Assembly (NCBI RefSeq): GCF_001194135.2
Contig: NC_068996.1
Location: 25,211,122-25,275,121 of the forward strand
Reading direction: 5' to 3'
Source of the DNA: Octopus bimaculoides
Lineage: Eukaryota
Length of the DNA stretch: 64,000 nucleotides
Shown here: one piece after another, positions 1 through 64,000 of the stretch
Layout of the letters: every line of letters begins with the position of its first letter
Position numbering within the stretch: position 1 is the first letter of the stretch
The notes under the pieces: model-generated
What the model was told of the DNA's origin: nothing
What the model saw: the letters and a program-made list of their open reading frames with translations, nothing else
The model's database searches: none
Translations under genes and position numbers: made by a program

Positions 1-37
1 ATATATATATATATATATATATACATTGAATTTTTCA

Positions 38-255
38 AGGCGGTGAGCTGGCAGGAACGTTAGCTCGTCGGGTGAAATGCTTAGCGGTATTTCATCTGCC
101 ATTACGTTCTGAGTTCAAATTCCGCTGAGGTCGACTTTGCCTTTCATCCTTTTGGGGTCGATAAATAAAGTACCAGTTACGCACTGGGGTTGATGTAATC
201 GACTTAATCCCTTTGTCTGCCCTTGTTTGTCCCCTCTATGTTTAGCCCCTTGTGC
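38..255 (+). mobile_element. tRNA-derived SINE, family A
   Basis: A-box-like TGGCAGGAACG, B-box-like GAGTTCAAATTCC and core CCTTTCATCCTTTTGGGGTCGATAAA; further copies at about 13870-13985 and 21630-21815. Confidence 0.8.
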
Positions 256-289
256 ATACACATACATATCATCATCATCACTTTTCCAT

Positions 290-880
290 GGTAGCATGGG
301 GTGGATGGGTCATCACAACTTGGGTCAGTCCCTTTAAACATGTCAAGGGACCATTTATATATATATCTGCTAACAATAAAATTTTCGATTCTCATGCAGC
401 TTATAATGATGTTCTAGATAGGGCTGGGTACCATTAAACAATTCAATATATACAAGAAGCAGGCATAAGCAACATTGGTAATTTCTACAACTGCGATGCA
501 CATCATATACCACCACAATGTTACCGTTTGAGAACTCACATTTTTGCAGATGCTTGTATGAGCGAGTGTACTTGCACCATGCAGCTTGCCCGAGGACATT
601 TATACATCCATATCTGTTCACAGTTATTTTTGATACTTTTCTCGCTGGATTGAGTGTTCATTTCTCTTTTTGTCATCTTCATATAGATCAAAAATGATAT
701 TTCCTCCATCTGGCTGTTTCTTTTTCTCTCTACAAAATGGAAAGTTACATTGCAAAACAGTCATTTTAACAAGTTGTATTTATTTATTTATCATCCAACA
801 AGACACATCTGCACCACCGGATGCTCCTGAACCAGTAGTTGAGTGTCCCACATGTGAGGGATCAAAGCTGGATATGTTGA
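290..880 (-). pseudogene. Heavily decayed piggyBac-like transposase C-terminal remnant
   Basis: Frameshifted minus-strand peptides NRYGCINVLGQ (cf. YN-YMGGVD-LDQ) and TLWWYMMCIAVVEITNVAYACFLY (cf. K-WW--LF--L-D----NA--LY). Confidence 0.4.
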
Positions 881-974
881 AACAATTGTTGTGATTAATA
901 ATAAATTCTTGTATATTCCATTTTCTTTCATTTGTTATATATACATATATATATGTATATTTATTTACGTACAT

Positions 975-1490
975 ATATCATCATTTAACGCCTGTTGTCC
1001 ATGCTGGCAAGCTGGAGAGCTGCACCAGACTCCTGTCTGTTTTGGCATGGTTTCTATGGCTGGATTTCCTTCCTAATGCCAACCATTTTACAGTGTGCTG
1101 CACAAACACTTTTACATGTAACTGCCACAAGTGCTTTACACCACAAGAAGGGTTGGTCTTAACACTTCTGCTGCAGAGTACAAGTCTTCTTGACTACTGC
1201 AAGGCCCTAGGTATCTCAGTGCTTTGTCATCTTGCCTGAAAGATTCAACATCCTGATGTTCTTCTTCAGTACTCCATCTCATGTCTTCCTGGGTCGCTGT
1301 CAGCATCCATCTGTATCACATGACTAAACCAGCAGTCTTCTCTCTTGCACACAGAATCTAATTCTTCCTATGCCTCTCTTCTCTCTCAAAGCACTAGCAC
1401 TCTGTTGAATATGTACACTTACATTACATATCCAGCGGAGCATACACGCCTCATTTCATTCTAACCCTCGCTTGTCCTCTGCATTCAGGG
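975..1490 (-). mobile_element. RTE-clade LINE 3' end fragment with (GAT)n-type tail
   Basis: Reverse complement matches the 3' ORF region and tail of the LINE at 19540-21625. Confidence 0.7.
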
Positions 1491-1519
1491 TCCACATCTC
1501 ACTACCATATAATCTTTCA

Positions 1520-2675
1520 AACCATCAGGAATCACTGAGATTATTAAAATATCTGGTAGTGTGCAATACAGCCTTGTGACTCAGTTAATCAGGTTATTCA
1601 GTAAGGCGTCATCCCCAAAGACTAGTGTAGTAGTATTATAGTTAGCTGCTACACGGGTAAAGGTGATGCCTTAGATAGAAACAACTACAGAGGTATCTAA
1701 CTGCTGGACCAGGTCATGAAAATTAGAGTTATATCTCAACTGATTAGGGATAGAATTAAACAAGATGAGATAAGTTTGGTTTTGTTCCAGGGAGAAGTAT
1801 CAAAGATGCCATCTTCCTAGTGAGACAGTTGCAAGAAAAGTATTTGGCCAAAAATAAGCCATTGTACTTACCCTTCATTGACCTGGAGAAAGCTTTCAAC
1901 AGGGTTTCCCTGCTCTCTTATTTAGTGGTCTATAAGGAAACTAAGATTGGCTTGTTAGAGTCATTCAAGCCATGTACAACAATGCTGTCAATAAGGTGAG
2001 AGTTGGCCTTGAATACAGTGATGAATTTAATGTACAATTTGGGAGTTCACCAGAGATCAGTTCTCAGTTCACTCTTGTTCATTATAATCCTCCAGGCCAT
2101 AACATGAATTCAAAAGTGGATGCCCATGGCAACTGCTATATGCTGATGACCTTGCTCTTATTGCATAACTGGAGAATTTCCAGGTTTGGAAGCAAAACCT
2201 GGAACCAAATGGCCTTAAAGTTAATTTAGCAAAGACTACAGATGCTGTTGTAAGCAAGAAAGCAGATAAGACTCATTTCCATCAGGTAAATGGCCCTGCT
2301 CAATATGCAGGAAAGGAGTGGGATGTAATTCCATCTGCTGCACCAAGTTTAAGCTATGGACACGTGAGAGATGCAGTGGAATCACAGGTAGGTAGAGATT
2401 AGGTCGCTTTTATGTGAACAATAAGCACTAAGAGCATGAGGGAGTCGGAGGTAGTAGTTTTTGCTATGTAGGTGACAAAAGTAGTAACGGTGGTGGATGC
2501 TCTGAAAGTATTGTTTCTAGAATAAGAACAGAATGGAAGTTCAGAGAGCTACTACCTCTGTTGGACTTAGTGAAAGGTAGATTGTATGATGCTTGTGTGA
2601 AAATGGCTACATTACATGGTAGTGAGACATGGGCTCTGACTGCAGAGGAATGAAGTCTCCACTGGATTTGGAACA
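1520..2675 (+). mobile_element. RTE-clade LINE, degenerate RT region (left part, interrupted by piggyBac)
   Basis: Motifs KGDALDRNNYRGI, DLEKAF and LYGSETW, homologous to 19540-21200; many stops and frameshifts. Confidence 0.85.
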
Positions 2676-2679
2676 TTAA

Positions 2680-3706
2680 CCCTTTCGTTACTAACCCGGC
2701 CGAAAAATTTTTTGGTTCATAAGACCAACCAAGTCAAGAGTACCCATTGTTATTTAAATGTATATTTGGACCCAAATCTCGTTAGTACATGTGATTTCAC
2801 TTTGTAAACAGTTGAGTTATTGTATCCAACATTGTGTGGCGTGATATTTGAACTCAGTGAATTTTGGAAGATATTTTTCCACATTTTTTGTGGCGTTAAT
2901 TTTTTTCAACTTTGATGATGGAGAGGAGTTTCATGCTATCAAGTAGTGATTCAGAATTTAAAGGTTTTTCAATAGAGGATATGGAGATATCGAAGAAAAG
3001 AATGAATGAGCTACAAAAGCACATGGTGAACGATAATGAATCAGATATTTCTGTATCCGAAACCGAAAGCAGCGACGGCGACATTGACAGTGAGGATGAT
3101 TTTACACCAGAATGAAGTAAAGATTTAAAAAATATTTTTATTAACAATTTTTCTGAGGAGACAGGGTCTACCCATAGTCTTTCTCAGGAAGTGAAACCTT
3201 TAGACTTCTTTTTCCAGCATGCTTGTTTGAAATTACTGCAGAAACAAACCGTTACGCAGAATGTAAACAAGTCAGAAAAAAAAAGATAGCTTGTGGTTTC
3301 CTGCTACCGTAGATGAAATACGGGCATCTTTTGCCATAAATATTATTATGGGTATTAGACAGTTACCTAGAATCACATATTACTGGAGCAATCAGGAACC
3401 TTTTGGCAATGAACATTTCCAGTATTATGACGAGAGTACGATTCGTGAAGGTGAACCAATATTTACATGTGAGAGACACTAGCAGTACCCCCCACCCCAG
3501 TACGTGGAGAACTTTGAGACAAAAATTATGCAATAGAATTGATTAAGAACCCTTTCTTCAATTATGTTCCAAATATCACATTAATATGTTGATAAATAAA
3601 AAAGTTACAGGTGTTTAATGAGACTAGTCTAAATTCATGATTATTTTAGAATTTAATTGAAACTCATGAGGCGTGTATTTTGGCCAGAAATATAGTAACG
3701 AAAGGG
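2680..3706 (+). mobile_element. Internally deleted piggyBac transposon
   Basis: TTAA TSDs (2676-2679, 3707-3710); 14-bp perfect TIR CCCTTTCGTTACTA; transposase N-terminal remnant WFPATVDEIRASFAINIIMGIRQLPRITYYWS. Confidence 0.9.
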
Positions 3707-3710
3707 TTAA

Positions 3711-3960
3711 GTGTGCATGACCAACAAAGCATAACTGTGTTGAAAGAAAAGATAGGCATGCAAGAGAGGAGAATGCATTGGTTTGGACGTGTGAGCAAAG
3801 GCAGCTGTGTACCCAAGTGCCCGTCACTGAAAGTGAATGGTATCTGTGGAAAAGAAAGAGATGGGATGAAGTAGTGAGAATGGACCTTAGTGCTCATAGA
3901 GAAAATCACAATGGACCAAGATGTTTGAATTATGAGGTGCTAAGGACCCACCCACATCAA
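3711..3960 (+). mobile_element. RTE-clade LINE, continuation after the piggyBac insertion
   Basis: SVHDQQSITVLKEKIGMQERRMHWFGRV continues the LINE ORF across the TTAA site. Confidence 0.85.
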
Positions 3961-4479
3961 CAAAATAGTGCTAGGAGTGTTGTGTAGCACATGTAACCAA
4001 CTTCTCACAGACCCTGCATCTTTCTCCTTCCTCTTCACAAACTGTTTTCCAGTCCCCTTTCCTATATCACTGCTCCCCCTTCCATTTATGTCAGGTTTTC
4101 ACCAGTCACTGCAATCCCCACTTGCGTCTCTTTAGCAATACCTGACCACATTACCTTTGTTACTCTACCATCACAACTATGCTCTGATCCTTGTTACTTG
4201 TGAATATACCCGGGCACTCCACTCTTACTGGGTAGCCATTTCTCCTAAGTAAAAAAAGTATTTCCTTTACCTCAGCACACCTGTTTGTCCTCTTTCTTGT
4301 ACCTCTCTGAGTAACCTCCTCCATAGCAAAACAAGTATTCCTGTCACACTCATCTGATACCGGATTACCTCCATTATAGCAAGACATCTTTCTATCTGTC
4401 TCACTAATCATTCATCCTGACACAAATACTCCTGCCAGTGCCATGTAAAAATCCAGCTATAAATATGCCCAAACTAACC

Positions 4480-4650
4480 TCACCTGTGCTAGTGCTACAT
4501 AAAAAGCACCGAGTCCACTCTGCAGAGTGGTTGGTGATAAGGACAGCATCAAACCATGCCAAAGACAGGAGCCTAGGGTATTTTTGAACCCTGCCAACTG
4601 TCAATTGTCCTACTCATGCATGCATCGAAGATGGCTGTTAAACAATGGTA
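4480..4650 (+). mobile_element. RTE-tail-sharing repeat (family C) fragment
   Basis: AAAAAGCACC...GAGTGGTTGG...AAACCATGCC...GTTAAAC motifs shared with 51425-51762 and 21480-21625. Confidence 0.6.
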
Positions 4651-5150
4651 GTATCTTTGAAATTTGACATTTTTTTAAAATACAGTAATGCTTCACTTGA
4701 GAATCTGAGTTTATGAGTTATTTTATCTAAGTCCATGAGTGCTAGTGAATCAGTGATTGCATCTACAAGTGGTGTGTGCGACTAGTGTGAGTGAAAGTGA
4801 TTCAGAAAACTATTATAATTGTATTTTTTTTTATTATAAATGATTGACATTCATTTTACTTTACATTGAATTGTGACTTATATACAATAAATTTTATAGG
4901 TAAAATCTATTTCTGAGAATGAATTAGTTTATAACAGTGCTTCTATGGGATCTTACTCTGCTTTATGGAGTAACATTAAACCAGAGTTTGGAACAAATTG
5001 ACATCTAATTTTGATGGAAGATTGTAATTTACATGGCTTCAATTCCTTTGTTGCCATAATTGTTAAAAGCACATGAAAGTTGCAAACCCATTTTCAAGGC
5101 CCATACAATTTGTGCTGCAAATTTCTTAATGCATTGGAGAGGAGGGAGAA

Positions 5151-5184
<34 letters not shown>

Positions 5185-5315
5185 GAACAATCTAGGGTAC
5201 AGTTTGAGAACTTCAATGTTCCAAATTCATTTGTATGCTATCTAACTTATGCATATTAAAAAAAATTTAATTAGCCTTGAAAGTAAGCAAAACAACAGCA
5301 TACAATATGTAATAT

Positions 5316-5321
5316 TTTATT
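5316..5321 (-). promoter_or_regulatory. Candidate EIF5 polyadenylation signal AATAAA
   Basis: AATAAA on the minus strand followed by GU-rich TGTTGTTTTG; a second AATAAA lies at 5696-5691. Confidence 0.55.
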
Positions 5322-5886
5322 CGTACGAGTCAACAGGTCTTACCAATATACATGTTCACAACCTGTAGAGACAATATTAGCAAAGAACATTTGTCAAAAT
5401 GAAATGGAAGCAGTAATTGTTAGGGCTCTTGACGCATTTAAAAATCTAGTTCACTTCTAAAATTGTACTTCATGTTTTGATATATGTTGATTCAATGAAG
5501 AGCTCTATCCAACAACAAACATTTCTAGAATAGCCAAAAGATAAACAACAATATCCATATTTTTAAATTAGAGAAAAAAATTAATACACTAAAAGAAAAT
5601 TTAACTTGGGAATAACCCTCGCATATTATCCTTAAAATTTGAAATATGCACCAAATGAAAATATGATTAATATAATTATTACCTACGCCCTTTATTAAAC
5701 TGGTGCAGTTTGCAGTTGCTTCATTGAAAGCCTTACAAAATGTAGACTTCTTGTCAATGTATTTATATAGTTTTCTTTGGCATGCTTTTATCATAAGTTA
5801 CTCGACCTGAAAAAAGTATTATCTGCACAAAATATTCCCAGAAACAAAATTTTAAAATGTTCTAAGTAAGCAATGACCAGAAGATT

Positions 5887-5988
5887 TCAAATGGCATCAA
5901 TATCAATATCTGCTCCACTCTCATCATCATCATCATCCACATTCTTTGGTTCAGACATAGAAACTACCTCAGTAGCAGAATAGGCAAT
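5887..5988 (-). CDS. EIF5: EIF5 terminal coding exon (IAYSATEVV...DIDIDAI*)
   Basis: Polypyrimidine tract plus CCAG acceptor; conserved DIDIDAI C-terminus; TGA at 5889-5887. Confidence 0.96.
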   Translation of the reverse strand: MAYSATEVVSMSEPKNVDDDDDESGADIDIDAI

Positions 5989-8838
5989 CTGGAAGAGAGA
6001 GAAAGAGAAAAAGTGTTAGTAATTGTAACAAATTGTTAATGTCAAGCAAGTCACTATCTTTACAACTTTAATTATTCAGGACTACATGAAATAAATTTTA
6101 TAGAAGAGACTGAAAATTATGTGAGTTTTTTTCTCTTAATAAAAAAAAAACTCATTTCAAACTAGACACCATCTCCCAAATTAGCAATTTGACATTGGAC
6201 TACAGCACAGGATATTTTACATTTCTATGTTCTTAATTGAAGTATTAGCACCAATTATGGACATGGGAAGGAAGAGCGGGAAAAGCAGAATATACCTCTT
6301 CATCATCAGACCCATCTTTATCAGAGTCTTCAACTTCAGCTTCTTCCAACCACTTGATAAATGGCTTTGCTTTCTCCCTGATGTCCTCAGCCACCGACTT
6401 GGACACATGATTCTTAGTTGGCTGAAAAGTTAGAAATAACAAATCAGTGAAGTTATACATTTACAACAAATACAAATAGTGCATGTGAAAGACAAAGAGA
6501 AGGGAAACACACCTTAGCAGCCCATTTTAGTATCACATCTTCATCCAGTATATCTTCATCATACAGTGTCTTTAATATATGTGGAACCTTTGACATAAGA
6601 ACATCCTTGTGGATTTTACCAACAAGAATTTCAATACCAGACAACAGATATTTTTGGGCTTTTGGACTATCATTGCAAAACTGAAAAAAAAAAAAAAGTT
6701 CACAAATCTTAGTTTTAATTTGGAAAAGTAGACTTTAGTGAAGTGTAACTTTAAAATGGTTTCATGCTTATTTGTCAAAAACACCAACAGGTTTAAATTA
6801 AAATTGTTTTAAAAACAATGCTGATATGCATGGTATCAAAGGGGTTTAAAAATAAGCATTTAAATATTAAATCAATAGTGGAACTATATTTACCCTTAAG
6901 AGGAGTTTCTTGTGTTCCTTAATTTGTTTTAAAATGTCTGCATTAAAAAGCAATTCAACCAGGATTGTAGGACATTTCTCTTTGATCTCAAGACGTTCAG
7001 CTTCAGCAAGGATATCTTTGTCAGCACCAGCAAGGGTTTTAGATTCATGCTTTTGCTATTCCAATATAAATAAATGTATTAACTCTAAAATATCAAACCT
7101 TCAGTTCAAAAATGCAAATACTATTGTTTAAAACATGTCAAAAACATTTTACTATATCAGCACAAGCGTATTGGATATTCTCGTTGAAAATACATTCAAA
7201 AGTATTAAAGCAATAACTAACCAATGGGAGTATCAATATACTTAAAACCTAAACTTGTATTCATTTTATTTTAAAATGCAAGAGAAAACCTAAGTTACAT
7301 GAACATATTACTCAGGAAAAATTTTGACTCAACTCACTTTGATAAAGTTGTAGAGAATGTTCATTCTTTCTTCTTGGGTCTTTTCAAGATCATCTGTTAA
7401 GGTAAGCCCTTTAGCTGCCGATGTCAAATCTCTCATACGTTCCCTGACAGCTGCTTCACTAAAATCTTCAGTCCAATCATCATCATCACCAGCATCTTGG
7501 GCCTCAGGAGGTGCCAGAATATCTCCTCCACTTGCACGCTGAGCAGCCATTTGTTCTTGTGCATTAGCTTCAGGACTGTTACAATCACCATTCACACTCT
7601 CTTGTTTCTTTGACTTCTTTGACTTTTTGCTTTTAGATGTTGCTTGAGCTTGATTATCCTAGAAAATGAAGTTATTAACTTTCAGTTTTAACTGTTTTTG
7701 AATACCAAGTTAATATATTCACAAGATATGATACTTTAATGTGCAGTTCATAGTGTTCTATGAGGCAATATACAGACATTAAATTCTTCAGAAAATATCA
7801 TTGACAATCTTTTGAAATTTAAAACTAGCTTTTCTTATTATGCCTAAAAATCAAATGCTCTCTATCTTTTAAAAAAAAAAGAGGAAAAGAGTAACCATTC
7901 ATTACCTGATCAGGTGGGTTTTTCAAGATAAATGTAGTAAGCTTATGATTCATATCAACGGGACCTTGGTATCCACATGCAATACAACGTTGCAAGATAA
8001 GCTGCTTTCTGGATAAAATAACCTGAAAGTTCATAAAAAAAACAAAACTTTAAAATACATGCACCTTCAATCAAGCTAAGTTATAGAAGTTGAACATTCA
8101 GAATAGTTGCTTACCAAATTGGTCTCTGGATTAGAGCATTGTGGACAAAGCACAAATTTCTTAATGAATCCATCAAGTAATCCCTGCAGCTTAATAGCTT
8201 CATGTGCACCATTAACAATGTAGCGATCATTTTTCAAGTCAAATTGTGTTTGGGCGCCAAGTTCACAGCCAAAATACTTGGTAGGATCTTAAAAATAAAT
8301 AGGTTACAATAAGAAAGTTTGCAGTTTGAACACTCATCGAGTGTGAATTACGCTTGACAGCTTATATTCCTATTCAGAACTTCAAATATGAAATCTATAT
8401 CAGAGGGGGTGGGGGAAAGAAAAGGGGGAAAAAAAAGCTTACATTTTGGGGGCCTTGAGAGAGCTTTGGCAATCTCTGGCATGTTGACAACAACTGTTTT
8501 AATACCATTTCCTTTCCCTTCTACCTAGAAATGGAAAAAAGAAAACTCATTTTACAGAATCGAAGTTTTATAATATAAAATTTACAAATATGGACAACTT
8601 CCGGCGAAGAAAGTGAAACGTAAAGTGCTAATAATCAGCAGAAATGGGGAGTAAAACGCAAAATGTGTTTTACTTAGTTATATTTTAAATTGAAGTTAAA
8701 TTTCAGGAGTTAAAAATGCGTCTTATAAGCCAAATATATTGAAGTACGAGAATGATAACATACTTTTGCTATGAGACGAGGCATCTTATAGCGATAAAAC
8801 TGGTCAGACACATTGGTGTTGACGTTAACGCAAGCCAT
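5887..8838 (-). CDS. EIF5: Eukaryotic translation initiation factor 5, spliced CDS join(8764-8838, 8443-8524, 8115-8287, 7906-8022, 7338-7658, 6894-7055, 6513-6680, 6296-6421, 5887-5988), 441 aa
   Basis: Manual splicing gives [40 protein letters not shown]... with the zinc ribbon (CPQC...CIAC), a K-rich linker, an acidic DDDDW segment, W2 domain AA-boxes and C-terminal DIDIDAI*. All 8 introns are GT-AG and the phases are consistent. Confidence 0.98.
6296..6421 (-). CDS. EIF5: EIF5 coding exon 8 ([29 protein letters not shown]...DDEE)
   Basis: W2 domain AA-box 2 ([10 protein letters not shown]); TTTTCAG / GTATAT. Confidence 0.96.
6513..6680 (-). CDS. EIF5: EIF5 coding exon 7 ([13 protein letters not shown]...[26 protein letters not shown])
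   Basis: W2 domain AA-box 1; TTTTCAG / GTGTGT. Confidence 0.97.
6894..7055 (-). CDS. EIF5: EIF5 coding exon 6 (QKHESK...[16 protein letters not shown]...KKLLLR)
   Basis: Start of the W2 domain; AATAG / GTAAAT. Confidence 0.96.
7338..7658 (-). CDS. EIF5: EIF5 coding exon 5 (K-rich linker, [28 protein letters not shown])
   Basis: 107 codons open; TTCTAG / GTGAGT. Confidence 0.96.
7906..8022 (-). CDS. EIF5: EIF5 coding exon 4 ([39 protein letters not shown])
   Basis: Second CxxC of the zinc ribbon plus HKL-x-FILKNPP; TTTCAG / GTAATG. Confidence 0.97.
8115..8287 (-). CDS. EIF5: EIF5 coding exon 3 ([17 protein letters not shown]...[11 protein letters not shown])
   Basis: Conserved eIF5/eIF2beta motif; TTTAAG acceptor, GTAAGC donor. 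Confidence 0.97.
8443..8524 (-). CDS. EIF5: EIF5 coding exon 2 ([27 protein letters not shown])
   Basis: TTCTAG acceptor and GTAAGC donor; conserved G-domain-like N-terminal motif. Confidence 0.97.
8764..8838 (-). CDS. EIF5: EIF5 coding exon 1 ([25 protein letters not shown])
   Basis: ATG at 8838 in strong context (GGAATGG: G at -3, G at +4); donor GTATGT at 8763. Confidence 0.97.
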
Positions 8839-11563
8839 TCCGATTGATTTTTGTGACACTTATGTTTACGATGGATGCTACTATCAGGATAGCGCCAATG
8901 GCTCCAAACCGTGGAGAAATTCATAAAACCTTGATCGGATTTACTTCTGGTCGAACACTTAGTTCTCGTGCTCAATAGGCACAATGATAACTCTGGAAAA
9001 AAGAAGAAAAGAAAATGACAAAAAACAAAAACCACTGGCTACATAAAACAATATTAAGTCTATATGTAAATTCGTGGCTAGATACTCACAAATTATTATA
9101 CTAGCAGTATTTCTATGTTGATAAAAGACTTATTCATAGTGTATAGAAGAAATGAAATTGTTGGGGGTTTTTTATTTTTTTTTTTGCGAAGTAATATTTT
9201 CAAGTTGCCAAGAGACCACTAACAAATTTCGAAATTTCTATTTAATCCACCAGGGTTGTTGACCGAACCATCAGAAATCAAGCATAATCCAACATTATCT
9301 TCAAGAAAAAGATCATTGTGCCTTTAACAAATCCTCAATATATTGCTGCTAATCGTCAATATGGTTGAATATTGGAAAGGTAGTTTTGATACAAAGTCTT
9401 TTTCGGCAAAAGAGGAGAAAGAGAAAAAAAGAAGAGGTTGTATCGGTCATGGCTTTCCTAAGGGCAATAGCAATTCATCTAAAAAGAAATCATTTTTAAG
9501 GTCCATGTTAATGAAACTTATAATCATCAATAGTTGACACATTAAAGTTGTTGGAGTTAATAACAGCATTGAAACTTAACAAGTAGCGAAACTTCTTCGA
9601 AAACAAAAAACAAAAAAAAACTGATGGAAACTAGAGAGAGGCGTTCATTGTTGAATAATTTTGGAAGGCGTTCTGTGGAACGATGATGCCAATATTTTGA
9701 AATTTAGCAAACAAAAAAAAAAAGAGAAAAAAAAACAAACAAAAAAAAAACGGATTCAAATGGTTAAAACATTTTTTTAAATAAGTTCAAAGAGTTCGAG
9801 ACGACAGTCTGTAGGTGGTGACGACATTAAAAGCTCTGCTATATTACATATTAGCAGAGACGAGGCAACGTGGAAGTTAAAAAGAACTGGAAGAAAAAAA
9901 AGTCCGTTTCCCTACCACCTCAAAAATTAATAAATATGAAACTAAACTTTCTCTTCAGTTAAATCCATTTAGCATAAATAAATCAATTAAAACGATATTT
10001 TAAAAGCTTATTAAATTGAAAATATGTTTTCTTTTTATCTCGTTCCTTTACGNNNNNNNNNNNNNNNNNNNNNNNNNNNNNNNNNNNNNNNNNNNNNNNN
10101 NNNNNNNNNNNNNNNNNNNNNNNNNNNNNNNNNNNNNNNNNNNNNNNNNNNNNNNNNNNNNNNNNNNNNNNNNNNNNNNNNNNNNNNNNNNNNNNNNNNN
10201 NNNNNNNNNNNNNNNNNNNNNNNNNNNNNNNNNNNNNNNNNNNNNNNNNNNNNNNNNNNNNNNNNNNNNNNNNNNNNNNNNNNNNNNNNNNNNNNNNNNN
10301 NNNNNNNNNNNNNNNNNNNNNNNNNNNNNNNNNNNNNNNNNNNNNNNNNNNNNNNNNNNNNNNNNNNNNNNNNNNNNNNNNNNNNNNNNNNNNNNNNNNN
10401 NNNNNNNNNNNNNNNNNNNNNNNNNNNNNNNNNNNNNNNNNNNNNNNNNNNNNNNNNNNNNNNNNNNNNNNNNNNNNNNNNNNNNNNNNNNNNNNNNNNN
10501 NNNNNNNNNNNNNNNNNNNNNNNNNNNNNNNNNNNNNNNNNNNNNNNNNNNNNNNNNNNNNNNNNNNGATTTAAAAAGAAAAAAAATTTTTTTCGGAATA
10601 CTATAATTAGAAAAAAAAATTAAATGGGGGAAAAAAACTCCAGCGAACCCAGATTAAAAGAGAAAAGACAAGAGAGGTAGGTCAAAGAAGTCGGATTTTT
10701 CTAAAAATTTCCGTCAATATCATTGGCAGCAAGTGGCAGTAAAAGAATGAAAGGGAACGAAATTAAAATTCCTTAAAACGCACAAATCACACAGAGAAAA
10801 GCAAGACTAACGAAAACAGAACAAGGCAATTTTTTTTTCTTCTCTCCCAAGGCCACGAAACATTTCATAAAAGAAAGTAGCCATGTATATAATAAAACCA
10901 ATGTGAAACATGGAATGGATTCCATGCTGAACGTGGAAAATTTTCCTAGTGTTGCTGACAATATTCAATGATAAAACTAGGTTTTAAATACATATATATT
11001 GCTTTTATATATAACATTTTATACACTTATTACATCTAGAACAGACATGTAACATAATTTGCTTACATAGAAACATAGCACTTTAACACTTGTAATAGGT
11101 TTAAGTACTACATCGCTTCTCCCACACGCATAATATACATTCTCTCACTACACACACACACATGTACTCTAACACATACTATTTAAACGATTAAGCCTAG
11201 AACATACGTACATATAAAGATGTACATGAAACAGTGATGAAAGGAACATGCGGTTCATGTCACGACAGGAAAGACGAGCACATATAACAGAAGGGTAGAG
11301 CAAAAAAAGGTTAATTATAAAAGGGATTATGAGAAAGTGTGATAGATATAGAGAGAGAGGATAGAGAAATCTAGAATAAAGGATATATATATATATATAT
11401 ATAGGAAACTATCTGTTTATATTATATAAGCTTACATCCACGGAGTGGTAGATATACGTATATAGGAATACTGTGATAGACAAGTTAAAAGTTATGTAGT
11501 TATAATAAGAAAACTGTGGGCCGAAAAAAATGTGAATGAAAAAAAAATGGACAAACAGAAATA

Positions 11564-11599
<36 letters not shown>

Positions 11600-11720
11600 G
11601 GACAAAAAGATAAGACAGAGAGGGAGAGGTTCGGAAGGAAGAGGCGAGCTCTAAATGGTTGTGGTTATTTTAGGTTTGTCCAAGAGGAAAAAAAAACTTA
11701 CCGTCTTGATGCAATGACAT
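8769..11720 (-). promoter_or_regulatory. Spliced inhibitory uORF join(11702-11720, 8769-8992), 80 codons, overlapping the EIF5 start out of frame
   Basis: TTTTT-ATG-T at 11720 and GTTTT-ATG-A at 8924 are in frame after splicing; the ORF stays open to TAG at 8771-8769 inside the EIF5 CDS. Confidence 0.75.
8839..8992 (-). other. EIF5: EIF5 5' UTR part of the first coding exon
   Basis: Strong acceptor TTTTCTTTTCTTCTTTTTTCCAG ending at 8993; contains one uAUG at 8924. Confidence 0.85.
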
Positions 11721-11860
11721 AAAAACGTCGACGACAACAGAAAGGATAAAGAGATAAAATAAAATATGGCGGTTGGCAACAGCTGAAGAAGGGAGCGACA
11801 CGAGCTCCTATTACTTCGTCCTGGTAGCCGTCTTCTTCTTCTTCTGGCTGCTGCTGCTGC
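11702..11860 (-). other. EIF5: Probable EIF5 non-coding first exon (5' boundary unknown)
   Basis: Consensus donor GACG|GTAAGTT at 11702/11701; CpG-richer context; no sense-strand ATG between 11721 and about 12668. Confidence 0.7.
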
Positions 11861-12230
11861 TGCTTGCTACTACGTCGTCGTCGCCGCCACCACCACTCCT
11901 CCTAAAACAAACACTACTTTAGTAGGAGTGTTTTTAGTAGTGTAATCGTCTCTTTCGGTACACTTGGTTGTTGAGTGGTGGAAAGTAGTAAAGGTGGTGG
12001 CAGTGTCGATATTGCTGGTGCTTGCTTTTATAGGCTTTTTTATAACTGCTGCTGCTGTTGTTGTCACTAGTGAAAACACTAGTGCTGCTGCTGCTAGTAC
12101 CGACACTAGTGCGGCACCTGATATTGCTGCTGCTGCTGCTAGCACTGACAATGGTCGTCGCTGCTCCTACTGCTGCTGATGTCGTTTTGATAAGGAAATA
12201 CTAAATACTACTACTACTAATAATAATAAT
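11820..12230. promoter_or_regulatory. CpG-richer, (GCT)n/(GTC)n/(TAA)n-rich region upstream of the EIF5 first exon (probable promoter/TSS region)
   Basis: Locally raised GC and CpG content with trinucleotide runs, directly 5' of the donor-defined exon; free of recognisable TEs. Confidence 0.45.
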
Positions 12231-13718
12231 AATAATAATAGTAAAAGTGGTGATTTCAAAAAAAAAATAAACTTGTTCACCGCTTTCCTACCAGTAATAT
12301 ACGTGACCAAATTAACTGGTTTTCTTCCTGCTGTTGTTCTTTTGTGTCGAGGTTAAAAGTAAAATGAATGTTGATAATGATGGTAATACCGCTACTGCTG
12401 ACGGCAACTATTATTCTGTGCAGACTGATGATCTTCAAAAATCACTGGTGAAAACAATACAAAACTATTATTAATGTTGTACTTTTTTTTAATGATATAT
12501 ATTAAACGATCGTAATAAACGTATTCTGTATAGTAGTTATATATATTGAAGTGCTATCCAATAACCAAGAATTCGCTTGGTGATAAGAATACTAGGGTGT
12601 TTATTGTTTCTCTCTTGTGTTGGCGGTGAATGATCTGCTAGTTCCCACAATCCGTGGTTAGAGACAGACATAAAAGGGGTGGGAGGACGAAAGTATGTGA
12701 GTGAGTACGTGTACTTTTCAGAGAGGGAAAAAGAGCTATTGAGCGACAGAGGAGGAGGAGAGAGAGGAAAACTACAAGTATGTATATGAGAGAGGCATAC
12801 ACATGGAACAATCGAGGGAAAAGACGACGGAGTGTATGAATGAATGAGAAGGGATGGGAGAGGGTGTGTTGAAAAGAAAAGGCGGGTGTTTAAGTAAATT
12901 ATCCTAAATTAACATTTTAAAAAGTAATTAGTGAGTTCGAGTATCAGTACTCCTCATGAGGTTAATTAATAATTTATGATATTCCTTCAGATAAATAAAA
13001 AATCGATTCTACGGAATTAGCTCAAAATATGCATAATCGACATATATATATATGTATATGAGAGAGAGATTGCTATCTACAAATAAGACAGATGCGAGCA
13101 GATCAAGTCGGTAAGAGAGAGGTGAACCCGTAAAATATTTCCTTTACGATACTTAATATTTTGTTGAGAAACAAATATTCTTCTATTCAGAATCAGAAAT
13201 CAAACTTATCGCTTATCATTTAATACGAATAAAATAAAATTAATGAATTCTGAAATTACTCACATCGTCGAGCAAATAACCTTGATCGGGAAAAAAAAGG
13301 TTGGTTACAAAATGAAAGATGGAGAGTTAAGTTAGAGGGAAGAAAGATCGGAATAAGTAGAGGGAACCGGAATTAGTCGTCGAAACAAGCGGAAGTCTCG
13401 TTCGAATGAGACTTATGGCATTTTTTTAAATGTAATATAACAACTTTGTTATGTTCATACGTTTTATTATGTTCACAGATGTACATATACGTGTTATATA
13501 CAAACACACACATATATATATGAATAATAATAATAAATGGAGCAAAACGCATATAAATAGAAGTTCCTTTAATTCCTACACATGTTTCAAACGGCTGTGA
13601 TATCTTGTTTTCTAGTGTAATTTTGCTACCTCTGGTAACTATTAACATATTTACATTATCAAAGGTTTTTTTAAAAACCGAGATAATATTAATATATACA
13701 TTAAACTAATATATATAT

Positions 13719-13749
<31 letters not shown>

Positions 13750-13750
13750 G

Positions 13751-13786
<36 letters not shown>

Positions 13787-13869
13787 CTCGACCCTACACC
13801 CAGTTTTTCGAAACCGGTTTCCAAGACTCGTGTCGAATAGCAGCATATGTGTGTGTGATTACTTATTAT

Positions 13870-13985
13870 TAACCCTGGTAGTGCTGTTGCCTGCCAGAAA
13901 GTGCTTTCTTGAGTTGAAATACCGCCGTGTTCAATGTTGGATCTTCTATCCTTCCGGGATCGAGAAAAAGTATCAGTTGACTTGA
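13870..13985 (+). mobile_element. Degenerate SINE family A copy
   Basis: GAGTTGAAATACCGCCG and TCTATCCTTCCGGGATCGAGAAAAAGTATCAG resemble the B-box and core at 110-180. Confidence 0.55.
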
Positions 13986-14000
13986 ATTCGAAAGCTTGTG

Positions 14001-14043
<43 letters not shown>

Positions 14044-14595
14044 AGAGAGAGAGAGAGAGAGAGAGAGCAACATAGATAATGCATGTGTTTATTAGAAGCC
14101 ACTTGTAGGGAAAGCAAATCCCTTTAATTTTCATAGCGCAAGCCGTGATGATAATAAATCACTTCCGAGATTATTGCACTGGGATACAGAAAATCCAATT
14201 ACGAATTGGCAATATAACTTTATTAAACTTTAATACATTTGTTTATATACATATACTTGTATACGAATAATTTAGGCAGAATTTTCTCGTGGCAAACAGT
14301 GGAACAGTAAAGAGTCATCATAAAATGGATGAGAAAACAAACTCCTGGCCAGACGGCAAGTTATGATCGCAGATCCTGGCGTTATCTATCCCATGTAGAC
14401 AGCTGAACTGACGCATATAGTTTTTTTATGTCCACATACGTGTGTGTGTGTATATGTATACATATATNNNNNNNNNNNNNNNNNNNNNNNNNNNNNNNNN
14501 NNNNNNNNNNNNNNNNNNNNNNNNNNNNNNNNNNNNNNNNNNNNNNNNNNNNNNNNNNNNNNNNNNNNNNNNNNNNNNNNNNNNNNNNNNNNNNN

Positions 14596-14629
<34 letters not shown>

Positions 14630-15394
14630 CATATGTCTATATATATATATATGTATATATGTGTATGTGTGCATGTATATAAACATATACACGCATGTAA
14701 GTAGATAACACCATACTAAATATACATGTGTAAATATGCACACCCCCTTTGAGTGTGTATCTATCTATCGATATATATATGAATGCATATATGCCTATAT
14801 GTATTTATGCACATGCGTGTACATCTCTATACACACACACAGATGCATACAACACTCGCGCGTGTAACTGCGTTTATACCGTCTGCCGACTTGCTTATAA
14901 TCGATATTATAAGAATTACATATCAATTTATTCATAAAAGTAAACAGCGAAATTTCATTTCATCCCACAAGCCTCGCGACTAGGTTGTTGTGACCTGAGA
15001 ACAAGATATTTCGCAGGTCTCTGTTAACTGTGACTGTGAATGCCAAGTGGGAGTATTGTGGGTTTGTGAAGATTATGCCTACGTGATGTAGATTAGGAAC
15101 AAACGTGGTGTATCAGCTGTACGTAAATGGAAATATCAAATGCGTATGACACACTGTCCCATCGGAAATAAAGAAAAATACAATTGAAACGGAATCTTTA
15201 TGTAATTATATCAAAAATATCGATGTGTAAGTGTCAATACATTCTAATATCAAGAACATCCTGACGGGACTGGGTGCCTATAGGTTTTACTGGAAGATTC
15301 GAAAATTCTCATGGCGAACACCGGCTAGATTTAACATTGCTTATATATATATATATATATATATATAGACATATGTGTGTGTGTTTATTTCCTT

Positions 15395-15646
15395 CTTTCC
15401 TATTTCTTGTTTCATTCATTGAACTGCGGCCATGTTAGTACTCATCCTTGACAGGTTTAATCAATGCGATTGCTCCCCTCCAGTTATTATTTTTAGTCTG
15501 ATATTTTAATTTTATTCTATTGGATCCTTTTTGACGAATCGCCCATTTTCGCACGTATATATATATATGTATATATATATAAAAACCAACACCGGTGTCA
15601 CGCGGTGAGAGAATTAAGACAGATATAGGCAATATGTGTGTGTGCA

Positions 15647-15681
<35 letters not shown>

Positions 15682-16035
15682 TCACGCACCCAGGCGGTGT
15701 CCCAGCATGGCAACAGTCTAATGACTGAAACAAGTATATTCACCTTTCAATTTTTACCTGTTCGAGTCATTAGACTGGGGCCTTCATCGAGCACTACATT
15801 GAGAAATTTTTAGTCGAATGAATCAACCTCAATATTTGCTTTTCTTTTAAGTCTGGCACTTATTCTATCGGCTACTTTTGTCAAACTCCTAATTTACGAG
15901 GAAGTAAACACACCAATACCAGTTGTCAAGTTGTGGTGGAGGGACAATCACACAAACACACACATATATACGACAGGCTTCTTTCAGTTTCCGCCTACCA
16001 AATCCACGCACAAGGCTTTGGTTGGCCCAAGGCTA
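15395..16035. mobile_element. Cluster of SINE family B fragments in both orientations
   Basis: Minus copy at 15755-16030 matches 50748-51146; plus-strand 3' end CCAGCATGGC...ATGACTGAAACAAGTA at about 15700-15735. Confidence 0.7.
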
Positions 16036-16429
16036 TAACAGAAGACACTAGCCCCGGGAAACATCGTCTCCAGCTGGCTATATGACACACTACCTGTGTC
16101 CTTATATTTTTGAACAAGGGAGTTTAGTGTCCCCAATCAGCTCAAAGCAAATTTATTAATATTTGGCAGAAGCAAATGAATGACTCAAAGTCCAAGAGTT
16201 TCGTGAGTTAGCACTTGATAAATGCTAATGCCCAAACCTCTCTGACCTTGAGTCACTCTGTCGCTTGTGTTGATGAATATCAATAAAAATATACATATAC
16301 TCATATTTAAGTTCTGTTTTTCCAGTTTGCACCACCATATCTACACACACACACGCACACATATATGTATGTATAATGTATCAGGATTCAAGTGAATCAG
16401 GCACTTAAATGGGTTGAAAAAATGTGAAC

Positions 16430-16745
16430 ACAACAAAAATAGAGAAATACATATGCAGGTACCAAAGAACAGGCAGAAAGATACTCAGTTTACGTATACA
16501 ATTAACTGTACCCAATCAAGTATATCATGAGCCCTGAGGCTAATCAAGAAATGCACATTGCACTCAATGTATGTACGGTACATAATATACTTCAGATCTA
16601 TGCAAGATGCAGGTTCCAAGTGAGGTGAATAATAAATAGATGGATAATGTGTCAATCTACTACAGCTGTTTCAAGTGAGTTTTTAATTGATTAATGAAGA
16701 CATTACATCATTAGAAAATCACGTTTTCATCTAGTGAAATCAGAA
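16430..16745 (-). mobile_element. Penelope-like repeat remnant with decayed hammerhead-like motif
   Basis: Minus strand carries GAAACAGCTGTA, the same 12-mer as in the intact fold at 25772-25820. Confidence 0.35.
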
Positions 16746-18056
16746 TATTCAAAGACATTCAAAAGCTGACTGCTTGTGCCACTTCATGATTCTATGAGCA
16801 TTACCAGTCATCTGATAATAATACTGCTTGTCATTGTGTTACTTCGCCTGTTGGTAACACTTTCACGTGATGAGAGAAGCATCCATGACACGAGATACAG
16901 TGAATGTAAATGTAATGCTTTCACGTGATTAGTTAAAGGGAAAGAGAAGAGAAAGAAAAAGGAGAGAGAAAAAAAGGATATGGCAAAGAGGGGAAAGAAA
17001 AGACAGAGAGAGAGAGAGAGAAGCGTTCATGATGTGAGGTAGGGGGGAACGTAATAATTTTAGCAGAGGGGTGATGTTCTGATTGTGAGGTTAAAGAAAG
17101 GTGGAGGGAGGAGAAAGATGATGATGGTGGTGGTGATTGGATAGTGAAAAGTGTATTTTTTAAAAATTGAACCAAGTTTTTTTATATCATCTATCACTTA
17201 ATGCATGTGCATAAGTGAAATACCATGAAATATTGATGCTTATTTACATGGCAGATATATGCAATTTAACTAAAGGTTGTATCATATGTACAGGATTTTT
17301 TTTTTTTGTTTATGGGGAAAATGGAAAAATAAGAGTGAATATTTATTTTATGAGTGCTGTGTATTAAGTCTATAAAATTGTGCATAAAGTATATGAAGTG
17401 TGTTAAGTAATCATCATATTCCAATTTCTTTCACTTTTCAATGAATAGCAGATGAACGACTATATTTCCATACAGACACAACACAGGCTACACTTTCAGA
17501 TTTTTTGGATAAAGTTTTCAGTGATAACCCAATAGGTTTACCGTTAATTTTGTAAAATATTCATGGGTCCCACTAGTAAGAATGAATTTGTTTGTTCAGT
17601 TTGGTGGTATTATAAGGGAAAATGCTTTGATGTCAGGCATAAGTTGAGGAGTATCAAAGGTTTATAGCAATGAAGAAGGTTAAAGGATGGAGTAAGTGGG
17701 GCAAACAGATAACAAAATATTTCGCCCCTACAACGAAGATAGAGTTAGTTTCTTTTATTTCCATCCAACTAGCAGTTTTCAGGCTAAGTACAAAGAGTAA
17801 GGTCAATCAGCTATTTTTTTATTCATTTATCTATTTATTTAACAGCTTTCTATATGCCCCCTATAAGGCCGAAAATATTGTAAAAGAGAGAGACAGTAAG
17901 TCTAAGAAGTGCTGGTGGGAGGATATCAAATAAGAAGAGTGGCTGTCATATCAAGAAGTATACAATAAAATGCATTTAATACAAAAGTATTTGAATGTAA
18001 ATGGATAATAATAGAAAAATGGAAGAGGTAAATAGTGCAAAGAATTTTATAAGGAT

Positions 18057-18960
18057 CATCATCATCATCATCGTTTAACGTCCGCCTTCCATGCTAGCAT
18101 GGGTTGGACGATTTGACTGAGGACTGGTGAAACCGGATGGCAACACCAGGCTCCAATCTAATTTGGCAGAGTTTCTACAGCTGGATGCCCTTCCTAACGC
18201 CAACCACTCAGAGAGTGTAGTGGGTGCTTTTACGTGTCACCCGCACGAAAACGGCCACGCTCGAAATGGTGTCTTTTATGTGCCACCCGCACAAGAGCCA
18301 GTCCAGGGGCACTGGCAACGATCTCGCTCGAAAAACCTCATGTGTCACCCACACAAGAGCCAGCCCAGGGGCACCGGCAATGATCCCGCTCGGAAGATTT
18401 CATGTGTCGCCCGCACATGAGCCAATCCAGGGGCACTGGCAACGAANNNNNNNNNNNNNNNNNNNNNNNNNNNNNNNNNNNNNNNNNNNNNNNNNNNNNN
18501 NNNNNNNNNNNNNNNNNNNNNNNNNNNNNNNNNNNNNNNNNNNNNNNNNNNNNNNNNNNNNNNNNNNNNNNNNNNNNNNNNNNNNNNNNNNNNNNNNNNN
18601 NNNNNNNNNNNNNNNNNNNNNNNNNNNNNNNNNNNNNNNNNNNNNNNNNNNNNNNNNNNNNNNNNNNNNNNNNNNNNNNNNNNNNNNNNNNNNNNNNNNN
18701 NNNNNNNNNNNNNNNNNNNNNNNNNNNNNCAGAACCCCACACAAGAGCCAGTTCAGGGGCACCGGCAACGATCTCGCTCGAAGAAATTTCATGTGTCACC
18801 AGCACAAGAGCCAGTCCAGGGGCACTGGCAACGATCTCGCTCGAAAAACCTCATGTGTCACCCACACAAGAGCCAGCCCAGGGGCACCGGCAATGATCCC
18901 GCTCGGAAGATTTCATGTGTCGCCCGCACATGAGCCAATCCAGGGGCACTGGCAACGAAA
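18057..18960 (-). mobile_element. Family C element (RTE 3' tail) with an internal 62-bp VNTR, gap inside
   Basis: (CAT)n tail at 18057-18071; units start at 18290, 18352, 18414, 18740, 18803, 18865 and 18927. Confidence 0.85.
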
Positions 18961-19539
18961 ATAAAGTAATGTAATAGGATAAATTATAATAATGAGTAAA
19001 AAAACAATAAGGAGTCAAAAGTGAAAGATACATTAATTAGTAAAAAATGAACTGGAAAAAATAATAATAGAATATATAATAACCATAATTCAATAAAGCA
19101 ATATAATGTTTTGAGATAAATCTAAATATATGTAAAAAATATAAGAAGATAAAAGAAAAAAGTATGGTATAAATTTCTAAGCCACAGTTTGAGGTGTATA
19201 AAATAGGTAAGTCTGACTGTAGTCACAGATTCATTCATATTAAGAATATAAAGTGTATAGATAAAAAAAAGAAAGTATTTATACATATTGTGTTCAACAT
19301 AAGGAATATGAGTACATGATGTGTTAGATATTATAGGTTATAAACAATTAGATTCAAATTCGTTACAAGGATGAATTGAATACGCAGTGCTGATGAGCAG
19401 TGATTTGTTTCAACTGACTTTGAATTTATACTGCATTGTTTTAACACTCAACATCTTTAAAGACACCTGCCCTAGATGAAATATTGAAGCCGAAAAGTGT
19501 TTTACAACATACATACATTAAGTATATGACAATTATGAA

Positions 19540-21625
19540 TGGAAGGAGGAGAGTTTGCTAAATGTTGACCCAATTGAGGGACCAGCTATCTGAATTGACA
19601 GTACCTTGGTAGATAAAACAATTAAGGATATGAAGACAGGGAAAGCCCCTGGCCCATCAGAAATCATTGCTGAGATGCTCAAAATATCTGGTGGTGTGGG
19701 TTTTGGCCTAGTCACCCATATTGTAAATCAGGTGGTTCATGAAGGAGTCAGACCCAATGACTGGTGTAGCAGCACCATAGTCAACTGCTACAAGAGTAAA
19801 GGTGATGCCTTAGACAGAAATAATTACAGAGGTATCAATTGTTGGATCAGGTGATGAAAGTTACAGAGAGGATCACAGCTCAACTAATTAGGGAGAGAGT
19901 TAGTCTAGACAAGATGCAGTTTGGTTTCCTTCCACGGAGAAGTACCACTGGTGCTATATTTCTGGTAAGGAGCTGCAGGAGAAATACATAGCCAAAGATA
20001 AACCTCTCTACTTGGCTTTTGTTGACTTGGAGAAAACCTTTGACAAGATCCCCCAGTCCCTTATCTAGTGGTCAATGCAGAAACTAGGGATTGGTGAGTG
20101 GTTGGTGAAAGCTATACAAGCCATGTACAGGGACACTGTCAGTAAGGTGAGGATTTGCAATGAGTACAGTGAAGAATTCAGGGTTAGAGTAGTGGTTCAT
20201 CCAGGATCAGTCCTCACCCTGCTCATGTTCTTCATGAGCAGGGTGAGGCAATAACAGGTATTTAAGATAACTGCCCCTGAGAGCTCCGCTATGCTGATGA
20301 CATGCTCTTATAGCTGAATCACTACTGGAACTAGAGAAGAAGTTTTAGGTATGGAAGCAAGGTCTAGAATCAAAGGGCCTAGCAAAAACCAGTCTTAGTA
20401 AGTAGAAAGACAAACAAATCACAAATCCCTTCAGGTAGATGGCATAGGTTGAAACTCCATAAGATGTACATAGTGTAAGCTATAGACACATAAGAAGTAC
20501 AACAATATCAGAGGAAAGTTAATAGGGTAAATAACTTTTGTGTGTGGAAGATGCACAGGTTCAATAAACACTGAAAATATACAGAAAATAGACTCCATTA
20601 ACTACCAGCAGGATAAGCTAGAGGTAGTAGATAACTTCCGTTATCTAGGTGACCAAGTGAGTAGTGGAAGTGGATGCTGTGAGAATAAGAATAGCCTAGG
20701 CAAAGTTCAGAGAGCTTCTACTTCTGCTGGCAACAAAGGGCCTCTCCTTCAGAGTGAAAGGCAGACTGTATCATGCTTGTGTGTGAACAGCTATGCTACA
20801 CATCAGTGAAACATGGACTGTAACAGTTGAGGATATGTGTAGGCTTAAAAGAAATGCATCTAGTGTGCTTTGCTGGATGTGCAATGTCCATGTGTATGTT
20901 TGACAGAGTGTAAGCATTTTGAGAGAAAAGTTGGGCATAAAAGACATCAGATGTGGTGCACAAGTAAGACAACTGTGCTGGTATAGTCAAGTGATGTGCA
21001 TGGATGAGGACAGCTGTATAAAGAAGTACCAATCTCTAACTGTGGAGAGAACCTGTGGTAGAGGTAGACCCAGGAAGACAAGGGACGAGGTGGTGAAGCA
21101 TGATCTTTGAACTTTGGGCTTCACAGAGGCAATGTCTAGTGACTGAGACCTTTGATGATATGTTGTGCTTGAGAAGATCTGTTAAGCCAAGTGAAATTGT
21201 AGATGTGGCCAATGCTGGTGTCACATAACATAAAAAAACACCTTTTGCGCATTGGGCCACACAGAGACAAAGTGGCTGATGCCGGTGGCATATGAAAAGC
21301 TCCTTCTGAATGCTGGGCCTCATGGAGACAATGACAAATGACAGAAACCTTGGCATTATGTCATGCTTGAGAAGAAGACCCATCAAACCAAGTAAAATCA
21401 CAGCCATGGCAGATACTGGTGTCACACAAATGGTACCTGTGCCAATGGCAAGTAAAAGCACCATTACACTTTTGGAGTAGTTGGTGTTAAGAAACCATGC
21501 CACAGAAACAGAAACCATGCCAAATCAGACTGGAGTCTGGTGCAGCCTTCCAGCTTGCCAGCCCTGATCAAGCTGTCTAACCCATGCCAGCATGGACAAT
21601 GGATGTTAAATGATGATGATGATTA
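19540..21625 (+). mobile_element. 5'-truncated RTE-clade LINE (RT domain, 3' UTR, (GAT)n tail)
   Basis: MKTGKAPGPSEIIAEMLK...KGDALDRNNYRGI, QGSVL, YADD (TATGCTGATGAC), RGRPRKT; ends GTTAAATGATGATGATGA. Confidence 0.92.
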
Positions 21626-21629
21626 ATGT

Positions 21630-21815
21630 GGTGTGTTGGCAGAATTGTTAGCACACCAGGCAAAATGTTTAGTGGCATTTATGTTCAAATTCCACTGAGG
21701 TTTACCTTCCCTTTCATCTTTTTGGGGTCAATAAAATAAATACCAGTTGAGCACTGGCTTCAATGTAATTGACATCCTCCCCCAGAATTGCTGGCTTTGT
21801 AGCAAAATTTGAAGC
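21630..21815 (+). mobile_element. SINE family A copy
   Basis: Colinear with 38-200. Confidence 0.75.
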
Positions 21816-21978
21816 CAATATATNNNNNNNNNNNNNNNNNNNNNNNNNNNNNNNNNNNNNNNNNNNNNNNNNNNNGGGATAAAAATCCAAATTTACAGTT
21901 AAAAACTCAATTAAATTCAATTTATTAAAAATTAAAATTAAATTAAGTTTTACAGTATAAAATATAAATATATATAAA

Positions 21979-22026
<48 letters not shown>

Positions 22027-22079
22027 ATATACATATATAAAGAAACCTTATATTTATACATATAGGTTTGTGTTTGTGT

Positions 22080-22215
22080 GTATGTCTCCACCCCCAATAG
22101 AGAACTGGTGTTGGTGTGTTTGTCCCCCGTAACTTAGTGGTTTGGAAAAAAGAGTTTGGTAGAATAAGTACCACACTTAATAATGAGTACTGGGATCAAT
22201 TCATTTGACTAAAAT
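22080..22215 (+). mobile_element. SINE family B 3' fragment
   Basis: GGTGTGTTTGTCCCCCGTAACTTAG...AGAATAAGTAC matches 50980-51060. Confidence 0.65.
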
Positions 22216-22439
22216 TCCACAAAGATTACATAGGGCAAATGAGACTTACCCTCACAGAAAGGATGACAGTCCACCACCAAAAATTGAGGGATCCCACCAC
22301 AAGACAGATACCACTTGGTAGGTACTTAGATTTCTGTGCACAAAACAAGTCCCCCAAATTCCTAGTTTTCCCATTGTACCAATGCCCGAACTGACCAAAC
22401 ACGAATAAATAGGGAAAATAATCTTATTCAAAAATACAG

Positions 22440-24780
22440 ACCACAACTCAACATACTCTAACATAACCCACCCACCCAGGTGCACACCCAAAACAAACAC
22501 AGATGTACAAAATCACATACACACACACATACATAAACACACACGCAATCACAATCTCTCCACACTAGAGCACAAACCCACACACATTCCAAGAAAAAAC
22601 ACATGCATATATACACTCACAATACGATTCCAGCAACCATAACCAACACCCACATACGTAAACATGTACATACACACACCTACACACCACCCCGACAATT
22701 ACAAATCACATTCTCACACATACATATATGCACACATATGTACACACACACACAAACACCATACGCCCGTTCCCCAGTAAAAAAATGACACACACACTCA
22801 AAAGAAAAACACACACATACACATACAATACAATCCCAATAACCACAGCAAACACTCACAAACACACAAGCATGCACACACACAATGACACACCTGCCAG
22901 ACAAATACAAGACACATAGACGCAGTCACACAAACACGCCCACACGTATACACACACACACTGCACTAACAATACAAGGAAAACTAATCACTCACAATTA
23001 CAGCGTGCACACACAGGTTCGCACACTGACCGGAAACTACATAAACCATGCCCACATACACACACACACACATACACACACAAACGCATACTCAGTACCA
23101 ACATACATAAAACGCACATGCAGACACATACACACCACCCGGGGATCTTTGGGGTTTGACGGGCAACATTTGTTTTCTTAACGAAATACTTTCAAACTTG
23201 GGACACTGGTAGAATGTGTCATATAAAACAACTTCTTCTCTTAAACTTCTTAACAAAAAATTGTACATCGCAAGTTATTTCATGTTAAAGTTGTCGTATT
23301 TCTGTAATTTCAACCAATCACTGACGTCTATTCAGCTGAATACAGTTACTGCTGTTCGGTGTCAAGTGTGTTATTCCCTGTTTAATTATATCATTATTCC
23401 CTAGTAAGGNNNNNNNNNNNNNNNNNNNNNNNNNNNNNNNNNNNNNNNNNNNNNNNNNNNNNNNNNNNNNNNNNNNNNNNNNNNNNNNNNNNNNNNNNNN
23501 NNNNNNNNNNNNNNNNNNNNNNNNNNNNNNNNNNNNNNNNNNNNNNNNNNNNNNNNNNNNNNNNNNNNNNNNNNNNNNNNNNNNNNNNNNNNNNNNNNNN
23601 NNNNNNNNNNNNNNNNNNNNNNNNNNNNNNNNNNNNNNNNNNNCTAACTCTAAAACCCGAACCCTAACCCTAAAACCAGTACAAACGCACGAGCGATGTC
23701 ATAAATAAGAGTAACACGGGTAGTTGTTGTTGACAAACAACGGGACTAATTTTATTCAAGGGAAAAGATCCCATGACACCGTTACGGCATTAATTGTTTT
23801 CACCTCAATAGACGTCAGTGATTGGTTGAAATTACCGAAATACGACAATTTTTTACATAAAATAACTTCGAATACAAAATTTTTTATCTGTTCTATACCA
23901 CAAAATATACAAATATTCGAAGTTTGAAAGTGTTTCGGTACCAAAAACACTACAAAAAAATGTTGCCCGTCAAACCCCAAAGATCCCCACCCAGATAAAC
24001 CCAACACACACGGACACCTAATAAATACAACACACACATACACACTCACACATACCCCCACACACATACATATGCACCCCCCACACACACATACGGTTGC
24101 TCACTCACACACACACCACAAGGACAATTCAAACAACACAAACATACTCAGAGACCCACACACTCATGTACACACACATAACATCCCCACCAACACAAAA
24201 CACCAACATACACATGCACACATACATATGCACCCTCACACACATACGGTTGCTCACACACACACACACCACAAGGGTTTTTAAAACAACATACATTCTC
24301 AGACAGAGACACACACACACCCGCATACACACACACTCCAGTACCCACACATAACACCCCATCAACACAAAGCACACAAATATACACACGCACACACACA
24401 GATGCATACATACATATTCACCCTCACACATACATACGGTTGCTCACATATGAACACACCACAAGGACAATTAAAACAACACATACATACTCAGACAGAG
24501 ACACACACACACACTCTCACATACACACGCTCACATACACACAGAGAACATCCCATCAACACAAACACACATACACACGCACTCACAGACGCACACATAC
24601 ACACACACGAACAAACACATACACAGACATGCACACACACACAACACCCTAACAAATATTAATCACACACACACAAACGTGCACACATATACACACACTA
24701 CAATAAACTTTGGGACCAATCAAAAATGGCCCACACACACAGACACAAACACATGTATACACACACACACATAGAGACGT
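22440..24780. repeat. CA-rich compound microsatellite/minisatellite array, split by a TIR element
   Basis: Degenerate (CA)n with a higher-order unit (CATACGGTTGCTCAC...CCACAAGG) repeated three times in 24060-24470. Confidence 0.85.
23141..23988. mobile_element. Non-autonomous DNA element with 31-bp perfect TIRs and apparent 4-bp TSD (ACCC)
   Basis: GGGGATCTTTGGGGTTTGACGGGCAACATTT at both ends in inverted orientation; subterminal inverted similarity (AACCAATCACTGACGTCTATT); ACCC at 23137-23140 and 23989-23992. Confidence 0.8.
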
Positions 24781-25728
24781 GTACAGAGACATTCTGACCT
24801 CTAAGACCAGTTCCAAACGCCACTGAACCGTGACAGACTAGCCCATAAAACAACACAAAAAAATCCTTTTAATTCCACATTGCTCTTTCTTCCCCCTCAC
24901 CCCAACCAACCTCCCACACTGTCCCTTAAAATAGCCAACATTCTCTAGCTACACACAAGAGAGGAAACATGTCAAAAAGATGGGTCAGTTCCTCTCCAAT
25001 ATTTTGTAAATTCTTAAATATATGTATTTTAATACTTAAACTGTTTTTTAAACATTTTCTATTATTATCAAAGAATATATATATGTATTTTAATACTTAA
25101 ACTGTTTTTAATATTTTCTTCTTATTATTATCAGAGAATGTATATATGTATTTTGATGCTTTTGTGACAACCTGTACTTAACACTACAAAGCTTATATAA
25201 AACTTTATATTTTACTTTTGACAATCTTTTTCTAAAAAAGTGAAACCAGTAAAGTGAATAAACATCTTTAAAATTGCGTTTTCAAACCTTCTTTCATATA
25301 TATATTTCCACTCGTGCAGTATCTTACAATTTTACTTTGTTATATATATATATATATATGACTGTGTGTGTGTGTATATGTATATATGTGTGTGTGTATA
25401 TATATTATATNNNNNNNNNNNNNNNNNNNNNNNNNNNNNNNNNNNNNNNNNNNNNNNNNNNNNNNNNNNNNNNNNNNNNNNNNNNNNNNNNNNNNNNNNN
25501 NNNNNNNNNNNNNNNNNNNNNNNNNNNNNNNNNNNNNNNNNNNNNNNNNNNNNNNNNNNNNNNNNNNNNNNNNNNNNNNNNNNNNNNNNNNNNNNNNNNN
25601 NNNNNNNNNNNNNNNNNNNNNNNNNNNNNNNNNNNNNNNNNNNNNNNNNNNNNNNNNNNNNNNNNNNNNNNNNNNNNNNNNNNNNNNNNNNNNNNNNNNN
25701 NNNNNNNNNNNNNNNNNNNNNNNNNNNN

Positions 25729-26108
25729 AAAAAGACCAATGGCAAAGTTAGAATTATATTTTATGGATAAAGTCTTACAGCTGTTTCAGGGAAAATCCAA
25801 TGTATCCCTTCATCGGAGACGGTAATAGTAGAGGAATGGATTATTACATCTATAAGAGGAGATTTGTAGTAAGAAGTGAGAGCGATGCGCAGAAAAAAGA
25901 ACAAAGAAGAAACAGTACTTGGAGTGTAGATCCATTCCAGCAGTAAATATCCATGTAAAGAATCCTTGTGGGTATTTTCCGGAGATAATTGTAGTAGCAA
26001 AGGTGGATATATATCATATCGTATCCGAAGTACTCTGTGCGTTGTTTACTCAAAGGATAGCCCGAATCATCCATAAAATATAATTCTAACTTGGCCATTG
26101 GTCTCTTT
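25729..26108. mobile_element. Penelope-like non-autonomous unit bounded by about 39-bp inverted repeats
   Basis: AAAGACCAATGGCAAAGTTAGAATTATATTTTATGGAT and its reverse complement at 26069-26108; contains a hammerhead fold. Confidence 0.6.
25772..25820 (-). ncRNA. Minimal type-I hammerhead ribozyme fold with U4C core variant
   Basis: GUCU-CCGAUGA-AGGGA(loop)UCCCU-GAAA-CAGCUG-UA-AGAC: stems I and II pair, and helix III is the palindrome ACAGCUGU. Confidence 0.7.
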
Positions 26109-26244
26109 ATCCTTTTCTTTCTTTATACATACACACGCTAATANNNNNNNNNNNNNNNNNNNNNNNNNNNNNNNNNNNNNNNNNNNNNNNNNNNNNNNNN
26201 NNNNNNNNNNNNNNNNNNNNNNNNNNNNNNNNNNNNNNNNNNNA

Positions 26245-27550
26245 ATATGGGTGATATCTTCAGTGTTAACTCCACAAAGTCTTGCATCTCTATTCCTTTT
26301 GTGCATCAGAGATTTTGTTTTTTGTTTTTTGCCGTTTTGTTTTCATTTTAGTTAGAGGTGGTCTATGTCACTGTTTATGTGGAAATTATGTGTGCTGGTT
26401 AGTATCTTCCGGATTTTTACATCAATGGCTTGGATTTCATCAAGCAGCTCAAATGTTGGTATGAATACTGGCAAACATATTGTGGGCCACTGTTTTATTG
26501 AATGCAGAGAGTTCTGAGGTTTAAATTTTCTTTATTCAGCTGTAATATTCTTTGGTGACATGTGTTTTGTTACAGGTGCCATTGTAAGATATGTTTTCAC
26601 CCACCTTATAGTTTCACCCTTTTCACAACCACATTACAACATTTATCCTGACCAAACTCCAGCCCTACATCCTTTAAGAATGTTGTAACTAGATCAAGGC
26701 TCTTTTTCATTTCCTGCATATTCTTTGCATAAAGTTTCAGGTCATCCACAAAGAAACAAGTGTGTAATTTTGGTATTTCTGTTTCCTTGTGAACCACTGA
26801 GATATCCTTCAAACATCCTTAACATGAATGACAAAAGGGTTTACAGAAAGTATAAACAACATCACAGAGAAGCTGTCCCCTTGGAATATGCCTTTGCGAT
26901 AATGTGTTCTATCAGTGATAATACAGTCACTTTTTGTGTTTAATTTCAAGATGGTGGCCCAGAATGAAGTTAGGTCAGCTATAGCTTTGAGTATGCTCTC
27001 TGGAACTTAAGCAAGTTGAAGGGCTTCTAGCATCCATGAGTGGGGAACAGAGTCAAAAGTCATCTTGTAGTCTAACCACATTGAAACTAGGTTCCTCCTA
27101 TGCTCTCACACCTTTGACATCACAGTTTTGTTGATGAACAATTTCTCAGCACACCCCACAGATTCCCTTCTTTCCAGCTCCTTATTCAGTGGTGATGATG
27201 TTATTGGTTTCACAATGGTCCTGGAGGAAGAGGTTTAAGCATGCTGTATATATCTTATGCATTAAGTTCTCGTATGCAATTGGCCAGTAGTTTTTTGCCA
27301 TGTGGGTGGCTCTGCATTTGGGGACGAATTTTGTCTCTGCCAGAGCTAACCGATGTGCTATGCTACAATTCCCATTGAGAACTAGCTGGTACAGATTGAT
27401 AAGATATAGTCAGTAGAAGGTTAGCTTATCATACCAATATCCAACACTCAAAAGATGGAGTTTTGAGTCATTCCCCAATATTGATTTTGTTTCCTCATGT
27501 CTCTCTTTAAAATGTATATTTTTAAATGTCATTTTGCAGAAAATAAGTTT
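26245..27550 (-). mobile_element. R4/Dong-like non-LTR retrotransposon, copy A (old, deleted, 3' end lost at gap)
   Basis: Colinear with copy B (FFVDDLKLYAKN, RLCGVNTEDITHI) but with frameshifts and an internal deletion of roughly 430 bp. Confidence 0.8.
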
Positions 27551-27590
27551 TCATGAATGCATGTTACAATTATCTTTTATGCATGTATGT

Positions 27591-30357
27591 TATCAGTTTC
27601 ATTTCTGTATTTCTTGTCCATAGAGAAAGAGCCGGACTGTAACATAGATTCAAGGCTCCTTCATTGGAACTTTTATCAACATCATCTAGGTATTTGTGCA
27701 TATGTGTGTGTGTGTGCAGTATTTGGTGTTAGTGTATGCACAGATTTGTATGTTTGTTTTATGGATGTGTTTTTATGTATATATTTTCATGTCATGGAGT
27801 ATGCATATGTATTTATGTGCAGATTTGTATGTTTGTTTTATAGGTGCGTTTTTTATGTATATATTTTCATTTCTAGATGCATGCATATGTATTTATGTGC
27901 TAAATTTTTGGAAAGTTTTACATATCTTTACAGTTCCATTGATGGCTTGAATCTGTAGTCTTCTAATCAGCCTTTTTCTTTCAGGTTTTGAGAACCCTAA
28001 TTTTTCCAGGTTNNNNNNNNNNNNNNNNNNNNNNNNNNNNNNNNNNNNNNNNNNNNNNNNNNNNNNNNNNNNNNNNNNNNNNNNNNNNNNNNNNNNNNNN
28101 NNNNNNNNNNNNNNNNNNNNNNNNNNNNNNNNNNNNNNNNNNNNNNNNNNNNNNNNNNNNNNNNNNNNNNNNNNNNNNNNNNNNNNNNNNNNNNNNNNNN
28201 NNNNNNNNNNNNNNNNNNNNNNNNNNNNNNNNNNNNNNNNNNNNNNNNNNNNNNNNNNNNNNNNNNNNNNNNNNNNNNNNNNNNNNNNNNNNNNNNNNNN
28301 NNNNNNNNNNNNNNNNNNNNNNNNNTTTCTACTACTGTACACAGTTTCTCTTCTCTGTCCCAGGTTACTATATCCGGTCTATTATGTCTGCATTTTATTG
28401 AGGTTTTTATTGGGACATTCCACCAATACTCTTTCATATTGTGAGTGGTAATGGCCTCTACCTCATTATGGGTTTTCATCTCCTTAGCCCCGGGGTTATC
28501 CTGTCGGGGGATTTCATTGCACAGTGTCTTGGCCACAACATCATGTCTCATAGGTAGGTAATACTGTGATGACATTTTTGGACAGCTGCTGATGATGTGG
28601 GTGATATCTTCGATACTGGTTCCACAGAGTCTGCATCAATTATTACATTGTGGCGCTTTGCCCGCCTCTCTGTCCCGTTTGTTTATTAGGAATTTGGTTG
28701 GTATTTCTTGTTCTTGAATAGCGAAGGCATACCCTTCAAAGTGAAAGTTGGTGACCTGATTGTTTGTCCACGATAGACTGCTCTGGTTGTCAATGTTGTT
28801 ATCACCCTGGAGCTTTCTGTTAATGTATCCATGCATGGTCTTCTGCTGGAATGCATTCATCCTCTCCTCTGATGTTATGTTACGGTAGAGTCTTGCAATT
28901 TTTTGGGGTAAGAGTTCAGGGTTGTCGAATAGGAAATGCTTGTCAAGTAGTTGCCTTCCCAATCTCATGATGGTATTTACCTCATGTCTGCAGACTTCAT
29001 CAAGGGGTGCACTTCGACACTTGGTGGTTATGAGATGATGTCGAAGAGATATGACACGGCATTGAAAGGTAGTCTGAATTGATGTTAGGCCCCTCCCGCC
29101 TTTATTTCGTTTTAGGTATAGGTGGTCTACATCGCTATTGATGTGAAAGTTGTTCGTGCTCGTTAGTATTTTCTGGGTCTTCACATCAAGGGCTCGGATT
29201 TCATCGATCGTCCAGTCAAGTATCCCGAATGTCGGTACGAGTACTGGTACTGCAAACACATTGTGGGCTATTGCTTTATTGAATGCAGAGAGTTCTGAGG
29301 TCCATATTTTCCTAACCTGATTTCTGTATTCCTTAGTAACACGTTCCTTGTTACAAGTACCTTCGTATGATACGTTTTCATCTACTCCCAGGTATCTGTA
29401 GGATTCCTCATCAGATATTGGAGAAACAGATAGGCCATTGATGGAGATGTTGTTAGGGTGGTTTTTAGCCTTTCCTCGTTCCACAACCATATAGGAACAT
29501 TTATCTTGGCCAAACTCTAGCCCTACATCATCAGAAAATGTTGTGACCAGGTCGAGGCTTTTTTGCATATCATCCATGTTCTTGGCATACAATTTCAAAT
29601 CATCGACAAAGAAGCAGTGCGTAATTTTGGTGTTTCTGCTTGCCTGCGCTCCAATTAGATACCCTTCAGACTTCTTCAGCATGTATGATAATGGGTTTAC
29701 CAACAGTATGAACAGCATCACAGAGAGGCTGCCTCTTTGGAATATCCCCCTGCGATATTGTATTTTTTTGCTGGTGATACATCCACTTACTGTATTTAAC
29801 TTCACAATGGTGGCCCAGGAAGATGTCAGGTTAGATATAGCATTAATCAAGTTCCCTGGGACATTAGCAAGTCAGAGGGCTTCTAGCATCCACGAATGGG
29901 GGACAGAGTAGAAGGCTTTTTTATAGTCAAGCCACATGGAGACCAGATTTCTTCTGTGCTGCCGTACCTCTGTCATTACTACCTTATTTATTAGTAGTTG
30001 TTCAGTACATCCCCAGACTCCTTTCTTCCCAGCTGCTTGTTCAGCTGTGATTATACTATTGTTTTCACAGTGGTCCTGGAGGAATCTGTTTAGGCATGCT
30101 GTATAAACCTTGTACATTAAATTTTGGCATGCAATAGGCCTGTAATTTTTTGCCAGTTGGGTTTCCTTGCTTTTCGGAACAAGCTTTGTTTCCGCCAGAG
30201 CCAACCAGTTTGGTATACTGCCATCTCCATTGAGGGCTTGCTGGTACAGTTTAATAAGGTACGGTCGGTAACAGGTAAGCTTCTTGTACCAATATCTGAC
30301 GATCAGGTCTCTACCCGGTGCTTTGCCACCATGGAGTTTTTGGAGGACAGTTGCAAG
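27591..30357 (-). mobile_element. R4/Dong-like RLE non-LTR retrotransposon, copy B (5'-truncated; RT, CCHC knuckle, restriction-like endonuclease, 3' UTR)
   Basis: One frame with two premature TGAs: NYRPIAC, WLDYKKAF, RGIFQ, FVDDLKLYA, CRLC-x8-H-x4-C, RHD, NRPDIV, GTVKICKTF. Confidence 0.9.
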
Positions 30358-30390
30358 ATGTATGTATGTATGTATGTATGTATGTATGTC

Positions 30391-30697
30391 ATTATTCAGT
30401 TTATTTCAAAATTTCTTGCCAATAGAGAATGAAATGGTTTCTCACCTAGATCCAAGGCTCCTTCATAGGAATTTCAACATCAACAACAGGGTATTTTTGT
30501 ATGTATGTATGTATGTATGTATGTATGTATGTATGTATGTATGTATGCATGTATGAACGTATGTGAAGATTTGTATGTTTTATGTATGTATTCTCATGTC
30601 TATAGTTACATATCTAGACATGCTCATATATATTTAAATGATAAACTTCTGGAAAGTTTTACAGATTTTTATAGTTCCAGTGATGGATTGGATCTGT
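30391..30697 (-). mobile_element. R4/Dong-like element, copy C (short 3'-terminal insertion)
   Basis: QIQSITGTIKICKTFQKF plus a 3' UTR homologous to 27591-27960; flanked by (ACAG)n/(ACAT)n on the 5' side and (ACAT)8 on the 3' side. Confidence 0.85.
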
Positions 30698-31329
30698 CTG
30701 TCTGTCTGCCTGTCTGTCTGTCTGCCTGCCTGTATGTCTGTTTGTCTGTCTGTCTGTATGTATGTATATGTGTGTATGTATGAATGTATGTATGTTGAGG
30801 GAGGGAGTTGTGGTTGTAGTGCTTTACACAAAATTTATTCGTTAAATTATTAACTCTCGATATTATGATATGCTGCAGAATAAACCTAAAAGTTCAAGCC
30901 AACAGCACAACGTCTGTAAATAAACTAAACATATAATTAAATACACTGGGCAGTCATAAAGACTATCCTTTCTCTTATAACTGTCAACAGAAAGATTATA
31001 TAAAAGATAGTCATTTACAACTGTCCAGTGCGTTAATCAATTTACACATGCAGTGTTGGCTTAAATCTATAATCTTTATTCTGTACTACATTATGGCATT
31101 AGCAACATCTTTGCTTTAATGAAAATTTCAAAAGCAATATGGCGGATCGTGTAGGATAGGTGTCTAGAAGTTTGACAAAGGACTACATTGATTGCTAGCA
31201 TGCAATGCTGCAGAAGCCTTGACCAGCCATGAGCAAGACATATATTGAAATGAGGGCAGAAATATGAGCTAGGAAATTTTGTACACAGTCAAGACTACAT
31301 CTGCTGCTCCCATTGCATTTTGAAACATA

Positions 31330-34300
31330 CACCTCTCCCACAATCACCACCACTACCTGTCATCCACCTATTGCTCACCTATACTCCCTTACACTTTATC
31401 CATCCTTTCTCTACTTCATTCATCTCCCCAACAATGTATGCTCATCTTTGACCCTCTGTTTCAGTTACCCTTCATGAGAAATATGTAGAAGAGACTACAA
31501 CAGATCATTCAGCTTTCCATCTTCACTCCAAAACTTCTGTCCCTTCCATCATACTCCTGTTCCTTTCACCCAATATTTTCATTTCACCTTTTCAGTACTG
31601 CCAGCCATTAGTCTCTCTCCTCTAGCATACTTCTACTGCCATCCATCATCTCTTGCTATTACCCATCTCTTACTTCCTATCTTCTTTCCAATACTTCTGT
31701 CTTCTATAATATTCCTGTTCCTTTCAGCCCCTTATTTTTCTATTACCTTTTCTGTGCTGCCAGCCATAAACATCTCTATGCTAGCCTACTTCTATTGTCG
31801 TCCATCATGTCTTGCTATTGACCATCACTTACTTCCTAGCTTAATTCCAATACTTCTGAGTCTTGTATAATACTCCAATTCCTTTCACCCACTTATTTTC
31901 CCTTCATACTTTTAGTACTACTAACCATTGCTCTCTTTACTCTAACAAAACTTTACTCTCATCCATCATCTCAAGATATTGGTTGTCACATCACTCCAAT
32001 ACCTCCATCTCTTCCATCATACTCCTGTTCCTTTCACCCACTTATTTTCCTTTCACCCCTTCAGTACTACCAGCCATTACTCTTTCTACTCTGGCCTACT
32101 TCTACTGTCATCCAACATCTCTTGCTATAGAACATCACTTCCTATCTTCATTCCAATACTTCTGTCACTTGAAAAAATTTTTGTTCCTTTCACCTGCTTA
32201 CTTTCCTTTCACCATCTCAGTACTGCCAGCCGTTGCTGTCTCTGTGACTATCATATATCATCTCTAGCTATTGCCCATCACTTTCTTCCTATCTTCCCTC
32301 CAATCCTTCTATTTCTTGTTGCTCTTGTTGCTTTCACCCACCCTTGTGGCTTTCACCCTTTCAGTACTGCCAGCCACTAATCTCTGCTCTGTCATACTTC
32401 TACTGTCATCTATCAACTCTTGCTACTGCCCACCACATACCTCCTATCTTCACTCCATTACTTCTGTCTCTTCTATCATACTCTTGTTCCTTGCACCTTT
32501 TCAGTACTATACTCTATTCTAGTCTAACTTCTATTGTCAGCCAGCATCTCTTGCTATTGCCCATCACTTTGCAACCTGTCTTTGCACAAATACTCCTGTC
32601 TCTTCCAACATAATCTCTTTTCTTTCACCCACTTATTTTCCTTTCTCAGTACTGCCAGCCATAAATCTCTCTCCTCTAACCTACTGCTGTCATCCATCAT
32701 CTTTTGCTATTGCCCATCATTTACTTCTACCTTTGTTCAAATACTTCTGTCTCTTCCATGATACTATTGTTCCTTTCACCCACTTATTTTCCTTTCATCC
32801 AATTATTTTCCTTTCACCCTTTCAGTACTTTGTGCCATTACTCTTTCTACTCCAGTCTATTTTTACTGTCATAAAACACATCTTGCTATTACCCATCTCT
32901 TACTTCCTATCTTCATTCCAATACTTCTGTCTTTTCTATTATACACTCGTTCCTTTCACCCACTTTTATCCCCTTTCAGCCTTTCAGTTCTGCCAATCAT
33001 TACTCTCTCTGCTCTCCTCCACTTTAACTGTCATCCATCATCTCTTGCTATTGCCCATCACTTATGCCCAATCTTCACTCCCATACTTCTATCTCTTTCA
33101 CCATACTCTTCATCCTTTCATCCACTTATTTTCCTTTCACTCTTTCAGTAATTCCATGCTCATCATTTACTTCTACTTTCACTCAAATACTTCTGTCTCT
33201 TCCATGATATTATTGTTCCTCTCATCCACTTATTTTCCTTTCACCCAAATATTTTCCTTTCACCCTTTCAGTGCTGCCAACCAACACTCTCTCTCCCCCC
33301 TGTCTACATCTATTGTCATCCATCATCTCTTGCTACTGCCCATCACTTACTCCCCTTCTTCACTCCAATACTTCTGTCTCTTCCATCACACTCCTGTTCC
33401 TTTCATCCACTTATTTTGCTTTCACCCTTTCAGTACTTTGTGCCATTACTCTTTCTATAGTATTACAAGCCGTAAATCTCTCTAATCCTTTCACCCATTT
33501 ATTTTCCTTTCACCTTTTCAATACTGCCAGCTATAAGTCTCTCTACCCTAGTCAGATTCTATTGTCATCCATCATCACTTGATATTGTACAGCATTTACA
33601 TACTATCTTCACTCTATTACCTCTGTGTCTTCCATCATAGTCTTTTTACATTCAACCAGTTATTTTCATTTCACATTTTCAGAACTGCCAACCATAAATC
33701 TGTCTCCTCTTGTCTACTTCTATTGTCATCCATCATCTCTTGCTATTGCCCATCAGTTACTTCTATCTTTACTCAAAAACTTCTGTCTCTTCCATGATAC
33801 TGCTGTTCTTTTCACCCACTTATTTTCCTTTCACCCACTTATTTTCCTTTCACCCTTTTAACTACCAACCAACACTCTACTCCCACCAACCATTACTCTC
33901 TCTCCTCTTGCCTATTTCCAATACATTTGCCCATCAGTTGTTTCCTATCTTCACTCAAATACTTCTCTCTCATCCATTATATGCCTGTTACTTTCACCCA
34001 CTTATTTTCCCTTCATCCTTTCCAAACCACCAACCATTACTCTCTCTACTTCAGTCTACTTCTACTGTCATCCAACATCTCTTTGCTATTGCCCATCATT
34101 TACTTCCTACCTTCATACTCTTGTTTCTTCCACCCACTTATATACCTTTCACCTTTGAATACTGCCAGCCATAAATCTCTCCTCATCAGTCTACTACTCT
34201 CATTTTAATACTTCTATCTCTTCCACCATACTCTTATTCCTTTCACCAACATAATTTCCTTTCCACCCGTTCAGTGCAGCCAGCTAGCCAGCCAGCCATA

Positions 34301-37300
34301 AATCTCTCCACTCTAGCTTATTTCTATTGTCATTCATCATTTACTTCCAATCTTCACTCAATTACTTTTGTCTCTTCTATCATACTCTTGTTCCTTTCAC
34401 TTTTTCAGTTTTGTACTCTACTGTAGCTGACATCTATTGTCATCCATCATCTCTTACTATTGACCATCACTTACTTCCTATCTTCACTCCATTACTTTCA
34501 TCTCTTCTATCATACTCTTGTTCCTTTCCAGTTCTGTACTCTACTCTAGCCTACTTTTATTGCCATGCACCATCCTTTGCTATTGTACATCATTTCCTTC
34601 CTATCTTAATTCCAATACTTTTATCCTTCCATCATACTCCTGTTCCTTTCACCCACTTATTTTCCTTTCACCTTTTCACTACTGCCAGCCATTACTTTCT
34701 CTCCTCTTGCATACTTCTACTGCCATCCATCATCTCTTGCTATTGCCCATCACTTACATCATGTCTTCACTCAAATACTTATGTCTCTTCCATCATATTC
34801 TTGTTCCTTTCACCCACTTATTTTTCTTTTGACCCTCTCAGGACTACCAACCATTAACCTCCACACTCCAGTCTACTTCTATTGTCATCCATCGTCTGCT
34901 TTGCCCATCAATTTTTTCCCATCTTCTCTCAATTACTTCTGTCTCGTCCATCACTCTCCTCTTTCTCTCACCCACTTATTTTCCCTTTGAACCTTTTAGT
35001 ACTACCAACCATTACTTTCTTCACTCCAGTCTACTTCTACTTTCATCAATCTTCTCTTGTTATTACCCATCACTTTCTTCCTATCTTCACTCCGATATTT
35101 CTATCCCTTCCATCATACCCTTCTACCTTTCACCCACTTTTTTCCTTTAGCCCTTTCATTTCTACCAACCATTACTCTCTCTACTCCAGTCTACTTCTGC
35201 TGTCATCCCTCATCACTTGCTATTTCCCATGATTTACTTCCCAATACTTCTATCACTCATTTACACTCCAATACTTCTATCACTTCCATCATTCTCCTAT
35301 TCATTTTACCCACTTTTTTTCCTTTCACCCTTTCAGTACTACCAAACATCATTCTCCCCACTCCAGTCTACTTCTTTTGTCATCCAGCATCTATTCCAAT
35401 TGCCCATCGATCACTTCCCATCTTCACTCAAATATCTCTGTCTCATCCATCACACTCCTGTTCCTCTCACTCACTTATTTTCTTTTGAACCTTTCAGTAC
35501 TACCAACCATTACTCTCTCTCTACTCCAGTTGACTTCTACTGTCATCAAACATCTCTTTGTATTGCCCATCACTTTCTTCTTTCTTCACTCTGATACTTC
35601 TATCTCTTCCATCACACTTTTGTTCCTTTCACCAACTTATTTTCCTTTCATCCTTTCAATACTGTCTGCCATAAATCGACACACTCCTGTCATCCATCAA
35701 AACTTGCTATGGCCAATTATCTACTACCTGTCTTCACTTCCTGTCTCTTCTATCATACTTCTGTTCCATTTCACCCACTTCTTTTCCTTTAGCCCTTTCA
35801 GTATTACCAACCATTACTCTCTCTACTCTAGTCTACGTCTACTGTCATCCACCATCTCTTGCTATTGCCCATCATTTACTTCCTATCTTCACTCCACTAC
35901 CTCTGTCTCTTCTATCATACTCTTGCTCCTTTACGTTTTCAGTTCCATACTCTTCTCTAGCCTATTCCAATTGTCATGCATCATCTCTTGCTATTGACCA
36001 TCATTCACTTCCTACCTTCACTCCATTACTTTCATCTCTTCTATTATACTCAGTTTTGTACTCTAATCTAGCCTACTTCTATTGTCATCCATCATCTCTT
36101 ACTATTGTACATCATTTCCTTCCTATCTTCACTTCAATATTTCTATCTCTTCCATCATACTCCTGTTCCTTTCACCCACTTATTTTCCTTTCAATCTTTC
36201 AGTACGACTAACCATTACTCTCTCTCTACTCCAGTCAAACGTTTCTTTCTATACTGTACTCACTCCAATACTTCTACCTCTTCCATCATACTCTTGTTCC
36301 TTTCATCAACTTATTTTTTCATTCAGCTCTTCCCTACTGCCAGCCATAAATCTGCATTCTAGCCTACTTCTCCCGTCATCCATCAACACTTGCTACTGCC
36401 CACCACTTATTTCCTGTCTTCATTCCATTATTTCTGTCTCTTATATCATAACACTGATCCTTTCACCAACTTACTTTCCTTTCAACCTTTTAGTACTAGG
36501 AACCATTACTCTCTCTACTCCATTCTACTTCAACTATCATCCATCATGTCTTGCTATTGCCCATTGCTTGCATCCTGTCTTCACTCGAATACTTCTGTCT
36601 CTTCCAGCATAGTCTTTTTCCTTTCACCATTTTCCATTCACCTTTTCAGTACTCGCAAACATCAATCTCTTTACTCTAGTCTATCTCTTACATCATTTAC
36701 TTCCTATCTTAACTCCAATATTTCTATCTCTTCCATCGTACTGCTATTCCTTTCACCCAATTATTTTCCTTTCAACCTTTCAGTACTACCAACCATTACT
36801 CTTTCTACATGAGTCAGCTTTTACCGTCCTCAAACACCTCTTTCTATTTCCATGACTTTCTTCCTATACTCATTCCAACACTTCTACCTCTTCCATCATA
36901 CTCTCTTTTCATTCACTAACTTATTTTCCTTTCAGCCCTTTCTCACTGCCAGCCATAAATCTGCATTCTAACCTACTTCTATAGTTATCCATCAACACTT
37001 GCTACTGCTCACCGCTTATTTCCTGTCTTCACTCCACTATTCCTGTCTTCAGTCTACTTCACCCGTCATCCATCATCTCTTGCTATTGCCCATCATTTAC
37101 TCTTCTCCGTTACTTTTGTCTCTTCTATCATACTCTTCTATTGTTATCCATCATATCTTGCTTTTGACCATACTTACATACTATCTACACTCAAATAATT
37201 CCGTCTTTTCCAACATAGTCTTTTTCCTTTCACATTTTCAATACTGCCAGCCATAAATCTCTCTACTCCTACTGTCATCCATCAACTCTTGCTATGGCCC

Positions 37301-38200
37301 ATCATTTATTTCCTATCTTCACTCTAATACATCTCTGTCTTCCATCATCTCTTTGTTATTGCCCATCATTTACTTCCTACCTTCACTCTCTTCCAACATA
37401 GTTTTTACATTTCACCCACTTATTTTCCCTTCACAATTTCATTACTACCAACTATTACTCTTTCTACTCCAGTTTACTTCTATTGTCATCCATCTCTTGC
37501 TATTGCCCATCACTTACATCCTGTCTTCACTCAAATACTTCTGTGTCTTCTATCATACTCCTGTTCCTTTCACCCACATATTTCATTTCCACCTTTTCAC
37601 TATTGCTAGCCATAAATCTCTCTACTCTAGCTTACTTCTACTGTTATCCATCTTGACTGGCTATTGGCTATCATTTACTTCCCATCTTCTCTCCAATACA
37701 TCATTTTCTTCCATCATGCTCTAGATCCTTTCACCCTTATTTTCCTTTCAGCCTTTCAGTTCTCTCTACTCTTGTCTACTTCTATTGTCATCCATCATCT
37801 CTTGCTATTGCCCATCACTTACTTCCCATCTTAACTCCAATACTTCTGTCTCTTCCATCATACTAATCTTGCTTTCACCCGCTTATTTTCCTTTCAGCCT
37901 TTCAGTACTTCCAGCCATTAATCTCTCTACCCTAGCCTACTTCTGCAGTCATACACCATATCTTGTTACTCCTCATGTTTTTCTTCTCATCTTCACATTG
38001 ATACTTGTGTCTCTTCCATCATACTCTTGTTCCTGTCGCCCACTTTTTTCATTTCACTCTTTCAGTACTACCAATCATTACTGTCTCTAATCTAGCCTCC
38101 TTCTACTGTTGTCCATTATCTTTTGCTGTTGCCCATCACTTTCTTTCTATCTTTACTCCAATACTTCTGTCTCTTCTATCATAGTCTTATTCCTTTAAAT
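31330..38200. repeat. Degenerate pyrimidine-rich satellite, unit about 150-160 bp
   Basis: Recurring CCATCATCTCTTGCTATTGCCCATC / CTGTTCCTTTCACCCACTTATTTTCC / CAGTACTGCCAGCCAT motifs (e.g. 31643, 31802, 31963, 32112). Confidence 0.92.
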
Positions 38201-38479
38201 ACAAGTACTATTGGTAATTCATAAACAGTTATGACATATAACTCTTCAGAACGTTACCAACTGTAAAAAAAAAACCCATTTTGTTGGAAAAGTGTTATGT
38301 AATGAACTAAATCAGCGTGTAAGCCAGATTTTACTGGTGGCTCCAAACTCAATATCAATGCAGTAGGAAAAATATTGAGATTATCCTATTTTAAACTATT
38401 ATTTGTATTAATGAACCAAACACACTAATGGTAATATTTGGCAACATTTTTCTTATGATAACAAATTCTTGTATTCTTT

Positions 38480-38690
38480 TATTCTTTTACTTGTTTCAAT
38501 CATTTGACTGCGGCCATTCTGGAGCACTGCCTTCAAGGAAATTGACCCCAGGACTTATTTTTTCATAAGTGTAGTACTTATTCTATTGGTGTTTTTTGTT
38601 GAACCACTAACTTACGGGGAAATAAACACACCAGCATCAGTTTTCAATCGGTGATGGTGGGGGCAAATACAGACACACTTACATAAATAC
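38480..38690 (-). mobile_element. SINE family B 3' half
   Basis: Reverse complement of 50950-51140. Confidence 0.75.
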
Positions 38691-38699
38691 ACACATATC

Positions 38700-40540
38700 A
38701 TCATTATCTTCAATGTCATTATTTAACATCTGTTGTCTATGCTGGCATGGGTTGGATGGTTTGACCAGAGTTTGTAAGCTGAGTGGCTGCACCAGGCTCC
38801 AACTACCAACCACTCCTAACACCAACCACTCCACAAGTGTAATGGGTGCTTTTACATGCCAGAGGCACAGATGCCAGTTGTGTAGCATCAATATCTGTCA
38901 CAAGTACAATTTCAATCGGCTTGATGAGTCTTCTTCACAAGCCCTGCATATTACCAAATGTCATTGCCTCTGTGAGGCCCAACACTTGAAAGGTACTTTT
39001 TATGTGAGACCAACATCAGCCACATTGCCTCCGTGAAGCCCAACACTTCAACAGTGCTTTTTACATTCCACTGGCATGGGTACCAGTTATGTGACTCAGA
39101 CAACAGCCATCACTATGATTTCACTTGGCTTGCCAAAGGTCTCAGTCACTAGTCATTGCCTCTGTGAGGCCCAATGTTTGAAGATCACACTTCACCACTT
39201 TGTTCCATGTATTCCGTGGACTCCTTCTACTACAGCTTCCCTCCACTGTTTGAGATCAGCATTTCTTCAAACAGCTGTCCCCATTCATCTGCATCACATG
39301 ACCATACCAATGCAGTTGTCTCTCTTGCACACCACATCTAATGTCTTTTATGCTCAACTTTTCTCTCAAGATGCTTACACTCTGTCGAACATACACATGG
39401 ACATTGCACATCCAGCAAAGCACACTAGATTCATTTCTTTCAAGCTTATGCATATCTTCAGCAGTCAGCCCATGTTTCACTGCCATGTAGCCTGGCTGTT
39501 CATACACAGGCATCATAAATTCTACCTTTCACTCTGAGAGAGAGACCCTTTGTTACCAACAGAGGTAGGAGCTCTCTGAACTTTGCCCAGCCTACACTCA
39601 TTCTCCCAGCTATGCTCTTGGAGCATCCACCCCTGCTACTGACTTGTCTCTTAGCTAATGGAAGCTATCTGCTACTTCTAGTTTTTTTCCCCTGGCATTT
39701 GAAAGAATCTATGTTCTGTACATTTTCAGTGTTAATTGTATTTGTGCACCATCCACACACAAAATCTATTTTCCCTGTTAGCTTTCCTCTGATATTGCTG
39801 CACCTCTTATGTGTCCACATCTTACACTAGGTACATCTTATGGAGTTTTTACCTATGCCTTTTCTATAGATTGAGTAGGGCCATCTACCTCCTGAAGAGA
39901 TTTGTGATTTGTCTGCTCTCCTACTTATTAAGACTATGGCTTTTGCTAGATTAACTCTAAGGCCCTTTGATTCTAGACCTTGCTTCCATACCTGAAATTT
40001 CTTCTCTAGCTCCAGTAGTGATTCAGCTGTAAGAGCAAGGTCATCAGCTCCCAGGTGCAGCTTGTCTTAAATTCCTTTGTTATTGCCTGGAGGACTATGA
40101 TGAACAAGAGGGGGCTGTGAACTGAGCCTTGGTGGACCCCTACTTGTACCCTGAATTCATCGCTATATTCATTGCTAATCTTCACCTTACTGAAAGCACC
40201 TCTGTACATGGCTTGTACAGCTCTCACCAGCCACTCATCTATCCCTAGCTTCTGCATTGACCACCAGATAAGGAAACTGGAGACTCTGTTGAATGCTTTT
40301 CCTTGTCAACAAAAGCTAGGTACAGGGGTTTATTTTTGGCTAGATATTCCTCCTGCAGTTGCCTAACTGGGAATATAGCATCAGTTGTGCTCCTGCCTGG
40401 CAGAAATCTTAACTGCATCTCATCTACACTAACTATCTCTCTAATCAATTGAGCTATGGCCCTTTCTGTAACTTTCATCATCTGGTCCTGCAATTTGATT
40501 TCTTTGTAATTATTTCTGTCTATGTTATAGGAGATGTTAT
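38700..40540 (-). mobile_element. 5'-truncated RTE-clade LINE with 3' UTR and tail
   Basis: MQKLGIDEWLVRAVQAMY...GVHQGS and MHKLERNESSVLCWMCNV; homologous to 19850-21625. Confidence 0.9.
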
Positions 40541-40810
40541 TGTTATTCAGCATCTGAAAAGAAATTTCAATGAGCATTTGATAACAGACATGTTATAATG
40601 ATTTAGTCTGGTTTTAATCTAGTATCATTCAATCATGTTTAAAGTTGTTACTCCTATTGGCAGTGAGTGTAGTACAAGCATTGTTAATATAAGCATTATT
40701 ATTGCACACATAAATAAATGGGTCGAAGTTTAAATTGAGAGAGTCTTTTGGTAGAGAGGAGAGGTTTCCCATACTGGTGTTGGTCAGGGGGTGGAGCCTT
40801 CAACAGAATC

Positions 40811-41065
40811 ACCAGTATAAGAGAAGAGGAGAGATTTCTGGTATAAGGGAGGAGATTTTGGGTATAAGAGAGGAGATTTCCGGTATAAGAGAGGAGACTT
40901 CTGGCATAAGAGAGAAGATCATTGATATAAGAGAGGCGATTTCTGGTATAAGAGAGATTACCAATATAAGAGAGGAAATCACTAGTATAAGAGAGGAGAT
41001 TTCTGGTATAAGAGAGATTTCCAGTATAAGAGAGATTTCTAGTATAAGAGAGTTTTCCGGTATAG
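40811..41065 (+). repeat. 21/18-bp minisatellite (ATAAGAGAGGAGATTTCTGGT)
   Basis: About 12 units read directly from the sequence. Confidence 0.9.
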
Positions 41066-41406
41066 ATGGTGGGGATCAGTATAGGTGGTGGGGAAGGGTT
41101 TTAGGTAGATGCATTACAAATAAGTAAAATGCTGCTGGACATATGCGCAGGGTATTAATAACAGCAGCAAGCTCAACAAGCAGTATGAAATTTAGGCATC
41201 ACATGGCCAAAGATGGGTTTAAATAGGTTTCCAGGCAGAAGTGGACAAGCAAAAAGGCCAACTTTATTGCAGGATTTAGTAGCTAAGACAGATAGAAAGT
41301 GGAAGATCAGCCAGTGAAGAGTATTGAATCACAAAATAGGGAAAATAAGAAAGGCAAGGAAGTAACTTGACAGCTGGAAAATAGCAGCCAGGACAGATAG
41401 AGGAAG

Positions 41407-41446
<40 letters not shown>

Positions 41447-41689
41447 GAGAAGGAAAAACTTGATCATTGTTAAATGCTACAAGAGGAAATATTGTAAAAT
41501 TAAAGTAAGCTATATAACAGTTAGGATATTGTAAAATTAAAGTAAACGATATGAGAGTTATTTTAAATCAGGTTACTATCGGGTTAGTATTATTAGATGA
41601 ATGATGTGATTAAGACAAAAGAGATTTTCTTAACTTAGATGGACGTATGCGTGGGGTAATAATAGCAGCAGCAACCTCAACAAGTGGTA

Positions 41690-41850
41690 TATATATGATG
41701 GGCTTCTTTCAGTTTCCGTCTAGCAAATCCACTTTGGTCAGCCCAAGGCTATAGTAGAAGATACTTGTCCAAGGTGCAATGCTTTGGGACTGAACACAGA
41801 ACCATGTGGTTGGGGAGCAAGCTTCTTACCACACAGTGACACCTGCACCT
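41690..41850 (-). mobile_element. SINE family B 5' half
   Basis: Reverse complement of the tRNA-like head (AACCACATGGTTCTGTGTTCAGTCCC). Confidence 0.75.
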
Positions 41851-41929
41851 AAATGGGAAAATTTTTAGATATTCAATGAAGCATTCAATGAAGATATTCA
41901 ATGACGTGTCTAGTAAAAAGCAAATCAGC

Positions 41930-42027
41930 AATATCATCATCATTTAATGTCCACTCTACCAAGCTTGCCTGAGTCAGGAGGAATTTTCTATGGCTGGGTA
42001 CCTGTTGCCAACACTCACCTGTTTTCA

Positions 42028-42060
<33 letters not shown>

Positions 42061-42340
42061 TTATCGTCCATTTTCTATGCTGGAATGGGTTAGATGGTTT
42101 GACTGGAGCTGGTAAACCAGAAAGCTTCCCCAGACTCCAGTCTGTTTTTACTTGATTTCTATGGCTGGATGCCCTTCCCAATGCCAACAACACCATAGAG
42201 TGTATTGGGTGTTTTCTACATATCTCTGGCACAGGTGTATTTTATGTGTCACTGGCATAGGTGCATTTTATGTCACTGGCACTGGTGCCTTTTACATGTC
42301 ACTGGCACTGGTGCCTTTTACATGTCACTGGCACGAGGGG
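41930..42340 (-). mobile_element. Family C (RTE-tail) copies with a 26-bp internal tandem
   Basis: (CAT)n tails at about 41935 and 42030-42060; ACATGTCACTGGCACTGGTGCCTTTT units. Confidence 0.7.
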
Positions 42341-42482
42341 TAATATATTCCCATGTAAGGTAATATTTCCCATGGCCAGGTATGTTTTCCACAGAGGACT
42401 GCAAACAAACAGCATCACTCATAGAACGTGATGATGTCAAGACAAAGGTATACCCAAACACATACATATAACATGGGAAACA

Positions 42483-42774
42483 TGCAAAGCAGTGTTGTGG
42501 AATAAACTAACTTTTAGATCATTTCAAATATGCCTATGGACATATTTGACCCTCGAAAAAGGTAATTGACATTAGCTAAGGACCATGAAATGCAGTCATC
42601 AGATCACAGGGTGTGTTCTGAAATGGCCATTGGTTCTTTATCAATCATTACCTACAGTAAAAATTTTCTCCATAGAAAACGGCAGTAAAAAATTGTCTTT
42701 TTACATGTCAAATATGTCTCAGACATATTTGAAATGGGTTTAAATGTTTGTTTATTCCAGAACACTGCTTTGCA
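42483..42774. mobile_element. MITE/foldback with about 66-bp imperfect TIRs
   Basis: TGCAAAGCAGTGTTGTGGAATAAAC...GACATATTTGAC versus GTCAAATATGTC...TTTATTCCAGAACACTGCTTTGCA. Confidence 0.75.
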
Positions 42775-43074
42775 AGCTTATTATATAATTTGCTTTAACC
42801 TAGCAGCTGTTTGCACACAGTCAGTAGATATTTGCTACTGATTTTCTATGTCTTCCAACGTCATATCAGGGTTCTCCTACTTAATATTCAGTGCCGACGA
42901 TAGCTCAGTTCATATCTGAACTGAGCACCTTGGGTAAGTGTCTTCTGCTATAACTGTGATCTGACTAAAGTGAGTTGATTTGCTAGATGGAAACTGAAAG
43001 AAACCCACTGTGTGTGTGTAATGCTTGTTTGTGAGTGTCTGTTCCTCATACCCAACTGCATCTTGTCTGCCCAA

Positions 43075-43265
43075 ACATTATACATGTTTTAAGGTCAAAT
43101 TGACCATATCTAGCCTCTTACACCTATCCAACAATGTCATTCAAAAACTAAACAATCACATCATTGAAATCTCAAGGCTATGAGATAGTGCATGGTTAAT
43201 TCCAAACAATTTGAATAAATAAGTGTTAGTTACATTTGAGTGTAATCTGAATACTAAATGGTTAA
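43075..43265 (+). mobile_element. Probable TTAA-ended (piggyBac-type) MITE remnant
   Basis: Ends TGAATACTAAATGGTTAA, resembling a decayed ...AAAGGG-TTAA terminus; left end not recognisable. Confidence 0.35.
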
Positions 43266-43269
43266 TATT

Positions 43270-43530
43270 GACAAAGTTATTTTCTTAAATGTTTCATCAT
43301 TTTCAATAGTTAATCGAAACAAAGTCAGTATATTTCAAGAGAAACATGATAACAAAAGCATTTAAGTGATTTAAACTAAAATGATTCATCAAAATTCCAT
43401 GTTAATTTATTTTCTAAATACCAGCTTTATAATGACAAAGTTATTTTACAAAATCATTCATTACTTCCAAAATTAATTGAAACAAAGGCAGAGTATTTGA
43501 AACAAAGAATTGGAAACAAAAGATTAAGTA
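43270..43530 (-). repeat. 162-bp tandem units beginning with a piggyBac-TIR-like motif
   Basis: Units start at 43527 and 43365 on the minus strand; same family as 45740-46085. Confidence 0.6.
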
Positions 43531-43895
43531 TATTTCAACAAAAAAAAATCAAGACATTTCAAACATCCACTGCCACCTATAGTATCCCCTTCACATTTGC
43601 TGCTCCCTTGTAAACTGACAATGCTATAAAGGGGCTCTAGTACTTAGGTTAAGAACTGCAGATAGAGAGACAAAAAAAGATAGACAAATAATAGTAGGAT
43701 ATAACTTTATGTTATGACTAGCATATATTACAGTCACCCACACACAACTTTACACAAGAACTTTACACAAACACACTCTCTCTCTCTCTCTCTTTCTCTT
43801 GTGTCATTTGTTGATTGTTCAATAATATGAAGAACTCTGATTAATAGTGTTGTAAAACTATAGGCTCATTTTTCCCTCTCTCTCTCTCTCCAGAT

Positions 43896-43981
<86 letters not shown>

Positions 43982-43984
43982 AAT

Positions 43985-44560
43985 AGACAGCCTCAGTTAC
44001 CTTGGTAACCTAGTTAGCAGTAGAGGAGAGGATGCTCTGAAAGTATAGTAGCCAGTGTAAGAACAGGTTGAGAAAGTTCAGAGAGCATTTACTTCTCTTA
44101 TGACATAAGTTTCTCTGACAGAGTAAGGGGAAGTCTGCGATGCTTGTGAATAGATTACAATACTACATGGTAGTGCGATGTGGTCACTGATTGCAGAGGT
44201 GTAGAAGACTATCAAAGACTAGAAAGAGATAAAGCAAGAATGATCTGCTGGATGTGCAATGTCAATGTACATGAACAATAAAGTACAAATATTTTGAAAG
44301 AAAACTGGGCATAAGAGGAATCAGATACACTATAAAAGAGAAGACTAAATTAGTAAGGGTATGTAATGCATATGGATGAAGATGGCTGTATAAAGGAATG
44401 CCAATCACTACAGTGGATGGAACCTGAAGAAAAGGAAAACCCAGGAAGACATGGGACAAAGTAGTGAAAGCCAATCTCAAACTGGTGGGCTTCATGGAGG
44501 AGATGACAAAATATTGAGTTTAATTTGCAATATGCAGTACTCATGGAAACTTGCCTGTCA
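43985..44560 (+). mobile_element. RTE-clade LINE 3' ORF fragment
   Basis: ICWMCNVNV...ENWGIRGI...KGKPRKTWDKVVK motifs. Confidence 0.8.
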
Positions 44561-45589
44561 AGGTGAAAGTGAGGCTCTGGAAGCATAATTAGAAACTGTG
44601 GGTTGGTAATGGCTGTAAGAGTGTGAAGGGGAGAGAGAAAGACATATAGTGATAAAGTGGAGGTGATTACTGGGTTGAATGTAATGAGTGATAAACAAAA
44701 ATAGGGTGTAGTTGATAAAAGATAAGAATTGGTGTTAAGAATAAGGTATGGGTGTCAATAGGAAGTAACTGANNNNNNNNNNNNNNNNNNNNNNNNNNNN
44801 NNNNNNNNNNNNNNNNNNNNNNNNNNNNNNNNNNNNNNNNNNNNNNNNNNNNNNNNNNNNNNNNNNNNNNNNNNNNNNNNNNNNNNNNNNNNNNNNNNNN
44901 NNNNNNNNNNNNNNNNNNNNNNNNNNNNNNNNNNNNNNNNNNNNNNNNNNNNNNNNNNNNNNNNNNNNNNNNNNNNNNNNNNNNNNNNNNNNNNNNNNNN
45001 NNNNNNNNNNNNNNNNNNNNNNNNNNNNNNNNNNNNNNNNNNNNNNNNNNNNNNNNNNNACTCCACTCATATTTTCCACAGACTACTCTTTCTGTGCTGC
45101 CAGTCATCACTTTCTCTCCCTTCAGTTACTTTCTATTGACACCCATACCTTATTCTTAACACCAATTCTTATCTTCTATAAACCACACCCTATTTTTGTT
45201 TATCACTCATTACATTCACCCAGTGTACCCCTAATCACCTCAACTTTATCACTATATGTCTTTCTCTCTCCCCTTCACACTCTTACAGCCATTACCCACC
45301 CACACTTTCTAATCTCTTCCTACACTCTCTTCTCTTTACCCTCTTAAACCTTGAGTGTTCACTCTGGCCCCTTGTTATTATTTCCTTCTTTATCTGTCTT
45401 TCCTGCACCACTCTAATCACTCTCATATACACTTTTATTTAATGTAGATTAGCCACATATCTCCTCTTCACCAACAAATCTGTTCCTGTCTCTTCTATCA
45501 ACACCAAGCATAAAACCACCTCCTTCTCTACTATACTTCCACTCTGTTAAGGGGCATCTTTAGTCATGCAGTTTACATGGTTACCTCAC

Positions 45590-45745
45590 TAGTAGTGCTT
45601 GTGCTACAAAAGAAAAGCACCATGTACACTCTGTAAATGGGTTGGCATTAAGAGCAGTGTCCAGTCACAGAAATCATGCCAAAACATGATCCTTTGGCCA
45701 ACTGGATTCTGTCGAACACTCTAATACATGCCAGCATGGAACGTG
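45590..45745 (+). mobile_element. Family C fragment
   Basis: AAAAGCACC...GTTGGCATTAAG...CATGCCAGCATGGA. Confidence 0.6.
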
Positions 45746-46085
45746 GGAGGTTTTAATTTTGATCACATTAACTCTTCTGTTACTATATTTCTGCTGAAAT
45801 ATTGCAATTTGTTTTAGATAATTATGAAAATAATTAAGAAATTAGTAAAACAACTTTGTCATTATTTAGCTGGTGTTTGGAATATAACTTAACATGGAAT
45901 TTTGATGGTAGGTTTTAATTTAGATCACATAAACCTTTTTGTTATTATATTTCTGTTGAAATGCAATGCCTTAGTTTCAGTAAAAATTTTAATAAAATAA
46001 TATTAGGCTAGTGTTGGGAACATGAATTAACAGAGAATGTTGATAGATTTACATTTAGATGATTTTAAAGTCAGGAATTTGAATC
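45740..46085 (+). repeat. 162-bp tandem units beginning with a piggyBac-TIR-like motif
   Basis: GATCACAT at 45761 and 45923 (period 162); TTAACTCTTCTGTTACTATATTTCTG at 45768. Confidence 0.65.
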
Positions 46086-46314
46086 ATAAAACTCAGGCCA
46101 GGCTGGTGTCCAAAGATGTAGATAAATTAGCTGTTGCACAGAGTGACCAACAACAACCAATGTCACTATCTACAACGCTCACAGAAATTCAAAGCTATGA
46201 TCAATGCCTCACATGCCACAGAGTGAGATTGAACCTGACACCATCTATTTGAAATGCAACTATCTTAACCAAATAGTCAAGCTTGTGTTCCCATGTTTCT
46301 TTTATAAAAAACCA

Positions 46315-46482
46315 TACACATAGGTGTAGCCATAGCTGTGTGCTAAGAAGCTTGCTTCCGAACCACATGGTTCTAGGTTCAGTCCAACTGTGTGACACCT
46401 TGAGCAAGTGTTTTCTACTATGGCCTCAGACTGACCAAAGCCTTGTGAGTGGATTTAGTAGACGGAAACTGAAAGAAGCTCG

Positions 46483-46526
<44 letters not shown>

Positions 46527-46745
46527 TTATGTGTGTATTTGTGTGTTTGTGGTTGTCCCCCACACAATCGCCTGACAACTGATGTTGGTGTGTTTACTTC
46601 CCTGTAACTTAGCAGTTTGGTAAAAGAGAGCGATAGAATAAGTACTAGGCTTACAAAGAATAAGTCCTGGGGTCGATATGTACGACTAAAGGCGGTGCTC
46701 CAGCATGGCTGCAATCAAATGACTGAAACAAATAAAAGAATAAAT
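46315..46745 (+). mobile_element. SINE family B, near full length
   Basis: Colinear with 50748-51146, including the central (TA)n/(TG)n. Confidence 0.85.
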
Positions 46746-46864
46746 AATAATATTTATATAGAGATGTATAATATTTATACAGATAGACGTTAAACAATGA
46801 TGATTATGATGATGATGTGATGCACCAGCATGACCGCAGCCACTTGGCTGAAACACATAAATAA

Positions 46865-46895
<31 letters not shown>

Positions 46896-46924
46896 ATGTA
46901 TAATATGTGTGTGTATGTATAAAT

Positions 46925-47105
46925 TTATGTATGTGTATCCTCATGTCTGTGTTTGCCCCCACCACCACCACCATTACTTGACAACTGGTGTTAGTGTGTT
47001 TATTTCCTTATAACTTAGTGGTTCAGCAAAAGAGAATGATAGAAGTATTAGACTTTAAAAAAAAAAGTCCTGGGGTTGATTAGTTCAGCAAAACCTTTCA
47101 AAGCT
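46925..47105 (+). mobile_element. SINE family B 3' fragment
   Basis: GACAACTGGTGTTAGTGTGTTT...AAGTCCTGGGGTTGAT. Confidence 0.65.
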
Positions 47106-48004
47106 GCTGCCAAATAACTGAGACATGTATAAGTAAAAGAGATATGTACATACATATAAGCTGTGTATGTGGCAGTCCTTTCAGTTTACAGTGAGAACAT
47201 CAATATCTGAAATAGCTAGCTTGGACATGTCATAAGCACTATAAGTTCAAAAGTGTAAATGCTAGTAAAGTTTTTTTTTAATGTCGGCCTAATTTAAAAT
47301 TTCAAAATGCTGTGTGTGTGTATGTGTAAGTACATAAGGACATATATAATATACATACATATATATATATACATANNNNNNNNNNNNNNNNNNNNNNNNN
47401 NNNNNNNNNNNNNNNNNNNNNNNNNNNNNNNNNNNNNNNNNNNNNNNNNNNNNNNNNNNNNNNNNNNNNNNNNNNNNNNNNNNNNNNNNNNNNNNNNNNN
47501 NNNNNNNNNNNNNNNNNNNNNNNNNNNNNNNNNNNNNNNNNNNNNNNNNNNNNNNNNNNNNNNNNNNNNNNNNNNNNNNNNNNNNNNNNNNNNNNNNNNN
47601 NNNNNNNNNNNNNNNNNNNNNNNNNNNNNNNNNNNNNNNNNNNNNNNNNNNNNNNNNNNNNNNNNNNNNNNNNNNNNNNNNNNNNNNNNNNNNNNNNNNN
47701 NNNNNNNNNNNNNNNNNNNNNNNNNNNNNNNNNNNNNNNNNNNNNNNNNNNNNNNNNNNNNNNNNNNNNNNNNNNNNNNNNNNNNNNNNNNNNNNNNNNN
47801 NNNNNNNNNNNNNNNNNNNNNNNNNNNNNNNNNNNNNNNNNNNNNNNNNNNNNNNNNNNNNNNNNNNNNNNNNNNNNNNNNNNNNNNNNNNNNNNNNNNN
47901 NNNNNNNNNNNNNNNNNNNNNNNNNNNNNNNNNNNNNNNNNNNNNNNNNNNNNNNNNNNNNNNNNNNNNNNNNNNNNNNNNNNNNNNNNNNNNNNNNNNN
48001 NNNN

Positions 48005-48750
48005 NAACGGCCACGCTCAAAATGGTGTATTTTACGCGCCACCTGCACATGAGCCAGTCCAGCGGCACTGGCAACGATCTCGCTTGAATGTCTTTACACA
48101 TGCCAGGAAGGCGACGCTGGGCACAGGTGCCATCACGATTTCGCTTTCACTTGCCCCAACAGGTCTTTGCAAGCTGAGTTTCATGTCCAATGGAGATGAC
48201 GTTGGCATGGGTGCCAGTCATCGAATTTAGTTCGATTTCGATTTCACTTGCCTCAACAGGTCTTCGCAAGCGGAATTTAGTGTCCAATGAAGAAAGGTAT
48301 GCATAAGTGAGCTGGCTACACCCCTGGCGGAGGCCTTGGATTTAGGTCTCACTTGAGAATGATTAATTGCTGAATTCATACAATCAGTAGCATTCGTTTC
48401 AGCCAGCCTCATAATTAAAATATCATATATAAAATATAGTAATATATATATAAAATATAGTAATCATCATCATCATCGTTTAACGTCCACTTTCAATGCT
48501 GGCATGGGTTGGACGGTTTGACGGGAGACTGGTGAGCCAGATGGCTGTACCGGGCTCCAATCTGAACTGGCAGAGTTTCTACAGCTGGATGCTCTTCCTA
48601 ATGCCAATCACTCCGAGAGTGTAGTGGGTGTTTTTACATGCCACTGGCATGAAGGCCAGTCACACGGTACTGGCAATGGCCATGCTCAAAATGGTGTTTT
48701 TACGTGTCACCTGCACAAGAGTCAGTCCAGCAGCACTGGCAACGCCCTTG
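48005..48750 (-). mobile_element. Family C (RTE-tail) copies
   Basis: ACGGCCACGCTCAAAATGGTG at 48007 and CATCATCGTTTAACGTCC at about 48470, homologous to 18057-18300. Confidence 0.75.
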
Positions 48751-48859
48751 CTTGAATGTTATTTTCCACATATGATTGTGATATCATTTCCCATGTCTAA
48801 TTGCATTCTGACACTAGTGTTTTCAATTCTCACATTCATGAATGTTCTGTTGTAGTCAC

Positions 48860-49946
48860 AACTTTTCCTGCTGACAAACTATTTATTTTTTCCTGTTTGT
48901 TCCATTTTCCTATCATTCTAGTTTAGCAGTACAATTTTATATGTCCTGTAAACCTGCAGTGAAAATACTTTGCTTTTTTGTACAGACAATCTTTTTACAG
49001 GTGCATCCCACCACATACCATACATGGATCTATATCCCGATATTTTTTCTATTTTTCTGCAATGCTTTGTCTTCCAACCTTTTTGCACTAGTCATACGTG
49101 AAACTCTTTCTGTTGAATTTCTTCCATGTCATGCCTTAATTTTAATATCATGTCTCACTCTTCCAACAGTTTCTGCAATGTTGAATCCTGGTTCATTTCC
49201 AGGTTTGTTAGAATTTTCGTTCGGATTTCTGCATCCCTTTTATCTGTCAATCCTTGTGCAAAAACCAAACACTTGAAAGAATCTGGAATAAGCCTAAATC
49301 TCTCACATTCTTTGTTGACTCTGCTTGTGTAAGTAGTGAAGTCTTCATCTTTGCTCTTTTCTATGTTTAAACATTTCCATCTAGTGTTAAACAGTGAACT
49401 TTTTTCACTGAACATTTGGCACAAAATGTCAACTGTGTTGGTGAAATTTATTTCGGATGCTTTTTTTGGGAATATGAAGTTACTATACTTCTCATGCTCT
49501 GCTGTCGCTAGTTTTCTTAAAACTAGATGTATTTTCATTCCATCCATCGAGTCTTAACATTCTTTTTCAAAAATTTGTTCAAATCTTTGAAAGTAAACCT
49601 TGAAGGCTACTTCTTCTTCTGGGTCATATTTGAATTTGCTTATGGAATTTGCTAAATGTTCATGTGAAAACGTATTCTCCGGTTTGGTCATCAACTTCAT
49701 TAGTTGTAACATTTGCTGCTGCAATCCTTCTTGTTGTTCTCATTCTTTGAGTTGTTGTTGTTGCTGTTTTTGCAACTCACCTACCCCAGCTAACAAGTCT
49801 TCCATATTTTATGATTTTCAAAAGTTTGCACAAGATTTTTGTTTCTTTTTTGTCAAGTTATTTAATTTTCCACATGAATTAGTTTAAACTCGCTGTGTGA
49901 TTGTTTTTTTCTTCACTCCATGTAAATTTGTTTTTCCTCATCACCA
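48860..49946 (-). mobile_element. Ty3/Gypsy internal remnant: PBS and degenerate gag-like ORF
   Basis: PBS TGGTGATGAGG (49946-49936) one base after the LTR ...ACAACA; gag-like SISKFKYDPEEEVAFKVYFQRFE...LVLRKLATAEHEKY...SLFNTRWKCL...FKCLVFAQGL. Confidence 0.8.
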
Positions 49947-49947
49947 C

Positions 49948-50317
49948 TGTTGTAAAGTAGGTTCCTCCCACTGGCGTGATATGTGACTGCTGTTGTACTG
50001 TAGTTGCTGTTTTACGCTAGTAGCCACAATAGTTACTAGCCATCGGATACCATTGTATCTCTTCTTACCAGAATAGTAATACACTAACTTATTCAGTCTT
50101 ACTATCGCTGATAGCCCCACAAGACACCAACTAGAACTGTCGACTCTCAACCCACTTCTTGACAAATGCCTACTGGTCTATTTATAATGGCTGACTCCTA
50201 CCACTTTTTACCGGGAGGGGTATACAGTTTCACTATACAGCAAATATAGTATAATATAATAAAATATCATATAATATATGTACATAGTAGAATAAAAAAC
50301 AGAAAGTCCTTGGTACA
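49948..50317 (-). mobile_element. Gypsy 5' LTR (outer boundary tentative)
   Basis: Ends in CA next to the PBS; TATAAATAG at about 50195-50187; candidate start TGTACC at 50317. Confidence 0.6.
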
Positions 50318-50627
50318 ATATTAAATAAAATGTTTATAAACATCTAATTATTAAATTGGGAAAATTATCAGAAAAGCCATTTCTATAAATTTTTTTCAAA
50401 TGTATATAATGTGCTGTTCCATTATGGTAGGATGAACAAAAAAGTACTCCATGTGGTGAGTGATATGTATTATTTAATAGACACAATACATGTTTTATGT
50501 GTGTGTGTGTGTGTGTGTGTGAGAGTGTGTGTGTGTGTGTGTGTGTGAGAGTGTGTGTGTGTGTGTGTGTGTCTGTGTGTGCATGTGTGTGTGTGTGTGT
50601 GTGTGTATGTGTGTGCATGCATGTGTA

Positions 50628-51402
50628 CAAGGTGGGGCATAAAGATATCTCCCACATTTGGAGAAGGCACCAAGTGGATGTAAGTAGAAGAGAAGAGGGA
50701 CAGGTTTCATTTGGAAGGCTAAGATCTGCTGTTGTATTTATTATTAATAGGAGTGGCTGTGTGGTAAGTAGCTTGCTTACCAACCACATGGTTCCAGGTT
50801 CAGTCCCACTGCGTGGCACCTTGGGTAAGTGTCTTCTACTATAGCCTTGGGCCGACCAAAGCCTTGTGAGTGGATTTAGTAGATGGAAACTGAAAGAAGC
50901 CCGTCGTATATATGTATATATATATATGTGTGTGTGTGTATATATGTTTGTCCCCCCAACATCGCTTGGCAACCGATGGTGGTGTGTTTATGTCCCCATA
51001 ACTTAGTTGTTCGACAAAAGAGGCCGATAGAATAAGTACTAGGCTTAGAAAGAATAAGTCCTGAGGGTCAATTTGCTCGACAAAAGGCGGTGCTCCAGCA
51101 TGGCCACAATCAAATGACTGAAACAAGTAAAAGAGTAAAAGAGTACTCAAAAACTTCTTTCTTTTTTTAGGATCTACCATTTTCGTATTCATCATTAATT
51201 ACTCAGAAACTTTGAGGGGACACGTGGTGTGGCCGGCAAGGCCACCAGATTTATGCCCTTGTGACTTTTTCCTTTGGGGATACCTAAAGGAAAATAAACT
51301 GTTTTTTATGTACTTTTCAGAAACATAACAAATTTTTTCCTGGATGGTTGTGTTCTCTTTTTATATTCATTCACAATGTAGGAGATCTTTATGCACCCCC
51401 TG
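50628..51402 (+). mobile_element. Internally deleted Tc1/mariner element, interrupted by a SINE
   Basis: TA TSDs; TIRs CAAGGTGGGGCATAAAGATATCTCCCACATT and CAGGGGGTGCATAAAGATCTCCTACATT; transposase remnant WPARPPDLCPCDFFLWGYLK at about 51227-51290. Confidence 0.85.
50748..51146 (+). mobile_element. tRNA-derived SINE family B, full-length young copy
   Basis: A-box TGGCTGTGTGG, B-box GGTTCAGTCCC, central microsatellite and GTAAAAGA duplicated tail. Confidence 0.9.
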
Positions 51403-51424
51403 TATATATATATATATATATATC

Positions 51425-51762
51425 AGAGCAGCTGTCTTGCTTCTGTGCCAGTGGCACGTAAATAGCACCATTTGAGCATGATCATTACCAGCATCGCCTT
51501 ACTGGCACTTGTGCAGGTGGCAAGTAAAAAACACCATTTGAGCGTGGCTGTTACCAGTACCACCTTACTGGCCCTCGTGCTGGTGGCATGTAAATGGAAC
51601 CACTACACTCTCGGAGTGGTTGGCATTAGGATGGGCATCCAGCTGTAGAAACCCTGCCAGATCAGATTGGAGCCTGGTACAGCCATCTGGTTCACCAGTC
51701 CTCAGTCAAATCGTCCAACCCATGCTAGCATGGAAAGCAGACATTAAACAATGATGATGATA
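51425..51762 (+). mobile_element. Family C copy with about 63-bp internal duplication
   Basis: Reverse complement of 18057-18240; ends TTAAACAATGATGATGAT. Confidence 0.85.
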
Positions 51763-52080
51763 TATATATACCATATTTGATGGCCTATAAGACGCATGTG
51801 TGCATAGGATGCACACTAGCCTAGGCTATACTTTTGGAAAATAAATTACCACTAAAATCATGTTTTAAATTCCCCCACTTACCTGTATTACTTTATGTTA
51901 TTACTGGTAATTATAAGCAATATATTGCATCCACATTCGATATAAACATACGATAATCGATTGTTCACCAATAGATGGCAGCACAGGTTTTGTAAACATT
52001 TTGAGCCTACATTGAGTGCACTGGATGCAGGGGTATTTTTAAGGCCATTTTTGGGTAAAAACAGTGCCTTATAGGTCATC

Positions 52081-52154
<74 letters not shown>

Positions 52155-52869
52155 ATATACATGTGTGTGAAACCAAAGAGGTCCTAAGATACAAAACTTA
52201 AATTTGCAATCCTGAAGTAGAAAAGTTGTCAGTTTTGAAGCAGTCAATTGAAGATGTTTTCTTTCTTATTAAACATTGTAGAACACAACTTTATTTTCTG
52301 CCCCAGACAATTATATAAGAATTGGCATGTTTCCACTATATCAAAGTGTATAGAACTATTTTTCACTGTTTGTTCTGTTACACTCTTTACTGCTGGTTAT
52401 GTTACTCTATATTGTTTTAGCAAATACATCAAACAGAACAGGAAGATAAAACCAAATGACATTTGTAGCAGCCACTGGTTACATGCATGAGTCTCTTCCA
52501 TAGCAATGCGAAGTGGTCAACATCTAAAGTTTATTTGCACCTTGGGGCCATATACATAAGCATATATGAATAGATATTATTGTTTTACGTTCTCCACCAA
52601 AAGAACTTACCACACAAAAAAAAAAAATTACCTGAAAACAAAGACTTAGTAGCAATATGCTGGACTTTTATTTGTCTTTTTATATAATCCTACTGCTCTT
52701 CTCTCTCACATACATACACATACATACATGTACATATATTTGTATATGTACATACATGTCTATGTATGCATGCATGTCTGTCTGTTTGTCTGTCTGTCTA
52801 TCTGTCTGTCTGTCTGTCTGTCTGTCTGTATGTATGTATGTATGTGTGTATTTATATATGTATGCTTGT

Positions 52870-52870
<1 letters not shown>

Positions 52871-52941
<71 letters not shown>

Positions 52942-53345
52942 TTCATTGTTAAATGTCTGTTTTCTATTCTGGCATGGATTGGACTGTTTGATATGGAGCT
53001 GGCCAGCCAGGAAACTGTCCAGTCTCCAATTGTCTGTTGTGGCATGGTTTCTATGGCTGGATGCCCTTCCTAATGCCAACCACTTTACAGAGTGTACTGA
53101 GTGCTTTTAACATGGCACTGCATGAGTGCATTTACACAGCACTTGTATGAGTGCATTTTATGTGGTACCAGCATATGTAAAGGACAAGCCTGTATGCATG
53201 GATGACAGTGATTTTACCTAGCTTGGACATATCCTCTCAATTACAGCAAATCACCACAACTTCTGGTCCGTTGTCATTTCCTCACTGAGATTCAGTGTCC
53301 AAAGATCCTTTCTCACCACTTTGTCCCATGTCTTCCTGGGTCTAC
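52871..53345 (-). mobile_element. Family C / RTE 3' end with long (CAT)n tail
   Basis: (CAT)n at 52871-52941 followed by GGCATGGTTTCTATGGCTGGATGCCCTTCCTAATGCCAACC. Confidence 0.75.
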
Positions 53346-53644
53346 CTTTTGCATGGAAAATTTCAACTACAGAAAACTAATTTTAATTCACTGCAAAATA
53401 ACATATTTTTGTTAACATTGTGAGATAGCATCCCCTTTCTCTCTGTCTGTCTGTCTCTCTCTCTCTTAGGACTATAACTGCCTGATATTCCTATCTTTGT
53501 ATACCTGTAATTGTGTGTTTAAATAGGTTATTAGTACTAAAATATACAAATATATATATCAATGGTAAAGTAAGGCAGAGCAAATAAGTTAAACAATCAT
53601 GTTTGAATCTACAGTAAGTTTTCCAATGTAATTTTTTTGCAGGC

Positions 53645-53875
53645 AGACATGTAAAAGGCACTCATGCAGGCGACACATTAAAGACATCCATACTGGTGAC
53701 ATGTTAAAGGCACTTGGTACACTCTGTGGAGTGGTTCATGCTAGGAAAGGCATCCAATCTTAGAAACCAAGCCAAAAAAGATTGGAACCTGGTGCAGCTC
53801 ACCAGCTTACTAATGCCAGCCAAACTGTGTAACCCATGCCAGCATGGAAAATGGACACTAAATGATGATGATGTA
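53645..53875 (+). mobile_element. Family C copy
   Basis: ACATGTAAAAGGCAC tandem, CCATGCCAGCATGGAAAATGGAC and (GAT)n tail. Confidence 0.7.
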
Positions 53876-54036
53876 ATCATCATCATGTAGTGATGATGAT
53901 GATGATGATTATGACATTCTAGGTGTACAGTTCAGTTCCCTGTCAGGCAAAGTTATGTAATCTGATATGTTTATAATATACAATGAACTGAGTAATTTTA
54001 CTTGGTTAAGTCAACATAATTCTAATTCTAAAATGT

Positions 54037-54255
54037 GGAGGCATGTGGCTTATTGCTTAGGGTGTCAGACTCCTGATCGCTAGATTGTGGTTTTGAATCC
54101 CAGATTGGGCAACATGTGTTCTTTAGCAAAACACTCCATTTCATGTTATTCCAGTCCATTCAGCAAGGAAAAATGCATAATCCTGCTACGGATCAACATC
54201 TCATCCAGGTGAGTTTCATGGAAACAAGGAAACTGGCCCTTATGAGTCTATATGA
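54037..54255 (+). mobile_element. tRNA-derived SINE, family D
   Basis: A-box-like TGGCTTATTGC and B-box-like GGTTTTGAATCCC in a tRNA-like head. Confidence 0.6.
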
Positions 54256-54811
54256 CTCAGAAATGTAATTCAGCATAATACCTGATTCCTTCATAAATTC
54301 TAATGTAGTCTTTGAGTATATGTTAATTTTCTAAACTTATTTATTGAGTGCTGTAAAAGAAAATTAGACATAATCTATCAGAAAAATTAAACAAACTGGG
54401 ATTCATATCATTTTTCATTTTCATTTTATCTAGTTTCAGCTCATGAGCTGTGGCCATGCTGGGGCACCGCCATTTAAATGTGTAAATATTATTTAGGGAG
54501 TAGCAGAAAACTGTGTTTCAGAGTTTGTTAAATGAATATTTTTCCGTAAATTAAAATTTTTCAGAGATACCAGCATTATTTGTATATCATATGTGAATTT
54601 GTAGGTACATCTGTTTGGTTACCTTAGAATATATCCATGTGATGCCAGCTATTTCTAGTATCATGAACAACCATTAAGAAGGCAACTACTTTTGAGTTCA
54701 TTTAAAAGACATGCCTACTCCCTCACTTCCCTACAACACAGCCTGGCTCATAACACCACAGTAACGAAAGAACTATTTATTTAGCATATATATATATATA
54801 TATATATATAT

Positions 54812-55945
54812 AAGACTCCAGACAGTATCGCTCTTGGAATCATTGGAACTCACAAGCTCTTCCACCACCATGGTGGCAAGGTTGAGGATGAGGTCCTAGA
54901 CTAAACAAGACCAAACACCAACATCAAGACCCTAACAGTGGAGCAAGTGGTGGAGGGCTATCTCAACCCCCCAAGGATTGACTCCAGTGGAAGAGAGCAA
55001 CATGTGACAATGGCAGAAAGACTCAGGCAGCTCGCTGCAACCACCCTCATCAAGACTGCACATCTCAATTCTTGAGCCACAGTCGAGAAGTTCCTGGCCA
55101 AGTGTGTGCGCATGGCTGTCACACAGCCATGATCTTCTTGAAACAATTTACTCAGCGAATGGCTTTGTCTTTCTAATCTGTCTGAAAAAGCCCAATATCG
55201 TAGTCAATAGTATCATGGGCACCAGATGCAGGTCTGGAAAGCTGGAAGCTTCTAGTCCATGACCACATTGGCAGCGAATCTCAGATGGTCACTCTCCAAT
55301 GAATAGTTGTGACATTGAAGTTCTGCAGCTAGACTTGTGACTGGGCTGGCCTCTTTAGGGTTACGGTAGTGTACCCCACAAGGGGAAGCCCCTAGAAAAG
55401 TTAGGGTAAACATCGGACATGGCAATTCGATCTGGCCAGCATACCATGGCTGGCAGACCTCCCACCTAGCAGTCGGAACTCTACTAAATCCTCTATTTCA
55501 CAACCTCTCACCTTCGGGGCCTGGAACATCCACACTCTCCAGGACAAGAGTGACATTAATCAACCAGAGTGACGTACAACCCTCATCTGCAAGGAACTTG
55601 CCTGCTTCAACATTGACATGGTAGCCTTGAGCAAGACTAGGCTTCCCGGAGAAGGTAGCATCAGAGAAGCTGGCTCCAAATACACCATCTTTTGGAAGGG
55701 GAAGAATCCTAATGAACCATGCATGGAGTTGGCCTTGCCATCAAAACGCAACTCATAGTCCAACACAGACTTATCCCAACTGCTGTCAGTGAGCACCTGA
55801 TGACTGTTCAGATCCCACTCATTCGGGACAGATTCCTTACACTGATCTCTGTGTATGCTCCTACCCTCACATCTGAAGATGATGTCAAGGCTTCGTTCTA
55901 CAACCTGCTGAACTGCACCATCCAGACAGTCCCCCTGCATGACAA
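54812..55945 (+). mobile_element. RTE-clade LINE 5' portion with AP-endonuclease domain (truncated)
   Basis: FGAWNIHTL...DMVALSKTRL...HGVGLAIK...LISVYAPTLTSEDDVKASFY; stops and frameshifts present. Confidence 0.88.
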
Positions 55946-57240
55946 ACAATAACTGCAACAACAACATGGATGACAACAATCACAACAACAACAATACCAA
56001 CAATAACCACAGCAGCAACAACAGCCGTAGCAACAAAAACAACACAAACAACTACAACCTCACCAACAGCAACAGCAACAACAACAACGGCAAAAATGAA
56101 CACACGAAGACAAGCAATAGATACAAAAACAAAAACAATACCAGAGAAAAAATGGAATACCACAACAACAATAACAGGAGGAACGGACACACAGACACAC
56201 ACACAGATAACCATAGGCACAAGGACACGAATAAAAGTAAGGTCACGGGGGTCAAGAGGGAGAATAAAGTTGAATGCAACAGAATTCTTGGACAGGGAGT
56301 CAGTAGACTTGAAACAGAAAACACTACTGCTAAGAACAGAAACAACAACCACAACAGGGGAAAGGCCAAGCAACCCTATCAAATCCGTTATCGGTAGAAC
56401 TTACCCTTTTAGTAGAACCCCCTGCACTGATAGGAACTGTACTGTATGTCGATTTAGCCCACAAACAAACTGTAAAGTCAGAAATGTGGTCTATAGTATA
56501 AGATGTACAGAGGGACGATGCAGTAACAAGACAATGATGTATGTAGGGGAAACAGTACGGAGCATAGGAGAGCGGGTAAATGTACATTGGAGGGAACTTA
56601 AGGAAGAGAAGAGCTCATCAGTTCTGTACTAGCACGCTGAGCAGGAACACGGAGGCTCACTCAACAACATAGAAATTAGAATCTTGTCCACACATAGAAC
56701 AGATGCAGCACTTAGACAAATTACAGAAGCTACACACATAATAAAAATAAACCTAGCCTGAATAGGAAACTGGAATGGAACACTAGCACCCCCCCCCCCC
56801 CCAACAAACCACAACATATGACAATAAAATCCCCATAAACCGATAACAATATGAACAAAATATAATACAATACATAGATAAACATATGGAATTAAATACT
56901 ACATACGCTAACAGAATTAAATTAAATATAAAAAAAAAAGAAGTAGGTATAAACACATGAACAAATAAATAAATAAAAACAAAATAAACAAACATGTATT
57001 AACAGGGGATACAGATAATACAGGCACTCCTCATACACACACATGCACTTACAAAACATAGACAAACATAGACACACATAGAGGGATACACATGCGCAAA
57101 TGCAGACACATACAATAGAAATACAAATTACAAAATGGCTGATTGTTAGCAAGGAGGGACACACATATAAGAAAGAAGAAAGCAAAGGACCACCGATGAG
57201 GTCACAGAAGTGTGACAAAAGAACTCTGGCCGAAATATGA
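55946..57240 (+). mobile_element. Penelope-like element C-terminal fragment (GIY-YIG endonuclease), preceded by (AAC)n low complexity
   Basis: CTDRNCTVC...NCKVRNVVYSIRCTEGRC...MYVGETVRSIGERVNVH with stops; hammerhead-like motif at 57187-57231. Confidence 0.85.
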
Positions 57241-57527
57241 TTAATATAATATAATGTAATATAAAGCTGAAGCAAATTAACACCAAATATACAGTGCGTG
57301 TGTTTTTATTGGCTAAACTGGCAACATGACCATCCCCAAATACAACAATATCTGTTTCAACACGCGATTTCACATCAAAAATCTTGCAAAACAAATATAT
57401 AAACGGAATATATATATATACGTGTGTGTATATATGTGTGTGTATATTATATATATATATATATAATATACACACACATACACACACACACACATATATA
57501 TATACACATATATACACACACACATAT

Positions 57528-57578
<51 letters not shown>

Positions 57579-59652
57579 TACATATATATGTATATATATA
57601 TTAGATGGTTTGGAGGTGATGTACAGATATTATATATTAGAAAAAATAAGGTACTCAGAGATCTGGATGGTTGTACATATACAAATATTTATTAACATGT
57701 CAAATGTTTTTAAAATCACATATAAGCCCTTTCATCTACTCTAATAGATTCTTCAGATTTAAATTTTGTGAAGGGATTTGTCTCTTTTTATAGTATTAGT
57801 GAATGGGTTAGGATGGAGAGAGAGAGAGGGGGGAAAGAAGAGTAATGTGAAGTGTATAGGGTGGGAAAAGAGGGAGAGGAATAGGGAGATAGTGGAGGGA
57901 GAAAGTGAGAGAGAGTGTGTGTTTGTGTGTGTATGCATGTGTGTGTATGCCTATGTATTTGAAAGGAAGCCTTGAACAAGAGACAAAGAGAAAAGGAAAA
58001 GAATATATATATTTAAGTAGGTGGCTAGAACAGATGCTTACTTTGGTTCAGCCAGCTCACCAGGGGGTTTGAAAGAAAAATGTTTTCAAAGTAAAAAAAT
58101 GTGTTTTTTCTTAATGTCAATAGAAAAGAGAAAAGAAAAGAAGGAAGAAAGAAAGAAAGAAGAAAAAATATGTTTATATTCATACAGTTGGTCAGTTTTT
58201 TCAATAGAAGATGACAAGTTGATTCTTGGTCAGTAAAAATGGCAAGACCAGGTGGTTACTCTAANNNNNNNNNNNNNNNNNNNNNNNNNNNNNNNNNNNN
58301 NNNNNNNNNNNNNNNNNNNNNNNNNNNNNNNNNNNNNNNNNNNNNNNNNNNNNNNNNNNNNNNNNNNNNNNNNNNNNNNNNNNNNNNNNNNNNNNNNNNN
58401 NNNNNNNNNNNNNNNNNNNNNNNNNNNNNNNNNNNNNNNNNNNNNNNNNNNNNNNNNNNNNNNNNNNNNNNNNNNNNNNNNNNNNNNNNNNNNNNNNNNN
58501 NNNNNNNNNNNNNNNNNNNNNNNNNNNNNNNNNNNNNNNNNNNNNNNNNNNNNNNNNNNNNNNNNNNNNNNNNNNNNNNNNNNNNNNNNNNNNNNNNNNN
58601 NCACCCCTGCCCCTGTCAGAAAACAGCTTCAGGAGTTGTGAAAAACGAATTTGTACATAGTCTGTTTCTGAGAGCTATTCTATTGGACCTCTGTCTAATC
58701 ATGAAAACATTGATTTAATTATGAACATAGAAAGAAATGATATATTAATCCCTATTTTTGTAAGCAGTTGTATCCGTAAAAATTTTATTTGCAGTGAGCA
58801 TAAATTGAAAGAAGATATATGAAATGGACACGTGTGTGTGCGTGTGTGTGTGTGTGTGTGTGTGCATGTGTGCTTGCGCTTGTGTATGTGGGTGAGAAAG
58901 AGAGATAGAGTGAGTGAGTGAAGGTGTGTGTCGTGATGATTGACGTTTTTTAAGGTACACACACATATATAGAAAATGTCATCATATAAAATTTTTACGA
59001 TAGTTGATTCATGGAAAAGATTATGTTAAATTTTTGAAATGCAAATATGTGGATGAAAATTAAATTCAGAATTCTACATGGTAGGTAGACCTGGTAGAAA
59101 TATCAACCAAATCTCCCTCAAAACACCCTATTGTCTTAATCTGACAATTCTGCCTATTATGTAGTTTGAATGAGAAACTGTAACTAAAGATTATGATTAT
59201 TAACCCCAGAAAGAGGTGAAAGAAGAGAGACAGCATAGTGAAAGTTTTGGCTGACTGTCATCCTGTACTCTCCTTGTTGCTAGCGAAATGCTATATGCCG
59301 GTTGTGTGAGCAACTTGTTTTAATGGCGGAACAAACGGGAATTCCATTAAAAAGTCTTAATAGATTTTCTGAGTAACTATGGGGGCTTGGAAAAAAATAC
59401 AAACTGCATTCCAATCTATGCACCCGTCTCCACATGTGTGCCATTTTTCACATGAATCCACCCAGCTGTTTGGCTGTGAATCTCAAGACAAGAAAGAAAA
59501 CAACGATCACCCATGTCCAATTTATATTATAGATATATATATATGTGTATTAATGAGTTCAGCAAAAATTTAGATTCAGATGAATATGGTACTTCAGTTG
59601 AGGCATCAGAATTTAGTACGGTATTATCCATACAATTTCAAGATAAGGTGAT

Positions 59653-60081
59653 TAAAATCAAAATAAGCAACAAGGATATCCAGAGGTAATTCAGTACGAT
59701 CGTTTCACACAACTCCATTTAATTGAACAATGCAACCATTACATCAATTTAAATGCAGAGCAATCCTCAGCTGCACAAAGACATAGAATTTAATTAAATT
59801 AAAACAGATGGACACATTAGTATGATTTTACTTAACATCTCCAAGAAGTTAAAGAGATAGACAAAGAACATGCTGCCTTCACTTCAGCTTAGTAGCTTCT
59901 AAGCTGAAGTGAGGACAGCATGTTCTTTGTCTATCTCCTTAGAGGTTTTAGGTAAAATTATACTAATGTGTCCATCTGCTTTAATTCAATTTAATTAAAT
60001 TCTTTGTCTTTGTGCAGCTGAGGATTGCTCTGTATTTAAATTGATGTAACAAGGATATCCTTGTTGCTTATTTTGATTTTA
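59653..60081. repeat. Long palindrome/foldback
   Basis: Inner arms 59739-59892 and 59899-60049 with a 6-nt loop; outer arms 59653-59681 and 60053-60081. Confidence 0.9.
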
Positions 60082-60357
60082 TGTATATATATATATAAAT
60101 ATATACGTATATATATATATATATATATATATNNNNNNNNNNNNNNNNNNNNNNNNNNNNNNNNNNNNNNNNNNNNNNNNNNNNNNNNNNNNNNNNNNNN
60201 NNNNNNNNNNNNNNNNNNNNNNNNNNNNNNNNNNNNNNNNNNNNNNNNNNNNNNNNNNNNNNNNNNNNNNNNNNNNNNNNNNNNNNNNNNNNNNNNNNNN
60301 NNNNNNNNNNNNNNNNNNNNNNNNNNNNNNNNNNNNNNNNNTATATACATACATATA

Positions 60358-61227
60358 TGAGGTGGAAAAATTTTTTTTCCCAGGCTAGTTATGTTTAATA
60401 AAAAATAACTTATCTAATTTTTAACATCATCTCCCTCAAAATAGTCACCTTGTGCAACAATATATTGGTCCCAGTATTCCTGCCACTTTTGGAATCTGGC
60501 CCTGAAGTCTTTTTCTATAAGCGAGTTGAGGACCTTCAGCAATTTGCCCTGGATCTCATCAAAGGTATTAAAATGGTGACCTTTGAGTTGCATTTTCATC
60601 TTGGGGGAGAGATGGAAGTTCACAGGTGCTAAATCTAGTGACTAGGGCAGGTGTAGGAGCAATACCATATTGATTTTGGTGAGAAACTCACGAGTGAGGA
60701 GAGCTCAGTGAAGAATCCAATTCTTCATGCTCCACACATCTGGTTGCTTTCATCAAATGTCCTCCCTCAAATGCTTCAAAATGTCACAGTAGAAACTCTC
60801 AATTGACAGTCTGGCCCAGGGGGATGAATTTTCAATGCATAATACCACATTTCTGGAGATGATGCTCATCTTCTAGGGACGTTCTTTTGCTTTTGAAGCA
60901 CCCATGTCACTCAAAATATTATGCACAACCCATTGCCTCGTCACTGTAAGCTTGCTCAATCATGCTCAATATCTCTGTAGCAGACTGCCCAAGTTTAATG
61001 CAGAATTTCACGTTGGCTCTTTGCTCCTGTCCATGACAAAATCGCAGACTACAGCATACACATGATCACAAAACACAAATTTCACAACTTGCAAAGTAAA
61101 TACAGTGATGTCACTCATTACATTGACTCCTGAAGGTCACTGCTAGCTTTCACTGCACATGCAACCATGTACTGCCATCTGTTGGTGTGCTACAGAACTA
61201 GTTTGAGAGCTTTTTGATACCACCTCG
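60358..61227 (-). mobile_element. Defective mariner transposon
   Basis: TIRs (C/T)GAGGTGG...ACTAGTT; C-terminal transposase FHLSPKMKMQLKGHHF...FQKWQEYWDQYIVAQGDYFEGD. Confidence 0.88.
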
Positions 61228-61934
61228 CACACACACACGTATATATACTTTTATTAAAGCTCCAAAACTAACACAAAAACTTACTCTGAGTAATAGCTTT
61301 TGTGATAATTTTGCAGCTTTAATAAAAGTAAATTACTCTATCTTTGGTATTCAAGTATTTTTTCCACCTTGTGTTGCACTTATGTGCTCACCTGTGTGTA
61401 TGTGTGTGTATATATATATACTTACATGTATGAACATATACACGCACATATATGTATACCTACCTACCTATCTATCTATCTATTTATGACTCATTACATG
61501 AAACTATTTGTGCTTGATAGATTTAGAAGTGTACATGTAGTTGGGTTTCTCTAGAAATTAACTTAATTTTTCACTTTACTTTCCTAATAGAATTGAGTAT
61601 TGTTTTCATGCTCCAACGTTTAACATGGTTTAAATCTATTTTTCAAATGTTTTATTTTTTTTCCACCTGAGATGAAAAGAAATAGAATAAAAAAAAACTA
61701 AAAAGACTTATCACATTAATCGTTTTTGTTTTTATGAATGTACCACCGCACCTTTCCACCTTTTCCCTTGTCTGCCACTAATAAGTATCATCACGGCCGG
61801 CGGCAAAAACTTATATCTAATTTAGGCCTCTCTTTATAACTATTACTGCTACTACAACTCTCTCTCTCACGCCCGCCAATGTGATTAAATCGAAAGACCT
61901 ACACTTTCCTATTACTATACCTCGTTATCAGTTA

Positions 61935-63960
61935 TATAGAGAGAACATTCACAATAAGAGAGAGAGACAGAGAGAAAAGGTGGGGAGATAGGGCCATGAA
62001 AAAGAGAGATAGGTTGGAAACAGAGATTGAGAAAGATAGAAAGCAAAAGCCAGAGTTAGCAATGGAGGTGTGACAGGCGAAAAGCGAAAAAATGAGATTA
62101 TAAAGAGACAATGAGTGAGAAGAAAACACAAGAAAGCGTAACGGGAGGGAGGAGAGGGAAAACAAAGGAGAAAGATAAAGATTAAATAAAGGAATATGAT
62201 ATAGACAGAAGGAAGGGTTGGGGAATGCAACTTTTATGTGATGTGAACAGATTAGGCTGGAAACGAAGAGATGAAACCAGCAAACAAGTCTAAAAGGATG
62301 TGATTAGACAATGGAATAGATTTAGAAAGAGATGCAAGTCCAGTAGAAAAAAGTGAGGAGTAAGTAGGCAGTTGTACACACGTACAAACGAACTCGTAAG
62401 AGTGCCAAATCGATAAAAGAGATGGTAGTCGTGCTCCCACTTCAATAGATTTGCATAGGAAAGTGTCCAAATGGAAAGTGTAGGTATAATTAAAATAAGG
62501 CAAGTACATTAGAGGTATAAGCAGGCATTCTGCACAAACAAGAAAAACCATACAGTCTATATTATAGACTCCTTACGTAAAAGGGCCAAGTGTATAAGAG
62601 AGGGCAGTTCTGCACATTATAAGATTTCTCTCTTTTTAATAGATTTCCAAGGGAAAATGTACTGATGAAAAATGTAGATATAGCGAAATAAGGCGAGTTC
62701 GTTAGAGAAGGTGTAAGCAGGCATTCGTTCAAAGTGTACAATCGAAAAGGTGAAGGGGAATCTGTTGGAGAGAAAGGGTAGTGTAAGTAAATAGTCGTAC
62801 ACGCAGGATACAAATAGAAAAGGCAAGTGATAATTATGCAAGGGAAGAAGTAAGTCTATTACGCAGAGAGCATGGGAGAGAGAAAGTGAGCGAGGAAGAG
62901 CGAGAGAGAAAGAGAAAGAATAAACGTATGCAGTGTACAAACGAAAAAGGTATTAATAATGGAGAAGGCAAGTCTATTACAAAGAGAGCAGTCGCACGTA
63001 CAGCATACAAACGAAAAGGCAAATGATAATTAACACAGTAAGGAAGGAAAGAGAGAGAGCAATCATATGCAGTATTCACAAGAAAAAGGCAAGAGTTAAT
63101 AATGGAAAAAGTAAGTCTGTTACGAAGAGAGCAGGCGTACGTACAGCGTACAAACGAAAAGGCAAATAATAACGTAGTAAGGAAGGAAACGACTGCTATA
63201 CACACAGAATGAGAGAGAGAGAGAGAGAGCAGTCGTACACGTGAACTGAACAAACGAAAAAGGTGTTAATGAGAGAGAAGGCAAATTTGTTGTAGTGAGT
63301 AGCTGCATACACAAGTGTAGAAACAAAAAGGGAGAAACTAAGTCTGTTATACAGAAGGAAAAAGAGAGACAGAGAGAGACCACAGTCGTACACATAGTGT
63401 ACAAACGTAAAAGAAAAAAAAGGCGAGCTATAATAGATACAATAAAAGATAAGTGTGTTAAAGATAGAGACACAGCACTCATGCATATAGCATACAAACG
63501 AAAAGAGACGGGTGATACCACGTAGAATGAAAGAGAAGTTAAGACTACTATCTGTAACAGTCATGCCTTCTCCCTTACTATATGTGTTATATAATAAAGG
63601 CAAGACTTACAAAGAGAAAAGAGAGACAGAACCGTCGTACAGTGTACAAACAGAAAAAAGGCGAATATAAACAAATATAGTAAAGGAGAAGACGAGACTA
63701 AGAGAGAGGGAGAGAGAGACTAGTCATACACTTTGTACGAAAAATGTGTATTTTGGCGAACTGAGAGCAGCAGCAGTAGGCAGTCGTTCACAGGCAAAAA
63801 AATAAAAGTGTTTATTAGAGACAGACAAAGTAATAAGGACAGAAAGGGAGAGAATAAAAAAAGGCGATACAACCATAGTAAGTAAGGGAGTAGGCTAGTA
63901 TTAAAGAGAGAGAGATAGAGAGGGAGAGGGAGAGTGTTATATGTGGGTAGTAGTAAGAGA
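61935..63960. repeat. Purine-rich degenerate tandem repeat, unit about 65-75 bp in 62560-63700
   Basis: Recurring AGTCGTACAC...ACAAACGAAAAAGGC...AAGTCTATTAC (e.g. 62937, 63007, 63150, 63250). Confidence 0.8.
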
Positions 63961-64000
63961 TCGGTCGGTCGGTTAATATACATATGCAAATATATGCATA

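Follow-up and report, generated by a model that had tools for sequence, protein, structure and literature searches.

The 5' leader of the eIF5 gene of Octopus bimaculoides is very probably this animal's copy of the conserved eIF5 autoregulatory leader, in which two upstream AUGs in poor context (uAUG1 and uAUG2) head one upstream open reading frame (uORF) that is split by an intron and runs out of frame across the strong eIF5 start codon. The autoregulatory interpretation is supported by the sequence features of the eIF5-uORF class, which are conserved in relatives, namely other cephalopods, a gastropod, a bivalve and primates. How such a leader would depend on eIF5 and eIF1 levels is taken by homology from the human leader, for which this dependence was described by Loughran, Sachs, Atkins and Ivanov (2012, NAR 40:2898; PMC3326321).

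Architecture of the eIF5 leader

The window analysed here is a stretch of 64,000 nucleotides of O. bimaculoides DNA, and all leader and uORF positions lie on its minus strand. The gene is eIF5: the translated exons are identical to the O. bimaculoides protein XP_014781537 (P0124), the product is matched by Pfam PF01873 and PF02020, and the gene range in L011 agrees with the eIF5 coding region. The features of the leader are as follows.

11721..12670, minus: AUG-free sequence upstream of uAUG1, 950 nt without ATG
11761..11797, minus: block of exon 1 CGCTCCCTTCTTCAGCTGTTGCCAACCGCCATATTTT, in the cephalopod alignment the only part 5' of uAUG1 that is well conserved
11718..11720, minus: uAUG1, poor context GUUUUUAUGU, from the sequence
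11702..11720, minus: start of the uORF, formed by the last 19 nt of exon 1 and encoding MSLHQD and the first base of codon 7
8993..11701, minus: leader intron GTAAGT...TTTTCCAG, splitting uORF codon 7 in phase 1
8839..8992, minus: leader part of exon 2, holding the body of the uORF
8922..8924, minus: uAUG2, poor context GGUUUUAUGA
8839..8921, minus: uORF segment apparently under peptide-level constraint, from the codon-position pattern and a motif shared with other molluscs
8836..8838, minus: eIF5 main AUG, strong context AUCGGAAUGG, from the sequence and tblastn
8769..8771, minus: TAG stop of the uORF, ending 70 nt beyond the A of the main AUG and 5 nt short of where coding exon 1 ends (8764)
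5887..8838, minus: eIF5 coding region, main ATG through stop, divided among nine coding exons, from tblastn exon blocks

The context of uAUG1 is GTTTTTATGT, with U at -3, -2 and -1 and another U at +4. Exon 1 ends 19 nt after uAUG1 at a G|GTAAGT donor, 11702 being its last base, and the intron closes with a polypyrimidine tract and a CAG whose last base is 8993, exon 2 beginning at 8992. Once spliced, uAUG2 at 8924 (context GGTTTTATGA) stands in the same frame as uAUG1, and the resulting uORF of 80 codons (MSLHQDELSLCLL...FIAIRCLVS*), or 51 codons from uAUG2 alone, lies 2 nt off the main frame and crosses the eIF5 AUG at 8838, which has G at both -3 and +4 (context ATCGGAATGG). An earlier note on this DNA had described two poor-context uAUGs joined in one frame by an 11702 to 8992 splice, heading an 80-codon uORF that passes the strong eIF5 AUG out of frame and stops 70 nt into the coding sequence (CDS); every one of these coordinates checks out, and the uORF could be re-derived from the sequence.

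The splice itself, predicted in that note, is found in transcripts of relatives, namely a congeneric octopus and two distant cephalopod groups (78-79% protein identity). Junctions of the 11702 to 8992 type are present in the spliced RNA contigs of the congener (L010) and of the distant groups (L001-L005 with L014, and L007-L009), and in these contigs the contexts of the two uAUGs and the stop are retained. L010 is 100% identical to the window over the 233 nt between the junction and the end of coding exon 1, including the entire leader part of exon 2 (8839..8992). Furthermore, an annotated isoform of O. vulgaris starts with MSLHQDELSLCLL. Among the cephalopod transcript contigs compared, L006 has no uAUG1 at its 5' end. 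The preservation of the frame across the intron of about 2.7 kb is likewise borne out, both by the spliced relatives and by a 3-nt in-frame indel that separates octopods from other cephalopods. An assembly gap at 10053-10567 lies about 1.1 kb from either splice site and is entirely intronic, so that the frame is unaffected by it. The public chromosome assembly GCA_001194135.2 has the same sequence and the same runs of N at this locus. On both sides the gap is bordered by sequence colinear with the O. sinensis intron, which is 2,649 nt long and free of gaps and in which about 379 nt correspond to the 515 N.

Upstream of uAUG1 the sense strand was said to hold no ATG for about 950 nt, and 12670-11721 is indeed free of it, while CAT occurs 11 times on the same strand of this stretch. 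Dinucleotide shuffles of the stretch give an expectation of 8.5 ATGs, with zero ATG in none of 1000 shuffles, and no other ATG-free run on that strand is as long (the runner-up has 459 nt), figures that are all flattering as its boundaries were set post hoc. Microsatellites were ruled out as its source, covering only about 90 of the 950 nt. Every cephalopod examined is AUG-free for 0.5–1 kb upstream of uAUG1, though the sequence there has diverged or cannot be aligned; the counterparts measure 890 nt in O. sinensis, 1039 nt in Argonauta, 755 nt in L010 and 538 nt in L007. The stretch is either part of a long first exon and leader, or promoter. Its one well-conserved block, at 11761..11797, has a counterpart in Aplysia (CGCTCCCTT...CCGCCATC) and contains a pyrimidine tract and CCGCCAT, which we take to be a YY1-like motif; the block may adjoin the main transcription start.

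The claim that the two uAUGs are the sole AUGs of the leader holds from 12671 downward, the spliced leader from there to 8838 having ATGs at 11720 and 8924 only, but it does not hold for the congener further 5'. The octopus sequence 12437-11702 aligns in two blocks with the 5' part of the L010 contig, which has 290 additional 5' nt, AUGs included, that map 2.4 kb further upstream, and therefore some isoforms may carry more uAUGs than these two. The intervening 14890..12438 is skipped by the L010 contig in both octopus genomes; its edges, examined as a candidate further 5' intron, show no clear GT..AG.

Conservation of the leader and constraint on the encoded peptide

The cephalopod leader alignment shows that the uAUG contexts, the frame and the stop are all conserved in orthologues. 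The core of uAUG1 from -4 to +4 (UUUUAUGU) is identical in all seven cephalopod sequences, and in every cephalopod examined the main AUG is preceded by a purine at -3 and followed by G at +4. O. sinensis and L010 have exactly the O. bimaculoides uORF, Argonauta has one with a single residue changed, and the distant cephalopods have a version of 81 codons; the stop lies at +70 in all cephalopods. Between octopus and the distant cephalopods, the leader from uAUG1 to the main AUG is 90-91% identical, compared to 73-79% for the CDS and 84-86% for the most conserved 450 nt of the CDS. Outside the cephalopods, an overlapping uORF with two uAUGs is also found in oyster, Aplysia, contig L015 and primates, with its stop at +64 to +70, and the equivalent of uAUG2 lies at -89 to -98 from the main AUG in Aplysia, oyster and L015. 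Primates, Aplysia and cephalopods also share the intron site, which lies directly behind the G next to uORF codon 7 on its 3' side. Because this position is identical from primates to molluscs, the comparison argues that the whole module was inherited from the bilaterian ancestor and not reinvented.

Within the uORF, the two segments upstream of the main AUG behave differently. Among cephalopods, the variable columns between uAUG2 and the main AUG fall at uORF codon positions one, two and three in the numbers 0, 1 and 9 (9 of 10 at third positions, p = 3.6e-4), and each sequence pair has 6 synonymous codon differences versus 0-1 non-synonymous ones. As this substitution pattern is of the coding type, it suggests that the frame from uAUG2 to the main AUG is translated, and its peptide is, judging by the same pattern, under purifying selection in molluscs. 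The motif S(I/L)HRK(H/R)K is common to the cephalopods, Aplysia (a gastropod), oyster (a bivalve) and L015. Between uAUG1 and uAUG2 the corresponding columns number 6, 3 and 6, without bias, and hence translation from uAUG1 would find its support in the conservation of context, frame and position. A search of a collection of 5.8 billion proteins returned no candidate for the uORF peptide, so that collection does not contain the uORF as a protein.

The coding-type pattern and the shared motif are also what an alternative explanation draws upon, according to which the uORF acts mainly via its encoded peptide. The nascent chain would stall in the exit tunnel with the ribosome positioned on the eIF5 AUG, scanning would be blocked, and repression would depend on the peptide sequence too; we speculate that the basic SIHRKHK would then lie 6-12 residues behind the P site. 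The human eIF5 uORF has been classed as a conserved-peptide uORF, but its frameshifted version, assayed in human cells, was not among the eight sequence-dependent repressors of Takahashi et al. (2020, 10.1101/672840). Moreover, PMC3326321 reports little peptide conservation across distant branches, the primate peptide is without the HRKHK motif, and the UUU/UUC AUG context, not the peptide, accounts for the invariant F-M pair. We regard a mainly peptide-based action as unlikely, with perhaps a minor chance of being correct; it could work together with stringency sensing.

A leader that exceeds the CDS in identity and has a conserved block outside the uORF, upstream of uAUG1, could alternatively have been kept for its RNA, as a structured element or a binding site for protein, with the open frame incidental. 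RNA structure as an explanation was rejected, as the leader folds no better than its shuffles (z = +0.74; its fold is equalled or bettered by 159 of 200 shuffles) and matches no Rfam family. The concentration of variation between uAUG2 and the main AUG at third positions of the uORF frame and the frame-preserving 3-nt indel argue against an incidental frame, as do leaders that cannot be aligned at the nucleotide level and still keep the uAUG contexts, frame, length and stop position. This makes an RNA element a very improbable account of the leader. That the uAUGs start an alternative eIF5 isoform is scarcely credible: removal of a 110-nt exon 2 intron (8909..8800), for which canonical GT and AG bases stand at the required places in the window, would join uORF residues 1-34 to eIF5 from Phe15 on, as in the 462-aa O. 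vulgaris model CAI9734585.1 that starts with MSLHQDELSLCLL, but this splice is seen in none of 15 cephalopod transcript contigs, its donor GTTTGG is weak, conserved N-terminal residues of eIF5 would be replaced, the fusion resembles a gene-predictor device to lengthen an ORF, and it would leave unexplained why other phyla keep the overlap and the stop position.

Proposed mechanism of the switch

In the autoregulatory reading, a scanning 43S complex would meet two AUGs in the worst context, with UUU before and no G after, and most complexes would normally bypass them and initiate at the strong eIF5 AUG. A high ratio of eIF5 to eIF1 would lower the stringency of start selection and lead more ribosomes to start at uAUG1 or uAUG2. 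These ribosomes would read the 80- or 51-codon frame past the eIF5 AUG and end 70 nt into the CDS; because they would pass the eIF5 AUG in another frame and terminate within the CDS, they could not make eIF5, and its synthesis would fall. As the uORF stop is followed by eight exon junctions, translation of the uORF may, we further infer, also make the mRNA a target of nonsense-mediated decay.

The fixed geometry of the leader might itself be functional, through the spacing of uAUG1 from the exon junction and through a stall of the uORF ribosome on the eIF5 AUG, caused by the mollusc-wide SIHRKHK segment, although we consider this doubtful. In primates, Aplysia and cephalopods uAUG1 lies 19-22 nt upstream of the exon junction, which is where exon-junction complexes assemble. 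Splicing might thus hide or flag uAUG1 on new mRNA, or couple its use to nonsense-mediated decay. If true, the AUG-free stretch of 0.5-1 kb would imply that long-leader transcripts are common and that selection holds uAUG1 as the first AUG reached by scanning ribosomes.

Relation to known stringency circuits

The eIF5 autoregulatory uORF circuit was described with Mollusca among the groups listed, and in the human gene a 1056-nt intron lies inside uORF1 (PMC3326321). In that study uAUG1 has U at -3 in 98.8% of cases and never a purine, never has G at +4 and favours U at -1 and -2, and the longest uORF starts from uAUG1 and precludes reinitiation, having at least 50 codons in invertebrates and an out-of-frame overlap in vertebrates. 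For the human leader only, high eIF5 was found to repress the main ORF via the uAUGs and high eIF1 to relieve it (PMC3326321), in line with the premise of the earlier note that mammalian eIF5 is autoregulated through poor-context uAUGs. Each sequence criterion of the study is found in the octopus leader, that is, the uAUG1 context, more than one uAUG, an overlapping uORF of at least 50 codons and a strong main AUG, and O. bimaculoides fits the stated phylum-level pattern. The proposal that the circuit is retained in this mollusc is supported, with the leader also kept in Aplysia, oyster and primates, but it is not new. Since the octopus genome was published after the 2012 survey, O. bimaculoides was probably absent from its molluscan set.

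The octopus leader resembles the human and other mammalian leaders in its uAUG1, with U at -3, -2 and -1 and no G at +4, and in a second in-frame uAUG of poor context. The long uORF of the primate leader (L028) has 97 codons instead of 80, stands in the same frame relation to the main ORF that it overlaps and stops within the same KMPRLIA codons (+64 in primates, +70 in octopus). Furthermore, both peptides begin with MSL, and a phase 1 intron interrupts both uORFs at ..AC G|AG.., 22 nt after the A of uAUG1 in primates and 19 nt in octopods. However, primates have an additional short uORF, the third, in the frame of the main ORF (uAUG at -90, 22 codons), which octopus lacks; the primate main AUG GCCAAAATGT has A at -3 and U at +4 instead of G at both; and past the first residues the peptides are unlike except where the overlap dictates their sequence. 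Function has been shown for the human leader only, whereas the octopus leader is known from sequence comparison. Aplysia, oyster and L015 have in common with octopus the positions of uAUG1 and uAUG2, an overlap of +67 to +70 and the pattern (G/A)FM(N/K)...S(I/L)HRK(H/R)K; octopods differ in the loss of one codon before the intron, and cephalopods in a peptide that starts with MSL(L)HQD and not with MT(V/L)L.

Two further systems are of the same kind in part. Conserved-peptide uORFs (CPuORFs) are known from plant eIF5 and human EIF5 (Takahashi et al. 2020, 10.1101/672840), and the octopus peptide is similarly conserved beyond nucleotide constraint, at least from uAUG2 to the main AUG. Regulatory CPuORFs are defined by sequence-dependent repression, which was not found for human EIF5 (10.1101/672840). 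The autoregulation of eIF1 (cited in PMC3326321) is part of the same stringency feedback loop, with a poor-context AUG as sensor; for eIF1, however, sensing is done by the main start codon, which is used less when eIF1 is high, whereas for eIF5 it is done by the uAUGs, which are used more when eIF5 is high.

Taken together, the octopus uORF is real, but the switch that it would form is of a kind already described: because PMC3326321 lists Mollusca and describes the human intron, neither the retention in molluscs nor an intron in uORF1 is new. What goes beyond the known circuit is the coding-like evolution from uAUG2 to the main AUG, the AUG-free stretch of cephalopods and the intron position shared from primates to molluscs. 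These comparative additions are modest but usable, among them a leader more conserved than the CDS, and they leave the accepted model unchanged. The annotation of the octopus gene is corrected or extended, now that its 5' exon, leader intron and uORF are defined. In this cephalopod, the sequence hardware of the eIF5/eIF1 stringency feedback of human cells is intact, and the octopus leader offers a clean invertebrate example of it.

Leader anatomy and splice junction

The window derives from chromosome record CM046616.1 of the Octopus bimaculoides assembly GCA_001194135.2 and shows 100% identity, N runs included, to the locus of the annotated eIF5 protein. The gene has nine coding exons by tblastn, whose translation equals XP_014781537 and contains the eIF-5_eIF-2B and W2 domains. 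Its leader and start region are laid out as follows.

Features of the eIF5 leader and gene
11720, minus strand: uAUG1, context GTTTTTATGT
11702, minus strand: end of exon 1, after 19 nt of uORF, followed by a GTAAGT donor
8993, minus strand: 3′ end of the leader intron, a long pyrimidine tract and CAG
8992, minus strand: start of exon 2, which holds uAUG2
8924, minus strand: uAUG2, context GGTTTTATGA
8838, minus strand: eIF5 main AUG, context ATCGGAATGG, G at -3 and G at +4
8771-8769, minus strand: uORF stop TAG, 70 nt past the A of the main AUG; coding exon 1 ends 5 nt later
8838 to 5887, minus strand: eIF5 gene, main ATG to stop codon end

The predicted splice places uAUG1 and uAUG2 in one 80-codon frame, shifted by 2 nt relative to the eIF5 frame at the main AUG, and the spliced leader from 12671 to 8838 contains no further ATG. 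The earlier note had described two poor-context uAUGs, joined in frame by this splice and forming the sole leader AUGs, with a uORF that crosses the eIF5 AUG out of frame and stops 70 nt into the CDS; each of these points was verified in the window sequence.

The 11702-8992 junction, predicted in that note, is found in spliced RNA contigs of relatives. The fully spliced contig L010 from a closely related, congeneric octopus (98% protein identity) joins ...CATCAAGACG straight to AGTTATCATTG... and matches the window at every position (100%, 233 nt) from the junction through the end of coding exon 1. The same junction is present in contigs L001-L005, L014 and L007-L009 from two distant cephalopod groups (78-79% protein identity). 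Furthermore, the O. sinensis and Argonauta genomes have matching exon ends and GT...AG introns of 2,649 and 7,620 nt, respectively, and an annotated O. vulgaris isoform starts MSLHQDELSLCLL. Another cephalopod contig, L006, starts (1-30) with GTCGTTTCCTTGTCCT^AGTTGTC, with uAUG1 and the final 15 nt of exon 1 missing; this divergent, very short 5′ end is probably a contig-end artefact, the other option being an alternative 5′ end.

An N run (10053-10567), still open in the public chromosome assembly, lies mid leader intron, >1 kb from both splice sites, and therefore has no bearing on the reading frame after splicing. The orthologous O. sinensis intron is gap-free and colinear with the O. bimaculoides flanks on both sides, and by this alignment the 515 N correspond to about 379 nt. 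A hidden exon within the gap is unlikely because orthologous transcripts have zero sequence between leader exons 1 and 2. The window holds 12 N runs (e.g. 14468-14595, 18447-18729 and 47376-48005); the four covered by the chromosome-level locus stretch L011 are the same there.

Conservation of the uORF and its intron

O. bimaculoides, O. sinensis and L010 have identical uORFs, and that of Argonauta departs from them at a single residue. In the distant cephalopods a frame-keeping 3-nt indel brings the uORF to 81 codons. The alignment of orthologous cephalopod leaders, proposed earlier as a check, revealed that both uAUG contexts, the frame and the uORF end at +70 are kept in all cephalopods compared, with a purine at -3 and G at +4 of the main AUG. 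Between octopus and the distant cephalopods, nucleotide identity is 90-91% from uAUG1 to the main AUG, compared to 73-79% for the whole CDS, 84-86% for its first 450 nt and 64-68% for the 170 nt upstream of uAUG1. As judged from these alignments, uORF conservation in cephalopods exceeds chance.

Counted by uORF codon position (1, 2 and 3), variable columns number 6, 3 and 6 from uAUG1 to uAUG2, where codon-position bias is absent, and 0, 1 and 9 (p = 3.6e-4) from uAUG2 to the main AUG, which is coding-like in the uORF frame. In the uORF/CDS overlap they number 1, 5 and 1, equal to 1, 1 and 5 in the main frame, a pattern set by the eIF5 frame. The third-position substitution bias points to peptide-level constraint on the uAUG2-to-main-AUG stretch, and the first 29 uORF codons appear to be constrained in start, context of the start, frame and length only.

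Leaders outside the cephalopods (positions relative to the main AUG)
Oyster (L016): uAUG1 at -194, GTTTTTATGA; uORF of 87 codons, end +70; uAUG2 at -98
L015 (a contig with 64% protein identity): uAUG1 at -194, GCTTTTATGA; uORF of 86 codons, end +67; uAUG2 at -89
Aplysia (L030): uAUG1 at -191, ATTTTTATGA; uORF of 85 codons, end +67; uAUG2 at -92
Primate (L028): uAUG1 at -230, GGGTTTATGT; uORF of 97 codons, end +64; uAUG2 at -122, TTTTTCATGT

A peptide motif, (G/A)FM(N/K)...S(I/L)HRK(H/R)K, is common to octopus, oyster, L015 and Aplysia, its invariant F-M pair arising because the UUU/UUC AUG context translates so. In contrast, primate and octopus uORF peptides agree in no more than their initial residues (MSL) and the tail dictated by the overlap, and the primate leader contains an additional third, short uORF.

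When transcripts are mapped onto genomes, primates, Aplysia and cephalopods have the leader intron at one position and in one phase, with the common junction ..(A/G)AC G^AG.. The distance of the intron from the A of uAUG1 is 22 nt, except in octopods, where the loss of one codon leaves 19 nt. The primate intron spans 1,034 nt and that of Aplysia 5,792 nt; octopod introns range from 2.6 to 7.6 kb. The shared position and phase indicate that the intron-split uORF is an ancestral trait and not octopus-specific. A 1056-nt intron inside human uORF1 is given in the methods of Loughran et al. (2012; PMC3326321); the main text was found to make no mention of whether its position is conserved.

The ATG-free upstream region and the 5′ end

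The 950 nt of sense strand that precede uAUG1 are devoid of ATG, in agreement with the roughly 950 nt noted earlier, while 8.5 are expected from dinucleotide shuffles. In the same 950 nt, CAT, the antisense equivalent, occurs 11 times and the other A/T/G permutations 5-26 times. Microsatellites were rejected as the cause, as they cover only ~90 nt. An ATG-free upstream stretch is also present in O. sinensis (890 nt), L010 (755 nt), the distant cephalopod L007 (538 nt) and Argonauta (1,039 nt, with an alignable part of only ~110 nt), and the L010 contig spans most of the region. We infer that a sizeable fraction of transcripts start far upstream and that selection holds uAUG1 as the first AUG.

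Far-upstream starts are, however, at odds with all Aplysia contigs, which begin 93-124 nt before uAUG1, and with a block conserved in all cephalopods (CGCTCCCTTCTTCAGCTGTTGCCAACCGCCATATTTT; window 11761-11797, minus strand), which looks like a start-site-proximal element and may mark where transcription mainly begins. Part of this block is found in Aplysia (CGCTCCCTT...CCGCCATC). It comprises a pyrimidine tract, which we take to be TOP-like, and CCGCCAT, presumably a YY1-type motif.

The 5′ 290 nt of L010 (43-290) map, ATGs included, to window 15134-14891 (minus strand) and to 4030-4293 of the O. sinensis locus L012, 2.1-2.4 kb upstream of the remaining exon 1 in both octopus genomes. No clear splice signals were seen at the edges of this segment (window 14891-15134), which could reflect an extra 5′ exon, a deletion in the L010 species or chimerism of the contig. 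The first ATG above the ATG-free stretch, at 12671 (minus strand), is in poor context too (CCTTTTATGT) and heads a predicted 44-codon ORF, conserved in O. sinensis through residue 39 (MSVSNHGLWELADHSPPTQERNNKHPSILITKRILGYW...). Elsewhere in the window, G-poor tandem repeat arrays on the plus strand (31527-38194; unit ~160 bp, reported periods 111-177) result in a GC skew near -0.7 and a plus-strand ATG-free run at 31807 of 951 nt, as long as the run upstream of uAUG1.

Probable start-codon stringency feedback and alternative readings

In the account of eIF5 autoregulation given by Loughran et al. (2012; PMC3326321), poor-context uAUGs are bypassed at high stringency and used when eIF5 is abundant. 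In the octopus, abundant eIF5 would likewise cause uAUG1 and uAUG2 to be used instead of bypassed, and the long uORF overlapping the main start would prevent eIF5 synthesis. All sequence characteristics described there for an eIF5 autoregulatory uORF (PMC3326321) are found in the octopus leader, for which stringency feedback is the best-supported reading on comparative grounds; its response to eIF5 dosage we infer. The suggestion that the circuit is retained in this mollusc, with the frame kept across the intron, has comparative support and is in line with established knowledge.

A peptide-dependent component of repression is possible in molluscs, given the coding-type substitution pattern from uAUG2 to the main AUG, although the human EIF5 uORF was outside the sequence-dependent set in a frameshift test (10.1101/672840). 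The O. vulgaris protein model CAI9734585.1 (462 aa) joins uORF residues 1-34 to eIF5 from Phe15 onward, which requires a 110-nt GT..AG intron in exon 2 (window 8909..8800, minus strand; ACG^GTTTGG ... GACCAG^TTTT). Canonical dinucleotides are present at both sites in the window, but the splice is absent from 15/15 cephalopod transcript contigs, and the model may stem from faulty gene prediction or from a rare isoform. Conservation of the leader as RNA structure is not supported by the folding energy (z = +0.74) or by an Rfam search of the leader, which gave no match.

With stringency feedback as the preferred reading, and eIF5 uORF regulation previously reported for Mollusca (PMC3326321), O. 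bimaculoides is one more species with the published type of eIF5 regulatory uORF. What the comparison adds to that type is small: an intron position that is conserved, coding-type constraint on the segment from uAUG2 to the main AUG, and a long region free of AUGs upstream.
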